From an uncultured Actinomycetota bacterium (GTDB lineage: Bacteria > Actinomycetota > Actinomycetes > Mycobacteriales > Nakamurellaceae): a stretch of 64,000 nucleotides of DNA. Each line of letters begins with the position of its first letter. Position 1 is the stretch's first letter. A program made the position numbers and the translations under genes. The notes under the pieces were generated by a model, which was not told the DNA's origin, searched no databases, and saw nothing but the letters and a program-made list of their open reading frames with translations. Of this stretch, positions 1 through 64,000 are shown one piece after another. The stretch covers positions 118,710 to 182,709 of the forward strand of contig CAVPLZ010000010.1 of the NCBI GenBank assembly GCA_963706185.1, in the 5' to 3' direction.

Positions 1-2411
1 TCGTGGTGATCGACGAGTTCGGCGAATTACTCACGGCCAAGCCGGATTTCATCGAGCTGTTCCTGGCCATCGGCCGGATCGGCCGGTCCATCGGGGTGCA
101 TCTGCTGCTCGCCTCCCAGCGACTGGAGGAGGGCCGGCTGCGCGGATTGGAGTCGTTCCTGTCCTATCGGCTGGGGCTGCGGACGTTCAACGCCCAGGAG
201 TCGCGGTCGGTGCTCGGGGTGCCCGACGCCTACGAACTGCCGCCGATTCCCGGCTCCGGCTACCTCAAGGTCGACACCAGCGTGTTCCAGCGGTTCAAGG
301 CCGGCTACGTCTCGGGTACCTATCGGCCGCCGGTGACCGGCGAGACGGTGATCGACACCGAACCGGTCGTCGCACCGTTCCCGCTGTTCAACGACACCGC
401 CGCCTATCTCGCGGCGATCGCCGACCAGCCGGTGGCGGTCGACGGACCGGACGAGGGCGAGGACGCCCTGGCCCCGACCGTGCTCGACGTCGCGGTGCGC
501 CGGCTGGCCGGCGCCGGCACGCGTACCGCGCAGATCTGGCTGCCGCCCCTGCCGGCGGAGCTGGACCTGGACGCGGTGACCGGACCGGTGCGGGTCGATC
601 CGGTCCGCGGTCTGGTCGCCGACGGATCCGGTGGTCGGCTCAAGGTGCCGGTGGGCCTGCTGGACAAGCCGGCCGAGCAGAAGCAAGTGCCGTACGTGCT
701 CGATCTGGCCGCCTCCGGCGGGCACCTGGTCATCCTCGGCGCCCCGCAGTCCGGCAAGTCGGTGATGCTGCGCACGGTGATCATCTCGGCGGCGCTGACC
801 CACCTCCCCGGCGAGATCTCCTTCTACTGCCTGGATCTGGGCGGCGGATCGCTGCGGGTGCTGGACGGTCTGCCGCACGTCGCCGGGCGTGGCGCCCCGG
901 CTCGACGCCGACCGGGTACGCCGCACGGTCGCCGAGGTGGCCTCGGCCCTGGCCGAACGTGAGGAACTCTTCGGCCGACTCGGCCTCGACTCGGTGGAGG
1001 CGATGCGCGAACGCTTCCGGGCCGGCCGGCTGCCCGAACTCGGCGGTCGCCGACATCTTCCTGGTGATCGACAACTTCCCGGTGCTGCGGGCGGATTTTG
1101 AGGATATGGCAGACCTCGTCCAAGATCTCGGCACCCGGGGCCCCGGCTACGGCATCCACCTCATCCTGGCCACCGGGCGGTGGGCCGACATCCGCATGCA
1201 GCTGCAGGCGGCCATCGGCACCAAGGTCGAGCTGCGGCTCAACGACCCGGTCGACTCGACCATCGCCCGCAAGGCCGCGGCGAACCTGCGTGCGGACACG
1301 CCCGGCCGGGCGATCGTCGAGCCCGGCCTGCAGGTGCACATCTGCCTGCCGTCCCTGGCGGCCGACCGAGCCGCCGCAGGGCACCCGGAAGTCCTTGGCG
1401 GTGGCGGCAGCGACAGCCCTACCGCAGACGCCGGACGAAATTCCCGAGGACGACCTGTCGGTGGTCGCCGACGAGCTGGCCGCGCTGGAGGCAGCCCGCC
1501 ACGTCGAGCCCGCCGTGGTCCATGAGGCAGTGTCCGCGGCCTCGACCGCGCCGGTGGTGGCGTCCGCCCGTCGGGACCGCACCGGGCCGGTCGAGCAGTT
1601 GGTCGCCCGGATCGCCGCGGCCTGGGAGGGCCCACCGGTGCCGCCGATCCGGATGCTGCCGCTGCTCGTGCCGTACTCGGACGTGGCGGCGGCCGCCGGA
1701 CCGCGGCGCGGGGTGGTCATCGGAGTCGACGAGACGGACCTGCGGCCGGTCGAACTCGACCTGTTCGGCACCGAGCCGCACCTGCTGGTGTTCGGCGACG
1801 CCGAGACCGGCAAGACCTCGTTGCTGCGGATGATCGTGTCCGACCTGACCGGCAAGATGACCGACAACGAGGTCGTCTTCGCCGTCTTCGACGTTCGTCG
1901 CACGCTGCTGGACGTGGTGCCCGAGGACTATCTGGGCGCCTACGCCGGGACCGCGGCGATGGCCGCCGGGATGGCCGGGGCGGTGGCCGGCGAGCTCCGC
2001 GGGCGGATGCCACCGGACGACGTCACCGCCGCCCAGCTGCGCGAGCGCTCCTGGTGGAAGGGCCCGGAGATCGTCGTCGTCGCCGACGACTACGACCTGC
2101 TCTCGCCCGGCGGCGCCGGCCCGCTGGCCCCGTTCATCGAGTTCCTGCCGCAGGCCCGCGATCTCGGGTTCCACCTGATCCTGGCCCGGCGATCCGGTGG
2201 GGCCGGCCGGGCCATGTACGAACCGGTGCCGCAGCGGATGCGCGAGGTCGGCGCGGCCGGCGTGCTGCTGTCCGGCGACCGGCAGGAGGGCGCGTTGTTC
2301 CCCGGCGCCTACCTGTCGGTGCAGCCGCCCGGGCGGGGCCACCTGGTCCGGCGCGGCCGCAAACCGACGCTCGTCCAGCTGGCCTACCTGGGCGAACGCC
2401 CGCAGTCCTGA
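1..2411 (+). CDS. eccC: Type VII secretion FtsK/SpoIIIE ATPase EccC, 5' truncated by window edge, frameshifted
   Basis: VIDEFGELL..HLLLASQRLEEGRLRGLESFLSYRLGLRTF (ATPase 1 end), WLPPLP linker, Walker A GAPQSGKS and GDAETGKT; pieces spread over ORFs 3-962, 889-1101, 959-1525, 1098-2411. Confidence 0.9.
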
Positions 2412-2434
2412 GCGGCCGGACCTACCGGAGCCGC

Positions 2435-2872
2435 TCAGGCGACGGCGGGGTGGCGGCTCTTGAGCGCGCTCAGCCAGCGCTCGCTGAAGAACGTGCCGAG
2501 CGCCGCGATGGCGCCGACGACCTCGGCAACCAGACACAAGATCTGCGACCAACCCCAGACCATGTCGTTGACACCGAGCACCTTGTAGGCCAGCTCGCCG
2601 CCGTACCGGGAAAACAGGAAACCGGCGGCCGTGACGACGCAGAACCCGAGGGCCAGGAACAGGCTGAACCAGTGCCGCCAGGCCAGTACCAGCACCGAGA
2701 TGACGATGCCGGAGACGGCGTTGATCATGAACAGCACACCGATTCTCCCGAAGTCCCAGCCGCCGAAGAAGTACAGGTAGCCGTGACACAGTCCGGACAC
2801 CAGCACGGCCAGCGCGGTGAGACTGCGCAGCCCGATCGTGGTGGAGTTCTGGACCGGCGGGGAAGCAGACAT
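2435..2872 (-). CDS. Integral membrane protein, about 4 TM helices
   Basis: ATG at 2872 (MSASPPVQ..); hydrophobic segments with CHGYLY and VLFMINAV; lies just downstream of the Rieske gene. Confidence 0.75.
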   Translation of the reverse strand: MSASPPVQNSTTIGLRSLTALAVLVSGLCHGYLYFFGGWDFGRIGVLFMINAVSGIVISVLVLAWRHWFSLFLALGFCVVTAAGFLFSRYGGELAYKVLGVNDMVWGWSQILCLVAEVVGAIAALGTFFSERWLSALKSRHPAVA

Positions 2873-2910
2873 CTGACACCTCCAGGGGTCAGCAGTGAGG
2901 GATGCCGGCC

Positions 2911-3387
2911 TCAGCCGGCGACGACCTGCCCGTCCTTGACGGACAGCGGGACCGGACCGAGGGCCTGGGTCGCCGGGCCGTGTTCGACCGCGCCGGTCAG
3001 GGCGTTGTACTGCGAGCCGTGACACGGGCAGTTCAACTCGGCGCCGTTGACGTTGACGGTGCAGTGCATGTGGGTGCACACGGCGGTGAACCCGGCCACC
3101 GTGGTGTCGGTCGGGCGGGCGACAACGATCGGCGCACCGTTGAGCGTGGCGGCCACCGCCTGTCCCACGGTGATGTCATCGAGCTTGGGCAGCGATCCGC
3201 TTGCGGCGCCGCCGGTGCCGGCCGGTGTCGTGGTGGTCGGACCGGGGTCGGACGAGCATGCAGCGATCAGCGGCACGGCCACCGCAACGCCGAGTCCGGT
3301 GCGGACGACTGTGCGGCGGGACAGGCCGGAGGCCACGGGCCCCTTGGTGGGGGACTCCTGTGCTGAGGACTCTTGTGTCGCGGGCAT
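2911..3387 (-). CDS. Rieske [2Fe-2S] protein, probable Tat-exported lipoprotein
   Basis: CTHMHC and CPCHGSQY ligand boxes; SRRTVV twin-arginine motif and IAAC lipobox. Confidence 0.9.
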   Translation of the reverse strand: MPATQESSAQESPTKGPVASGLSRRTVVRTGLGVAVAVPLIAACSSDPGPTTTTPAGTGGAASGSLPKLDDITVGQAVAATLNGAPIVVARPTDTTVAGFTAVCTHMHCTVNVNGAELNCPCHGSQYNALTGAVEHGPATQALGPVPLSVKDGQVVAG

Positions 3388-3474
3388 TCGCGGGATCTCC
3401 TTCGGGTGGCGGCCTGGCAGCGAAACGCTGCCGGGGGTCGTGGTGCAGAGGTCGGGCGGACGGTGTCACCCGAA

Positions 3475-3502
3475 TCAACGCCGCCGACATGGAGACGGTT
3501 CA
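3475..3502 (-). promoter_or_regulatory. ECF sigma promoter (SigL-like) upstream of the Rieske gene
   Basis: Minus strand reads TGAACC-N16-CGTTGA, matching the mycobacterial SigL-type TGAACC-N16-CGT consensus. Confidence 0.5.
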
Positions 3503-3688
3503 ACGTCCAAGCTGTGAGTGGGCTGTCAGGTGCGCCGGGGTCGGCGGGTGTAGGCGTCCCACGGCCTAATCCCTCGGTCGGCGGAGCCTGAGGGTATCGG
3601 CCGGCCCCCCGACTCCCGCTCCGGCGCCATCGCGGATGATCGTGGGGATGACCGCAGTGCTGCGGTCAGAGCCCCAAGGAGCCCACCC

Positions 3689-4453
3689 ATGGAACTCGCC
3701 GGCACCTCCGCCATCGTCACCGGAGCGGCTTCGGGCCTCGGCGCGGCCACCGCGGCCGCGCTGGCCCGCACTGGAGTCACCGTCATCGGCGTCGATCTGG
3801 CCGCCGGCTGGGAACGCGGCGGCCAGCCGAACGACAACGTCACCGCGGTCGCCGGCGATGTGACCGACGCCGACGACGTCGGCCGGGCGATCGACGCCGC
3901 CGTGGCCTCGGGTGCCCCCCTGCGGATGGCGGTGAACTGCGCCGGGGTCGGCTGGGCCAGCCGCATCCTGTCGAAGAAGGGCGTCCATGATTACGACCTG
4001 TTCCGCACTGTCGTCGGTATCAATCTGATCGGCACCTTCAACGTGCTCCGATTGGCAGCGGCCGCGATCGCCGAGACCGACCCGGTCGACGACGCCGGCC
4101 AGCGCGGGCTCATCATCAACACCGCGTCGGTCGCCGCGTTCGACGGGCAGATCGGCCAGATCGCCTACGCCGCGTCCAAGGGTGGCGTCGCCGCGATGAC
4201 CCTGCCGGCGGCCCGCGACCTCGCCCAGTTCGGCATCAGGGTGATGACGATCGCGCCCGGCATCCTCGACACGCCGATGATGGCCGGGATCACCGAGGAG
4301 TTCCGGAACAACCTGGCCGCGGGCGTGCCCTTCCCCAAGCGCCTCGGCCGGCCCGACGAGTACGCCGCCATGGCTCTGTCCATCGCCGCTCAGGACTACC
4401 TCAACGGCGAAGTGATCCGGCTGGACGGCGCGCTGCGGATGGCGCCGCGCTAG
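3689..4453 (+). CDS. SDR oxidoreductase, 3-hydroxyacyl-CoA dehydrogenase type II (HSD10-like)
   Basis: [24 protein letters not shown]-terminal [11 protein letters not shown]; AAGGAG RBS. Confidence 0.92.
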
Positions 4454-5010
4454 GTCCGGTAGACCTTCACCGTGCCCACGCCGGTGTCCAGCCGCAGCCG
4501 CAGGATCGGCGCCGCCGGGCCATCGGCCACGTTGCTCTCCTCGATGGTCCGGGTGCCGATCCTGGTGCTGCCGTCGACGTAGACCCGCACCCCGCTCGGC
4601 ACCCAGATCTTGATCGAGCCGACCGTGGTGTGCACGGAGAGGGTGACCTCGCGCGCGGCGAGTTCGGCCTCCCGCAGGTCCAGCTTGATCGGGCCGAAGG
4701 CCACCGCCACCGTGGTGGCGGAACCCAGCAACCAGCGTCCGTTCTTCTTCACCGCGCCGATCGTCGCGGTGACGTCGGAGCCGGCGAACACCACACCGGA
4801 TCCGGCCGGCGCACGGTCGTCCGGCACCGCCGGCAGATCCCGGATCAGCACCTCGAGTTCACCCTGCGTGCGTGCGCCGTAGGCCGACGAGATCCGCTGA
4901 CTGAACTCATCGAGGTTGAGCCGACCCTCGCCGACCGCGGCGTTGAGCCGGCCGGCGACCGCCTCACGCTCGTCGTCGGAGACCCGCAGCTGCCCGCCCG
5001 GTTCGCTCAT
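4450..5010 (-). CDS. DUF1707 domain protein with C-terminal DUF2154/LiaF-like beta domain
   Basis: LRVSDDEREAVAGRLNAAVGEGRLNLDEFSQRI..A.TQGEL; later IKLDLREA and GSIKIWVP. Confidence 0.85.
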   Translation of the reverse strand: MSEPGGQLRVSDDEREAVAGRLNAAVGEGRLNLDEFSQRISSAYGARTQGELEVLIRDLPAVPDDRAPAGSGVVFAGSDVTATIGAVKKNGRWLLGSATTVAVAFGPIKLDLREAELAAREVTLSVHTTVGSIKIWVPSGVRVYVDGSTRIGTRTIEESNVADGPAAPILRLRLDTGVGTVKVYRT

Positions 5011-5024
5011 GGTCAAACCGTAGG

Positions 5025-5603
5025 TCACTCGGCAAGCCGATGGAGAACGAAGATGCCGCCGTGGGCGGGCCGATCGAGCCGTTCGTGGTCGGAACCGGCG
5101 TACTCGTCGAAGATCGCCACCAACCGGGTGGCCAGCTCCTCGGCTTCGGCCGGCGACAGGTGCAGCACCAGGCGCGAGATCTTCTCCACCGACTCGGGAC
5201 CCGCCTCCCGCAACTCTTCCTGGAAGGCCTGGATCGGGGCGAGCGCACCGCCCGGCAGCGACAGCGCCGGCGTCGACTCCAACCGCAGGAGCTGATCCGT
5301 TGCCCGGTAGGGCTTCTCCAGCGCCCCGCTCTCGCCGGTGCGCACCGGGGCCGGCTCCAGCAGCCCCACCGCGGTCAGTTGCCGGACGTGATACAGCACG
5401 GTTCCGGGGTCGCGGTCGAGCCGGTCGGCGAGTTGCTTGTTCGTCAGCTCCTGCATGCCGCACATCCGCAGGATGCGCAGGCGCAGCGGATGCGCCATCG
5501 CCTTCGCCTCGGCGATGGTCGCCAGGCGACGCCCATCGCCGAGTTGCACCACCCGTTCGTCGCCGGGCCCGTCGGAACGGGTGATCGGTGAGCGCTTGCT
5601 CAT
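5025..5603 (-). CDS. ArsR-like winged-helix transcriptional regulator
   Basis: AKAMAHPLRLRIL..ELTNKQLADRL..GTVLYHVRQL; divergent from an MFS gene. Confidence 0.85.
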   Translation of the reverse strand: MSKRSPITRSDGPGDERVVQLGDGRRLATIAEAKAMAHPLRLRILRMCGMQELTNKQLADRLDRDPGTVLYHVRQLTAVGLLEPAPVRTGESGALEKPYRATDQLLRLESTPALSLPGGALAPIQAFQEELREAGPESVEKISRLVLHLSPAEAEELATRLVAIFDEYAGSDHERLDRPAHGGIFVLHRLAE

Positions 5604-5623
5604 CAAGCCAGATTAGTCGTCGT

Positions 5624-5658
5624 ATGGGGAAAATTCCGTCACCTTGAATATTCCCCAT
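5624..5658. promoter_or_regulatory. Inverted-repeat operator between divergent regulator and MFS genes
   Basis: ATGGGGAAAATTC-N9-GAATATTCCCCAT, arms match 12/13, AT-rich against a GC-rich background. Confidence 0.6.
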
Positions 5659-5679
5659 CGATGTGCAACTCTCCACTCG

Positions 5680-6930
5680 GTGAGCAACGGATCCGGGCCG
5701 GGCAAGGCCGACCGGCGGCCGCTCGGCGTCGCCTACTGGCAGCTCTGGACCTCTTCGGGGTTGTCGAACCTGGCCGATGGGACCTTCAAGGTCGGGCTGC
5801 CTCTGGTCGCGGTCCAGGTCACCCGGTCGCCGACGGTGATCGCCGGGCTGGCCTTCGCCCTCACGGTGCCCTGGCTCCTTTTCGCCCTGCCGGCCGGTGC
5901 GCTCGCCGACCGGGTCGACCGACGCCGAGCGATGCTCTGCGCCAACCTCGTCCGGGCCGCGCTGGCGGTCGTGCTCGTGCTGGGTGTCCTGGTGGGCTTC
6001 GCCGAAATCTGGCTGCTCTACCTGGTCGCATTCGCTGTCGGCACGGCCGAGACCGTCTACGACACGTCGGCCCAGTCGATCCTGCCGCAGATCGTGCCGC
6101 GTGACCGGCTGTCACAGGCGAACGGACAGCTCTATGCGGGCGAGGTGACGGCCAATGAGTTTCTCGGGCCGCCCCTGGGTGGCGCACTGGTGGCCGCCGG
6201 GGCCGTCGCCGCCTTCGCCGCGCCGGCCGGGATGTGGGTCGCCGCGGTCGGGGCGCTGCTACTGGTCCGCGGCCGGTTCCGAGTTGCCCGAACCGGATCG
6301 ACCACCGTGCGGGCCGACATCGTCGAGGGCCTGCGTTTCCTGTGGCACCAGCGGGTGCTGCGGGCACTGGCGGCCATGACGGGAATCTTCAACCTCGCCA
6401 CCAGCGCCACCTTCGCCATCATGGTCCTCTATGCCGTCGGGCCGGATTCCGCCGTGGGGCTGTCGGACACCGGATACGGGCTGCTGCTCGCCACTCTCGC
6501 CGGCGGCAGCATCATCGGCTCGCTCCTCGCCGCACCGGTCGAACGGATCGTGGGGCGGTCCGGCTCGCTCGTGCTGAATTACCTGGCCAGCGCGCTCCTG
6601 GTCGGCGTCTCGGCCCTGACGTCCGATCCGTACGTGATCGGCGCTGCCTTCTTCCTCGGCAGTATCACGATCGTCATCAGCAACGTGGTGGTCGTTTCCC
6701 TGCGTCAGCGGATCACCCCGGACCGGCTGCTCGGCCGCGTCAACAGCGGCTACCGACTGGTCGCCTGGGGGACCAAGCCGCTCGGCGCCGCCATCGGCGG
6801 CGTGCTCGCCCAACTCTTCGGCCTCCGCGCGGTGTTCGCGATCATGGCCCTGCTGATCCTGGGACTGCTCGGCTTCATGCCGATCCTCACCAACAAGGCG
6901 ATGGACGCCGCGGAACAGACGCCTCCGTGA
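5680..6930 (+). CDS. MFS transporter (MFS_3/H+ antiporter-like)
   Basis: About 12 TM segments, GALADRVDRRR motif A, RQRITPDRLLGRVNS; start uncertain (5644 or GTG 5680). Confidence 0.9.
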   Translation: MSNGSGPGKADRRPLGVAYWQLWTSSGLSNLADGTFKVGLPLVAVQVTRSPTVIAGLAFALTVPWLLFALPAGALADRVDRRRAMLCANLVRAALAVVLVLGVLVGFAEIWLLYLVAFAVGTAETVYDTSAQSILPQIVPRDRLSQANGQLYAGEVTANEFLGPPLGGALVAAGAVAAFAAPAGMWVAAVGALLLVRGRFRVARTGSTTVRADIVEGLRFLWHQRVLRALAAMTGIFNLATSATFAIMVLYAVGPDSAVGLSDTGYGLLLATLAGGSIIGSLLAAPVERIVGRSGSLVLNYLASALLVGVSALTSDPYVIGAAFFLGSITIVISNVVVVSLRQRITPDRLLGRVNSGYRLVAWGTKPLGAAIGGVLAQLFGLRAVFAIMALLILGLLGFMPILTNKAMDAAEQTPP

Positions 6931-6942
6931 TCGGCCGGTTCG

Positions 6943-7579
6943 TCAGACGGTGACCTCGCCGTTCGGCGTGCGGAAGGTGGCGGACAGCACGCCGGGCTGC
7001 CCGTTGGGGCGCGATCCAGGTGACCCCGACGTCCTCCAGTGGATGTTCGGCCGGCGCCCCCAGCCAGTCGGCGACCCGCCGCGGATCGCCGGCGATGGCC
7101 AGGCTCTCCAGCGCCACCACGCCTTCGCCCTGCGACGGGTGGTCGGCCGGGGGTGAGTCCCACCGGATGAAGAACGGCAGTTGCGGGTCGTTCATCAGGC
7201 CGCGCACGCCGAGCTGATGCCAGTTGAGCTCGACGCCGTCGGGCCGGGTCCGGTGACCGGGTGCCGCCGGGCGACCGAGCCGGGCCTCGACCGGGACCAG
7301 GTCGTCGACGGAGACCACCCAGCCGAGCCACCCGCCCCCCGACTCCGTCCGGGCCTTGACGGCCTGACCGAAGGGCACCTCGTCGACCGCAGGGTGGTCC
7401 AGCGCCCCCACCACCTCCAGGTAGTGCCGGTCGGTCAGCGGCAGGATGCGGTTGCGGGTGCCGAACCTGGGGTGGAACCCGCCGTCGACGAACTCGGCGC
7501 CGAGCAGCGCACCGAGTCGTCTCGCGGTCGCGTCCAGACCATCGGGTCCGGCGGCGTACGACAGGTGATCCAAGCGCAT
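6943..7579 (-). CDS. VOC/glyoxalase-like (Glyoxalase_3) protein, probable frameshift near C-terminus
   Basis: MRLDHLSYA..GGFHPRFGTRNRILPL..YLEVV..LPFFIRW; likely true stop near 6943. Confidence 0.85.
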
Positions 7580-7649
7580 GACGTCATGGTCTCAGTCCGC
7601 CTCCGGCCGCCGGACGCGGGTCACCACCCGCGCCGATGTGACCACCCGG

Positions 7650-9347
7650 TCAGCCGGCGACCGGCGGGTTCGCGCGCTCCGGTATCGCCGGTCCGGCCTC
7701 CAGGTCGGCGACCGTCGGTACCTCGTGGGCGTGCTCGGTGATCCACCGGCGCAGCGCCAGGGTGGCCAGCACGTCGTCCTCGTTGTAGCGCAACACCCGG
7801 TCGGCGCACCGCTGGTCCGGGATCCCGGTGTCCGCGCCGACCGCCTGCCGGTACCAGGCCATCGAGTTCTCCCCGCCCGGCTCCGGGTCCCGCCAGTCGA
7901 ACCCGGCGACCGGGGCCAGGGCCTTGAGGCGCATCGAGCCCGGCACCACGAAGAGCGACCGGATCTCGGCATACACGTCCACCCACGCCGGCGAGGCACA
8001 GAACTCGGCGATCTCGTGGACCGAGGGCATGCCCGGCACGTCCGGATAGCGCCGCGGGGTCGATCGGAGCCAGCGTTCCTCGGCCGCGCGGGAGTAGCAG
8101 TAGACCGCCATCGTCAGCCCGCGATCCTGCGCCGCACGCTGCAGCGACCGCAGGTACTGCCAGAACTCGGCGAACGCCCTACCCTCGTCCCGGTCCGGCA
8201 ACAGCTCCCAGGTGGCGAACGCCCGGTAGCCAGTCGGTGCGCCGACGTCGACGCCGGTGAGATAGGTCCCCCACAGGTAGGCGCCGTCGTCCAGGTAGGA
8301 CTCCATGTCGACGTCGAGCTCGACATCGGCCCGCGGCACCGCGACCCGCGTCGTCCGCCGCACCAGCGCGAGGCCGCGCAGCCACGCCCTGGCCCGCACC
8401 CTGGCCTCGGCGGCCGGCACGCTGCCCAGTACCAGGGTCGCGGCGACGGCATCCGGCATGGCCGCCAGGTCGTCGACGGTGGTGATGCCGGCCTCGTGCA
8501 GCGCGGCCACGTCCGATCCCGCGGCCAGCAACGAAACATCGTGATTGGCAACGAGTTCCACCGAGCACCGCGGCCACCACGGGCACCGGCGGCATTCGGC
8601 GACCCGCGACGGGTGGGCCAACGCCGGCTGCCGGGTGGCCGCGGCCAGCGCCACGTCGAACCGGTCGGCGAACCGCCGGTCGTAGTCGGTGAACAGTCCG
8701 TCGTCCAGCTGGTGCCAGAGCGCCAGCTCGCCGTCGTCCCAATCCGGCTCGGCGCTCGGACCGCCGCGGCCGATCACCGCCCCACACGCCGGACCGGACG
8801 CGGCCAGCCCGAGGTCCTCAAGGAGCCGGTGCAGATGGGCAAGGGCGAGCAGGTCGGCCGGATGCCGCCGCGCCTTGCGGTCGCCGCGGATGGTCGCCCC
8901 GAGCAGATCGGACAGCGGCGCGCAGCGAGCGCCCTGCCCGGGATCCAGCGTGCGGTGCCCCCGGACCAGCACCGGTCGGTAGCCGTCCCCGTCCAGCACC
9001 AACAGGTCGGGGCGGCCGATCCGGTGGCCGGCCCGCAGCAGCGGCGACCAGATCGCGGCCGGACGGTCGGCGGCCAGCACCTCGGCCCAGCCCCGATCGA
9101 CCGGCTCAGGGAAGTTCGACCACGGCCCAGCCCCGATCCGCCCAGCTCGACGCGCACCCGGTCACGATGCTCGGCCAGATCGGTCCAGCGTTGGACCAAT
9201 CCGGGATCGGGCGGGCCGCCGGGTGGCCGGATCCAGATCCGGGTCGAAATCGAGATGGACGCGCCGACGGCAGCGACCGGCGATCGCCGGGCCGAGGCGC
9301 ACGGCGGCGGCAGGGCTCAGCTCGCGATGGGGGTCCGGCGTCATCAC
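7650..9347 (-). CDS. TM0106-family RecB-like nuclease with C-terminal RNase H-like domain, frameshifted near 9080-9160
   Basis: N-terminal GRCRRRVHLDFD, GRPDLLV, CRRCPWWPRC, DVDMES..YLWG, LRYNEDDVLAT. Confidence 0.85.
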
Positions 9348-9539
9348 CGGTCAGGGTAGGCCGGGGTGCTGGACGACCCCCGCTCGGGGCTGCTCCTTCG
9401 CTCGGCGTCCCTCGTCCGTGGTGGCGCCGGGTCGGCGGCCCGGTAGATCTACGTCAGCCGGGGTTCTAGGCTGACAGCCAGGCCAATCACGGCAGGGCCG
9501 GCCCCATCTCCGGACGGGCGACGCAGGAGGGAGCACCGC

Positions 9540-10292
9540 GTGTTCGGACGGAACTCGGGAGCCGCTACCAGCAAGACGGTGGCGACGACGGAGAAGAAGC
9601 TGACCAAGGCCGACAAGAAGGCCGCGAAGGCGGCCGCCAAGGCTGCCGACCAGGCGGAGAAGACCGCCGTGGACCTGCAGAAACAGGCCGAAAAGGCCGC
9701 GGCCGAAGCAGACCGCCAGGCCAAGAAGGCCGCCGCAGATGCAGACCTGAAGACCAAGAAGGCTGCCGCCCAGGCCGCGGCCGAAGCAGCAACGACGGCC
9801 AAGGAGGCGGCCGCGGCGGCCAAGCGGGCGGCCGTTCCGCCGAGGACCGTGCTGGACCGGCTGACCAACCCCAGGGACATCCGACGGATCCTGAGCAGCG
9901 CTCGGATCATCGGGCCCGTGGTGGCGCCGTTCGCCCTGCAGGCGGCCACGGCCACCCGCGGCTGGTTGGATGAGCGCCGGGCGCGTCAGATGGGGGTGAC
10001 CGCGATCGAGGTGGCCGCCTACCGCGGTCCCACCGGTCCGACCGAGGCCAGACTCGCCGGGCTGGCGCAGACGGTCCAGGATCTGCAGCGGCGCCGCGGT
10101 GGCGACCTGCAGGTGGTGCGATTCGCCGAGGTGACGAACAACCGCCTGGCCGACCTGACGATCGCCACCAGGGCGGCCGCGTCCATGCCGTCCGGTAGGC
10201 GCCGGTCCACCTTGGTCGCGGTGGGCCGCGATCTGGACCGGATCAGCGCCGATCTGATGACGTTCCTGCTGCCGAATGCGCCGGCCGCCTGA
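9540..10292 (+). CDS. DUF6474-like actinobacterial protein with Lys/Ala-rich N-terminus
   Basis: ARIIGPVVAPFALQAATATRGWLDERRARQMGV..GPTGPTEARLAGL; AGGAGG RBS before GTG. Confidence 0.7.
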   Translation: MFGRNSGAATSKTVATTEKKLTKADKKAAKAAAKAADQAEKTAVDLQKQAEKAAAEADRQAKKAAADADLKTKKAAAQAAAEAATTAKEAAAAAKRAAVPPRTVLDRLTNPRDIRRILSSARIIGPVVAPFALQAATATRGWLDERRARQMGVTAIEVAAYRGPTGPTEARLAGLAQTVQDLQRRRGGDLQVVRFAEVTNNRLADLTIATRAAASMPSGRRRSTLVAVGRDLDRISADLMTFLLPNAPAA

Positions 10293-10359
10293 CTCCGACT
10301 CCTCGCCATCGGCCTCCTCGCTGTGAGCGCGGCGATCCGGGGCCGGTAGCCTGACGAGC

Positions 10360-10921
10360 GTGTCCGGCCCCACGTCCCGCTTCGCCGTTGACGTGCCGGT
10401 CCGCATCGTTCGCGCTGGTCACGGCCTACGTCTCGGCGCTCGGTCACCTGTTGGGCGGCGGCCCTGCCCCGGAGATCGGCACCCTGCTGTTCGCGGCGGC
10501 GCTGGTCGGCGGCAGCGTCAGTGGGTTGGCCCGGGTTCGCCGCGGGCCGCTGCAGATGTTGGGCCTGGTGATCGGCGCGCAACTCGCCTACCACCTGTTG
10601 TTCAGCCTCGACGCGCACGCCCTGGCCCCGTTGGACCTGCCGCGGATGCTCGCCTTCCACGCCGTCGCCGCCGTGCTCTGCGCCCTGATCCTGGCCCGCG
10701 GCGACCTGGCCCTGTTCCGGCTGTTCGAGGCACTGAACCGGGTCATCGGCCGGGTCCTGGGCGTCCCCGCCGCTGTGCCGGTCGGCCCGCGGCCGCGGCT
10801 TGTCCCGGTCGATGTCCCCGCCCTCGCGCCCCGTTGGTGCTCGATCCCCCTTCGCCGCGGCCCACCCCCGCCCTTGCGAGGATCAACTGGCGAGACATGG
10901 ACGGGAGATTCCGTCTCCTGA
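10360..10921 (+). CDS. His-containing membrane protein ending in a Pro-rich RRGPP tail; possible leader/arrest ORF of ycnI-copC
   Basis: TM segments with ALGHLLGGG, LAYHLLF, LAFHAVAA; RRGPPPP at 10853; start uncertain (GTG 10360 with an indel, or 10388). Confidence 0.7.
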
Positions 10922-11116
10922 AAGCGGGAGACGCAATCGTGGTGGCCTCGCTCCGCTGGGCTCGACCGGACGTCACCGGTCACCCCAGTCCCAAAACCGT
11001 CGAGTTGATCCTCGCAGCGAGCTGCAGGCCGCGCCCGGTCACCAGTCCATCTGTCGACCGGCGGCAGCGGTTGCTCGGCGTTCCGACATCCACTCCGCTC
11101 ACTGCAAGGACACCCA

Positions 11117-11865
11117 TTGACCTCCCCGCGTCTGCGACGCTGGGCCGCGGTCGGCACCCTCACGGTTGCCGGTCTGCTTGCCGGAACCGGCATCGCCGCT
11201 GCCCACGTCACCGTCACGCCCACCCAATCCACCCAGGGCGGCTACGGCACGTTCACCTTCAAGGTGCCGAACGAGGCCGCGACCGCCAACACGATCAAGA
11301 TCGAGATCAAGATCCCGGCGGACACCCCCGTGCCGTCGGTCAGCTACGAACCGGTGCCCGGGTGGACCGTCGCCACCACCGAGGCACCGCTGCCCACGCC
11401 CCAGACGTCCGACGACGGCGTGCTGACCAAGTCGGTGCAGACCGTCACGTTCACCGCCGACCCGGGTACGAAGATCGCGCCCGGCCAGTTCCAGACGTTC
11501 AGCCTGTCCATGGGGCCGCTGCCCGAGGTCGCCTCGATCAGTTTCCCGACGATCCAGACCTACGACGACGGCTCCGCGGTCAACTGGACGGACCCCACCC
11601 CGGCCGACGGCAGCGAGCCGGAGCACCCGGCGCCGACCGTGGCGCTGGCCGCTGCGTCCGGCGACCACACCGCAACGACCGGCCGGCGCCCACCACGGGG
11701 GCAGCGAGCACCGGGCCCTCGGTGACCATCGATCCGCAGTCCGCTCAGGTCGAGCAGAAGAGTGACACGGCCGCCCGGGTACTCGCCGTCATCGGCATCC
11801 TGGTCGGCGCGGCCGGCCTGTTGGTCGGCGCGATCGGCCTGCGCCGGCATCGGGCCAAGCCGTGA
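11117..11865 (+). CDS. ycnI: YcnI/DUF1775 copper-binding membrane protein, frameshifted near 11690
   Basis: Signal peptide then AAAHVTV, FKVPNE, PVPGW, FPTIQTYDDG..W..EHPAP; C-terminal TM in a second frame. Confidence 0.88.
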
Positions 11866-11889
11866 CCGGGGTGCGCCGGCTGGCGAGCG

Positions 11890-12411
11890 GTGCTGGCCGT
11901 GCTGGTCGGCGCGATCGCGTTGTCCGTCGCCGCGGCACTGCCCGCTTCCGCGCACGACGTGCTCACCGGCTCCGACCCCGCCGACGGCGCGGTTCTGAAG
12001 ACGGCGCCGACGACGGTGACCCTGACCTTCGACCAGACGGTGCAGAACTTCGAACCGGTGATGACCGTGACCGGTCCGAACGGCAACCAGTTCCAGACCG
12101 GCTCGACCGAGGTCCGGGACAACACCGTGTCGACCGCGGTGGCCGGTTCGGGACCGGCCGGGCGCTACACGGTGGGGTACCGGGTCGTCTCGGCCGACGG
12201 CCATCCCGTCACCGGGTCGGTCAGCTACACCTTGGACCCGGCGGCGGCCGGCACGGCGACCGGCACCCCGGCGCCCGCGGGCACCGCCACCACCGAATCG
12301 AGCACCGGCCTGTCATGGTGGCTCTGGGTGGCGATCGGCGTCGCCGCACTGCTGGTGATCGCCGCGGTGCTGGTGATCCTGCGCCGGCCGCACGAGGACG
12401 AGGACGACTGA
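11890..12411 (+). CDS. copC: Copper resistance protein CopC with C-terminal TM anchor
   Basis: ASAHDVLTGSDPADGAVL..P..V.LTF, YRVVSADGHPVTGS. Confidence 0.92.
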   Translation: MLAVLVGAIALSVAAALPASAHDVLTGSDPADGAVLKTAPTTVTLTFDQTVQNFEPVMTVTGPNGNQFQTGSTEVRDNTVSTAVAGSGPAGRYTVGYRVVSADGHPVTGSVSYTLDPAAAGTATGTPAPAGTATTESSTGLSWWLWVAIGVAALLVIAAVLVILRRPHEDEDD

Positions 12412-12435
12412 CGACGAGCGACCCGCGGCGGCCGG

Positions 12436-13344
12436 TCAGTTCCCGGCCGCCGCGGGAGTTCGCCCGCCGGCGCGTTGCCGGTCCCGCACCGAACTCCAGC
12501 CGCGACGGGTGCGCAGCGCTCCGATCACCCGGCAGACCACGTAGATGCCGAACGAGATCGTCGTGACGTACGGGCTGATCGGCACGTAGCTGCCCAGCGC
12601 CAGCATGATCCCGCCGACCATGGAGACGAAACCGAAGGTCATCGACAGCACCCACACCCGGGTCGGCGAGGCGGTCACCCGCATCGCCGCGGCCGCCGGG
12701 GTGACCAGGATGGACAGCACCAGCAGCGCCCCGATGATCTGCACGGCCATGGCCACGGTCAGCCCCAGCACCAGCATGAAGATCGGCGAGAGGGCGCGCA
12801 CCGGGACGCCGCGAGCCTCGGCCAGTTCGCGATCGGTGCTGGCGAACACCAGCGGTCGCCAGATCACCAGCAGCACCGCGAGCACCACCACCGAGGTGCC
12901 GATCAACCAGCCGAGCTGCGGCGCGTCCACCGCCACGATCTGCCCGGTGAGCAGGCCGAACTTGTTCGACGCCCGCCCCTTGTACAGCGACAGGAACAGC
13001 ACGCCGAGGCCCAGGCCGAACGGCATCAGGACGCCGATCAACGAGTTCCGATCGCGGGCCCGGCTACCCAGGGTGCCGATGATCAGCGCGGCCAGCACGG
13101 ACCCGGTCATCGCACCGGCGACGACGTTGACCCCGAGCAACAGGGCCGCCGATGCGCCGGCGAACGACAGCTCACTGATCCCGTGCACCGCGAACGGCAG
13201 ATCCCGCATCAGGACGAACGTGCTGATCAGACCGCCCACCAGACCGAGCACGGCGCCGGCCAGGATCGAGTTGTGCAGCAACGACAGCAGGTCGCCGTAG
13301 TTGTCGAAGTTGAAGATGCTGCCCCAGAACCCGGTCCCGTTCAC
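12436..13344 (-). CDS. Zn/Mn ABC transporter permease (ZnuB-like)
   Basis: FAVHGISELSFAG, AEARGVP, QIIGALLVLSILVTPAAAA. Confidence 0.92.
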   Translation of the reverse strand: MNGTGFWGSIFNFDNYGDLLSLLHNSILAGAVLGLVGGLISTFVLMRDLPFAVHGISELSFAGASAALLLGVNVVAGAMTGSVLAALIIGTLGSRARDRNSLIGVLMPFGLGLGVLFLSLYKGRASNKFGLLTGQIVAVDAPQLGWLIGTSVVVLAVLLVIWRPLVFASTDRELAEARGVPVRALSPIFMLVLGLTVAMAVQIIGALLVLSILVTPAAAAMRVTASPTRVWVLSMTFGFVSMVGGIMLALGSYVPISPYVTTISFGIYVVCRVIGALRTRRGWSSVRDRQRAGGRTPAAAGN

Positions 13345-14297
13345 CCCGCCGTCCCCGCGTCGGGATGGTCCACGTGGTCGTGGGCGTGATCGTGGGCGAT
13401 GTGATCGGGGTGATCGGGGACACCGGCGACCAGGATGCGCCCGCCGGAGCGCACCACCTCGATCGGCACGCCGTAGAGCTCGGACAGCGTCGCCGAGCTG
13501 AGCACCTCGTCGATCGGCCCGACCCGGAACCGGCCGTTGGCCAGGTACAGCACCCGGTCTACGTAGGGCAGCACCGGATTGATCTCGTGGGTCACGAACA
13601 CCACGGCCGTGCCGGATGCGCGGCGCCGTCGGTCGATCAACGCGGTCACCGCGGACTGGCTGGCCAGGTCCAGCGACAGCAACGGTTCGTCGCAGAGCAG
13701 CAGGGCCGGATCGGCGACCAGGGCCTCGGCGATCCGGATCCGTTGCTGCTCACCACCGGAGAGCAGGCCCACCGGTTGATCGGCGTACCGGGCGGCGTCC
13801 ACCGCAACCAGGGCGGCCTCGATCCGCTGCCGGCGGGCGGCGGATGGCCAACCCGTCCCCCACCGGTGTCCGTCCAGCCCCTGGCCGACCAGGTCGCAGG
13901 CGCGCAGTGGGGTCAGCGGATCGATGCGGCGCTGCTGCTGGACGTAGCCGATGTGCCGACTGCCGCGGTGCGGCGGTTCCCCGGCCACCGACACCGAGCC
14001 CGCGGCCAACGACTGCAGCCCGAGGATCACCCGCAACAGGCTGGTCTTGCCCGAACCGTTCGAACCCAGGATGGCCAGGAACTCCCCGCGCTCGACCGTG
14101 AGGTTCAGGTCCGTCCAGAGCCGTCGGTCACCGAAGGCGAGCGATGCGTCCTCGAACCTCAGCGCGGCGACTCCCGGCCCGGGGGGAGAAACTCCGCCCA
14201 AATCGGGCACAATCCTGCGATCAAGTCCCCGCGGGCCGGGGGTCGGCCGGGTGCCGACGTCGCCGGGATCCTCGGGCGCCGGCAGGGGCTCAGCCAT
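13341..14297 (-). CDS. Zn/Mn ABC transporter ATP-binding protein with His-rich tail (ZnuC-like)
   Basis: GSNGSGKT, LSGGEQQR, LLCDEP, C-terminal DHPDHIAHDHAHDHVDH. Confidence 0.92.
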   Translation of the reverse strand: MAEPLPAPEDPGDVGTRPTPGPRGLDRRIVPDLGGVSPPGPGVAALRFEDASLAFGDRRLWTDLNLTVERGEFLAILGSNGSGKTSLLRVILGLQSLAAGSVSVAGEPPHRGSRHIGYVQQQRRIDPLTPLRACDLVGQGLDGHRWGTGWPSAARRQRIEAALVAVDAARYADQPVGLLSGGEQQRIRIAEALVADPALLLCDEPLLSLDLASQSAVTALIDRRRRASGTAVVFVTHEINPVLPYVDRVLYLANGRFRVGPIDEVLSSATLSELYGVPIEVVRSGGRILVAGVPDHPDHIAHDHAHDHVDHPDAGTAG

Positions 14298-14304
14298 CCG
14301 CTCA

Positions 14305-15275
14305 TCATCCCGTGGTGCGGGAGGCACCGGTGTCGAGGGCGGCGGCGAGTGCGGTGAGGTTGTCGTTCATCCAGCTCACGTAGTCCTTGCCGGCGGGCAG
14401 GGTCTCGGTGACGCCGACGACCGGGATGCCGTTGGACTTCGCGTCTTGGAGCACGGCCTCGGTCTGCGCACCGGTGGTCTGTTCGTTGTAGGCCAGCAGG
14501 GCGACCTGCTTGTCGCGAACAACGTCAAGGTCTCCTGCAACACCGCCGGGGGCACATCGGTGTCCTCCTCGATGGCCTCGCTGAACGCCGGGGGCGTCCT
14601 GTTGACCAGGCCGGCCGCGGTCAGCAGATACAGCGGGACGGGTTCGGTGATGGCCACCCCGGCGCCGCCATGGGCGGCCTTGATCCTGGCCTCGTCGCCC
14701 TGCATCCGGGTCAGGTCACCCTTGAACGCGGTGGCGTTCGCGGTGAAACCGGACGACCCGGAGGGGTCGGCCGTGCTCAGGGCCGCGGCCAGTTCATCGA
14801 CGACCTTCGCCATCGTGGGGAAGTCGTACCACACGTGTTCGTTCAGGTCGTCGCCCTGCTGCGCGGCGAAGCCGGAGATGTCGACGGCGTTGAGCACGGT
14901 GGGATCACCACCCGCGGTCTTGCGCAGCGTCTCGATGAAATCGTCGTAGCCACCGCCGTTCTCGATGATGATGTTCGCCTTCGACAGCGCCACCAAGGCC
15001 TGCGGCGAGGCCTCGAACGAGTGCGGATCCTGCGACGGGTCATTGATCAACGAGGTCACCTCGGCGGCGCCACCGGCGATGCGCTGCGCAATGTCGCCGT
15101 AGACGTTGGTGGACGCGACGATGCGGATCTTCGCGGTGCTCGCCGCACTCGAGCCGCCGACGCCCGACGCTGTCGTACTGGTCCCCCCCGAGTTGCCGCA
15201 TCCGGCCAGCACCAACGCGGTCACTGCGGTTCCGACCACGGCCAGTCCCCGCAGCGTCATCCTTCGGCCTCGCAC
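14305..15275 (-). CDS. Zn/Mn ABC substrate-binding lipoprotein (ZnuA-like), frameshifted near 14510
   Basis: LAGC lipobox, VASTNVYGDIA, QDPHSFE, NEHVWYD; C-terminus YNEQT..VTETLPAGKDYVSWM in another frame. Confidence 0.9.
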
Positions 15276-15296
15276 ACCGGCTCCTTTGTCACCAAC

Positions 15297-15313
15297 TTGA
15301 TAATCAGTATCAA
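15297..15313. promoter_or_regulatory. Zur-type box upstream of the metal ABC operon
   Basis: TTGATAATCAGTATCAA near-palindrome resembling the actinobacterial Zur 7-1-7 consensus TGAWAAYNRTTWTCA, 22 bp before the start. Confidence 0.75.
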
Positions 15314-15464
15314 TATAGCTGGTGACGTCTGCCGGTTTTCCCGCCCCCGACCGAGCGGCTCCGAGGATCGACTCGAACTTCTGGGAACAGAGGGACTGGT
15401 GCCGTCGACTTCGTCCTCGGCATCAGGGGGTGGTTGCCGGACAAGGCGGGCGTAGGTTCGCGCG

Positions 15465-16454
15465 GTGGGCGCGGTGGACGAAGGGCGACAACTCGGGCGG
15501 CAGTCCGATGGTCGTGCGCCCGACGAGTTGATCGACCTGGCACGACGGGCCGCGCCGGACCTGGGCCTGATCCCGGTCCGGATGGTCGAGAACGGTTGGG
15601 ACAACCGGGTTCTGTTTGCCGACGACCGAGACGCTCGGCGGTGGGTGTTCCGCTTCCCGCGCCGCATCGAGGTGGTCGCCGACCTCGATCGGGAGCGCAA
15701 GATCCTGCGGCTGGTACGACACCGACTAACGGTGGCGGTCCCGAACTGGAGGGTCGACAGGGTCATCGACGGCCAGGTCGTCGTCGGCTATCCGAGCGTG
15801 CCCGGCGGGCCGGCCGGATACGAACCCGACGGCGACGGCGACTTCAGTTTCACCATTCCGACCCCGCCGCCCGATCGCTATGCGCAATCGCTGGGCGAAG
15901 CGTTGGCCGCTCTACACAAGGTCGACGCGACCGACGTCGCGGCGACGCTCGGTGAAGGGCTCCCCGACCCGGCCGTCGCTCGCGACCGTTGGCGTGCCCT
16001 GCACGAGCGGGCGCGCGAGTCCGTCCCGATCCCGGGAGCACTCGCCGCCTTCTGGGCCCGGCAGGTGAACGATGATCGGCTGTGGGACTACCCCGTGGTC
16101 CTTCGGCACGGCGACGTACATCCCGAGCACACGCTGGTCGACGCCGACGCATCACTCACCGGGATCATCGACTGGACCGACGCCGGCCTCGGCGACCCCG
16201 CATCAGACTTCCTCGATCCGCGGCACGCCTTCGGACCTGCGTTCGGCGACCGACTGCTGGCCGTGTACCTCGCCGCCGGCGGCGTCGCCGACCCGGCGCT
16301 GGCGGAGCGAGTGGTGCTGCTGCAATCCATGGCACCGGTCCCCTCCTTCCTGTACGGGCTCGAAACCGACCGACCGGCCATCGCCGAACGTGGCCGGCAA
16401 CGCATCGCCGCCATGGCCGACCGACTGGAGCAGGTCGGTACACCGCTGCCGTGA
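15465..16454 (+). CDS. Macrolide 2'-phosphotransferase-like kinase (APH superfamily)
   Basis: RRWVFRFPRR, AVPNWRV, LAALH, HGDVHPEH, GIIDWTDA..DPA.D. Confidence 0.8.
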   Translation: MGAVDEGRQLGRQSDGRAPDELIDLARRAAPDLGLIPVRMVENGWDNRVLFADDRDARRWVFRFPRRIEVVADLDRERKILRLVRHRLTVAVPNWRVDRVIDGQVVVGYPSVPGGPAGYEPDGDGDFSFTIPTPPPDRYAQSLGEALAALHKVDATDVAATLGEGLPDPAVARDRWRALHERARESVPIPGALAAFWARQVNDDRLWDYPVVLRHGDVHPEHTLVDADASLTGIIDWTDAGLGDPASDFLDPRHAFGPAFGDRLLAVYLAAGGVADPALAERVVLLQSMAPVPSFLYGLETDRPAIAERGRQRIAAMADRLEQVGTPLP

Positions 16455-16479
16455 TCCCGGCCGGACGCCGCCTCGGCGG

Positions 16480-16495
16480 TCCGACGGTGGTCGTA
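16480..16495. promoter_or_regulatory. NarL/LuxR-type 7-2-7 site upstream of the kinase
   Basis: TCCGACG-GT-GGTCGTA, similar to the site at 18580; -10 TAGCGT at 16550 and leaderless ATG at 16562. Confidence 0.45.
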
Positions 16496-16561
16496 GTGCG
16501 CCGCGCCGGCCTCCGACCCACGGTGGATGAGCGCGGGCATCGGTCGCTCTAGCGTGGACGC

Positions 16562-17793
16562 ATGGACCGGACCCTGCGCGAGTGGTACCGGACGAACAAG
16601 GTCCCCGGGGACGCCGCCGTCGCCGGCTGCTTCTTCCTGGTCGCGTTGCTGCTCGGCTACCTGGTCGGGTTCAGCGGCACCTGGAACCTCGGACTGACCG
16701 TGCTGCTCTCGGCACCGCTGGTGCTGCGGCGGTCCGAACCCGAGATGATGTTCGTCGGCACCCTCGTCGTCTGCCTGTTCCAGGTGGCTGCCGCTCGGCC
16801 ACCGGTCGTCGCCGACCTCACGGTGTTGGTCGTGGTGCACGCGGTCAGCGCCTACAGCACCGCGACTCTGGCGGTACGCAGCGTTGGTCGCCGGCATCGT
16901 CGGGGCCGGGCTCGGTGCCGTGATCTGGTCGTCCCCGATCCGCAACCCGCAGCAGACCGCCGTTGCCTTCGGCCTGGCCGCAGTGTCGGTGGGGATCGCG
17001 TTCCTGATCGGCGACCGGCAACGGGACCGGGTCGACCGGGAGCAGGAACAGACCGCGAGTCGCGCCGAGCGGGAACGGTTGCTGACCATCGAGCGGGACC
17101 AGCGGTCCGAGATGACGGCAGCCACCGAGCGGGCCCGGATCGCCCGTGAACTGCACGACATCGTCGCCCACTCGCTGTCGGTGATCGTCGTGCAGGCCGA
17201 CGGCGGGCTGGCGGCGTCCAGGACGAAACCCGAGGTCGCGCCGCAAGTGCTGGCCACGATTGCGGAGACCAGCCGGGACGCGCTGGCCGAGATGCGGCGC
17301 ATGGTGGCGGTGCTGCGGGCGGGCGGTCCACCGGAGTCCGACCACCCGGACTACGCCCCGGCGCCCTCTGCCGCCGACCTGCCCGAGCTGGTCGACCAGG
17401 TGCGCCGGGCCGGTCTGCCGGTGGACCTGGTCGTCGCCGGGGCGCAGCGGCCGGTCGGTCCGGCCGTCGGGCTGACCATGTATCGCGTGGTCCAGGAGTC
17501 GCTGACCAACGTGCTCAAGCACGGCGGACCCCAGGCGCATGCCGAGGTGTCGGTGTTCTACGGACCGTCCGACGTGACCGTCACCGTGCTGGACGACGGC
17601 CGGGGCGCGGCGGCGACCGCGCCGCTCGACGGCACCGGCAACGGTCTGCTGGGCATGCGTGAACGGGTCGAGTTGCTGGGCGGGAGCGCTGGCCGCTCAT
17701 CCGCGCCCCGGTGGGGGCTTCCTGGTCTCCGCCTCCGTTCCGGCCGGCCGGCCGGAATCCGGGACGGCACCGGCAGGACCGAGATCGGCATGA
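16562..17793 (+). CDS. HisKA_3 sensor histidine kinase, frameshifted
   Basis: N-terminal TMs; ERARIARELHDIVAHSLS, RVVQESLTNVLKH, DDGRG, GNGLLGMRER. Confidence 0.9.
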
Positions 17794-18687
17794 CCGACCG
17801 GATCGGCGTCTTTCTGGTGGACGACCAGATGCTGGTCCGCACCGGGTTCGGCATGTTGATCAATGCCCAGGACGACCTGACGGTGGTCGGCGAGGCCGGC
17901 GACGGTGCGGCCGCGGTCGCCGCGCTGGCGCCGGGCCGGCCGGCCCGCGAAGCCGCCGACGTCGTGCTGATGGACGTCCGGATGCCGGTGATGGACGGGG
18001 TCGAGGCCACCCGCCGGATCACCGCGGAGCCCGACGGTCCGCGGGTGTTGGTGCTGACCACCTTCGACCTGGACGAGTACGTGTTCGCCGCGCTGCGGGC
18101 CGGGGCGTCGGGTTTCCTGCTCAAGGACGCCCGACCCGACGACCTGCTCGGCGCGATCCGCGCCGTCGCCGCCGGCGACGCCGTCGTCGCGCCCAGCGCC
18201 ACCCGCCGGCTGCTGGCCCACGTCACGCACGCCCTGCCGGCGCACCGCCGAGCCCGACCCGCGGCTGGCCACGCTGACCGCCCGGGAGCGGGAGGTGCTG
18301 CTGCAGGTGGCCGCCGGCGCCAGCAACGCCGAGATCGCGGCGTCGTTGTTCATGGCCGAGGCCACGGTCAAGACACACGTCGGGCATCTGCTGGCCAAGC
18401 TCGAGTGCCGGGACCGGGTCGGCCTCGTCGTCCTGGCCTACGAGTCCGGTCTGGTCCGGGCGGCGGCGTCGACCATCGGACCGGAGCACCCACCGGGCAG
18501 TGCTGTCGATGGCAACTCGACGAAGCGGAGAACGACGACGTCGGTGCCTTCGACGAATTCCGGTCCACGGTCGCCCGAGTACGACCACGGTCGTAGGCAG
18601 GCCCACCTCCCGTCGCACGGTCCGAGTTCCGATCCGATACGCGGCGCCGATTTCCCCGGCGCGGCCACGGACGAACGTGAACGGTGA
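17790..18687 (+). CDS. NarL/LuxR response regulator, frameshifted near 18245; true end may be earlier
   Basis: [32 protein letters not shown]; HTH LT.REREVL..SNAEIA..TVKTHV. Confidence 0.9.
18580..18595. promoter_or_regulatory. Perfect 7-2-7 inverted repeat, probable response-regulator site for the ABC exporter
   Basis: TACGACC-AC-GGTCGTA upstream of the ABC ATPase gene. Confidence 0.6.
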
Positions 18688-18729
18688 AGCGGCGCACCCG
18701 GCGCCGCCGCCCCGGAGGTTCAGCCGCAC

Positions 18730-19569
18730 ATGCGACCCGCTCCCGCCCCCACCTCGCCTCCCCAACCGACAGCACACCAGCAGACGGTCCACCAGCAGAC
18801 GGCACACTGGTCGACGGCCCACCGGCCGCTCGTGGGCGATCCGAACCGGCCGGCCGCCGCGGCCGAGAACCTGGTCAAGGTCTACGGCACCGGCGACACC
18901 GCGGTCCGGGCGCTGGACGGCGTCACGGTCGAGTTCGACTCCGGGTCGTTCACCGCGATCATGGGACCGTCCGGCTCCGGCAAGTCGACCCTGATGCACT
19001 GCCTGGCCGGGCTGGACACGGTCACCTCGGGTCGGGTCCGGCTGGGCGAGACGGATCTGTCCACGCTCGACGACCGGGCCCTGACCCGCGTCCGCCGGGA
19101 CCGGGTCGGGTTCGTCTTCCAGTCGTTCAACCTGCTGCCGACGCTCACCGCCGCACAGAACATCACCCTGCCGCTGGATCTGGCCGGTCGCCGGGCGGAT
19201 CCCGCGCTGTTCGACGCGCTCGTCGACTCGCTGCGGATCGCCGACCGAATGACCCACCGGCCCGGTGAGCTGTCCGGGGGCCAGCAGCAACGGGTCGCCA
19301 TCGCCCGGGCGATGATCACCCGCCCGGACGTGCTGTTCGCCGACGAACCGACCGGCGCGCTGGACACCGCGACCGGCCACAGCCTGCTCGCCTATCTGCG
19401 CACCACCAGCCGGGAACTCGGTCAGACCATCGTGCTGGTCACCCACGATCCGATGGCCGCTGCCTACGCCGATCGGGTCGTCCTGCTCGCCGACGGCCGC
19501 ACGGCGGGCGAGCTGACCCAGCCGGACGCCGATTCCGTGCTGACCGCGGTCCGCCGGTTGGGCGCCTGA
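18730..19569 (+). CDS. ABC exporter ATP-binding protein (LolD/MacB-like)
   Basis: [41 protein letters not shown]. Confidence 0.93.
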
Positions 19570-19570
19570 G

Positions 19571-22105
19571 ATGCCGCGCCGTGAAGCCGTTTTCGGGTCG
19601 GCCTGGGCGCAGGTACGTCAGCATCCGGCCCGGATCGTGGCCACGGTCGCCGCGATCGTGCTGGGCATCGGCTTCGCCTCCGGTTCCCTCGTCTTTTCGG
19701 CGACGTTCCAGGCCCATCTCGAGCGCGTGGTGTCCGCGCAGGCCGATGTGGCCGACGTGCTGATACAGCCCGGCGACGACCACACCGATCCGGTCGCGGC
19801 GCTCGCGGCGATCCGGACCACCGACGGTGTCGCGCTCGCCGAGCCGACAGCAACGTCGTGGCTCGACTTCGCTGCCGCCAAGGCGCACGGCAGCATCCGG
19901 GTGGACACGCTGCCCGCGGACCCCCGGCTGCGCTGGTTCGGCCTGGACAGCGGGCAGTGGCCCACCCAAGCCGACCAGATCGTCGTCGACCAACCGACGG
20001 CCGCCGGCGCGAACCTGACCATCGGCAGCACCCTGACCCTCACCGAGGATCCCTCCCCGACGCCCGCTGCGGTGACCGTCGTCGGCATCGTCGACACATC
20101 GTCCTCGGTACTCAGCGGCGGGCACCTGCAGGCATTCGCGCCCTACGGGCTGCTCGCCGCCATCCACCAGCCGGCCGTCGCCGAGCTCGGCCCGCTGTCC
20201 GGCGCTGTCGCCGTGCTCGCGCAGCCGAGAATCACCCCGGACGCGCTGGCCGGGCGACTGGCCGGCCAGTTCCCCGACCTGTCCGTGCGGACCGGGGCCG
20301 AGCAGGCCGCCGCCGAGGTGGCGAAGCTCGATGGTCAGGGCGATGCCTTGACCATCGTGCTGCTCGCGTTCGCCGGTATCGCGCTGCTGGTCGCCGGAAC
20401 GGTGGTAGCCAATACGTTCGCCATCGTGCTGGCCCAGCGCCGGCGACAGATCGCCCTACTGCGTTGTGTGGGTGCGAGCCGGGGCCAGGTCCGTGGTCAG
20501 GTACTGGTCGAGGCCTTCCTGCTCGGACTCGTCGGCTCGACGTTGGGGGTGATGGTCGGCGCCGGGTTGGGGTTGCTCGCCGCCCACGTCACCGGCCTGG
20601 ACGCCGGCGGGGCCCGGTTCGACCTGACCCGGCAGCCGATGGTGGCGGCGCTCGGGGTGCTGGTCACGATCGGGGCGGCCTGGTGGCCGGCGCGACGGGC
20701 GATGCGGGTCGCCCCCCTGGCCGCGCTGCAGCCGGTCGAGGACCCCGACGAGCAGCGCCGGATCACCCGCGGGCGGGTGATCGTCGGCGGGCTGTTGATG
20801 CTGGTCGGGACGGCCGGCATGGCCTACGGGGTCGAGGCCGGCGGGCTGCCGGTGGCGTTCGCCGGTGGTGCGCTGTCCGCCATCGGCGTCCTCGTGCTCA
20901 CCCCGCTGTGGGCGACACCGGTGCTCCGGCTCGCCGGAGCGTTGACCCGCGCCGGCGGCGTGCCCGGCCGACTGGCCGCGGCCAACATCGATCGCAACCC
21001 GGCGCGGGCCTCCGCGGCGACCGCGGCCCTGGTGATCGGCGTCGGCCTGATCGTGACCCTGCAGGTCGGCGCCGCCTCGGCGTCGGCGACGTTGGATCGC
21101 GAGGTGGACGAACGGTATCCGGTCGACGTCGCGGTGAGCGCGACCAGCGGGGTGCTACCGGCCGGACTGGCGGCCGGCGTCGCCGCACTCGACGGCGTCC
21201 GCGACGTCACGCCGATCGCCGGGGTCAGGGCCACCGCCGCCGGCCTGGGTCCGGACGGGCCGGGCACGACCGACGCCGATGGTGGGGCGGCCGACTTTCC
21301 GCTGCTGGGTGTGCCCGTGCAGGCCTATCCGATGCTGCGTGGCGGCACCGATCTGTTCGCCGACGACACCCTGCTGGTGCCGTCCTGGTGGACCGGACCC
21401 GCTGGGCTGCAGGTGGGTCAGTCGCTCACCGTGCACGTCGGGAGCCGGTCGGCGACGTTCGTCGTCGCGGTCGGCGCCGCCGCGGACGCCGGTCCGAACG
21501 GGAGCGCCGCGGTCACGACCGCCGCGGCACTGGCCCGGCTCGCCCCCGACGCTCCTGACCTCGCCGTCTGGGCCGGCCTGACCTCCGATGCCGACCTGAC
21601 CGCGGTGAACAGCGCACTCAACGAGCTGGTCGCGCCGTACGCCGAGCTCGAGCTGAGCGGCACGGCGGGCGAGCGGGCGGCCACCGCGAAGGCTGTGGGC
21701 ACCGTGGTCACCTTGGCGACCGGAATGTTGGCGGTCGCGGTGGTGATCGCCATCCTGGGCATCGGCAACACCGTCGCCCTGTCGGTGCTGGAACGCCGGC
21801 GTGAGTCCGCGCTGCTGCGGGCTGTCGGGCTGTCCCGCCGGGGGCTGCTGCGCAGTCTGCTGCTCGAAGCAGTGCTGGTGGCGGCGGTCGGCGGCCTCGT
21901 CGGCGTGGCCCTGGGCATCGGGTACGGGTGGATAGGCACCGCCGCCGCGCTGGGCCCGGGCCGGGGCGGAGCCGTGTTGGTCGTGCCGTGGGCAGTGGTG
22001 GGGCTCATCCTCGCGGTGGTCACCCTGGCCGGGGTGGCGGCGGCGGCGCTGCCGGCGCGGCGGGCGTCCCGGGTGGCGCCGGCCGCCGCCCTGGCCACCG
22101 CCTGA
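19571..22105 (+). CDS. FtsX-like ABC exporter permease with two FtsX domains
   Basis: VANTFAIVLAQRRRQIALLRCVGASR and GNTVALSVLERRRESALLRAVG. Confidence 0.92.
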   Translation: MPRREAVFGSAWAQVRQHPARIVATVAAIVLGIGFASGSLVFSATFQAHLERVVSAQADVADVLIQPGDDHTDPVAALAAIRTTDGVALAEPTATSWLDFAAAKAHGSIRVDTLPADPRLRWFGLDSGQWPTQADQIVVDQPTAAGANLTIGSTLTLTEDPSPTPAAVTVVGIVDTSSSVLSGGHLQAFAPYGLLAAIHQPAVAELGPLSGAVAVLAQPRITPDALAGRLAGQFPDLSVRTGAEQAAAEVAKLDGQGDALTIVLLAFAGIALLVAGTVVANTFAIVLAQRRRQIALLRCVGASRGQVRGQVLVEAFLLGLVGSTLGVMVGAGLGLLAAHVTGLDAGGARFDLTRQPMVAALGVLVTIGAAWWPARRAMRVAPLAALQPVEDPDEQRRITRGRVIVGGLLMLVGTAGMAYGVEAGGLPVAFAGGALSAIGVLVLTPLWATPVLRLAGALTRAGGVPGRLAAANIDRNPARASAATAALVIGVGLIVTLQVGAASASATLDREVDERYPVDVAVSATSGVLPAGLAAGVAALDGVRDVTPIAGVRATAAGLGPDGPGTTDADGGAADFPLLGVPVQAYPMLRGGTDLFADDTLLVPSWWTGPAGLQVGQSLTVHVGSRSATFVVAVGAAADAGPNGSAAVTTAAALARLAPDAPDLAVWAGLTSDADLTAVNSALNELVAPYAELELSGTAGERAATAKAVGTVVTLATGMLAVAVVIAILGIGNTVALSVLERRRESALLRAVGLSRRGLLRSLLLEAVLVAAVGGLVGVALGIGYGWIGTAAALGPGRGGAVLVVPWAVVGLILAVVTLAGVAAAALPARRASRVAPAAALATA

Positions 22106-22179
22106 GCCGGTGCCGCTCGTCAGAGTCGAAGGCGAGGTCCTGTACTCGGGGCGTGGCCTTCCACCCTGCTGGAATCAGG

Positions 22180-23595
22180 TCAGTTGCGTTCCTGCATCGG
22201 CATGATGACCTCGCGGACGATGAGCTGCACCGCCGCGGCCACCGGCACCGCCAGCAGCGCACCCATCACGCCGAGCAGGGCGCCGCCGATGACGATCGCC
22301 ACCACCACGGCTCCGGCGGAGATGTCCACCGTCCGGCGCATCACCCTGGGGTAGAGCCAGTACGCCTCGAACAGGTGCTGGCAGATGTAGAAACCCACCG
22401 CGATCAGCCCGACGGCCAGCGACTGGGTGAAGCCGAGCAGCATCATCGAGACCCCGATGGTGATGGGGCCGATGACCGGGATGTAGTCGAGCGCCGCGGC
22501 ACCCAGCGCGATCGCCCACGGGTACGGCAGGCCGACGATCGCCGCGAAGATGCCGGCCACCAGACCGGCCTGCACCGCGATGATGGTCGCCCCCGACAGG
22601 TAGCCGCCGAGCTGGGTGATGACCTTGTTGCCCAGGTCGGTGACCCTGGCCCGCCGGGTCGCCGGGGCGAGCCGGAAGGCAGTGGCGGTGATCCGCGGCA
22701 GCCCACCGAGGAAGTACAGGGTCAGGATCAGCACGATCGCCAGGTCGAGGAAGATGCCGGCCACGGTGAACGTCACGGAGAACGCACCGGTGCCGATGTT
22801 CTTGATGAACTCGGAGTCCTCGATCTTCTGGATGATCTGGAATTTCTCGTCCAGGCCGCGGATCGTGGCGTTGTTCTGCAGGTTCGAGATGTATTCCGGC
22901 GCCGACTGGACCAGCTTGGCGACCTCGGTGACGATCGGCGGGATGATCGCGTAGAAGATCCCGCCGAGCACGAGCATGAGGGTCACGAAGACGATCAGGA
23001 CGGACCAGCCCCGCCGCAGGTGGCGGCGCTGGAGGAAGCCCACGGCCGGGTCGAGGCCGATGGCCAGGATTGCCGCCACCACCAGCAGGATGAGGGTGGA
23101 CTTGACGCTCTCGACGAGCAGGAAGCAGACGTAGGCGATGAGCACTCCGAGCCCGCCGAGGAACCCGGTCCGGAACGGCTGCAGGGGTGCGCGGTCCCGC
23201 GTCCCGCCGGCGGCCTGGGCGACCTCAGCGGCGCGCTGGCTCGATACGACCGCCGACTCGGCCGTCCGCAGTGCCCGCTCCGCGGTGACCCGGGTGACCA
23301 GTCCGCCGAGCACCTCCCGCACCCGTCGCCGCTCGGCCTCATTCAGCTCGACGTCCGGGGACGCCTCGACGGCGTCGACGAGTTCCCGAGTGGCGTCGGC
23401 GACCGCGGCGTCGTGATCGGTCTCGCCGTCCCGGGCCCGGGCCCGCCGGAACGGCATCCGGCGACCGGCCGCGACCCGCTCGGCATGATCTGTCACACGC
23501 CCGGGTGGGTCGGCCGCAGGGTCCGTCGGTCCGGCCGCCCGGGGATCCGGCCCGGCGTCCGGTGGCGGCGAGGTGCTGCCGGTCGGCTCGGTCAC
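22180..23595 (-). CDS. AI-2E family transporter
   Basis: LAIGLDPAV, LDYIPVIGP, PRVMRRTVDIS, GALLAVPVAA. Confidence 0.9.
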   Translation of the reverse strand: MTEPTGSTSPPPDAGPDPRAAGPTDPAADPPGRVTDHAERVAAGRRMPFRRARARDGETDHDAAVADATRELVDAVEASPDVELNEAERRRVREVLGGLVTRVTAERALRTAESAVVSSQRAAEVAQAAGGTRDRAPLQPFRTGFLGGLGVLIAYVCFLLVESVKSTLILLVVAAILAIGLDPAVGFLQRRHLRRGWSVLIVFVTLMLVLGGIFYAIIPPIVTEVAKLVQSAPEYISNLQNNATIRGLDEKFQIIQKIEDSEFIKNIGTGAFSVTFTVAGIFLDLAIVLILTLYFLGGLPRITATAFRLAPATRRARVTDLGNKVITQLGGYLSGATIIAVQAGLVAGIFAAIVGLPYPWAIALGAAALDYIPVIGPITIGVSMMLLGFTQSLAVGLIAVGFYICQHLFEAYWLYPRVMRRTVDISAGAVVVAIVIGGALLGVMGALLAVPVAAAVQLIVREVIMPMQERN

Positions 23596-23909
23596 GGCCG
23601 GGGTGCCACCAGGTCCTGGTAGTCAGGATGGCCGGAGAGCCAGTCGGCGACGTACGAGCAGGTCGGCAGGACCCGCACCCCGGCTGTTCTGGCCGCGTCC
23701 AGCGCGCTGCGCACCACCCGATCGGCCAGACCTTGTCCGCGCCGGGCCGGGTCGGTCCAGGTGTGGTGCAGGTCCCAGACCCCAGCGGTCCGGTCGTCGT
23801 ATTCGAGCACGGCCACGTCGTGCCCGCCGTTGTCAGCGGCTATGCGGAAGCGGCCGTCGTCGGGCAGGTGCTCGACGGTCGAGGGGACGGTGTCTCCCGG
23901 CTGCGGCAT
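23592..23909 (-). CDS. Small GNAT acetyltransferase (YjdJ-like)
   Basis: HTWTDPARRGQGLA..LDAAR..VLPTCSYV. Confidence 0.88.
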   Translation of the reverse strand: MPQPGDTVPSTVEHLPDDGRFRIAADNGGHDVAVLEYDDRTAGVWDLHHTWTDPARRGQGLADRVVRSALDAARTAGVRVLPTCSYVADWLSGHPDYQDLVAPRP

Positions 23910-23981
23910 GCGCACTCCCGATCGTGGATCTGCGGTCTGCGTACTGGCGCCGGCCTGGTCGGACGCCCGCCCAGGCACACG

Positions 23982-24782
23982 TTACGGTGCTGCCGGGCGC
24001 GCCGGACCGGCATGGTCCCGTGTGCCGAAGTAGCCGGGGTCGGTGAACTGGTGGCCCTGCCAGGTCACGGCCGGCCCGTCCACCCTGGCCGCCTCGTGGT
24101 CCTCGGCGTCGTCGACCGGCCGGTAGCCGAGGACGTCCCACCCCTCGTCGGAATAGAACCGGCGGGTGTTCGCCGAGACGCCGTAGCAGGTCAGGAATCC
24201 GATGTCCGGCGCGGTCAGAGCGGCCGTGACCAGCCGGACGGCGTCGCCGAAGGAGAGCCAACCGCAGCGCAGCCACGGGCCCCGCGGCGCGTCGGCGAAG
24301 CCGCCGATCCGCAGGTTGACCACCTCGATGCCGAACCGGTCGTGGAAGACCCGGCCCAGATCCTCGCCGACCGCCTTCGACAGTCCGTAGTAGGTGTCCG
24401 GGCGCACCGGGTCGGCCGGCGACGTCGGCCGACCCCACGGATAGAAGCCGGTCACGTGATTGCTGCTGGCGAACACCACTCGTCGGACGCCGGCGGCGAC
24501 GGCCGCGTCGTACACGTTGCGGGTGCCGACGATGTTGTTCTCCAGGATGTTCTGGAAGGTGTCCTCACTGGCGATGGCACCGAGGTGGACGACAGCCTCG
24601 GCGCCGTCGAATGCCGCTGCGACCTGCTCGGGCTTCCGCAGGTCGACCTGCTGCGCAATGTCGGGCGCAGTGGCGGAGATCGACTCGCGATCCACCAGCA
24701 CCAGCTCGAACCGGGACCGGTCCAGCCCCCGCCGCAGCACGGTGCCGATACCGCCGGCCGCTCCGGTGATCGCGATCCGCAT
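23982..24782 (-). CDS. NAD-dependent epimerase/dehydratase, uronate dehydrogenase-like
   Basis: ITGAAGGIG, VFASSNHVTGFY, RPDTYYGLSK, LRIG, WLS.GD. Confidence 0.85.
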   Translation of the reverse strand: MRIAITGAAGGIGTVLRRGLDRSRFELVLVDRESISATAPDIAQQVDLRKPEQVAAAFDGAEAVVHLGAIASEDTFQNILENNIVGTRNVYDAAVAAGVRRVVFASSNHVTGFYPWGRPTSPADPVRPDTYYGLSKAVGEDLGRVFHDRFGIEVVNLRIGGFADAPRGPWLRCGWLSFGDAVRLVTAALTAPDIGFLTCYGVSANTRRFYSDEGWDVLGYRPVDDAEDHEAARVDGPAVTWQGHQFTDPGYFGTRDHAGPARPAAP

Positions 24783-24830
24783 GCCGCGGACGGTACCGCG
24801 GCCCCCTCACGCTCCCTGCAGTAGCGGGGG

Positions 24831-24852
24831 TGTCGGGGACGCCCGATACGGT
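24831..24852 (+). promoter_or_regulatory. PafBC/RecA-NDp-type DNA-damage promoter
   Basis: TGTCGG-GGACGCCCGA-TACGGT (N10 spacing), 6 nt before a leaderless ATG at 24859. Confidence 0.75.
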
Positions 24853-24858
24853 CCGGGA

Positions 24859-25974
24859 ATGCCTCCGGCCCGATTCACTTCGAGTGCAGCAGGTCGCGAT
24901 CTCACCCGTCGCCGGGTGGCGGCGCTCGGGCTCACCGGCGATCGGCTGGGGGATCCGCGGGCCGTCGTCCGGCACCTGGTGGCCGTGCAGTCGCAGGACT
25001 TCGGACCGGGCTGCTGGAGCATCGCCCAGCGCAGCTCCGGGTCCCCGGAACGCGCGGTGGTCGAGGAGCTGATCCAGCGACGCCAGCTCATCCGCACCCA
25101 TCTGTTGCGCCCGACCTGGCACTTCGTCGTTCCCGACGACCTCGGCTGGCTGCTCGACCTGACCGGCCCTCGGGTCCAGGCGTTCTGCGGGAGCTACTAC
25201 CGGCGGGAGGGCCAGCCGCTCGCGGTGCGCGATCGGGCGACCGCGCTCATGGCCGAGGCGCTGGCCGGCACCATCCTGACCAGGCCCCAGTTGCGCGAGG
25301 TGCTGGCCGACGACGGGATCGACGTGACCGGCAACAAGCCGTCGTTCCTGCTGATGAACGCCGAACTCGAGGGGGTGATCTGCGGCGGCCCGCGGGTCGG
25401 TAAGCACCACGGGTACGGGCTGGTCAGCGAGCTGGCGCCGGAAACCAGACGGCTCTCCCGCGAGGACGCGTTGGCCGAGCTCGTGCTGCGGTACTTCACC
25501 TCGCACGGGCCGGCCACCGTGCACGACATGAGCTGGTGGTCGTCGCTGACCCTGACCGACATCAGGGCCGGGATCGACGCCGCCGGAGACGCTCTGGTCC
25601 CCGAACTGGTCGACGGCCAGACGTTCTACGCCGCCGCGGAGCCCCGCACCGGGACCGAGCCACGGGCCCGGCTGCTGCAGGCCTACGACGAATACCTGGT
25701 CGGTTACAGCCGGACGAAGTGGCTGCTCGACCCCACCGGCATCGCCAAGGCACCGCACGCGGCGCGCACCCTGCCGAACATGGTTTTCATCCGGGACACC
25801 GCGATGGTCGGGGCGTGGCGCTCGCTCGAATCCGAGGCGGCCGCAGCGCTCGAGGTCGTCCTGCTGGTCGAGCCGAGTCCCGCCGTCCTGCGCGACCTGG
25901 ATCGGGCCGCCGCTGAGTACGGCCGGTATCTCGGCAAACCGGTCCGGGTGCATGTCCGGCCGGCCGCCGAATGA
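24859..25974 (+). CDS. HTH_42 / AlkZ-like winged-helix DNA glycosylase family protein
   Basis: AVQSQD, RTHLLRPTWHFV, RYFTSHGPATVHDMSWWSSL, LLQAYDEYLVGY. Confidence 0.85.
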   Translation: MPPARFTSSAAGRDLTRRRVAALGLTGDRLGDPRAVVRHLVAVQSQDFGPGCWSIAQRSSGSPERAVVEELIQRRQLIRTHLLRPTWHFVVPDDLGWLLDLTGPRVQAFCGSYYRREGQPLAVRDRATALMAEALAGTILTRPQLREVLADDGIDVTGNKPSFLLMNAELEGVICGGPRVGKHHGYGLVSELAPETRRLSREDALAELVLRYFTSHGPATVHDMSWWSSLTLTDIRAGIDAAGDALVPELVDGQTFYAAAEPRTGTEPRARLLQAYDEYLVGYSRTKWLLDPTGIAKAPHAARTLPNMVFIRDTAMVGAWRSLESEAAAALEVVLLVEPSPAVLRDLDRAAAEYGRYLGKPVRVHVRPAAE

Positions 25975-26078
25975 ACCGAATAGGCCCAGATCACCAGTGA
26001 GGCAGCGTCGGTGGTTGCCGGGCCCCCGATTCCCGGACGTCGGCGCCGGTGTAGATGGCGACGACCCTTCCGGACGCG

Positions 26079-26110
26079 CCGGGTGGCTGCGCCGGAGCCC
26101 GGCCACCCGG
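26079..26110. terminator. GC-rich hairpin, possible terminator
   Basis: CCGGGTGGCTG...CGGCCACCCGG inverted repeat between the alkZ-like gene and the ABC operon. Confidence 0.4.
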
Positions 26111-26229
26111 GCCGGGCGCCTCACGGATGTCCGTTCCGTATGCTCGATCGGTCCTCGTCGGGCCCAAGCGCCCGGCCCACCGACCCGCCCGGACCTGACC
26201 GCACGCCACATCGCCAGGGAGACCCCGTC

Positions 26230-27266
26230 ATGGCCCGCACCCGTACTTCCGTCGTCCTCGCCGCGTTGGCCGCGGCCGGCCTCGCCCTGACCGCGTGCGG
26301 CTCCGACGACGCCGGCAGCACGACCAGCGCCGGGTCGCCGACCAGTGCTGCGAACTCGGCGCCCACGAGCCCGTCCTCGCCGACGTCGGCCTCCGGCTCG
26401 GTGACGTCGTCCGAATCCACGACGTCCGGCGCCACCGATGCGTCCTCTTCTGGCACCGCAGCATCCGGCACCGCAGCACCCGTCGCACCGGGGCGAGTTC
26501 GGCCGGTGTCGGCGCCGCGTGCACTCCGGACAAACTGCAGACCGCGAAGTCCGGGACGCTGACCATCGCCACGTCGGAGCCGGCCTACGAACCGTGGATG
26601 GTCGACGACGACCCGTCGAACGGCAAGGGATTCGAGTCCGCCGTCGCCTACGCGGTGGCCGACCGGCTCGGGTTCGCGAAGGACGCGACGACCTGGACCA
26701 GGGTGAACTTCGACGAGGCGCTGAACAACCAATCCGGCTGGGACTTCGACATCAACCAGTTCACCATCACCGACGAGCGCAAGCAGGCGGTCGACTTCTC
26801 GTCGGGCTACTACGACCTGACCCAGACCGTGGTCACCGTGAAGGGCTCGCCGATCGAGAAGGCGACGACGGTGGCCGAGCTCAAGGGCGCCAAGCTGGGT
26901 GCGATGGTCGGCACCACGAGTCTCAACGCGATCAACACGGTGATCCAGCCCGACACCAAGCCCAGCGTCTTCAAGTCCAACGACCTGGCCGTGCAGGCCC
27001 TGCAGAACGGCCAGATCGACGGTCTGGTGGTGGACCTGCCGACGGCGTTCTACGTGGTCGGCGCGCAGGTGGAGAACGGCGTCATCGTCGGCCAGCTGCC
27101 CGGAACGGGCAGCCAGAAGGAACAACTGGGCCTGCTGTTGGCCAAGGCCTCGCCGCTGACCGATTGCGTCACCCAGGCCGTGGACAGCCTGCGGGCCGAC
27201 GGCACCCTGGACAAGCTGGCCACCACCTGGCTGGCCGGCAAGGACCAGGCGCCGCTGCTGAAGTAG
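26230..27266 (+). CDS. Polar amino-acid ABC substrate-binding lipoprotein, frameshifted near 26490
   Basis: LTAC lipobox, Ser/Thr linker, LTIATSEPAYEPW, GFESAVAYAVA, DFSSGYY. Confidence 0.88.
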
Positions 27267-27325
27267 CGGCGCGGGACGACGCGGCAAGCATGCGGGCGGA
27301 GCACTGACATGACGCTGGATCCGAC

Positions 27326-28267
27326 ATGACATTGGGCGGCGGAGATCTCGGCGACCTCGGCCTGCCTCCGGCCGAGGCGGGCCCGACGCCGGTGCGCCGG
27401 ACCCTGCCGGCGCCGGACGACGGCTGGACCCCGTCACCGGTGGAGCTGAACCGCCGGGAGTACCGGAGCCGACGGACCCGGCGGTCGGTGATCATCGCCG
27501 CGGCGTCCACCGTCGTCCTGCTCGCAGTTGTCGTGGTGGGGGTGATCAACACCCCCGGTTGGCCGGCATTCCGGAAGAAGTTCTTCGACCTGGCCTACGG
27601 CTGGCAGGTCCTGCCCGACATCGCCGAGGGGCTGTGGCTCAACATCCGGCTCGCGGTGGTCTGCGAGATCGGCATCCTCGTTCTGGCGTTGACCGTGGCG
27701 CTGCTGCGCACGTTGCGGGGACCGGTGTTCTTCCCGCTGCGCGCGGCGGCGATCGCCTACACCGATCTGTTCCGGGGCCTGCCGCTGATCCTGGTGCTGC
27801 TGCTGCTCGGGTTCGGCATGCCGTCGCTGAAGCTGGAGTGGCTGCCGCGCTCGGCGCTGTTCTGGGGTTGCGTCGCGCTGATCCTGACCTACGCCGCCTA
27901 CGTGTCCGAGGTGCTGCGGGCCGGCATCGAGTCCGTGCATCCCTCGCAACGCGCCGCGGCCCGCTCGCTCGGTCTGTCCCATGCGAAGACCATGCGGTTC
28001 GTGGTGGTGCCGCAGGCGGTCCGGCGGGTCCTGCCGCCGCTGCTCAACGACCTGGTCGCGCTGATCAAGGACACCGGTTTGATCTCCGTGCTCGGCGTCA
28101 TCTACGACGCCGTGCTCAACGCCCAGATCAAGACGGCCGAAACCTTCAACTACACGCCTTACGTGGTGGCCGGGCTGCTCTTCGTGCTGATCACCATTCC
28201 GTTGACCCGGCTGACCGATTGGGTCGCCAGACGGCAGGGCTGGACCGGCGGCGGCGGTCACGTATGA
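27326..28267 (+). CDS. Amino-acid ABC permease
   Basis: YTDLFRGLPLI, EVLRAGIESV..AAARSLGLS, LIKDTGL. Confidence 0.92.
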   Translation: MTLGGGDLGDLGLPPAEAGPTPVRRTLPAPDDGWTPSPVELNRREYRSRRTRRSVIIAAASTVVLLAVVVVGVINTPGWPAFRKKFFDLAYGWQVLPDIAEGLWLNIRLAVVCEIGILVLALTVALLRTLRGPVFFPLRAAAIAYTDLFRGLPLILVLLLLGFGMPSLKLEWLPRSALFWGCVALILTYAAYVSEVLRAGIESVHPSQRAAARSLGLSHAKTMRFVVVPQAVRRVLPPLLNDLVALIKDTGLISVLGVIYDAVLNAQIKTAETFNYTPYVVAGLLFVLITIPLTRLTDWVARRQGWTGGGGHV

Positions 28268-29047
28268 GCACGCCGGGCGAGGAGCCGTTGTTGCAGGTCG
28301 CGCACCTGCGGAAGTCCTACGGGCCCGCCGTCGTGCTGCGCGATCTCACCCTCGAGGTCGCTCAGCACGAGTGCCTGGTGCTCATCGGTGCGTCCGGATC
28401 GGGCAAGTCGACGTTGCTGCGCTGCCTGAATCTGCTGGAGGTGGTCGACGACGGAACCATCACGCTGGGCGGCATCGACATCACCGATCCGCGGGTGGAC
28501 GCCGACGACCTGCGCGACCAAGGTCGGGATCGTCTTCCAGTCGTTCAACCTGTTTCCGCACATGAGCGTGCTGGACAACATCACGCTGGCCCCGCGTCGG
28601 GTGCACAAGGTGCCGCGGGCGACGGCCGAGGCCGACGCGCTGGCCATGCTGGACCGGGTCGGGTTGGCCGACAAGGCCCGCAGCCGGCCCGACGAGCTCT
28701 CCGGTGGCCAGCAGCAGCGGGTGGCGATCGCCCGGGCGTTGGTGAACCGGCCGCTGCTGATGCTGTTCGACGAGGTGACCAGCGCGCTGGATCCCGAACT
28801 GGTCGGCGAGGTCCTCGGGTTGCTGGCCGAGCTCAAGGCCGAGGGCATGACGATGCTGGTGGCCACCCACGAGATGGGCTTCGCCCGGCAGGTCGCGGAC
28901 CAGGTCGCGTTCCTGGCCGACGGTGTGGTCGCCGAACTCGGCCCGCCCGACCAGGTGCTCGGCGATCCGGTCGATCCACGCACGCAGCGCTTCCTGCGCC
29001 GGATCATCGACGCCGGTCGGCTCCCCGCCGAGCCATCGAGTGACTGA
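28264..29047 (+). CDS. Amino-acid ABC ATP-binding protein (GlnQ-like), frameshifted near 28518
   Basis: [50 protein letters not shown]. Confidence 0.92.
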
Positions 29048-29160
29048 AACAAGGCGACATTCCCGGCGGAGCCAATCTGTCAAGACAACGGTGGGGTGGT
29101 CCGCATAGCCCTGAATACCTGCAGTTCTCCGTCACTCGACGGCGACGGGCAGGCAGGTTG

Positions 29161-29805
29161 TCAGGGTTTGGACGGGCCCTCGTAGAGCGTGGCCCGGGCG
29201 TACTCGTCCAGCGTGGCGTCGTACTCCGCGGCCGCCTGCTCGGTCAGCACCCCGACCTCGGCCTGCAGCCGGCCGGCGGTGGGCAGGCTCGACCTGTCGG
29301 TGACCTGGGCGGCCGGGTCCCACAGGGACGATCGGATGAGCGCCCGCTGGCACTGGAAGTAGACCCGGGAGACGGTGATCACCACAACGGTGGCCGGTGT
29401 GATTCCCGCGTGCGCGGTCAGCCCGATCAGCACCGGATCGGTCGAGATCACCGCCGTGCCACGGACCCGGATCGCTTCGCCCACCCCGGGGATCAGGAAG
29501 ATCACGGCGATGGCCGGGTCGTGCAACAGGTTGCGCAGGGTGTCCAGGCGGTTGTTCCCGCGCCGGTCGGGCAGCAGCAGGGTGTGCTCGTCGAGTACCT
29601 GGACAAATCCCGGCCGGTCCCCCCGCGGGGAACAGTCCAGCCCGGCCGGGCCGTGGGTGGCCACGACGGCGAAGGGCGACGCGGCGATCAATTCGGCATA
29701 GCCCGGGGTCAGCACCGGGCTTTCCTTCGCGACCGAGCGCGGATTGGCGGGCGGGTACAGCGCGGTCAGCGCGTCGACCGAGCCGACGACGGAGTTCGGG
29801 TCCAC
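29161..29805 (-). CDS. Pyridoxamine 5'-phosphate oxidase family FMN-binding protein (MSMEG_1061-like)
   Basis: DCSPRGD.PGFV, LPDRRGNNRLDTLRN, FLIPG, YFQCQRALIRSSLW. Confidence 0.88.
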   Translation of the reverse strand: MDPNSVVGSVDALTALYPPANPRSVAKESPVLTPGYAELIAASPFAVVATHGPAGLDCSPRGDRPGFVQVLDEHTLLLPDRRGNNRLDTLRNLLHDPAIAVIFLIPGVGEAIRVRGTAVISTDPVLIGLTAHAGITPATVVVITVSRVYFQCQRALIRSSLWDPAAQVTDRSSLPTAGRLQAEVGVLTEQAAAEYDATLDEYARATLYEGPSKP

Positions 29806-30049
29806 GACCCAGGACGGTACGCGGCGCCGGCGGGGCGTCCGAGTTGTTTCCGGTTGGCCCGACGGGACCCGAACGGGTGCGTCGTCGGACGGGTGACAGG
29901 TGGCACACCCGGATGCCAACGCAGCGACAACTGACCTGTTCGGTGAGTAGCAACCGAGCGACGATCCGTGACACACTGTGCGCCGCGCCACGTGCGCACG
30001 CGACTGCGCGTTCGCGCATCGTAGGCATCAGCTGGGAGACACGAGGTAC

Positions 30050-30253
30050 ATGGCACAAGGCACCGTCAAGTGGTTCAACGCCGAGAAGGGCTACGGGTTC
30101 ATCACGCCCGACGAGTCCGGGCCGGACGTGTTCGTTCACTACTCCGAGATCCAGTCGTCCGGCTACCGGTCGCTGGAGGAGAACCAGCGGGTTGAGTACA
30201 CGGTCACCCAGGGCAACAAGGGCCCGCAGGCGACCGCCGTCAGTCCTGTGTAG
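30050..30253 (+). CDS. cspA: Cold-shock protein
   Basis: [29 protein letters not shown]; GAGG RBS. Confidence 0.96.
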
Positions 30254-30836
30254 TCCCTTTCCGATCCGTCACCGGCACCTGCGGCTCGACAGCCGCGGGT
30301 GTCGATGATGGGTGTGCGGAAAACGCCCGCAGCAGGTCGGCCGCTCGTAGGTCCGGCGACTGAGCGGGAACCTCGACGATGGTGAAGCCGTATTCGGCGT
30401 ACACCTCGCGGTGCATCTGACCGAATCGTTGCGCGTCTGCGTAGCCGATCCGGCGGACCGCGGTCGGGGTGACGAACCCCAGGGGCCGGAAGAACAGCAC
30501 CGTCGGCTCGAACCACCCCGCCGCCGCCGCGAGCTCCGACCACAATGCCGTCGGGACTGGCGCGCCCAGGTACCGGGCAAGCGCGAGCGTGCAGAACACC
30601 GACCGGTCGTGCAGCTGTCGTTCGGCGGTGGCCGCGACTCGCCGGGCGTGCTGCAGCGCGACGATGCGGTCCAGGAAGTCGGGCTGTACGTGCGGGACGA
30701 GCCCGACGTCGAGCAATTCCTGGTTGACGTCGGTGGCGGCCTCGGTGACCACCTCGATGTCGGTGTCGCGCATCAGGTCGAGCGCGGTGGTCTTCCCGCT
30801 CCCGGGTGCGCCGGTCACAATGATGCGTCTGGGCAT
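30240..30836 (-). CDS. AAA_28 / NadR-type P-loop ATPase
   Basis: [26 protein letters not shown]. Confidence 0.85.
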
Positions 30837-30849
30837 GGGACTTCGGTAC

Positions 30850-32217
30850 CTAGCCGGAGCCGTCCGGGGTGTCGGATTCGGGTGCGTCCAGGTTCTCGGT
30901 CCTGCTCTCCGGATCGACCCTGATCACCTCGTGCGCCAGGTTCGACCAGGGTCGGCCGGTCCAGCTCGACGTGCCCTGACCGCTGACCGTCCAGGTGACG
31001 CCGGTCCGGCGGCTGCGGGGGTCCTTGGTCCGGTACATCGCCCCGTCGGCCAGCGCGATCAGCTCGACCGGGTCGAACTCGCCGCCGGCGGTGTGCGCGA
31101 CCCCGACCGAGCCGCCGACGTTCAGCTCCAGGCCGGCCAGCCGGTACGGCGCCGACAGGGCGGCCGTGATGGTGGCGACCAGGGCGTCGGCCGCCTCCTG
31201 CGTCGTCCCGGGGGCCGGCAGCACGGCGAATTCGTCACCGCCGTACCGGGCGATCAAATCGCCCGGTCGGGCGGCGTCGCCGAGTCGATCCGCCACCGCC
31301 ACCAGCACCGCGTCGCCGAGCGGGTGACCGTGCGTGTCGTTCACCGACTTGAACCTGTCGAGGTCGACGAGCAACAACGAGACCGTGCCGTGCCGGCGGA
31401 TCGCCCGGAGCTGTCGGGCCAGCGTCTCCAGCAGCACCGTGCGGTTGGCCAGCCCGGTCAACGCGTCGGTGCGGGCCTGATCGGTGCGCGCGGTCAGCAC
31501 GTGCACCCCGTGATGCACGGCGAGCAACACCGGGAGCAGCACCGGCAGCACGACCGGCGCGTTCATCGCGACGACCGCGACCAGCGGGGCGACCATGGTC
31601 GGGGCGCCCCACGGAAATGCCGTGACCAGCCAGTCCTGCAGTTCGGCACGCAACGACGTCCCGCACAGGGTGGCCAGGCCCGACGACGTCACCAGGGCAT
31701 TGACCGCCTCGATGAGCACGGCCGACAGCAGCCCGATGCCCAACAGGCCGGCGGCCGTGGTGGGCACCTCGGGTCCGTTCCCGGGCACCAGGGCGATCTG
31801 CACACCCGCAGCCACCAGACCCTGCAGCCCCCACAGCGCCATGTTGAGCACGGTGCGCCACAACCGCACCACCGTCCGGAACCCGACCACGCACAGGCCG
31901 CTGAGCAGGAACAGGTACGCCGCCTGCGGCCCGTAGGCGAGCACCGCGGCCAGGGTCAGCGGCGCCGACCAGATGATCGAGGTCGGAGTGCCGCGCATCC
32001 ACGGGGCGAGCGGATACAGGTCGGAGAGCAGCACGAGCCCGACCAGGACGAGGAACCCCGGCTCGGTGATCAGCACCGAGACATGCGTGCCCGGATGGCC
32101 GATCGCCAGCGCGCCGTAGCCGAGCACCATGGCCACCAGCGCACCGGCGAAGAAGACCTTGAACGACCCGGGCGTCGTCCGCAGCGGCTGGGCCAGCAGA
32201 TTGTCGCGGGCGGTCAC
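30850..32217 (-). CDS. Membrane-bound diguanylate cyclase
   Basis: Multiple TMs, DALTGLANR, DLDRFKSVNDTHGH..GD, RxxD I-site (RPGD) and YGGDEF; GAAGGGG RBS before GTG. Confidence 0.92.
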   Translation of the reverse strand: MTARDNLLAQPLRTTPGSFKVFFAGALVAMVLGYGALAIGHPGTHVSVLITEPGFLVLVGLVLLSDLYPLAPWMRGTPTSIIWSAPLTLAAVLAYGPQAAYLFLLSGLCVVGFRTVVRLWRTVLNMALWGLQGLVAAGVQIALVPGNGPEVPTTAAGLLGIGLLSAVLIEAVNALVTSSGLATLCGTSLRAELQDWLVTAFPWGAPTMVAPLVAVVAMNAPVVLPVLLPVLLAVHHGVHVLTARTDQARTDALTGLANRTVLLETLARQLRAIRRHGTVSLLLVDLDRFKSVNDTHGHPLGDAVLVAVADRLGDAARPGDLIARYGGDEFAVLPAPGTTQEAADALVATITAALSAPYRLAGLELNVGGSVGVAHTAGGEFDPVELIALADGAMYRTKDPRSRRTGVTWTVSGQGTSSWTGRPWSNLAHEVIRVDPESRTENLDAPESDTPDGSG

Positions 32218-32387
32218 CTGGCTGGTCCCCTTCGGCGTTAGTGACTCTGAGTAGTGAGAATGATACCGCCGGTTCGCCAACTGTGCCGAAAATCGCCCTG
32301 ATCCCTCCGTTCGGGCAGGTGATCCCCCATTCGGACGACACCCGTTGGCCCATCCGCGCTCATCCTTGGCCGCTGTGGCAGGGTCGG

Positions 32388-34082
32388 ATGATGAATCCGG
32401 GCATCTCCGACCGTGCGCAGGGATCCGAGTCGGCCGACGTGCTGGTGATCGGGGCCGGCCTGGCCGGCCTGGTCGCCGCCGCTGAGGCCGCCGACGCCGG
32501 TCGATCCGTGCTGGTCCTCGATCAGGAGCCGGGCGCCTCGCTCGGCGGCCAGGCATTCTGGTCCCTCGGCGGGCTGTTCCTGGTGGACAGCCCGGAGCAG
32601 CGGCGCCTCGGCATCAAGGACTCCCTGGAACTGGCTACCGATGACTGGTTCGGCTCGGCCGGTTTCGATCGCCCCGAGGACCACTGGCCTCGGGCCTGGG
32701 CGACCGCGTACCTCGACTGGGCGGCCGGCGAGAAGCGGGCCTGGCTGCGGGAGCAGGGCATCGGCCTGTTCCCCGTCGTGCAGTGGGCCGAACGCGGCGG
32801 CTATCAGGCCGGTGGTCACGGCAACTCGGTTCCGCGCTTCCACATGACCTGGGGCACCGGTCCCGGCGTGGTGACGCCGTTCGTCCGCCGGGTGATGACG
32901 CACGTACGGGACGGCCGGGTCCGACTGCGTTACCGGCACCGGGTGACCGGGTTGACCGTGTCCGACGGTCGGGTCATCGGCGCGAGCGGCGAGGTGCTGG
33001 AGCCGTCGTCGGTGCAGCGCGGGGAACCGTCGTCCCGGGCGGTGGTCGGCGACTTCGCGATGACCGGCGCGGTGGTCCTGACCTCCGGTGGTATCGGCGC
33101 GAACCACGACCTGGTCCGGGCGACCTGGCCGTCGGGATACGGCGACCCCCCGAAGAACATGGTGGCCGGTGTGCCCGACTCCACCGACGGGTTGATGCTC
33201 GGGGTGGCGCAGCGGGCCGGCGCCCGGCTGATCAACCCCGACCGGTTCTGGCACTACCCCGAGGGCATCGTCAACCACTCCCCCGTGTGGACGAACCACG
33301 GGATCCGGATCCTGTCCGGACCGACCCCGCTGTGGCTCGATGCCACCGGCGCCCGGCTGCCCAGCCCGTTGTTCCCCGGCTTCGACGCGCTGGGGGCGCT
33401 CCGGCACATCACCTCGTCCGGCCACGACCATTCCTGGTTCCTGCTCAACCACCGCACCATCGGCCGTGAGTTCAGCCTGTCCGGCTCCGAACAGAATCCG
33501 GACATGACCGGCAGGTCGATCGCCGCCGTGATCAAGTCCCGGCGCGGCGGCGGCCCGACGCCTCCGGTGCAGGCATTCCTCGATCGAGGCGAGGACTTCG
33601 TCACCGCCGACACCCTGAGCTCACTGGTCGAGAAGATGAACGCGCTGACCGGCGACTCGCCGCACATCGACGCGGTTGACCTCGAGCGGATCGTGCGGCT
33701 GCGGGACCGGCAGATCGGCACCGAGCTCGGCAAGGATCCGCAACTGATCGCCACCTGGGCGGCCCGCCGCTACTTCGGTGACCGGAAGATGCGCACAGTC
33801 GAGCCGCACGAGCTGCTCGACCCGGCAGCCGGCCCGCTGATCGCCGTGCGGCTGCACATCCTGACCCGTAAGACCCTCGGCGGCCTGGAAACCGACCTGG
33901 CCGGCCGCGCCCTGACCGCGGACGGGAGCGTGCTGCCGGGGCTGTACGTGGCGGGCGAGGCGTCGGGTTTCGGCGGCGGTGGCATGCACGGCTATCGGGC
34001 GCTGGAGGGCACCTTCCTGGGCGGTTGCCTGTTCTCCGGACGCACCGCCGGGCGCGCGGTCGCGGCCGAGGTCGCGGGCTGA
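32388..34082 (+). CDS. FAD-binding dehydrogenase (FAD_binding_2, KsdD-like putative family)
   Basis: VIGAGLAGL, GGQAFWSLGGLF, GHGNSVPRFH.TWGTG, RKTLGGL, LEGTFLGGCLFSGR. Confidence 0.9.
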   Translation: MMNPGISDRAQGSESADVLVIGAGLAGLVAAAEAADAGRSVLVLDQEPGASLGGQAFWSLGGLFLVDSPEQRRLGIKDSLELATDDWFGSAGFDRPEDHWPRAWATAYLDWAAGEKRAWLREQGIGLFPVVQWAERGGYQAGGHGNSVPRFHMTWGTGPGVVTPFVRRVMTHVRDGRVRLRYRHRVTGLTVSDGRVIGASGEVLEPSSVQRGEPSSRAVVGDFAMTGAVVLTSGGIGANHDLVRATWPSGYGDPPKNMVAGVPDSTDGLMLGVAQRAGARLINPDRFWHYPEGIVNHSPVWTNHGIRILSGPTPLWLDATGARLPSPLFPGFDALGALRHITSSGHDHSWFLLNHRTIGREFSLSGSEQNPDMTGRSIAAVIKSRRGGGPTPPVQAFLDRGEDFVTADTLSSLVEKMNALTGDSPHIDAVDLERIVRLRDRQIGTELGKDPQLIATWAARRYFGDRKMRTVEPHELLDPAAGPLIAVRLHILTRKTLGGLETDLAGRALTADGSVLPGLYVAGEASGFGGGGMHGYRALEGTFLGGCLFSGRTAGRAVAAEVAG

Positions 34083-34305
34083 ACAGGGCGTTCGCCCGCT
34101 CGTCGGCGGTCCGTTGCCAAAGGTTCACATAACGACTCCGTATCGATGGGCAACGTCTGACCCTCCTGCCGACGTATAACCATTCGAGTGGGTTTGCCGC
34201 CTGCCGGGACGTCGGTGCGTGACTTCGCGCCGAGCGCCGCGGGGAGGCCGGTGACCCGCCGGCCGCGGTCACTTTCGCCGCGGACGACGACTGGGGGTCA
34301 CCGCA

Positions 34306-35451
34306 ATGCCGGACCGGAGTTCGACCGCTACCTCTGCGCGCGGCAGGTCCGGGTTGGCGGCCCTGCGCGCCACCTCCCAGCCGATGAGCGCGGTCGACCT
34401 GTTCGACGACGAGGATCCCCTGTTCCCGGCCGCCCCCGCGCCCTTCTGCGGCATCCGACTGCCCGACGCCCGCACCCTGGCCTGGGCCGAGTACGGCAAT
34501 CCGCGCGGGGTGCCGTGCCTGGTCATCCCGGACGCCGGCTCGTCCCGGCTCGCGCCGACCTGGCTGCTGCACGACGCCGCCGTGCCGGCACCCATCCGAC
34601 TGCTCGCCGTCGACCGCCCGGGAGTCGGCGCGTCCGACCCGATGGGCATCGGCGGCCGCGAGGACCTGGCCGACGACCTGCTGCACATGGTCCAGACGCT
34701 TGCCGTCGGCCGGGTCGCCGTCATCGGGCTCGGCCACGGCGTGGACGACGCGCTGGCCTTCGCCGACCGGCACCCCGGACTGGTCACCGCGGTGATCGGG
34801 GTGTCGGCCCGGACCGCTGCGGTGATTCCCGAGCAGCCCGGCACCCGCCGGCTGCTGCCCCACCGGGCCCACCCCTGGGACGGCCCGTTGCTGGACTGGG
34901 CCCGCGCCGCCGGCCGCGCCGACCTGACCAGGGAGCTGACCTGGCGCCGGGCCCTCGACCGGATGTCGACGGATGCTTCGGACGCGCTGGGCGAACGCTG
35001 GCGGGAGCCGGACTTCCGCACCGCGGTGGCCGCCGACCTCGCGCTCGGCGTCCCGGACCGGGATCGCCGCAGCCGGCCGTCGGGGCGCGAACCGTGGTGG
35101 ACCCGGCGGTGGTCGGCGACGGTGCCGGTGCACCTGTGGCACGGCCGCCAGGAGTGGGCCACCCACGTGTCGGCAATCCGGGCGGTGGCCGACCACCGCG
35201 CCGGCTGGGATGTACTCGTCGTTCCGGGCTGCAGCGCCCTCCTCGGTTTCTGGCCCGAACTCTTTCTGCAGGCCCACCAGTCCTTCTTGACCGGGAATCC
35301 TTACAGCGACGGCAGGTTCCGGCGACGGCCAGGAATTCGTCCCGGCCTGAGCCGCGCGGGTCAGGCCGCGGTGGCGGCCCGGATCGACAGTACGTCGGGC
35401 AGGTTCGCGGCGATCTCGGTGAAACTGTCCCCGCCGTCCCGGCTGGCGTAG
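34306..35451 (+). CDS. Alpha/beta-hydrolase-fold protein lacking the nucleophile Ser; true end possibly about 35290
   Basis: LPDARTLAWAEYGNPRG.P, DRPGVGASDP, GLGHG in place of GxSxG, VHLWHG. Confidence 0.7.
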   Translation: MPDRSSTATSARGRSGLAALRATSQPMSAVDLFDDEDPLFPAAPAPFCGIRLPDARTLAWAEYGNPRGVPCLVIPDAGSSRLAPTWLLHDAAVPAPIRLLAVDRPGVGASDPMGIGGREDLADDLLHMVQTLAVGRVAVIGLGHGVDDALAFADRHPGLVTAVIGVSARTAAVIPEQPGTRRLLPHRAHPWDGPLLDWARAAGRADLTRELTWRRALDRMSTDASDALGERWREPDFRTAVAADLALGVPDRDRRSRPSGREPWWTRRWSATVPVHLWHGRQEWATHVSAIRAVADHRAGWDVLVVPGCSALLGFWPELFLQAHQSFLTGNPYSDGRFRRRPGIRPGLSRAGQAAVAARIDSTSGRFAAISVKLSPPSRLA

Positions 35452-36499
35452 ACGGTGCCCGAGCGGGTGCCGAAGTAGATGCCGGTCGGGTCGCCGGCGT
35501 CGACACAGGCCGCGTCGCGCATGACCGCTGAGTACATGCCGTCCTGTGGGAGTCCGTCGGTCAGCGCCTCCCAGGTGTCACCGGAGTCGGGCGAGCGCCA
35601 GACCTTCATCGCCCCGTCCGGCGGGAACCGTTCGACGTCGGCGACCAACGGGAAGACCAGTACCGTGCCGGGCCTGCGCGGGTCGGTCAGCACCGGGAAC
35701 CCGAACGTCGCCGGCAGGCCGGGTTCGATCGAATCCCAGTGCGCGCCACCGTCCTTCGTCCGGAATACCCCGCCGTGGTTCTGCGCGAACAGCAGGTCGG
35801 GATTGGCGGCGTCCCTGGCCACCTTGTGCACGCACTGGCCGAACTCGGGGTACTTCTTGCCCTCCGGGTTGAAGTCGGCCCTGATGCCGGTGGACCGCGG
35901 CGACCACGACCGGCCACCGTCGGTGGTCCGGTAGCACCCGCCGGTGGACATGGCGATGAGCACGTCGTCCGGATCATCGGGATGGGGCAGCACGGTGTGC
36001 ACCGCCTGGCCGCCGAACCCGGGTTCCCAGGTCTCGCGGTGCGGGTGGTCCCAGAGCGCGTCATTCATGGAGAACGTGACGCCCCAGTCGGTCGACCGGA
36101 ACACCGCGGACGGTTCGACGCCGGCCCACACCTCGCCCGGCTGGACGCCCGGGGTGATCTGCCAGACCCGTTTCAACGTGGTGCCGGTGCGTTCCGGGAA
36201 CCGGATGGCGTCCTCGGGCACGCCCTGCCAGCTGTGGCCCAGGTCGTCGGAGTGCAGCACCCTGGTGCCGTAGACGAAGTTCGTGCTCCCCGCAAAGAGT
36301 CTTGGGGTGACGTGAGCGCCGTCCCTATCGTGGCGGGCACCGTCGTCCGCGCCGCGCGGGTCGACCCCGACCGCGGCGACCTCCTCCATCGGTAGCTGGG
36401 GGCCCTCGCACCGACCACGTCTTCCGGTCGTCGTCGGATCGGCCGATCCACAGACCCTTGCGGGTTCCGATGAGCAGCACACATTCGGTCATCAGTCAC
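35361..36499 (-). CDS. BNR/Asp-box beta-propeller protein, N-terminal frameshifts
   Basis: Repeated S.D.G.(S/T)W boxes (SDDLGHSW, TTDGGRSW, TKDGGAHW, SPDSGDTW), GQCVHKV, QNHGGV. Confidence 0.85.
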
Positions 36500-36589
36500 C
36501 TCTGCGCGTTCTCGGGACTTCGGTGGTCACCTGGAAAGGACAACAGTGACACCGCCAACTCATCGGTGTCGAGCGCTACGTTGATTCCC

Positions 36590-37115
36590 GTGAGCACCGA
36601 CGACCGTGTATCCGGCGACGGGCTGGGCGGATCGAGGGTCCGGCTGCGACCGGTGCGCGACGAGGACCGCGACCGCCTCCTGGAAATCCGCAGCACGACC
36701 CAGGTCCGGCGGTGGTGGGGCACGCCGTACGACGACGAGGGCGACGGCGCAGACGACACAACGCACCGGTTCGTCGATCGAGTTCGAGGACCGGGTCGTC
36801 GGGTTGATCCAGTACGGCGAGGAACTCGACCACATGTACCGGCACGCCAACATCGACCTGTACCTGGATCCGTCGGTGCACGGTCGCGGCCTCGGGCAGG
36901 ACGCCGTGCGCACCCTGGCCCGCTACCTGCTGGACGTGCTCGGTCACCACCGGCTGGTCATCGACCCGGCCGCGGACAACGAGCCGGCGATCCGCTGCTA
37001 CACGGCGGTCGGATTCCGTCCGGTCGGCGTCATGCGTGCCTACGAGCGGGACCCCGAGGGCACCGGATGGCACGACGGCCTGCTGATGGACCTGCTGCGC
37101 GGGGACCTGCGCTGA
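36590..37115 (+). CDS. RimJ/AAC(6')-like GNAT acetyltransferase, frameshifted near 36777
   Basis: VRLRPV..V.RWWG, YRHANIDLYL, HGRGLG, HHRLVIDPAADNEPAIRCY..VGF. Confidence 0.85.
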
Positions 37116-37208
37116 ACGTCGGCTTGCGGCTGGCGGCCCGGTCGTCGGCTGGCTAGGTTCGCACAACCACGGTCGTCAGAGCGGCGACCGGGAAATTGGA
37201 GGTCCACC

Positions 37209-39099
<1,891 letters not shown>

Positions 39100-39271
39100 T
39101 CACCGGGGTGGGCTCGTTGTCCGCGTAGCGAACGACGGTTGGGCCGTTCGGGTGAAAATGGAGTGGGTTGCTCGGTGCCGAGCCGTCGTTTCGTTGCCGC
39201 GGGCAATGGTGCTGGGCGCAGTGCCTCGTGGCATTGCCGACGAGCCGACCCGTCACGGCTTCCTTCGGCGC

Positions 39272-40046
39272 TCAGGCCTGGGCGAAGCTGACCACGGTGC
39301 CGACGAACTCGTCCGGGCGGACCAGGTGCGGGTAGTGCCCGAGGTCCGCCCAGAGTTCGACGGTGGCACCGGGAACTCGCTGCTGCAGCCAGGCCGGGTA
39401 GTCCGGCCCCGGGTCCTGCCCGTGGATCGCCAGGTAGGGCGACGGGTCGGGGTGGCTGATCACCCGGTCGACGTGCGCCGCCAACTCGGGCTGGTCGAGG
39501 TCGAACAGCACGCCCCAGACGCCGAGCACCGACTCCTGCCGGACGTCGCGCAGCGCTCGCAGCCGGTCGGCCTCGGCGGGGTCGAGCGCGCCGTACATGC
39601 CCTCGAACAGGCCGATCATCACCTGCCCGCAGGCGTCGCTACGCAGCATCGGCTCCGCTCCGCGCACCATCTCCTGGAAGGCGGCCAAGTCCATCGACTG
39701 GTCGATGTTGACCACGCCGGCCGTCGGGTACTTCGCCGCGTAGGCCGTGGCCACCGCGCCACCAAGCGAATGCCCGACGACCAGTGGGGCGGGGCCGTCC
39801 GGCCAGGCCCGCTGGACGCTCTGCGCGACGTCGGCCGCCATCGTCTCCAGGTCGTACGGGCCGACGTTCGACGAGCCGCCGTGGCCGCGGAGATCCACTG
39901 CGAGCACGTCGAAGTGCTCGCCCAGCTTGCCGGTCAGCGGCGCCGAAGGCCGTGCGGTCCTCGGTGATGCCGTGGATCAACACGAGCGGGCTTCCGCTGC
40001 CGGTGCGCTCGTCGGCCAACGCGACGGGAGCGGTCGGGGTACTCAT
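39272..40046 (-). CDS. Alpha/beta hydrolase, frameshifted near 39940
   Basis: LVLIHG, DLRGHGGS, GHSLGG, GHYPH. Confidence 0.88.
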
Positions 40047-40210
40047 GCGCAGGAGTAGATCACGGTTGCTTCGAGCCCTGGACCCGGCTCCGCGGTCGGG
40101 GCCTGTAAGTCGGTAGGCACGGGATGTATCAAAAGCCGGTGGCCGGCCTCAGGGCGTGTTGTCAGATTCGCGCGGCCCGGGGAGCCGGGCCCGACCGATC
40201 CGGAGGATCA

Positions 40211-40990
40211 ATGGTCGACTTCTACGTCTCCGCGCCGGGTGAGACCGCACCGCCGATACCCGACGGCCCGCAGCTGTGCTCGGGCAGCGAGATGCGCATC
40301 CTGCACAACGTGTTCCTCTGGGCCTACGAGCAGGCGCCGATCCTGATCCGTGGCGTGCGCGCGGGCGACACCGCGCGCAGTGAGTTCGTCGGCCAGTGGA
40401 TCGCCGACATCGACGCCACTTTGCACGTGCACCACCAGAGTGAGGACGAGCTGCTCTGGGAGAAGCTGGAGCAGCGGGCGCCGGCCTGTGCCCTGCACGT
40501 CGGACAGATGCGCGCGCACCACGCGCAGGTGCAAACGCTGCTGGACGAGGCCGGGCCGCTGCTGGCGTCGTGGCGGGAATCGGCCGATCCGGAGACCGGG
40601 GAACGCTTGGCGGACGCCTACGAACGGATGCTCGCCGTGCTGCGGGTCCACCTGCGGCGCGAGGTCGTGGAGATCATCCCGGTCGCCGAGAAGGTCTTGA
40701 GTCAGCCCGAATGGGAGTCGCTGGGCAAACACAGCATGGGCGCCATCCCGAAGTCACGGCTGCTGCCACAGCTGGGCTACCTGCTCGCGAACTCCTCGCC
40801 GGAGGAGGCGACCACCTTCTTTGCGTCGGTGCCGCCGCCGATCCGCCTGCTCTACCGGTTCGTCGGGCGGCGCCAGTTCGAGAAGCAGTACCGCACATTG
40901 TTTCCCGGTGAGCCGGTGCCGCAGCACGGGCTGAGTCCGACCTGCGCCATGAGAACCGCTGGAGGGTGCAGGCGGTGCTCGCACACGTAG
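40211..40990 (+). CDS. Hemerythrin-like domain protein; C-terminus uncertain
   Basis: ILHNVF, HVHHQSEDELLW, MRAHH, HLRRE; GGAGG RBS. Confidence 0.85.
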   Translation: MVDFYVSAPGETAPPIPDGPQLCSGSEMRILHNVFLWAYEQAPILIRGVRAGDTARSEFVGQWIADIDATLHVHHQSEDELLWEKLEQRAPACALHVGQMRAHHAQVQTLLDEAGPLLASWRESADPETGERLADAYERMLAVLRVHLRREVVEIIPVAEKVLSQPEWESLGKHSMGAIPKSRLLPQLGYLLANSSPEEATTFFASVPPPIRLLYRFVGRRQFEKQYRTLFPGEPVPQHGLSPTCAMRTAGGCRRCSHT

Positions 40991-41174
40991 CCTGTCGGTC
41001 AGCTGGCGGCCGCAGGTCACGCACGGGGTTGCCCCAGCAATCGAGGGCGAAGCCCGATCTTCGCGGTCGGCCTACATGCCGGTGCACTGCCGTCGTGCTG
41101 CGCCAGGTGCGCAGCGACTGCTCCAAACTGGGGCCGACATCCGCGGACGTTGCCCGCTGCCGCCTGCGGTCGCA

Positions 41175-41650
41175 ACCCACGTCGGACACGGCTCGCGTTG
41201 CCGGCATGGGACAGGCAGCCTCGCGTACGGCCGTCGCTGCGCCGACACTCATGTCGGACCCACTGTCGGTACCCGGACTAGCGTCGTCGACGGGGATCGA
41301 GCACCGCGGCCGCGGCGGAGCCGCTCGGCCGACACTTATCGGGCCCAATGTCGATACGGTCTATCGTCGTCGGCAGCGGATCGAGGCCACTGCGGACGGG
41401 CTGCTGCGCGAATCGACGTGTACCCACTGTCGGTACCCGGGTCTAGCGTTGTCAGTATGGGGAAGAACAGCCACCAGCGCGGTGGAGCTGCTGCGACGAC
41501 ACGGTTGTCTTACCCACTGTCGGTACCCGGGTCTAGCGTTGTCGGCTGTGGGGAACCGACGGCGGCTGCACCCGCGGACCGCTGCGACGAAACGCTTGTC
41601 GGACCCACTGTCGGTACCCGGGTCTAGCGTTTCGGGTAGGGGGTGAGGGC
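41175..41650 (+). repeat. Tandem array of about six 79-91 bp units: conserved core with PafBC-type promoter plus unique 21-25 nt segments
   Basis: ACCCACTGTCGGTACCCGGGTCTAGCGTT identical at 41422, 41512 and 41603; near-copy at 41258; decayed copies at 41175 and 41343. Confidence 0.88.
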
Positions 41651-43012
41651 ATGACGGACGTGGTGGACGGCGGGGGCCGACTGACTGAGGTGCTCTCCCA
41701 GATCGATACGATGACGGCCGCAGTGGATCAGTTCCTGGAATCGAATCTGTTCTGCCTCACCGGCCTGGAGCGGCTGACGGTGTCACGTCAGCTGGAGATC
41801 GCCGCTCGCAAAGTGGGTTTCGCCCAGATCTCGATGGCCGGCGAGCACGAGCTCGCTGCAGATGCCAAGTCCCACGGCGCCGCTTCCACCGCCGCGCTGC
41901 TCGCGCACACGCTGAACATCTCTCGCGGCGAGGCCGGCCGTCGAGTCGCTCTGGCCGCACAGACCTGCGACACCCTGGCCATCTCCGGCGATCTCATCGG
42001 CGCGCGAATGCCGGCCATGGGTGCGGCGATGGCCGCCGGTGCCATCTCTACCGACCACGCCCGGATCATCTCGGCGGCGGTGCACGACAAGACCGTCACG
42101 CACCTGGACCCGGCCATCCTGGACGAGGCGGAAGAGGTCCTGGTCGACTGCGCGACCCAGATGGAGCCGGGAACCCTCTCGAAGGCGGCCCAGAAGATCG
42201 TCGAAACCCTCAACCCCGACGGCATACTCGACGACGAACGCTACGACCCGGCCGCCCACGCCGAACTGCACATCGGCCCACGGGACCGCCGCACCGGACT
42301 GACCCCGATCGCCGGCAAACTCGACGATCTGGGCGCCGAGACGTTGCGCCGCGCCATCGACACGCTGTCCGCACCGCGGCCCGAGCAGAACGGCGTCAAG
42401 GATCCACGACCTGCCGCGACCCGCCGAGCGCACGCCCTCGTCGAAGCCCTCCGCGCCCTGCTGGACATCGGAGCTGCGCCGGCCCGCAACAGCGTCCGGC
42501 CGCACATCACCGCCACCATGACGCTGGACGAGCTACTCGACCTGGCCCGCGGCGCAGATCTTCTCGACGGCACCCACCTGTCCGCAGCACAGACGCGGAT
42601 GCTGCTCTGCGACGCAGACATCGTGCCCGTCGTACTCGGAGGTCGCGGCGAAGTGCTGGACGTCGGCCGGGCCCTCCGCACCGCAACCCCGGCCATCCGG
42701 CGAGCGGTCACTGCGCGCGACAAGGGTTGTGCGTTCCCGGGTTGCGACCGGCCGCCGGAATGGTGCGACTTCCATCATCTGATCTGGTGGTGCCGCGGGG
42801 GACCGACCAGCGCGGACGAGGGCTGCCTGCTCTGCCCGCACCATCATGCCGAAATCCACCGCGAACACTGGAAAGCACATCGCGGCAAGGACGGACTCCC
42901 CGAGTTCATCCCGCCCGTGTGGGTCGACCCGGAACAGAATCCGCGACGCAACGTCATGCACGACCCTCCGGTCCCCCGGGTCGGAACCGCAGCGACCCGC
43001 GACCGCCGATGA
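41651..43012 (+). CDS. DUF222 + HNH endonuclease (13E12-repeat family)
   Basis: GAISTDHARII, DPRPAATRRAHALVE, CDADIVPVVL..VLDVGR, RDKGCAFPGC..CDFHH..W..GG.T....CLLC..HH..IH. Confidence 0.93.
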   Translation: MTDVVDGGGRLTEVLSQIDTMTAAVDQFLESNLFCLTGLERLTVSRQLEIAARKVGFAQISMAGEHELAADAKSHGAASTAALLAHTLNISRGEAGRRVALAAQTCDTLAISGDLIGARMPAMGAAMAAGAISTDHARIISAAVHDKTVTHLDPAILDEAEEVLVDCATQMEPGTLSKAAQKIVETLNPDGILDDERYDPAAHAELHIGPRDRRTGLTPIAGKLDDLGAETLRRAIDTLSAPRPEQNGVKDPRPAATRRAHALVEALRALLDIGAAPARNSVRPHITATMTLDELLDLARGADLLDGTHLSAAQTRMLLCDADIVPVVLGGRGEVLDVGRALRTATPAIRRAVTARDKGCAFPGCDRPPEWCDFHHLIWWCRGGPTSADEGCLLCPHHHAEIHREHWKAHRGKDGLPEFIPPVWVDPEQNPRRNVMHDPPVPRVGTAATRDRR

Positions 43013-43044
43013 GGTGCCGACGCCCCGACGCGTCTGCGTCCAGC

Positions 43045-44955
43045 TCACAACGCGTGCTGTTCCTCCAACTTGATCACGTGTTGGACCGCGTTGATCAAAG
43101 CCAGGTGGGTGAATGCCTGGGGGAAGTTGCCCAAGTGAGCGCCGGTGTGCGCATCCAGTTCCTCGGCGTACAGGTCGAGCGGGCCGGCGAATGAGAGCAG
43201 CTTGCCGCACAGTGATCTCGCCTGTTCGAACTCGCCGATCTCGCACAACGCGGACACCAGCCAGAACGAACAGATGGTGAACGTGCCCTCTTCTCCGGAG
43301 AACCCGTCGTCGGTCTCCTCCACCTTGTACCGCAGCACCAATCCGTCCACCGTCAGCTCGTCGGCAATCGCCAGCACGGTCGCCCGGATGATCGGGTCTT
43401 CCGCGGGCAGGAACCGCAGCAGCGGCGCCAACAATAGTGACGCGTCCAGTGCGGTGGTGCCGTAGTACTGCGTGAGCACGCCGCGTTCGTCCACGCCGTT
43501 GGCCAGGATGTCGGCCTTGATCTCGTCGGCCGCCAGCTCCCACTCGTCGGCCTTGGAATCCTCGCCGGCCAGCCGGGCCAGCCGGGAGCCCCGATCGGCG
43601 GCCACCCAACACATGATCTTGGACGAGGTGAAGTGCTGCAGTTGCCCGCGCACCTCCCAGATCCCGGCGTCCGGCTCGCGCCAGTGCTTGAGGGCCTGGG
43701 TGACCTGTAGTTCCATGATCGGCCAGACCCGGCTGTCCACGTGCTCGGCCGCCTTGGCGTGCAGGTACACCGAATCGAGCAGGGCCCCCCACACGTCGTG
43801 CTGCCGCTGCGCGTAGGCGGCGTTCCCGATCCGCACCGGACGTGACTGCGCGTACCCCGGCAGGTGGTCGAGCTCCTTCTCGGTGAGGTCGTGTTCCCCG
43901 CCGATGCCGTACATGATCTGCAGATCCTGTTCGCCGTCCGCAACGTCGGCGATGAAGGAGAAGAAGTCGAGCGCCTCCCAGTCGAAACCCGAGCGAGTAC
44001 ATCCCCCACAGTGCGAACGTGGAGTCCCGGATCCAGGTGTAGCGGTAGTCGTAGTTCCTTGCCAGCCGCCCGGGGTTTCGGGCAGCGACGTGCTGCCGGC
44101 GGCGATGATGGCACCGGTCGGCGAGTAGGTCAGCCCCTTCAGGGTCAGCGCGCTGCGCTGCAGGTACCCGCGCCACGGATGGTCGGGGAAGTTGCCCCGG
44201 GCCAGCCAGTGCTGCCAGTGGTGCGCGGTCCACACCAGCCGGGAGTAGGCGTCGGCGTAGTCCATCGGCGGCGGCGCCCCGTTCCAGGACAACGCGATGT
44301 ACCGCACGTCGCCCTCGCGCAGCAGCGTTCGGGCGGAGGCCTGTCCACCCTCGAAGCCCAACCGCAGATCAGTGGTCAGGGTCAGCGTCAGGTCGGTTCC
44401 CTCCGCCGAACAGGTCGCCTGGTTGTAGGCGGAGTCGCTGTACTCCCACCTGACGTGTTTGTTGCCGTAGTCGAACAACGGCTCGCAGTCCACGATCGTT
44501 TGCATCTCGCCGGAGACGCAGCGGATGGTGCGCAGCAGGACGTGCTCGGCGGTGTAGTCGTTGGGGGTGCGACGGTAGTTCCGCGACCGGTCGTTGTCGT
44601 GGTGCCACGGTCCGATCAGCAGCACGTCGCGGACGATGATCCACCCCGACGGGCTGCCCCAGCTGGTCTCCAGGATCATCGTGCCCGGTAGGTACCGCCG
44701 CGCCGTCGGCACCGCGACATCCGCCGGACCCACCCGGAACGAGCCCGCCCGCCGGCCGAGCACCTTGCCGAACACGCTGGGTGCGTCGAACCGCGGCACG
44801 CACATCCAGTCGACCGACCCGCCCGGCGCAACCAACGCGCAGACCTCGCCGTCGGACAGGAAGCCGTAGTCGCCGATGGGCACGTCCCGCGGCCGCGGTG
44901 GACGGGCGTCGGTGTGGTGGGGCGTGACGTACGGGTGCGCCGTGCCTGGGTTCAT
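43045..44955 (-). CDS. GH15 glycoside hydrolase (trehalase/glucoamylase-like), compensating frameshifts near 44000-44070
   Basis: IGDYGFLSD, WMCVPRFDAPSVF, TSLPE, YDYRYTWIRD in another frame, QHDVWG, GNFPQAFTHLALI. Confidence 0.93.
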   Translation of the reverse strand: MNPGTAHPYVTPHHTDARPPRPRDVPIGDYGFLSDGEVCALVAPGGSVDWMCVPRFDAPSVFGKVLGRRAGSFRVGPADVAVPTARRYLPGTMILETSWGSPSGWIIVRDVLLIGPWHHDNDRSRNYRRTPNDYTAEHVLLRTIRCVSGEMQTIVDCEPLFDYGNKHVRWEYSDSAYNQATCSAEGTDLTLTLTTDLRLGFEGGQASARTLLREGDVRYIALSWNGAPPPMDYADAYSRLVWTAHHWQHWLARGNFPDHPWRGYLQRSALTLKGLTYSPTGAIIAAGSTSLPETPGGWQGTTTTATPGSGTPRSHCGGCTRSGFDWEALDFFSFIADVADGEQDLQIMYGIGGEHDLTEKELDHLPGYAQSRPVRIGNAAYAQRQHDVWGALLDSVYLHAKAAEHVDSRVWPIMELQVTQALKHWREPDAGIWEVRGQLQHFTSSKIMCWVAADRGSRLARLAGEDSKADEWELAADEIKADILANGVDERGVLTQYYGTTALDASLLLAPLLRFLPAEDPIIRATVLAIADELTVDGLVLRYKVEETDDGFSGEEGTFTICSFWLVSALCEIGEFEQARSLCGKLLSFAGPLDLYAEELDAHTGAHLGNFPQAFTHLALINAVQHVIKLEEQHAL

Positions 44956-45086
44956 GGGTGAAATATCGCCGTACATCCGCCTACCGGCAAGACACAACGC
45001 GAGGAACTGGCTGTGAACCCGGCCCCGACCGTCCGTTTGCCCGCGAATCGGCCCGGTGGCTGCGAGCCACACCTAGCATCGCGGGC

Positions 45087-45320
45087 ATGGCAGAACCGAT
45101 CCGCGCATGTCCGGCGTGTGGCAGTGCCGCAGGGGCCGAACCGGGATTCTTGGAGGACAACGGTGAGTCCAGCCAGGGCTACCTGCGGTGGATCGCCGGC
45201 CCGCTGGAACGCGGATGGACCGGTGGCGCCAAGCGGATGGGCAAGCAGCGCTGGGTCGTCGACACCACCCGCTGCGTGACCTGCGGATACCTCGCCCTGT
45301 TCGCATCCCGTCAGGTCTGA
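45087..45320 (+). CDS. Small zinc-ribbon protein (DUF6487-like), probably leaderless
   Basis: CPACG..EPGFL..W..G..RCVTCGYL; -10 TAGCAT 7 nt before ATG. Confidence 0.75.
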   Translation: MAEPIRACPACGSAAGAEPGFLEDNGESSQGYLRWIAGPLERGWTGGAKRMGKQRWVVDTTRCVTCGYLALFASRQV

Positions 45321-45356
45321 CCCGGAGTCGTCGCACCCTGCCACTACCGTCCGGTC

Positions 45357-45860
45357 ATGATCACCGAACGAGAACGTCCGTGGCCGGAAGGCGACCTGTC
45401 GCTGTCCGACGCGGTTGCCGACTACTTCCGCTTCCTGCACGACACCGCGGTGAACAAGGTCGCCGGGCTGGGCGAGCAGCAGGCCAGGATGACCCCGATC
45501 CCGACCTCGCCGGCGGTGTCCCCGCTGGGATTGATCCAGCACCTGACCGCGGTCTACCGGCAGCATCTGCAGATCCATCTGGTCGGTACCGACCTGCCGT
45601 CACTCTGGACGAAGGACACCACCTCGGACTTCCGCATCGCACCCGAGGCAACGGTCGAGTCGGTGATCGCCGCGTTCGACGCCGAGTTCGCCCGGGCGTC
45701 GGCGGCTGTGGCCGCAGCGGACCTCGACGCGACGGTGCAGGTCTACGGCCGACCCGTGCGCGTCGGGCGGTTGCTGGTCGACGTGCAACAGGAGATCGCC
45801 CGGCACGTCGGGCACCTGGACATCGTCCGCGAGCTGATCGACGGCGCCACCGGCGAGTGA
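45357..45860 (+). CDS. DinB superfamily (DUF664-like) protein
   Basis: KVAGL.EQQAR, SPLGLIQHL, EIARHVGHLDIVRELIDGATG. Confidence 0.88.
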   Translation: MITERERPWPEGDLSLSDAVADYFRFLHDTAVNKVAGLGEQQARMTPIPTSPAVSPLGLIQHLTAVYRQHLQIHLVGTDLPSLWTKDTTSDFRIAPEATVESVIAAFDAEFARASAAVAAADLDATVQVYGRPVRVGRLLVDVQQEIARHVGHLDIVRELIDGATGE

Positions 45861-45994
45861 GCCCGGACCCGCCCGCACATCCCATCGACTGGACGTCGCA
45901 TCGGGTGAACGCTGGGCAGGGTCGCGAAGGTGGATTTCCCTGTCCAGCGTTCGCTCGACGATGTAAGGGGCCGCGCCGGATAGCGTCGAGCACC

Positions 45995-47425
45995 GTGCCC
46001 CGACCCGACGAGCCGGCCCAGCAGAACCCGACCCAGCAGAACCCGGCCCAGCAGAACCCGACCCAGCAGAACCCGGCCCAGCAGGGCGGGATCGGGCAGG
46101 ACCCACTGCTGGTCGGGCTGAACCGGCAGATCGCCCGGCTGGCCCTGCCGGCCCTGGGGGCGCTGCTGGCCGAGCCGACGTTTCTGCTGGTCGACACCGC
46201 GATCGTGGGCCACCTGGGCACCGCGCAGCTGGCCGGGGTCGGCGTCGCCGGCATGATCCTGTCCACGGCGGTCGGCCTCTCGGTGTTCCTGGCCTACGGC
46301 ACCACCTCGCTGGTCGCCCGGCGACTCGGCGCCGGTGACCTGCGGGCGGCGCTGTCCAGTGGCATCGACGGGGTCTACCTGGCCGTCCTGATCGGCGCGA
46401 CGCTGGCGGTGCTCGGGTTGCCCACCGCGTCCGCGCTGGTCGGCGCGCTCGGCGCCGGCACGGATGCGGCCGCGTACGGCACCACCTACCTGGTGATCTC
46501 GCTGGCCGGGCTGCCCGCGATGCTCGTCGTGCTCGCCACCACCGGTGTGCTGCGCGGACTGCAGGACACCAGGACGCCACTCGTCGTGGCGGTGGCCGGT
46601 GCGGTGCTGAACACGATCCTCAACCTGACCTTCGTCTACGGCCTGCACTGGGGCGTGGCCGGCTCGGCGATCGGTACCGCCGTCACCCAGAACCTGATGG
46701 CGGTCGCGCTGGTCGCGGTCGTGGTCAGGGCTGCGCGCCGCCACGAGGCCTCCCTGCGACCACATCTGGGCGGCATCACCGGCGCCGGGCGGACCGGCAT
46801 CCCGCTGTTCCTGCGCACCCTCGCGCTGCGGATCGCCATCCTGGCGACGACGGCGGTGGCCGCCCGCCAGGGCGTGGCCGCGCTGGCCGCGCATCAGGTG
46901 GTCACCGCCGTGTGGAACTTCCTCGCCCTCGGCCTGGACGCGATCGCGATCGCCGCCCAGGCGCTCACCGGCAAAGCGCTCGGGGCCGGCGATCTGCCCG
47001 CCGCCCGGGCCCTGACCCGCGCCATGGTCCGCTGGGGCTTGGTGGCCGGTGCAGTCGTCGGCGTGGTGCTGCTGGCCATCCACGTCGTGGTCGGGCGCGC
47101 GTTCTCCCCCGACCCGGACGTTCGCGGTGCGATCGCCGCGTCGATGATCGTGCTGGCGATCGCGCTGCCGTTGGCCGGCTTCGTGTTCGTCCTCGACGGT
47201 GTGCTCATCGGTGCCGGAGACGGCTGGTACCTGGCCTGGACCGGGGCGCTGAACCTGCTCGGCTACTTGCCGGCGCTGGTGGTGCTGATGGTCTGGCCGC
47301 CGGGCGGCTGGGTCGGGCTGATGTGGTTGTGGATCGCCCACGCCGGGCTCTACCTCGGCCTGCGCGCGCTCACCCTCGGGCTGCGCTACCGCGGCGACCG
47401 CTGGCTGGTGCCGGGCGTGGCCTGA
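45995..47425 (+). CDS. MATE efflux transporter (DinF-like)
   Basis: LALPALGALLAEP.FLLVDTAIVGHLG, GVLRGLQDTRTPL, LDAIAIAAQAL, LDGVLIGAGD. Confidence 0.93.
   Translation: MPRPDEPAQQNPTQQNPAQQNPTQQNPAQQGGIGQDPLLVGLNRQIARLALPALGALLAEPTFLLVDTAIVGHLGTAQLAGVGVAGMILSTAVGLSVFLAYGTTSLVARRLGAGDLRAALSSGIDGVYLAVLIGATLAVLGLPTASALVGALGAGTDAAAYGTTYLVISLAGLPAMLVVLATTGVLRGLQDTRTPLVVAVAGAVLNTILNLTFVYGLHWGVAGSAIGTAVTQNLMAVALVAVVVRAARRHEASLRPHLGGITGAGRTGIPLFLRTLALRIAILATTAVAARQGVAALAAHQVVTAVWNFLALGLDAIAIAAQALTGKALGAGDLPAARALTRAMVRWGLVAGAVVGVVLLAIHVVVGRAFSPDPDVRGAIAASMIVLAIALPLAGFVFVLDGVLIGAGDGWYLAWTGALNLLGYLPALVVLMVWPPGGWVGLMWLWIAHAGLYLGLRALTLGLRYRGDRWLVPGVA
46013..46084 (+). repeat. In-frame 15/30-bp VNTR encoding (QQNPT/QQNPA)n in the MATE N-terminus
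   Basis: CCGGCCCAGCAGAACCCGACCCAGCAGAAC repeated about 2.4 times. Confidence 0.9.
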
Positions 47426-47470
47426 CCGGGCGATGATCGGTCTCAGATCTGTAGCGGAGGTGTGGGGCGC

Positions 47471-48214
47471 ATGTTCGACCTGTCCGGCCGACGCGCGTTG
47501 GTCACCGGGTCCGTCCGCGGTCTCGGGCTGGAGATGGCCCGGGGGCTGGCTGCGGCGGGCGCCCGGGTCTGGATCAATGGGCGGGACAACGCTGCGGTGG
47601 AGGCCACCGTCGCGACGCTGGCCGCCGACGGACGGGCCGTCGGTGCGGCATCCTTCGACGTCACCGGACACGAAGCGCCCGACGCCCTCGACGCGCTGGG
47701 ACCGTTGGACATCCTGGTCAACAACGTCGGCCACCGCGACCGACGTGGCCTCAGCGAGCTCACCCCGTCCGATCTCGGCCACCTCCTCGAGGTTCACGTG
47801 ATCGCCGCTTACGCGCTGAGCCGCCGAATGTCGGCCACCTTGATCGACCGCGGCGCGCCGGGCCGGATCATCAACATCTCCTCGGTGGTGGGCCAACTGG
47901 GCCGCCGCGGCGACGTCGGCTACCCGATCGCCAAGGCCGGGGTGGACGGGATGACCCGGGCCCTGGCCGCGGAGCTGGGCCCCCACCGCATCACCGTCAA
48001 CGCCGTCGCCGCCGGCTCCTTCGCCACCGCGGTCAATGCCCAGCTGGCCGACGACGCGGAATGGAACGCCTGGCTGGGCCGCCGGACCTCGCTCGGCCGG
48101 TGGGGACAGCCATCCGAGATCGCCGGTGCCGTGGTGTTCCTGGCCTCGGACGAGGCGTCGTTCGTCACGGGTCAGACCCTGGCCGTTGACGGCGGCATGA
48201 CCACCACGTTCTGA
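47471..48214 (+). CDS. SDR oxidoreductase (gluconate 5-dehydrogenase-like)
   Basis: VTGSVRGLG, LVNNVG, YPIAK, GRWGQPSEIAGAVVFLAS. Confidence 0.9.
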   Translation: MFDLSGRRALVTGSVRGLGLEMARGLAAAGARVWINGRDNAAVEATVATLAADGRAVGAASFDVTGHEAPDALDALGPLDILVNNVGHRDRRGLSELTPSDLGHLLEVHVIAAYALSRRMSATLIDRGAPGRIINISSVVGQLGRRGDVGYPIAKAGVDGMTRALAAELGPHRITVNAVAAGSFATAVNAQLADDAEWNAWLGRRTSLGRWGQPSEIAGAVVFLASDEASFVTGQTLAVDGGMTTTF

Positions 48215-48221
48215 GCACCGC

Positions 48222-48641
48222 TCACCGCGTGTACAACCACAGCGAGCAACCGCGGATCGAGCCCGGCACGGTGCCACGGCACGGAGGCATGACAGCGGGC
48301 CACTCCCTGTCGATCTCCTGTTCCAGGTCGTCGTCGAGCTCGTCATCGCCCCGGGTGATCGGAGTTCGCGCGGGATAGGCCGCGTGACTCGGCTCGAAAG
48401 CGTTCATGAAGATCTCGCAATCGCAGAAGCCCCCCATCCGGCCGAGCTTGCGGTTCAGATCGCGGACCTTCGGTGCTCGGGTGTCCCGGTAGTGCGTCGC
48501 CCAGCGCAGCCCGGTGCAGCCGAACTCGAGCATCCGGTAGACGTAGCAGAGCATGCACTCGCCCGGTCTGATGTCGGTCAGCCCCGCGGCCATCGTGCGG
48601 AGCTCGTCCTCGGTCAGGTTGATCAGCTTGTTCGTCGTCAT
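48222..48641 (-). CDS. DUF2695 domain protein
   Basis: ECMLCYVYRMLEFGC, MGGFCDCEIFMN, PPCRG..C.LW. Confidence 0.8.
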   Translation of the reverse strand: MTTNKLINLTEDELRTMAAGLTDIRPGECMLCYVYRMLEFGCTGLRWATHYRDTRAPKVRDLNRKLGRMGGFCDCEIFMNAFEPSHAAYPARTPITRGDDELDDDLEQEIDREWPAVMPPCRGTVPGSIRGCSLWLYTR

Positions 48642-48828
48642 GCCGGGATCAGATCACCGGGGTCCGACAGCGGCCCCGACTGCCGTCGCGTCGCCGCCGC
48701 ATCGCCCATCGAGTGAACCAAAACCAGCCAGATGCGGCCCGTTTCATGCAGTTTCGGTTCGCTCGATGGCGGGCCCGGATTCCGTTCGATGGCTGGGCCG
48801 GGATTCGCTTGATGGTCGGGCCCGGGGG

Positions 48829-49143
48829 TCACTCGGTGGTCCGGCGGACCCCCAGCGCCGCGAGCCCGGCCCGCGCCCAGGAGACGGCACGACCGGCGTC
48901 GCCGGGATCCAACTCGCCGCCCAGCGCCGCACCGGCCAACACTTGGCAGCGCTCCGCCTCGGGCCGACCGGGATGATCCGACGCGGCCCGATCCAGTTCG
49001 AAGTCCAAGCGGGACATCAGGTCCCGCGCCCGACCGAGATTGTCGTCCGCGGTACCTGCGGTCCGGCGACGGGCCACCAGGGCCGGGACCATCGCCGCGC
49101 CGATCAGCACGAGGGCGCCCCCGACCCAGAGCACCCAGGTCAT
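48829..49143 (-). CDS. Small membrane-anchored hypothetical protein
   Basis: N-terminal TM (WVLWVGGALVLIGAAMVP); ATGA overlap with the upstream gene. Confidence 0.7.
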   Translation of the reverse strand: MTWVLWVGGALVLIGAAMVPALVARRRTAGTADDNLGRARDLMSRLDFELDRAASDHPGRPEAERCQVLAGAALGGELDPGDAGRAVSWARAGLAALGVRRTTE

Positions 49144-50231
49144 CGGCCGGTCCCGCCCGCTGGGGCGCTGTCGGCGGCGGCCCCGGTCGCCCTGGCGCCG
49201 TGCGCCCGGGCATCATGGGCGCCGACCCCGCCCGCGCCGACCCCGCCCGCACCGGCCCGGTGAGCTCGGGATACCAGTGCCTCCACCCGGTTCTGCAGGT
49301 CGACCAGGTCCTCGCCGGGTTCGGCCCGTTCCCAATCGTCCAGGGCCCGCAGGTAGTCGGCGGACAGCTCGGCCACGCGCTTCGGCCGGGCCGGATGCTC
49401 CGGGAGGGCGAGCAGCGTCATGGCCACCTCGGACAGCTGCAGCTCCAGATCCTCGTGCACCTCCCGCCACATGGCCCGGACGGCCCGTCGCCGCTGCCAC
49501 ACCGCCCAGCCGCGGCGCGCGCCGAGGTAGAGCAGCACCGCCCCGGCGACCACCGCCAGCCCCAGGCCGACGGCCAGCACCCACCGAATGGCCGGGGGCT
49601 CGAAGGTCCGCACCTGGGCGGTCAGGTCACCACGGGCCACTGAGGCGTCGTAGCGCACGGCGAGTTCGCCCGCCTGGCCGGCGATGTCCCCGTCCAGGTA
49701 GCGGACCGCGTCGTCGTGACCGCGCCATTGGCCGTGGTCCCAGCCGAGCCGACTGGTGGCCCCGGTCAGCGGCAGGTCGTCGCTCTCACACCCGTATTCG
49801 AACTCGCCGTCCACGACGACGGCGACGATCAGGCCGCCGATGCGGTCGACCACCCCGGAGCAGGTGCCGCTGACGTCGGCGGCGAGGGCCGAACCACGTG
49901 ACAGCACCACCATGGCCAATGGCCGGTCCCCGATCGCCTGTCTGACCGTGCCGGGGTCCACCGGAGCGGCGGCCGGGTCGACATAGATGACGTCGTGCCG
50001 CAGCGCGTTCACCGGGCCGGCGAAGTCCGAGAACTGGAGCACCACCTCGCGTCCGACGGTGAACCACAGTCCGACGGCGGCCAGCAGCGAGACCAGCACG
50101 ATCCAGCGCCGGTGCCGCCGCGGCTGCACCTCGTGCGCCCGTGCCGACACCACGAGTTCGCGCTGCACCCGGGCGTCCCGGTCGGCCTTCCACTCGGTCC
50201 GGGACTTGCCACGGCGCCGCTTCGCGCTCAC
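49140..50231 (-). CDS. Hypothetical two-TM protein with extracytoplasmic domain and C-terminal helical region
   Basis: Basic N-terminus, TM, VIYVDPAA domain, second TM, amphipathic helical tail; GTGA overlap with the upstream gene. Confidence 0.75.
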   Translation of the reverse strand: MSAKRRRGKSRTEWKADRDARVQRELVVSARAHEVQPRRHRRWIVLVSLLAAVGLWFTVGREVVLQFSDFAGPVNALRHDVIYVDPAAAPVDPGTVRQAIGDRPLAMVVLSRGSALAADVSGTCSGVVDRIGGLIVAVVVDGEFEYGCESDDLPLTGATSRLGWDHGQWRGHDDAVRYLDGDIAGQAGELAVRYDASVARGDLTAQVRTFEPPAIRWVLAVGLGLAVVAGAVLLYLGARRGWAVWQRRRAVRAMWREVHEDLELQLSEVAMTLLALPEHPARPKRVAELSADYLRALDDWERAEPGEDLVDLQNRVEALVSRAHRAGAGGVGAGGVGAHDARAHGARATGAAADSAPAGGTGR

Positions 50232-51706
50232 GACGGAAGCTCGGCGGCCGGTACCGCCAGGGCGGCCTCGGCCGCGGTCAGCGCCGCCTCGGCCTGGTCC
50301 AGCGCGCCGGCGGCGGCCTCGGGATGCCTGTCCAGCAACTGACGGGCGGTGCCATAGCGCTCGGCCGCCCGGTCGACCGACTCGGCGGCCTCGCCCTCCA
50401 CGGCCAGCCCGTCCAACTCGGTCAGCCGGGCCGCCACCGCCGTCAGCCTGCCGACCAGCCGGTCCCGGGCGATCCGGCCGGCCCGGCGCCGCAGCCGCTT
50501 CTCGCCGCTGATCCGCAGACTCAGCACCACGCTCGCCGCCCCAGCCAGCACGGCCAGCCCGGCGAACAGCCAGGGCGCCAGCCGCACGGTCGCCGATACC
50601 GGATCAGCGGCCTCGTGCGGCGAGCGCGCGGTAGCCCGGTTGCTGCGCAGGTCACCGATCCGGCCGGCGACGGTCTTCGCCAGCGGCACGGGGTCCGGGC
50701 CCCAGGTGGCCAGTTGGTCGAGGAACTGCCCGTACAGGTACAGACTGGCCGACTGCTGCAGATCCGGGTCGGGCCCGGCGGTCTGCACCCAGAGGCCGTG
50801 CACCACCACGACCAGGTCGTCCGGGAATCGAGCGGCGAGCGGGGTCAGGTAGTCGACCAACGGCTCGCCCTCGGTGACGGCCGGGAAGGCGGCGATCCGG
50901 ACGGTCAGTCCCGCGGACGTGCCCCCACTCCCGAGGCCGGCGACCGGGGCGACGCCGGGCGCGGTGTAGACCTGATCGGCCGCCAGCACGTCGCCGATCC
51001 GGGCCGCCTGCGCCGGGTCAGCGGCCTGCATGGCCGGCGGGTACGCCGGATCGGTGGTGCTGTCGGCGCGGTCCGCCGCGTGATCGATCGCCGAGATCAC
51101 CGGATCCGTGACGTCGTAGCGGGCGAACACGGGAACCAGACCACCGCGGGTCGACGGGACGACGTCCAGAAAGTCGACAGCGACCGAGAGTCCTTCCACG
51201 ACGACAAGATGCTTGCGATCGGCGACCAGGTTCTGATCGAGGAGCGCAGTGGCGACCTGCTCGACCTGATCGCGGTAGACCTCGCGTCCGTCCAGCCCGG
51301 AGAACGGCAGGAACAGCACCCGGACGCCGGTGCCCTGCAGGGCCGCCGTCACCCGGGTCCGGTCGATCCGCGCGGGGGCACCGGAGACCTGCCCGATCGA
51401 CGATCTGCGAACCGCATCTTCCGCGGCGGCCACCGTCCACGACAGCGGCCCGGGCGCGGCCGTGGTTCCGGTCGCACCGGGCGTCGTGGCCGCCGACGAC
51501 GAGCCCGGATCGTCGAGATAGTCGGCGGTGCCCTTGACCAGTCCGTAGCCCACTACGACCAGCGCGAAGGCACCCACCACGATCGCGAGGGTGCGGAGCC
51601 GGGCCAGCCGACGTTCGCGACGGCTCTTGACCGCATCGAGCCGACCGCGCCCCGTGCGCCGCTGCGCAGCGGTCGCGGCAGCCTGCCGCCGCTGCGGTTC
51701 CCCCAT
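50228..51706 (-). CDS. Hypothetical two-TM protein with extracytoplasmic domains and Ala/Glu-rich helical tail
   Basis: 492-aa ORF; TM, VYTAPG segment, TM, helical C-terminus. Confidence 0.75.
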   Translation of the reverse strand: MGEPQRRQAAATAAQRRTGRGRLDAVKSRRERRLARLRTLAIVVGAFALVVVGYGLVKGTADYLDDPGSSSAATTPGATGTTAAPGPLSWTVAAAEDAVRRSSIGQVSGAPARIDRTRVTAALQGTGVRVLFLPFSGLDGREVYRDQVEQVATALLDQNLVADRKHLVVVEGLSVAVDFLDVVPSTRGGLVPVFARYDVTDPVISAIDHAADRADSTTDPAYPPAMQAADPAQAARIGDVLAADQVYTAPGVAPVAGLGSGGTSAGLTVRIAAFPAVTEGEPLVDYLTPLAARFPDDLVVVVHGLWVQTAGPDPDLQQSASLYLYGQFLDQLATWGPDPVPLAKTVAGRIGDLRSNRATARSPHEAADPVSATVRLAPWLFAGLAVLAGAASVVLSLRISGEKRLRRRAGRIARDRLVGRLTAVAARLTELDGLAVEGEAAESVDRAAERYGTARQLLDRHPEAAAGALDQAEAALTAAEAALAVPAAELPS

Positions 51707-51776
51707 GCCGGCATTCTATGAATTGCGATCACCGATCCGAGGGGTTTCCGCCCAGGTCGCAGCGCAGACTGAACGG

Positions 51777-52199
51777 ATGAAAGGTCCATCGCGGCGGTCG
51801 ATCCGCTCCCGCGGGTCGTTGCTCTCGATCGGCTCGGTCAACTCGGTGCTCTCGATCGGTTCGGTCGGGTCCGTCCTGTCGATCGGCTCGGTCGGATCGT
51901 TCGGCTCCGCGTTCTCGTTCGGGTCTGCCATGTCCGCGGCCTCGATCGGGTCGTTCCAGGCCGCCGGGGCCGTGCTGTCCGGGCAGTCGAACCGGTCCGT
52001 GCTGTCCTGGCAGTCGAACGGCGCGGTGCTGGCGAGCCGATCATCGGGGCCACTTCCGCAGGCGGCGCTGCTGCCCGTCGCGATCATGGGGCTCACCCTC
52101 GGAGTGCTCTGGGTGGTCCTCGTTCGGAGCGGAGGAATTCGGCGCCCGGGATCGCGGCCGCCCGGCGAATCCAATCCGTTGCCCGGAGCACCGGGATAG
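51777..52199 (+). CDS. Small Ser-periodic repeat protein with C-terminal TM
   Basis: SLLSIGSVN-SVLSIGSVG-SVLSIGSVG-SFGSAFSFG repeats; high GC at third codon positions in this frame. Confidence 0.75.
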   Translation: MKGPSRRSIRSRGSLLSIGSVNSVLSIGSVGSVLSIGSVGSFGSAFSFGSAMSAASIGSFQAAGAVLSGQSNRSVLSWQSNGAVLASRSSGPLPQAALLPVAIMGLTLGVLWVVLVRSGGIRRPGSRPPGESNPLPGAPG

Positions 52200-52306
52200 C
52201 CGATGGTGGTGGGCCTTTCGGGTTCGGCACGACCCCAGGGGTCCGGCGTCAGGCCGGCGTGAGGTTCGACCGGGAATGTCGCCGGCAACACACCGTCCAG
52301 ACCGAT

Positions 52307-52353
52307 TCAGTACCCGAACGCCGCATCGCTCAGTGACCGAACGGGCACACAAT
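52307..52353 (+). promoter_or_regulatory. Direct repeat pair followed by a -10-like hexamer
   Basis: TCAGTACCCGAACG at 52307 and TCAGTGACCGAACG at 52330, then CACAAT at 52348. Confidence 0.45.
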
Positions 52354-52433
52354 GGAGGGACGGAGTTGCCGTTCCGAAGTGCAGCGGCATCAGCGCCAAC
52401 ACCGGGTACCCAGTGACGATCAGGACGGTGCGC

Positions 52434-52622
52434 ATGGCAACAAGAACAGCCCGTCGGGCCCCGAAGACGACACCGCTGCCGCAGTCGCGCGGTGACCGGA
52501 AGAGCGCCGAGAAGATGGCGACGATCTACCGGACGGACGCGGCGCATTCGCCGTGGGAGAACTTCCAGAACGCCGGACCCGACGTCTACTGGGAAGTGCC
52601 GACAACTGCTCCGGCGAACTGA
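52434..52622 (+). CDS. 62-aa hypothetical protein
   Basis: MATRTARRAPKTTPLP..HSPWENFQNAGPDVYWEVPTTAPAN; GC3-biased codons, AGGA RBS. Confidence 0.6.
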   Translation: MATRTARRAPKTTPLPQSRGDRKSAEKMATIYRTDAAHSPWENFQNAGPDVYWEVPTTAPAN

Positions 52623-52655
52623 CCGACCGGTCGGGTCGAGCGCCGGCGAGGCTGC

Positions 52656-52697
52656 TCCTGGCGAATGCTCCCCAAGAGCGGGAGGCATTGCCCAGGA
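52656..52697. terminator. Imperfect hairpin between the convergent small ORF and ligD
   Basis: TCCTGG.GAATGCTCCC...GGGAGGCATTGCCCAGGA. Confidence 0.4.
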
Positions 52698-52727
52698 CTC
52701 TCGTGGCGCCCTGGGTGCTCGCCGCGA

Positions 52728-55311
52728 CTAGCTCTCCCGACGCACCTCGTCCGGGCTCTTGTCCGTCCGCAATCCCCGCCAACTCGGGTGGCGAAGCCGG
52801 CCGTCGTGGGTCCACTCACCGAACCGCACCTCACCCACCAGCGTCGGGTTGCACCCACACCGCGTCCTTTGCATCGGGCCTCGGCACCGGCCCGGTGACC
52901 GGGCTCGTCCTTCGTCCGCAACGGTTCGAGCCGGCCGTACAGGTCATCCAGCACGGCGTCGGTGAAGCCGGTGCCGACCTTCCCGATGTAGGTCAACCCA
53001 CCATCCTCCGGAATCGCCAGCAGCAGGGAGCCGATGGTGCCGGCCCGGCGTCCCGACCCCGGCTTCCAGCCGACCACGATGCCCTCCTGCACCCTGGAGT
53101 TCTTGATCTTGATCCAGCTGTGCACGCGTTGCCCCGGGCGGTAGGGCGCGTCCGCCTTCTTGGCGACGATGCCCTCCCAATGCCGGGCGTCGCTGGCGTC
53201 CAGTGCCTCGGCCGCGGTGCCGGTCATCGGCTCGGGCACCTCGACCGACGTCGCCCTGCGGGTTCAGTGCGGTCAACAGCCGGCGACGGACGTCGTACCC
53301 GCGCCGCACCAACGAAACCCCGTCCAGCCAGAGGATGTCGAACACGTAGTAGCGCACCGGCACCTTGGTCCGGACCCGGCTCGACATCGGCCTTGCGGGT
53401 CAGCCCCATCCGCTGCTGCAGCAGCCCGAAGTCGGTGCGACCGTCGTCGTCGAGCGCCACGATCTCGCCGTCCAGCACCACCGCATGTGCCCGACGGTGA
53501 GCTCGATCAGCTCGGCCAGCTCGGGGTAGCCGACGGTGATGTCGCGGCCGGTCCGGCTGGTCAGCCGCAGCGTCGCCGTTGCCGACGGCGGCCAACGCGC
53601 GGATGCCGTCCCACTTGCCCTCGAACCGCCAGTCGTCGCCGACTGAGTTGGTCGACGGTGCCCGCGGTGGCCAGCATCGGCGCGAGATCGGTCGGTGGGG
53701 AAGGCAGGTCGGGTTCGGCCGGGCCGGGTCCGCCCGGGCCGAGCCGGCGTCGGCGCCCGGTCTCGCGCCGGCCGGCCGCGCGTCATCCGGCGCCGGGCCG
53801 CCGTCCGCGTCGTCGTCCGCCGGGGATCCGGCCGTCGGCACCCGAGATCCGGTGAGCGCGTCGCTGTCCGGGATCCTGGCCCGTCGGGACGCCGGCTCCG
53901 GATGCGGCACCCATCGACCCTGCTGGTCCTTCATCCGGCGCAGCAACCAGTTCTTGCCGTCGGTGCGCACGATCACGTACCGGCCCTGGACCTTGCCGCC
54001 GTGGAACCGGACGATCACCTCGTCGCTCCACCACTTCTCGGTCTCGTAGGTGCCCGAGTCCCAGATGGTCATCTCGCCGCCGCCGTACTCGCCGGCCGGG
54101 ATGGTGCCGGAGAACGCGGCGTACTCGAGCGGGTGGTCCTCGGTGTGCACCGCCAGCCGGTTGTCGCCGCTGTTCTCCGGGATTCCCCGGGGAACGGCCC
54201 AGGACACCAGCACGCCGGCCCGTTCCAACCGCAGGTCCCAGTGCAACCGACGGGCGTGATGCTCCTGGATGACGAAGGTGTCGTCGGCGCCGTGCGGTTG
54301 CGCTCCCGGCCGCCGGCACCGGTTCGGGGGTGCGGTCGGCCGAGCGCATGGCCCGGTAGGTGCGCCAACCGGTCCGGCTCGCTGCCCGGCGCCGACCCTG
54401 CGCCCTGGCGTCGGGGTCGGCAGCCACCGCGCGCCGAGCGGCGCCGTCGGATCGAGGCCGCCGGCGACCCGCTCGAGCACCTCGGCGAACTCCAGGTGCC
54501 GCAGGTCGGGATCGGCCAGCTCGTCCCAGGTCCGCGGGCGCGGCCACCGTCGGGTGCGGGCGGCCGCGCAGCGAGTACGGCGCGATGGTGGTCTTGTTGC
54601 CGTTGTTCTGCGACCAGTCGATGAACACCCGTTTCGGCCGCAGCGCCTTGCTCATCTTGGAGGTGACCAGGTCGGGGTGGTCGCCCTCGATGGTCCTGGC
54701 CACCTGCTGGGCGATCGCCGACACCTCGTCCGACGACTGCGGGTGCGGTCCAGCGCGACGTACAGGTGCAGGCCCTTGGAGCCCGAGGTGACCGGCACCG
54801 CGTCGGCACCGACGTCGCCCAGCAGCTCGCGCACCCAGAACGCCACCTGCGCGCAGTCGGCCAGGGTGACGCCAGGCCCGGGGTCGAGGTCGAACACCAT
54901 CCGGTCGGGCTTCCCGGGAAGTCCGTCGGAGTCGAACTGCCACTGCGGCACGTGCAGTTCCAGGGCGCCGTTCTGGCCGAACCAGGCCAGCGCCGCGGGC
55001 GAGGCGGCCAGCGGGTAGTCGATCGCCCCGGAGCGGTGGTCGATGCGCTGCCGGGGCATCCAGGTCGGCGTCGCCTTGTCGACGTTCTTCTGGAAGAACG
55101 GCTCGGCCTCCACCCCGTTCGGCCAGCGCTTGCGGGTCACCGGGCGGCCGACGCACCACGGGCAGCATCGACCGGCGCGATCTGCGCGTAGTAGCTGATC
55201 ACCTCGGCCTTGGTGGTGCCGGTCGCCGGGTACAGCACCTTGTCCAGATTGGTCAGGGTGAACCGGTGACCGTCGATCTCGACCAGGGTCTTCTGCGGCC
55301 TTGGGCGGCAT
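52728..55311 (-). CDS. ligD: NHEJ ligase LigD (polymerase-phosphoesterase-ligase), many frameshifts
   Basis: RWPNGV..FFQKN, DRMVFDLDPG, TSGSKGLHLY, FIDWSQN; FVIQEHHARRLHWDLRLE; FEGKWDGIR, EGIVAK, WIKIK, HPSWRGLR. Confidence 0.93.
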
Positions 55312-55352
55312 GCCGCTCACCTCCCGGTGCCGAGTGGATCATTCGAGCGCGC

Positions 55353-55374
55353 TGTCACACCCGGGGTCCATCAT
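55353..55374 (+). promoter_or_regulatory. Degenerate PafBC-type promoter for ku
   Basis: TGTCAC-N10-CATCAT, 6 nt before ATG 55381. Confidence 0.4.
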
Positions 55375-55380
55375 GGACGG

Positions 55381-56388
55381 ATGCGATCGATCTGGAAGGG
55401 CTCGCTGGCGTTCGGCTTGGTCAACGTGCCGATCAAGGTGTACAGCGCCACCGAGGACAAGGACATCAGTTTCCACCAGGTGCACGCCAAGGACGGCGGC
55501 CGCATCCGGTATCAACGGATCTGCGAGCTGGACGGCGAGGTCGTCGAGTTCTCCGAGATCGCCAAGGCCTACGAGAGCGACGACGGCCGGACGGTGATCC
55601 TCACCAAGGAGGACTTCGACTCCCTGCCGGTCGAGGAGTCGCACGAGATCGAGGTGCTCAGCTTCGTCCCGGTGGACCAGGTCGACACCATGCTCTACGA
55701 CAAGTCGTACTACCTGGAGCCGGCATCGAAGTCGGTCAAGGCGTACGAGCTGCTGCGGCAGACGCTGCTGGACACGCGACCGGCTGGCCATCGTGCACTT
55801 CGCGCTGCGGCAGAAGACCAGGCTGGCCGCGCTGCGGGTGCGCGGTGACGTGCTCACCGTGCAGACCCTGCTGTGGCCGGACGAGGTCCGTGAGGCGTCG
55901 ATTTCGCCAGTCTGGACACCTCGGTGAAGATCTCCGCCCAGGAGAAGCAGATGGCCTCGATGCTGGTCGACTCGTTCGCCGCGGACTTCGAGCCGGGGCA
56001 GTACACCGACACCTATCGGGAGGAGCTCGAGCAGCTGATCCAGGCGAAGCTCGACGGCGGCGAGGCGTTCACCGCCCAGGAGCCGGAGTCGGGCGAGGAC
56101 GCCGAGGTGGTCGACCTGCTGGCCGCGCTGCAGCGGAGCATGGAAAAGCGCGGCGGCAAGACCCCGTCCGGGTCGAAGGCTTCCGGGTCGAAGGCGGCCG
56201 GGTCGTCCGGCAGCTCGCGCGCGAAGGCGAAGTCGGAGGACGACGAGGAGGAAGCGGCCACCGGCACGGACTCGGCCAAGCCGACGACTCGGCGCCGGTC
56301 GTCGAGCGGGTCGAGTTCGCGCTCGTCGAGCACCAAGGAATCGACCGGCACCTCGGCCCGCAGCCGCAGCACCAAGGCCAAGAGCTGA
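55381..56388 (+). CDS. ku: NHEJ Ku protein, frameshifted near 55775 and 55900
   Basis: MRSIWKGSLAFGLVNVPIKVYSATE, SYYLEP, YTDTYREEL, VVDLLAALQRS, basic Ser-rich tail; divergent from ligD. Confidence 0.95.
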
Positions 56389-56542
56389 GTAGCCACGGCC
56401 GAGAGCGGAAGGCGAGCGGCGGCCGGAAGGCTCACTTCGGGCCCGCGGACCTCCAACGCAGGACGATCCTCCCGTCCGGACCAGGACATCTGTCATGGTG
56501 CGTCCGGCCGGAACCCCGCCGAGCGGGCCGACATGGCAGCCG

Positions 56543-57249
56543 TCAATCGGACCCGGTGACTGCGGATACCCAGACAGCGGCCGCCAGCCGGGCCGGGACC
56601 GGCGTCCCGGCCGCGATCGGTGCTGACGAGCGGCACCGCCCCGGCTCCCGCCGGCACGACGTCGACCTCGACGACGACGGCGGGGGTGACGCCGAGCCGC
56701 GGCGGCGACGGCCAGGATGAGCGGGTCGGCGTCCGACACCCGGTGCACCCGATAACGCCCGGGCGAGCGGACCTCGGCCAGGGTCAAGGCGTCGGCCGGC
56801 CGCAAAGTGTGACCGACGGCATCGGGAATGGGATCGCCGTGCGGGTCCACCGTCGGGTGGCCCAGCGTCGCGTCGATGCGCGCCAGCAACAGGTCGGACA
56901 CATCGTGTTCCAGTCGCTCGGCGTCTTCGTGCACCTCGTCCCATCCGTAGCCGAGCACGGTGACCAGAAAGGTCTCGAGCAACCGGTGCCGACGGACCAT
57001 GGCGACCGCGCACGCAGCGCCCGCGACGGTCAGCCGCACCGGCTTGTACGGCGCGTACTCGACCAGGCCCTGCGCGGCCAGCCGTCGCATGGTCTCGGTG
57101 ACATTCGCAGCACTGGTCCCGAACCTCGCTGCCAATGCCTTCGTGGTGATCGGCGGCTCGCCCCACTCCGTCGCCGACCAGATCACCTTGAGGTAGTCCT
57201 GGGCAACCCGGGTGAGCGAGTCGAGGTCCACCGTCCCCGGGCCCGGCAT
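56543..57249 (-). CDS. mntR: DtxR/MntR-family metal-dependent repressor, frameshifted near the C-terminus
   Basis: QDYLKVIW, VRRHRLLETFL, EVHEDAERLEH, DPHGDPIP; coupled to mntH. Confidence 0.88.
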
Positions 57250-58512
57250 CACGCCGCTCCGGACACGGTCAGGACGACCAACGTCACGTTCAACAGCACG
57301 ACCAGCCCGGTTGCCACCCAGGCCACCGCGGTCAGCAACCTCCGGTTGACGAACGCGCCCATCATGTTCCGCCGGGAGGTGTAGGCCACCAGCGGAATCA
57401 GCGCAAAGGGGAGCCCGACGCTGAGCAGCACCTGGCTGAGCACCAGCGCCCTGGTCGGGTCGACGCCGATGGCCAGCACCACCAGCGCCGGGATCAACGT
57501 GACCACCCGGCGCACCAGCAGCGGAACCCGCACCCGGAGCAGGCCGCCCATGATCGTCGCGCCCGCGTAGCTGCCCACCGAGGTGGAGGCCAGCCCCGAC
57601 GCGAGCAGCCCGATCCCGAAGGCGATGCCCACGGCCGGGCCGAGCGTCGCGGTGATAGCCGGCGTGCGCCCCTTCGATGGTGTCGGTGTCGTGCGCACCG
57701 GACAGCCGGTGGCCGCCAACAGCAGCATCGCGATGTTCACCGTGCCGGCCACCACCAGCGCGATGGCCACGTCCCACCTGGTGGCGCGCAGCAGCCGCGT
57801 CAACCGGATCGGGTCACGACTGAACGCCGTGTCGGTCGCGGGCGAGTCCGGAGTGCAGGTAGATCGCGTGCGGCATGACCGTGGCACCCAACATGCTGGC
57901 CGCCAGGACGACGGACTCGGTGCCCTCGAAGCGGGGCACCAGGCCACCGACCACCGCCCGCCAGTCCAGCCGGCTGAACAGCAGTCCGGCGACGAATCCG
58001 ATGGTGATGATCGCCAGCAGTCCCATGATGACGAACTCGAACGGCCTTTGCCCGCGGCGGGACTGCACGCTCAGCAGCACCATCGAGACCACACCGACGA
58101 TCAGGCCACCCAGCGGCAGTGGCACGCCGAAAAGGATGTGTAGGGCCAGCGCACCGCCGATCACCTCGGCCAGATCCGTCGCCGCGGCAACGAGTTCGGC
58201 CTGCACCCAGTAGATCAGCCGGCCGGACCGGGGCAGCCGGTCACCGAGCAGATCCGGCAGACTTCGCCCGGTGACCAGCCCCACCTTCGCCGACAGGTAC
58301 TGCACCACCATCGCGATCAGATTGGCGACCACCAGCACCCAGAGCAACAGGTAGCCGTACTTGGCCCCGGCGGTCAGGTTGACGGCGACGTTGCCGGGGT
58401 CGACGTAGGCGATCGCCGCCACGAACGACGGACCCAACAGCCACACCAGGCGCCGGCCGGAGTCGTCGGGCACGCCCCGCGACTTCGCCAGCGCCATCTC
58501 CGCCCGCGTCAC
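57249..58512 (-). CDS. mntH: Nramp Mn2+/Fe2+ transporter MntH, frameshifted
   Basis: AYVDPGN, ATDLAEVIGGA, GATVMPHAIYLHS, LVLSQVLLS. Confidence 0.94.
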
Positions 58513-58536
58513 GAGAGTTAAGGTACCTTAACTCTC
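58513..58536. promoter_or_regulatory. Perfect 24-bp palindrome, probable MntR operator
   Basis: GAGAGTTAAGGTACCTTAACTCTC immediately 5' of the mntH GTG start. Confidence 0.85.
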
Positions 58537-58730
58537 ACCCCTGGGCCACGCCCCGCGGCGTCACGCCGTTGATGACGCATCGTGATCTGAGTTGTCGCCT
58601 CGCTTACCGAATGGGTGAGAAATCGGACATTTCCCCCGGCTGGCTTGCGGAGGCGCTGCTGCAGTGGTGATCTGACATCTCTGGTCCAACCAAGCGCCAG
58701 ACCGCCTCCGTGATCCGGAAGGCACCTCTC

Positions 58731-59533
58731 ATGTCCCCCTCCGCTGAACTGGCTCGGCCGCGCCGTGCCCATCGCGTCGACGAAACCGACGCATCCCGAT
58801 CCGTCCTGGAAGAGCTGACCAGGGCCCGAAGCACCGGGAACCCCCGCGCGATCCAACGCGCCGAGGACGCCGTGTGCCTGCACTACCTCGATTTCGCCAC
58901 CACCATCGCCCACCGCTTCCGCGGTCGGGGGATCGACGCCGACGACGTCCTGCAGGTCGCCAGGGTCGGCCTGGTCAAGGCGGTTCGCGGCTGGCGACCC
59001 CAGCCCGGCGGCGGATTCCTGCAGTACGCCACCCCGATGATCACCGGAGAGGTCAAGCGCTTCTTCCGTGACCACGGCACGCTGATCCGGATGCCGCGGA
59101 CCGTGCAACAGGCCGGCCCGGCCATCGTGATGGCCCGGGAGGATCTCGGTCCGCCTCGGCCGCGTCCCGACCGACAGCGAGATCGCCGCCACCGCAGGGA
59201 TTCCCGAGGAACTGGTGCGCGCCGACCGGGCCGCCCGCGAGCGCTGCGCGGTGTCGTCCCTCGATGCGCTGGACTCGGTGGACGACCCCACGTTGCGGAG
59301 CGGTGTCCGACGAGGACGGCTGCTCGGTCGAGGACCGGATCATGTTGCGGCAGAGCCTGTCTGCCCTGTCGTCGCGCGAACGGACGATGATCGGGATGCG
59401 ATTCTTCCGTGATCGGACCCAGGATCAGATCGGCAAGGCGCTGGGCATCAGCCAGATGCAGGTGTCCCGGTTGCTGCGGGACACCCTGGCCAAGATGCAC
59501 CAGTCCCTGGCCGACGAGCCGATCAGCGCCTGA
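58731..59533 (+). CDS. SigF/SigB-family sigma factor, frameshifted
   Basis: IAHRFRGRG..DDVLQVARVGLVKAV, YATPMITGEVKRFFRD, TQDQIGKALGISQMQVSRLL. Confidence 0.9.
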
Positions 59534-59648
59534 GCGGGCCGGAAAGCTGGCTCGGGCCAGCTCTGCTCTGCCCTGCGCCTGCGTCATCGGCAGGTCCCCG
59601 TCATCGGTAACCCACCGGTGACGGGGACACGGCCCGGCGACGCCGTCC

Positions 59649-60270
59649 TCACAGGGACGGGCGTAGGGAGCGCAGATGGCGCTTGCGGTCCGTCTCGGAC
59701 CTGGGCAGGGTCGGCAGGCCCAGCGCACCGGTGGTGTCGACCCAGACCTCGGCCAGCGCCAGGTACGCGGTCGAGCTCGGTGGATCGGCCTCGGCGGCGA
59801 CGTTCGGCTCGCCCGCGACCGCCTCACCGTCGAGGCTCAACGTCCCCTGCGCGCAGGGCAGGTAGACGTTGCTCAGGCCCACCGCGGACGGCCCCAAGCG
59901 GAAGGCCGGGTCGACGAAGTGCCTGCGGTCCAGCACCTCTGAGATCGCCACGGCGATCCCGGGCGCGGTGGCGCGCAGACCCTTCGCCGGATCCAGTTCG
60001 ATCCGCGGGCGTGCCGGCGACATGGTGCACTCTGCTGTCCCAGGCGAACTCCTCGGCCTCGGGCAGGTGCCGGGTGAACCGGTCGAGCAGGATGCGGGCG
60101 AAGTGCTCGTCGTCGGCCGCGGTCAGCCAGCCGAACTCGGTGGCGACGATGATCACCGAGCCGCCACCCCAGCGCGACCAGTCGACCGACCAGACCGACG
60201 CGAACGCCACGGGGTGCTCGTCCCGGTAGAGCAGCAGTCCCGGATTACTCCCGATCAGCACGACGCTCAT
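59649..60270 (-). CDS. Hypothetical protein, frameshifted near 60010
   Basis: MSVVLIGSNPGLLLY..ASVWSVDWSRWG..; C-terminal SSTAYLALAEVWV in a second frame. Confidence 0.65.
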
Positions 60271-60376
60271 GACCCAGTCAGTGTGACCCAGCCCGGCGAG
60301 ACCGGCGACTCGACGGCGCTCATCCCACCCCCGGTCCGTACCTGATCGAAACCGGAACAATCCACCCGATTCACCT

Positions 60377-60402
60377 GTTTGGCCGCAACCTTGTGCGGGC
60401 AC
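60377..60402 (+). promoter_or_regulatory. Possible SigF/SigB-type promoter
   Basis: GTTT-N16-GGGCAC upstream of the GlsB/YeaQ gene. Confidence 0.45.
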
Positions 60403-60477
60403 CCGTGGTCCGGAGGCGCCGCCTCCCGTGGCGTCCCACCGGCCGTGCACGCGTTCCTCACCACCTTGGAGGCAACC

Positions 60478-60760
60478 ATGCACTGGCTCGGACTCATCAT
60501 CAGCCTGCTGATCATCGGCCTGATCGCCGGATTCATCGCCCGCGCGCTCGTTCCCGGCCGGCAGAACATGTCCGTGGGCATGACATCTGGTGCTCGGCAT
60601 CATCGGCTCGTTCGTCGGCGGATTCCTCGGGTATCTGCTGTTCCGCAAGGACTCCCAGGACGGCTTCTTCCAGCCGGCCGGGATCATCGGTTCGATCATC
60701 GGCGCGGTCATCGTGCTGCTCATCTACTTGGCGATGAGTCGTCGCCGGTCGACCGTCTGA
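60478..60760 (+). CDS. GlsB/YeaQ/YmgE (transglycosylase-associated) stress membrane protein, frameshifted
   Basis: LIIGLIAGFIARALVPGRQNMS..LGIIGSFVGGFLG..GIIGSIIGAVIVLLIY; GGAGG RBS. Confidence 0.88.
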
Positions 60761-60764
60761 TCGG

Positions 60765-61614
60765 TCAGGAGAGCAACGAGGCCCCGGACAGCGCGAACAG
60801 CACCAGGTCGGCCGCTGCCACCAGCAGCGCGGCCAGGAACAGGATGCGCAGATGCTGCCCGCGCAGGGCAACGAGCACTCCGGTCGCCACCACCACGGCG
60901 AGCACCACGGCCGCCGCCCACATCCAGGGCGGCGGCCGTCCCGGTGGTCCGGCCATGATCACCGTGGACGCGACCAACAGCAGCACCGGGCCGACCACGG
61001 CGGAGACACGACGACCGAGCCGGTGCGGCAGGCCGCGGATGTCGGTGGCCGCGTCGTCGTCCAGGTCCGGCAAAACATTCAGGAAATGGGCGGCCACGCC
61101 GAGCAGCGCGCCGGCCAGCATCGCCCAGCCGGCCGGCCACGGATGGCCGGGAAGGGCCAGGGTGGCCACCGCGGGCAGCAGGCCGAACGCCACCGCGTAC
61201 GGCAGGAACGAGAGCCAGGTGGCCTTCAACCCCAGGTTGTACGCCCAGCCGCAGGCCACCACGGTGAGCGCGGCCAGGCCCGGTGCGTAGTCCCAGCAAC
61301 AGGGACAGCAGCACGGTCAGCGCCAGCGCGATGCCCGCCGCCGCAGCTACCGTGCGGCGCGGTAACCGGCCAGCCGCCACCGGCTTGTCGGTCCGTCCGG
61401 CCAGCCGGTCCCGCGCGGCGTCCAGCGCGTCGTTCGACCAGCCGATCGACAGCTGGCCGGTGAATACGGCGGCGACCACGAGCAGCCCCGTCCCCCACGG
61501 CAGCCCAGCCAGCGCGGCCAGGCCGGCGGTCAGCGCGGTGACCGCGACCGTCGGCGCCGGATGGCAGGCCAGGGCCAACTGCCCGACCGTCGACCACCAC
61601 CGCTGCTGCTCCAC
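60765..61614 (-). CDS. UbiA-family prenyltransferase (AgqD-like), frameshifted near 61285
   Basis: ACHPAPTVAVT, GQLSIGWSNDALDAARD..R.DKP, WAYNLGLK, NVLPDLDDD. Confidence 0.88.
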
Positions 61615-61755
61615 CTATCTGCCCGTCACTCGTCGCACTGTATGGCCGCGCGCGCTGGGACGTACGGTGACGCGATGAGCGAGCGCCAGCGAGCGAATCA
61701 TCGGCACTTCATGACGCAACCCAATCCGAGCGTCAGCGAGGAGAGGGTCACGTCA

Positions 61756-62814
61756 GTGAGCACAGTGGCGGCCGTCGAAGCCGTTCTGCCGCCGCATCGG
61801 TACCCCCAGCAGGTGATCACCGAGGCGTTCGCCGAGGTCTGCCTCGGCCCCGATGGCGATCGCGGTGTGCTCCGCCGGTTCCACGAGAACGCCAGGGTGC
61901 GGTTCCGCAACCTGGTCCTGCCGGTCGAGGACTACCCGGCGATGGGCGACTTCACCGCGGCCAACGACACGTTCCTCGAGCACGCCGTCGACCTGGCCGC
62001 CGACGCGGTCGCCGGCGCGCTGCAAGCAGTGCGGACTCTCGGCCGGCGACGTCGATGTCATCGTCTCGACCACGGTCACCGGCGTCGCCGTGCCCTCGTT
62101 GGAGGCCAGGGTCGCCGGCCGGCTGGGGCTGCGGGCCGACATCGTCAGGGTGCCGCTGTTCGGGCTCGGCTGCGTGGCCGGGGCCGCGGGCATCGCCCGG
62201 CTGCACGACCTGCTGGTCGGTCGACCGGATGGGATCGGCGTGCTGCATCTCCGTCGAGTTGTGCTCCTTGACGGTTCAGCGCGGTGATCGTTCCGTGGCG
62301 AACCTGGTGGCCAGCGGGCTTGTTCGGCGACGGCGCGGCCGCGGTGGTGATGACCGGAGCGCAACCGGGCGGCGTCCGGTCCGCGTGTGCTGGCCACCCG
62401 GTCGCATCTGTACCCGGACACCGAGCGGACGATGGGCTGGGACATCGGCGCGCAGGGGTTGCGGATCGTCCTCGACTCCTCCGTTCCCGACCTGGTGCGG
62501 CAATACCTCGGTGAGGACGTGCGCCGGTTCCTGGCGGACAACGGTCTGACCGTCGCCGACGTGGCGGCCTGGATCTCGCACCCGGGTGGGCCCAAGGTCA
62601 TCGAGGCCATCGAGAACGAGCTCGGGCTCGGCCCGGACGCCCTGGCGCTGACCTGGCGGTCGCTGGCCGAGGTCGGCAACCTGTCGTCGGCGTCCGTCCT
62701 GCACGTGCTGGCCGACACGCTCGACCGGCGTACGCCGGCGGCGGGCGAACTACGGGTTGCTGCTGGCCATGGGACCCGGGCTTCTGTTCGGAGCTGGTGT
62801 TGTTGCAGTGGTGA
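61756..62814 (+). CDS. Type III polyketide synthase (SrsA/AgqA-like), frameshifted
   Basis: VTGVAVPSLEAR, FGLGCVAGAAG (catalytic Cys), VELCSLT, LFGDGA, HPGGPKV, GNLSSASV, AMGPG. Confidence 0.92.
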
Positions 62815-63338
62815 GCTGGTACGCCTACCTGGCGTTGCTCGCGCTGGTCGGTCTCGAGCGGATCGCCGAGCTCGTGGTGTCCGTGCGCAACCTGCGCTGG
62901 GCGCGGGCCAGTGGTGGCGTCGAGCACGGCCGACCGCACTACCCGTGGATGGTGGCACTGCACCTCGGGCTCCTCGCCGGCTGTGCGGTCGAGGCCGCCT
63001 TTCGCCCGTTCCTGCCCTGGCTCGGTTGGTCGATGCTCGTGGTGGTGCTGGCCGCGCAGGGACTGCGGTGGTGGTGCATCGGAACGCTGGGCCATCGGTG
63101 GAACACCCGGGTGGTGGTGATCCCGGGGCTTCCCCCGGTGCGGCGCGGTCCGTACCGACATTGGCGCCATCCCAACTACGTCGCGGTGGTGGCCGAGGGC
63201 ATCGCGCTGCCGCTGGTGCACACGGCTTGGGTGACGGCCGCAGTCTTCACGGTGCTCAACGCCGCTCTCCTGCGCACCCGGATCCGGGTGGAGAACGCAG
63301 CGCTGGCGGACGCTGCGGCCGCCCTGCCGGTCCGATGA
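62811..63338 (+). CDS. Isoprenylcysteine carboxyl methyltransferase family (SrsB/AgqB-like)
   Basis: ERIAELVVS.RN, HYPWMVALH, LRWWCI.TLG.RWNTRV, GPYR..RHPNY; GTGA overlap with the PKS. Confidence 0.92.
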   Translation: MSWYAYLALLALVGLERIAELVVSVRNLRWARASGGVEHGRPHYPWMVALHLGLLAGCAVEAAFRPFLPWLGWSMLVVVLAAQGLRWWCIGTLGHRWNTRVVVIPGLPPVRRGPYRHWRHPNYVAVVAEGIALPLVHTAWVTAAVFTVLNAALLRTRIRVENAALADAAAALPVR

Positions 63339-64000
63339 GCCGGGTGATCGTCTGACTCGGGTGATCGTCGCCGGGGGCGGCCCGGTCGGCCTGGCCGCCG
63401 CGATCTACGCGCGCACCGCAGGGCTGAGCGGTGACCGTGTTCGAACCGCGGACGGCGCCGGTCGACAAGGCCTGCGGCGAGGGTGTGATGCCGGCGGCGG
63501 TGACGGAGTTGGCTCGGCTGGGCGTCCGTCCGGCCGGGGTGCCGTTCCGTGGCATCCGCTACCTGGACGGCTCCGCGTTCGCCGCAGTCCCTGTTCCCCG
63601 GCCGCCCGGGGCTCGGCGTCCGCCGGACCGAGTTGTCCACCGCGCTGCTCCGGCGCGCGCTCAGACCTCGGCGTCGAGGTCGTACCCGACCGGGTGAGTG
63701 ATGTGTGGGTCGGCGCCGACGGCGTGCGGGTGGGCACTCTGGGTGCGGACTGGCTCGTGGCCGCCGACGGGCTGCACTCGCAGCTACGCGGCCTGGTCAC
63801 CGCCGTCCAGGGCGCCTCCGTGCTGCGCAGGTCGATCGCTCGGCGCATCCCTGATCTCGGCGTGCGCCGCTACGGGCTCCGCCGGCACTACCGGATCAGC
63901 CCCTGGACGGACCTGGTCGAGGTGCACTGGTCGTCCGTCGGCGAGGCCTATGTCACGCCGGTGGCGCCGGACCTGGTCGGCGTCGCGGTGCTCTGCGCGC
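63335..64000 (+). CDS. FAD-dependent monooxygenase (SrsC/AgqC-like), 3' truncated by window edge, frameshifted
   Basis: VIVAGGGPVGLAAA, DKACGEGVMP, AADGLHS, RYGLRRH, EVHWS..EAYVTPV. Confidence 0.88.

What the first reader, a model, noticed from the sequence alone, without database searches (positions are those of the whole stretch)
41175..43012. Repeat-spacer-like array of DNA-damage promoters directly upstream of a DUF222-HNH nuclease
Seen in sequence: units start at 41175, 41258, 41343, 41422, 41512 and 41603 (spacing 83, 85, 79, 90, 91). The conserved block is about 65 nt, roughly GCTGCGACGAmACGsTTGTCkk-ACCCACTGTCGGTACCCGGGTCTAGCGTTGTCrG..TGGGGAA, and its 29-nt centre is identical in the three gene-proximal copies. 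Between blocks lie unrelated segments: GAACAGCCACCAGCGCGGTGGAGCT (25 nt), CCGACGGCGGCTGCACCCGCGGACC (25), CGAGCACCGCGGCCGCGGCGGAGCC (25), and two of 21-22 nt in the decayed copies. Conservation falls with distance from the gene; fainter traces lie near 41077-41093 and 40993. The last copy ends about 20 nt before the nuclease ATG. Established: TGTCGG-N10-TA-N3-T is the PafBC-dependent RecA-NDp promoter of mycobacteria, and each intact core is an exact match (TGTCGG-TACCCGGGTC-TAGCGT). DUF222-HNH (13E12) genes are DNA-damage inducible and functionally uncharacterised. Inference: constant repeats, near fixed-length unique inserts, polar decay and an adjacent HNH nuclease resemble a guide-array system, but here each unit carries its own promoter. 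It could be a damage-induced small-RNA array feeding the nuclease, a record of repeated insertion or duplication at the element end, or simply promoter amplification.
Basis: partly seen in the sequence, partly recalled or inferred. Interest (0 to 1): 0.88.

Follow-up and report, generated by a model that had tools for sequence, protein, structure and literature searches.

The report
Duplicated damage promoter before HNH nuclease
An actinomycete carries six diverged head-to-tail copies of a DNA-damage-type promoter region in front of a nuclease gene, and the pieces between copies are related to matching pieces in relatives, so this is likely an old promoter duplication that would raise damage-induced expression, not a CRISPR-like guide array.

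Summary
The six-unit array is real and three units hold exact PafBC motifs. The inserts are not captured DNA. Two of five align with the same stretch in close relatives (19/26, 20/26, 16/25; joint p=0.0003), about as diverged as neutral sites in the gene (60-62%). One relative has that stretch as the plain flank of its single promoter. Copy number varies (6, 2, at least 2, 1). No credible phage or plasmid match, Rfam hit or covarying RNA fold was found. Of 29 homologous genus loci, 28 have at most one motif; 19 of 22 actinobacterial three-promoter arrays lack an adjacent DUF222 gene. Best reading: an old promoter tandem repeat (about -80 to +10), likely amplified to three units and then doubled, kept for stronger damage induction, like the dop/lpdA repeats of M. 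tuberculosis. Remaining oddities: it recurs at two other DUF222 subfamilies (57 and 93 bp), three inserts align with nothing, and the N-terminus weakly resembles ParB/KorB DNA-binding domains. The scan noted a different repeat at DUF222-HNH genes elsewhere (e1-5334882, untested).

The parts
41175..41257 (+). Unit 1, decayed promoter copy; keeps ATG GG after the remnant -10
41258..41342 (+). Unit 2, promoter block 26/28 to intact copies but 9-nt spacer; middle aligns with relative L121 (20/26) and unit 4 (17/26)
41343..41421 (+). Unit 3, most decayed promoter; post-promoter part best matches the gene start after unit 6 (22/37), likely the end of an older three-unit block
41422..41511 (+). Unit 4, 90 nt; exact PafBC motif 41428-41449; ATG at 41457, 7 nt after the -10 (leaderless position); insert 41465-41489 homologous to G057, L120, L121
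41512..41602 (+). Unit 5, 91 nt; exact PafBC motif 41518-41539; GTG at 41548; insert 41556-41580 aligns with no other insert
41603..41650 (+). Unit 6, gene-proximal exact PafBC motif 41609-41630 plus G-rich ribosome-binding-like leader
41581..41602 (.). Imperfect palindrome block (CCGACA-N4-TGTCGG type) directly upstream of promoter 6; copies precede units 2, 3 and 5 (exact copy at 41242-41257) but not units 1 and 4
41548..41646 (+). 32-codon upstream ORF from unit 5's GTG; stop ends 4 nt before the nuclease ATG; same frame and stop in L120
41651..43012 (+). DUF222-HNH (13E12-type) gene, 453 aa; predicted N-terminal ParB/KorB-like helical domain (about 51-195) and HNH domain (about 347-415)

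Best explanation
The array is six diverged tandem copies of the roughly 90-bp region around the nuclease gene's PafBC-type promoter, likely made by old duplications and likely kept because several promoter copies would raise DNA-damage induction of the gene. The duplicated unit runs from about -80 to +10 (inferred): upstream flank (the 'insert'), palindrome block, promoter, first leader bases. Selection likely held the promoter block while the flank drifted at about the neutral rate, which gives the repeat-spacer look without any DNA capture. The order of events was likely one promoter, then three units, then a doubling of the three-unit block, whose upstream copy decayed (weakly supported). 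Under damage, ssDNA-activated PafBC would fire the three intact promoters; the upstream ones would make leaderless RNAs whose short ORF ends at the nuclease start (untested). The protein is predicted to be a DNA-binding helix-turn-helix plus HNH nuclease rather than an RNA-guided one.
For: Shown: inserts homologous across relatives (u4-G057 19/26, u4-L120 16/25, u2-L121 20/26; cross-genome joint p=0.0003; within-genome joint p=0.007). Fourfold-site identity of the gene to these relatives is 0.60-0.62, the middle region 0.73 and the promoter block 24-28/28. L121 has insert plus palindrome ahead of a single promoter. Copies: 6 in G000, 2 in G057, at least 2 in L120 (contig starts there), 1 in L121. 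25 of 39 PafBC motifs in the genome have ATG/GTG 6-8 nt after the -10, as units 4 and 5 do. Two adjacent WYL genes lie next to a tatC-like gene, the usual pafBC setting (locus layout recalled). Same architecture, alignable over the whole unit, at two other DUF222 subfamilies: 3 x 57-58 bp in G057 and 2-3 x 91-93 bp at 5 of 12 fetched DUF222 loci of a Sporichthyaceae genome. Precedent: promoter tandem repeats of dop, lpdA and cysG, with a 12.5-fold expression gain quoted for four lpdA copies (PMC12817950 passages).
Against: Inserts of units 1, 3 and 5 have no pair below p=0.05, and units 4 and 5 share an identical 29-nt core while their inserts are at chance level (11/26), so a long neutral drift or core-only gene conversion must be assumed. 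The second promoter is damaged in both relatives (9-nt spacer in G057; GTC triplet broken in L120), which weakens the case for selection on several active copies. The three-unit doubling scores best of six orders only by 228 to 217. Nothing here measures expression. The assembly is 53% complete with several split ORFs, so small indels may be errors.
Confidence: 0.73

Rival explanations
1. The units are operator or target arrays for the protein itself: its ParB/KorB-like domain binds the palindrome or promoter block (self-regulation), and its own nicks next to the promoter cause the duplications, so such arrays are a footprint of 13E12 element biology.
For: Predicted N-terminal domain matches ParB, Spo0J, KorB DNA-binding domains as top rows (Z 7.8, rmsd 3.6, 104 aligned; Z 7.1; Z 6.8; Z 6.7) and Noc (Foldseek prob 0.96, E 0.56). 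All 3 true tandem-promoter repeats found in 77 family genomes (two independent loci) precede DUF222 genes, while DUF222/HNH genes take 10 of 37 motif loci in G000.
Against: Z under 8 may be a common helical arrangement (tool note). Two independent events at about 27% background is weak (roughly p 0.07). 19 of 22 actinobacterial arrays from the GTDB scan have no DUF222 match within 2.5 kb. Full conservation of the 10-nt spacer is ordinary: 6 of 20 matched G000/G057 promoters are 10/10.
Confidence: 0.12
2. The copies work as a damage-induced small-RNA array or as decoy sites that titrate PafBC-RNA polymerase, independent of the nuclease.
For: Gene-less tandem PafBC-motif arrays exist in Amycolatopsis, Actinophytocola, Umezawaea and Actinokineospora.
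Against: No covariation support (consensus -8.7 kcal/mol, covariation term +0.82, 2 of 15 pairs with any double change); no Rfam match; no terminator-like element was seen between units by eye (not scanned); two extra sites add little to 39 in the genome.
Confidence: 0.07
3. A CRISPR- or TIGR-like guide array in which each unit carries a captured 25-nt guide for the HNH nuclease.
For: Near-constant unit length, identical cores, and three inserts with no alignable partner; the HNH domain resembles that of IscB (Z 7.6, 65 aligned), as it does restriction-enzyme HNH domains.
Against: Inserts are vertically inherited and diverge near the neutral rate. No significant phage or plasmid match (best E 0.1 and 0.4). 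Exact 21-mers in viral contigs: 0, 0 and 3, the three being a GC-rich string with unrelated flanks. In-genome matches no longer than shuffles reach. 28 of 29 homologous loci lack arrays.
Confidence: 0.03
4. Assembly artefact of a long-read metagenome bin.
For: 53% completeness and split ORFs; no run of the same strain was found to check it.
Against: Independent assemblies G057 and L120 show the same 90-bp tandem; the copies are too diverged to be collapsed or expanded reads.
Confidence: 0.03

Closest known systems
Promoter tandem repeats (VNTRs) of M. tuberculosis: dop, lpdA, cysG (PMC12817950, passages read)
   Same: Head-to-tail 50-100-bp units that include the promoter region, leaderless genes, copy number differing between lineages, presumed effect on expression.
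   Different: Here the copies are old and diverged (middle region 57-73%), so rapid phase variation is unlikely; the promoter is the inducible PafBC type; variation is seen between species, not shown within a population.
PafBC-dependent (RecA-NDp) promoters (PMC8635444, PMC8223512; passages)
   Same: Exact 22-nt motif in three copies; 39 motifs in the genome against 2 for the reversed control.
   Different: Normally single; tandem exact copies were rare in the genome samples searched.
13E12 / DUF222-HNH family (PMC3381160, passages)
   Same: PF02720, HNH-type C-terminus, RecA-NDp upstream, several paralogues per genome.
   Different: This copy sits stably beside a GH15 trehalase-like gene in relatives and has a multiplied promoter; the other 9 motif-bearing paralogue loci in G000 have one exact motif.
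CRISPR arrays and TIGR-Tas arrays (recalled, no call)
   Same: Only the look: constant block alternating with a variable block near a nuclease.
   Different: Variable blocks are inherited homologues; each unit is a promoter; flanking genes are hemerythrin and trehalase-like.

Membership tests
CRISPR-type guide array | Spacers unrelated to one another (independently acquired) | tested here: not met
   9 of 28 insert pairs align at p<0.01; joint p 0.007 within genome, 0.0003 across genomes
CRISPR-type guide array | Spacers match foreign or self targets | tested here: inconclusive
   No significant match in phages, plasmids, IMG/VR or own genome; a blank is common for real spacers too
CRISPR-type guide array | Array consistently linked to the effector family | tested here: not met
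   28 of 29 homologous loci have at most one motif; 19 of 22 actinobacterial arrays lack DUF222 nearby
TIGR-Tas (features recalled) | Short (about 36-nt) dual-spacer units | tested here: not met
   Units are 79-91 nt with one variable block
TIGR-Tas (features recalled) | Nop-type RNA-binding domain in the effector | tested here: inconclusive
   Not among listed fold matches; residues about 190-345 are poorly modelled
PafBC-dependent promoter | tGTCgg-N10-tA-N3-T motif | tested here: met
   Exact in units 4, 5, 6; 9-nt spacer in unit 2; consensus from PMC8635444
PafBC-dependent promoter | pafB-pafC pair in the genome | tested here: met
   Two adjacent WYL genes on C13 beside a tatC-like gene; identity inferred from family and recalled gene order
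PafBC-dependent promoter | Induction by DNA damage dependent on PafBC | not testable with these tools
   No expression data held
13E12 / DUF222-HNH | DUF222 domain | tested here: met
   PF02720 E 7e-44
13E12 / DUF222-HNH | C-terminal HNH domain | tested here: met
   Invariant C360, C365, H375, H376, C395, H398, H399; fold match to IscB, TagI, McrA HNH Z 7.1-7.6; Pfam HNH not detected
13E12 / DUF222-HNH | LexA box at the promoter | not tested
   No scan run
Promoter tandem repeat (VNTR) | Head-to-tail units containing the promoter, alignable end to end | tested here: met
Promoter tandem repeat (VNTR) | Copy number differs between lineages | tested here: met
   6, 2, at least 2, 1 in four orthologous loci
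Promoter tandem repeat (VNTR) | Phase-variable copy number within a population | tested here: inconclusive
   No run of the same strain; copies are diverged
Promoter tandem repeat (VNTR) | Expression scales with copy number | not testable with these tools
   Needs reporter assays

The most novel reading that the evidence does not exclude
DUF222-HNH (13E12) proteins are sequence-specific DNA-binding nucleases with a ParB/KorB-like reading head that bind and nick at their own damage promoter; this repeatedly spawns tandem promoter-plus-start-codon units (90, 57 and 93 bp in three subfamilies, each a whole number of codons) that act as operator arrays and give N-terminally extended isoforms. The arrays would then mark the DNA site of a long-uncharacterised actinobacterial nuclease family.
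Probability: 0.12. Interest if true: 0.65.

Novelty: new variant of a known kind. Interest (0 to 1): 0.27.

Why it matters
It removes a guide-array candidate and shows how a tandem promoter can mimic a repeat-spacer array once the flank drifts. The modest gain is a lead on the 13E12 family: promoter multiplication recurs at its genes and the N-terminus may be a ParB-like DNA reader, which makes the unit a ready test substrate. No paper on tandem PafBC promoters or on DUF222 function came up in six library searches (open-access library only, listings read).

Tried and rejected
Protospacer searches: phages 21 and plasmids 89 records at E<=10, none significant; IMG/VR exact 21-mers for three of five inserts (0, 0, 3; flanks unrelated). 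Array DNA against 60 relatives: no match better than E 5e-5; G057 was not in that draw. Rfam: none for the locus or six other arrays. RNAalifold: no covariation. PDB sequence search: none; Foldseek: nothing at E<=0.001; no RNA-binding fold listed, which excludes nothing. Protein against phages: one partial hit. Sequencing runs: no RNA holder listed, best share 0.23; contigs of 4 of 23 runs laid, none spans the array; one contig starts inside a core and is uninformative. Extra binding site inferred from spacer conservation: dropped after the control. Coding constraint on the unit: not supported, frames differ (u4 to u5 to gene out of frame; G057 stops early). Faint upstream traces: background level. 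Tandem pattern in viral contigs: 2 hits, neither a repeat at a DUF222 gene by eye. G007, G038, G011 pattern hits: not repeats. DUF222/HNH not found with these queries in two array-rich genomes G101 and G102. 40 of 43 non-actinobacterial loci were not inspected; 50 of 263 candidate ORFs were sent to Pfam.

Full report
Observation. The window lies on contig C10 of a 4.13-Mb, 70% GC actinomycete bin, 53% complete. Six units start at the stated coordinates with lengths 83, 85, 79, 90 and 91. Units 4-6 share 29 identical bases and each holds an exact TGTCGG-N10-TA-N3-T motif, the PafBC consensus given in PMC8635444 (passages). The genome has 39 such motifs against 2 for the reversed control, 25 of them with ATG/GTG 6-8 nt after the -10, and 12 motifs at 10 of 37 loci precede DUF222/HNH genes. 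Two adjacent WYL genes beside a tatC-like gene are likely pafBC. The downstream gene is PF02720 DUF222, flanked by a hemerythrin gene and a convergent GH15 trehalase-like gene. The faint traces near 40993 and 41077 are at background level, and decay is not monotonic, since unit 3 is worse than unit 2.

Relatives decide the insert question. Three close orthologues with upstream DNA were found: G057 (90% amino-acid identity) and metagenome contigs L120 and L121 (87-88%). G057 and L121 share the trehalase-side flank, L120 only a short piece of it. G057 has two units at a 90-bp period, L120 at least two (its contig begins 57 nt upstream), L121 one. The inserts align: unit 4 with G057 19/26, with L120 16/25, with L121 18/27; unit 2 with L121 20/26 and with unit 4 17/26. 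Nine of 28 pairs reach p<0.01 against mononucleotide shuffles; joint p is 0.007 within G000 and 0.0003 across genomes. Inserts of units 1, 3 and 5 have no pair under p=0.05, and only 1 of 10 within-genome pairs is significant alone. Fourfold-degenerate sites of the gene are 60-62% identical between G000 and these relatives, the middle region of unit 4 is 73%, and the promoter block 24-28 of 28. So the variable block has diverged about as neutral DNA does while the promoter block was held. In L121 the insert and palindrome block lie ahead of a single promoter, which fits the insert being the promoter's ordinary upstream flank (inference; loss of a copy in L121 is equally possible). A control showed that complete conservation of the 10-nt spacer is ordinary: mean 72%, 6 of 20 matched G000/G057 promoters at 10/10; some of the 20 are paralogue pairs.

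History of the array. The palindrome block precedes units 2, 3, 5 and 6 but not 1 and 4; the stretch after unit 3 best matches the gene start after unit 6 (22/37, z 3.1); and the in-order pairing 1-4, 2-5, 3-6 scores best of six orders, 228 against 217. This suggests a three-unit block that was doubled and whose upstream copy decayed; support is weak. Unit 4, G057 and L120 keep ATG GGG at the leaderless position; unit 5's GTG opens 32 codons that stop just before the nuclease ATG, as in L120; G057's frame stops earlier.

How general is it. Of the best locus in each of 29 genus genomes, 16 have one motif, 12 none and only G057 two. Scans of 77 family genomes over periods of about 42-132 bp found true repeats only in G000 and G057. 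G057 has a second array, three units of 57-58 bp, ahead of a frameshifted gene 40-51% identical to a G000 DUF222 protein whose own promoter is single. Exact tandem motifs at 72-102 bp occur in 0 of 400 phylum and 1 of 400 order genomes. A three-promoter scan of GTDB gave 66 loci, 23 of them actinobacterial (22 arrays, 12 genomes). Three arrays, all in one Sporichthyaceae genome, precede DUF222 genes. There 5 of 12 fetched DUF222 loci have 2-3 units of 91-93 bp that repeat the promoter and first five codons, align over their whole length (29/50 to 45/49 in the variable part) and are fully in frame at 3 of 5 loci; their shared flanks point to one event spread with the element. The other 19 arrays have no DUF222 match within 2.5 kb. 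The unpublished genome G054 enters only as a count in the tallies.

No sign of guides. The array has no significant match in phage or plasmid collections; exact 21-mers of three inserts gave 0, 0 and 3 viral contigs, the three with unrelated flanks, and in-genome matches were no longer than shuffles reach. There is no Rfam match and no covariation support for a unit RNA.

The protein. AlphaFold2 on 23 sequences gave mean pLDDT 71 with a poorly modelled middle; the N-terminal 191 residues alone gave 93. The best long matches of that domain are ParB, Spo0J and KorB DNA-binding domains (Z 7.8, 7.1, 6.8, 6.7; 89-105 residues aligned) and Noc by Foldseek (prob 0.96, E 0.56). These scores are under the level at which the tool calls a match clear, so this is a lead. 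Residues 347-415 match HNH domains of IscB, TagI and McrA (Z 7.1-7.6).

Comparison and verdict. The closest known kind is the promoter tandem repeat, described for dop, lpdA and cysG of M. tuberculosis (PMC12817950, passages); promoter duplication is also reported upstream of cfiA, unvalidated (PMC13509656, passages). 13E12 genes are damage-induced and carry RecA-NDp (PMC3381160, passages); PafBC regulates that promoter across actinobacteria (PMC8223512, passages). CRISPR and TIGR features are recalled, not from a call. No supplements were read. The array is a real but explicable promoter amplification (confidence 0.73); the functional benefit is inferred, and the second promoter is damaged in both relatives. 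A self-binding operator model remains open at about 0.12 and the guide array at about 0.03. Interest 0.27.

Noticed in passing
L069, L078, L091, L096, L106, L117-L119 (Actinokineospora inagensis DSM 44258; e.g. L091:2501-2960 +): A dispersed non-coding element: 2-3 tandem PafBC-motif units (75-80 bp) followed by about 260 nt with a long hairpin (4 of 92 pairs with double changes in 6 copies). At least 41 near-full copies at 91-100% identity, only 40 of 251 candidates scored; no Rfam hit; 196 PafBC motifs in the genome; no DUF222/HNH found with the queries used. A candidate damage-induced structured RNA or miniature mobile element, arguably more interesting than this finding.
   Followed up: partly
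L080, L084, L108, L112 (Amycolatopsis, about 2500-2800 +) and L157: Gene-less arrays of 3-4 PafBC-motif units, each followed by a short G/C hairpin, at one orthologous intergenic site between a polysaccharide lyase and an aldehyde dehydrogenase gene.
   Followed up: partly
L059, L072, L097, L098, L114, L063 (Actinophytocola and an uncultured actinomycete): Gene-less arrays of 3-5 PafBC-motif units with a DnaA-box-like 9-mer (motif recalled) about 20 nt upstream of each promoter.
   Followed up: no
G000 C2:45916, C3:150376, C3:233966, C10:57431, C21:64340, C22:46094: A second DUF222-HNH subfamily with six copies sharing about 250 nt of upstream sequence with inverted repeats and a DnaA-box-like 9-mer before the PafBC motif; looks like the end of a mobile element.
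   Followed up: partly
G057:C11:119706-119842 (L192): Three 57-58-bp tandem PafBC promoter units ahead of a frameshifted DUF222-like gene.
   Followed up: yes
L141, L146, L148, L150, L154 (Sporichthyaceae SAW263): 93-bp promoter-plus-start units that read in frame into DUF222 at 3 of 5 loci and would give N-terminally extended isoforms.
   Followed up: partly
window 36458-39087; G000 C13:181600-183200: Several genes look split by frameshifts (glucosidase-like and acetyltransferase-like ORFs by eye; the WYL pair), consistent with assembly indel errors.
   Followed up: no
window 46013-46084 and 51798-52031: Short tandem repeats (15/30 bp; 27 bp), the first inside a long ORF.
   Followed up: no
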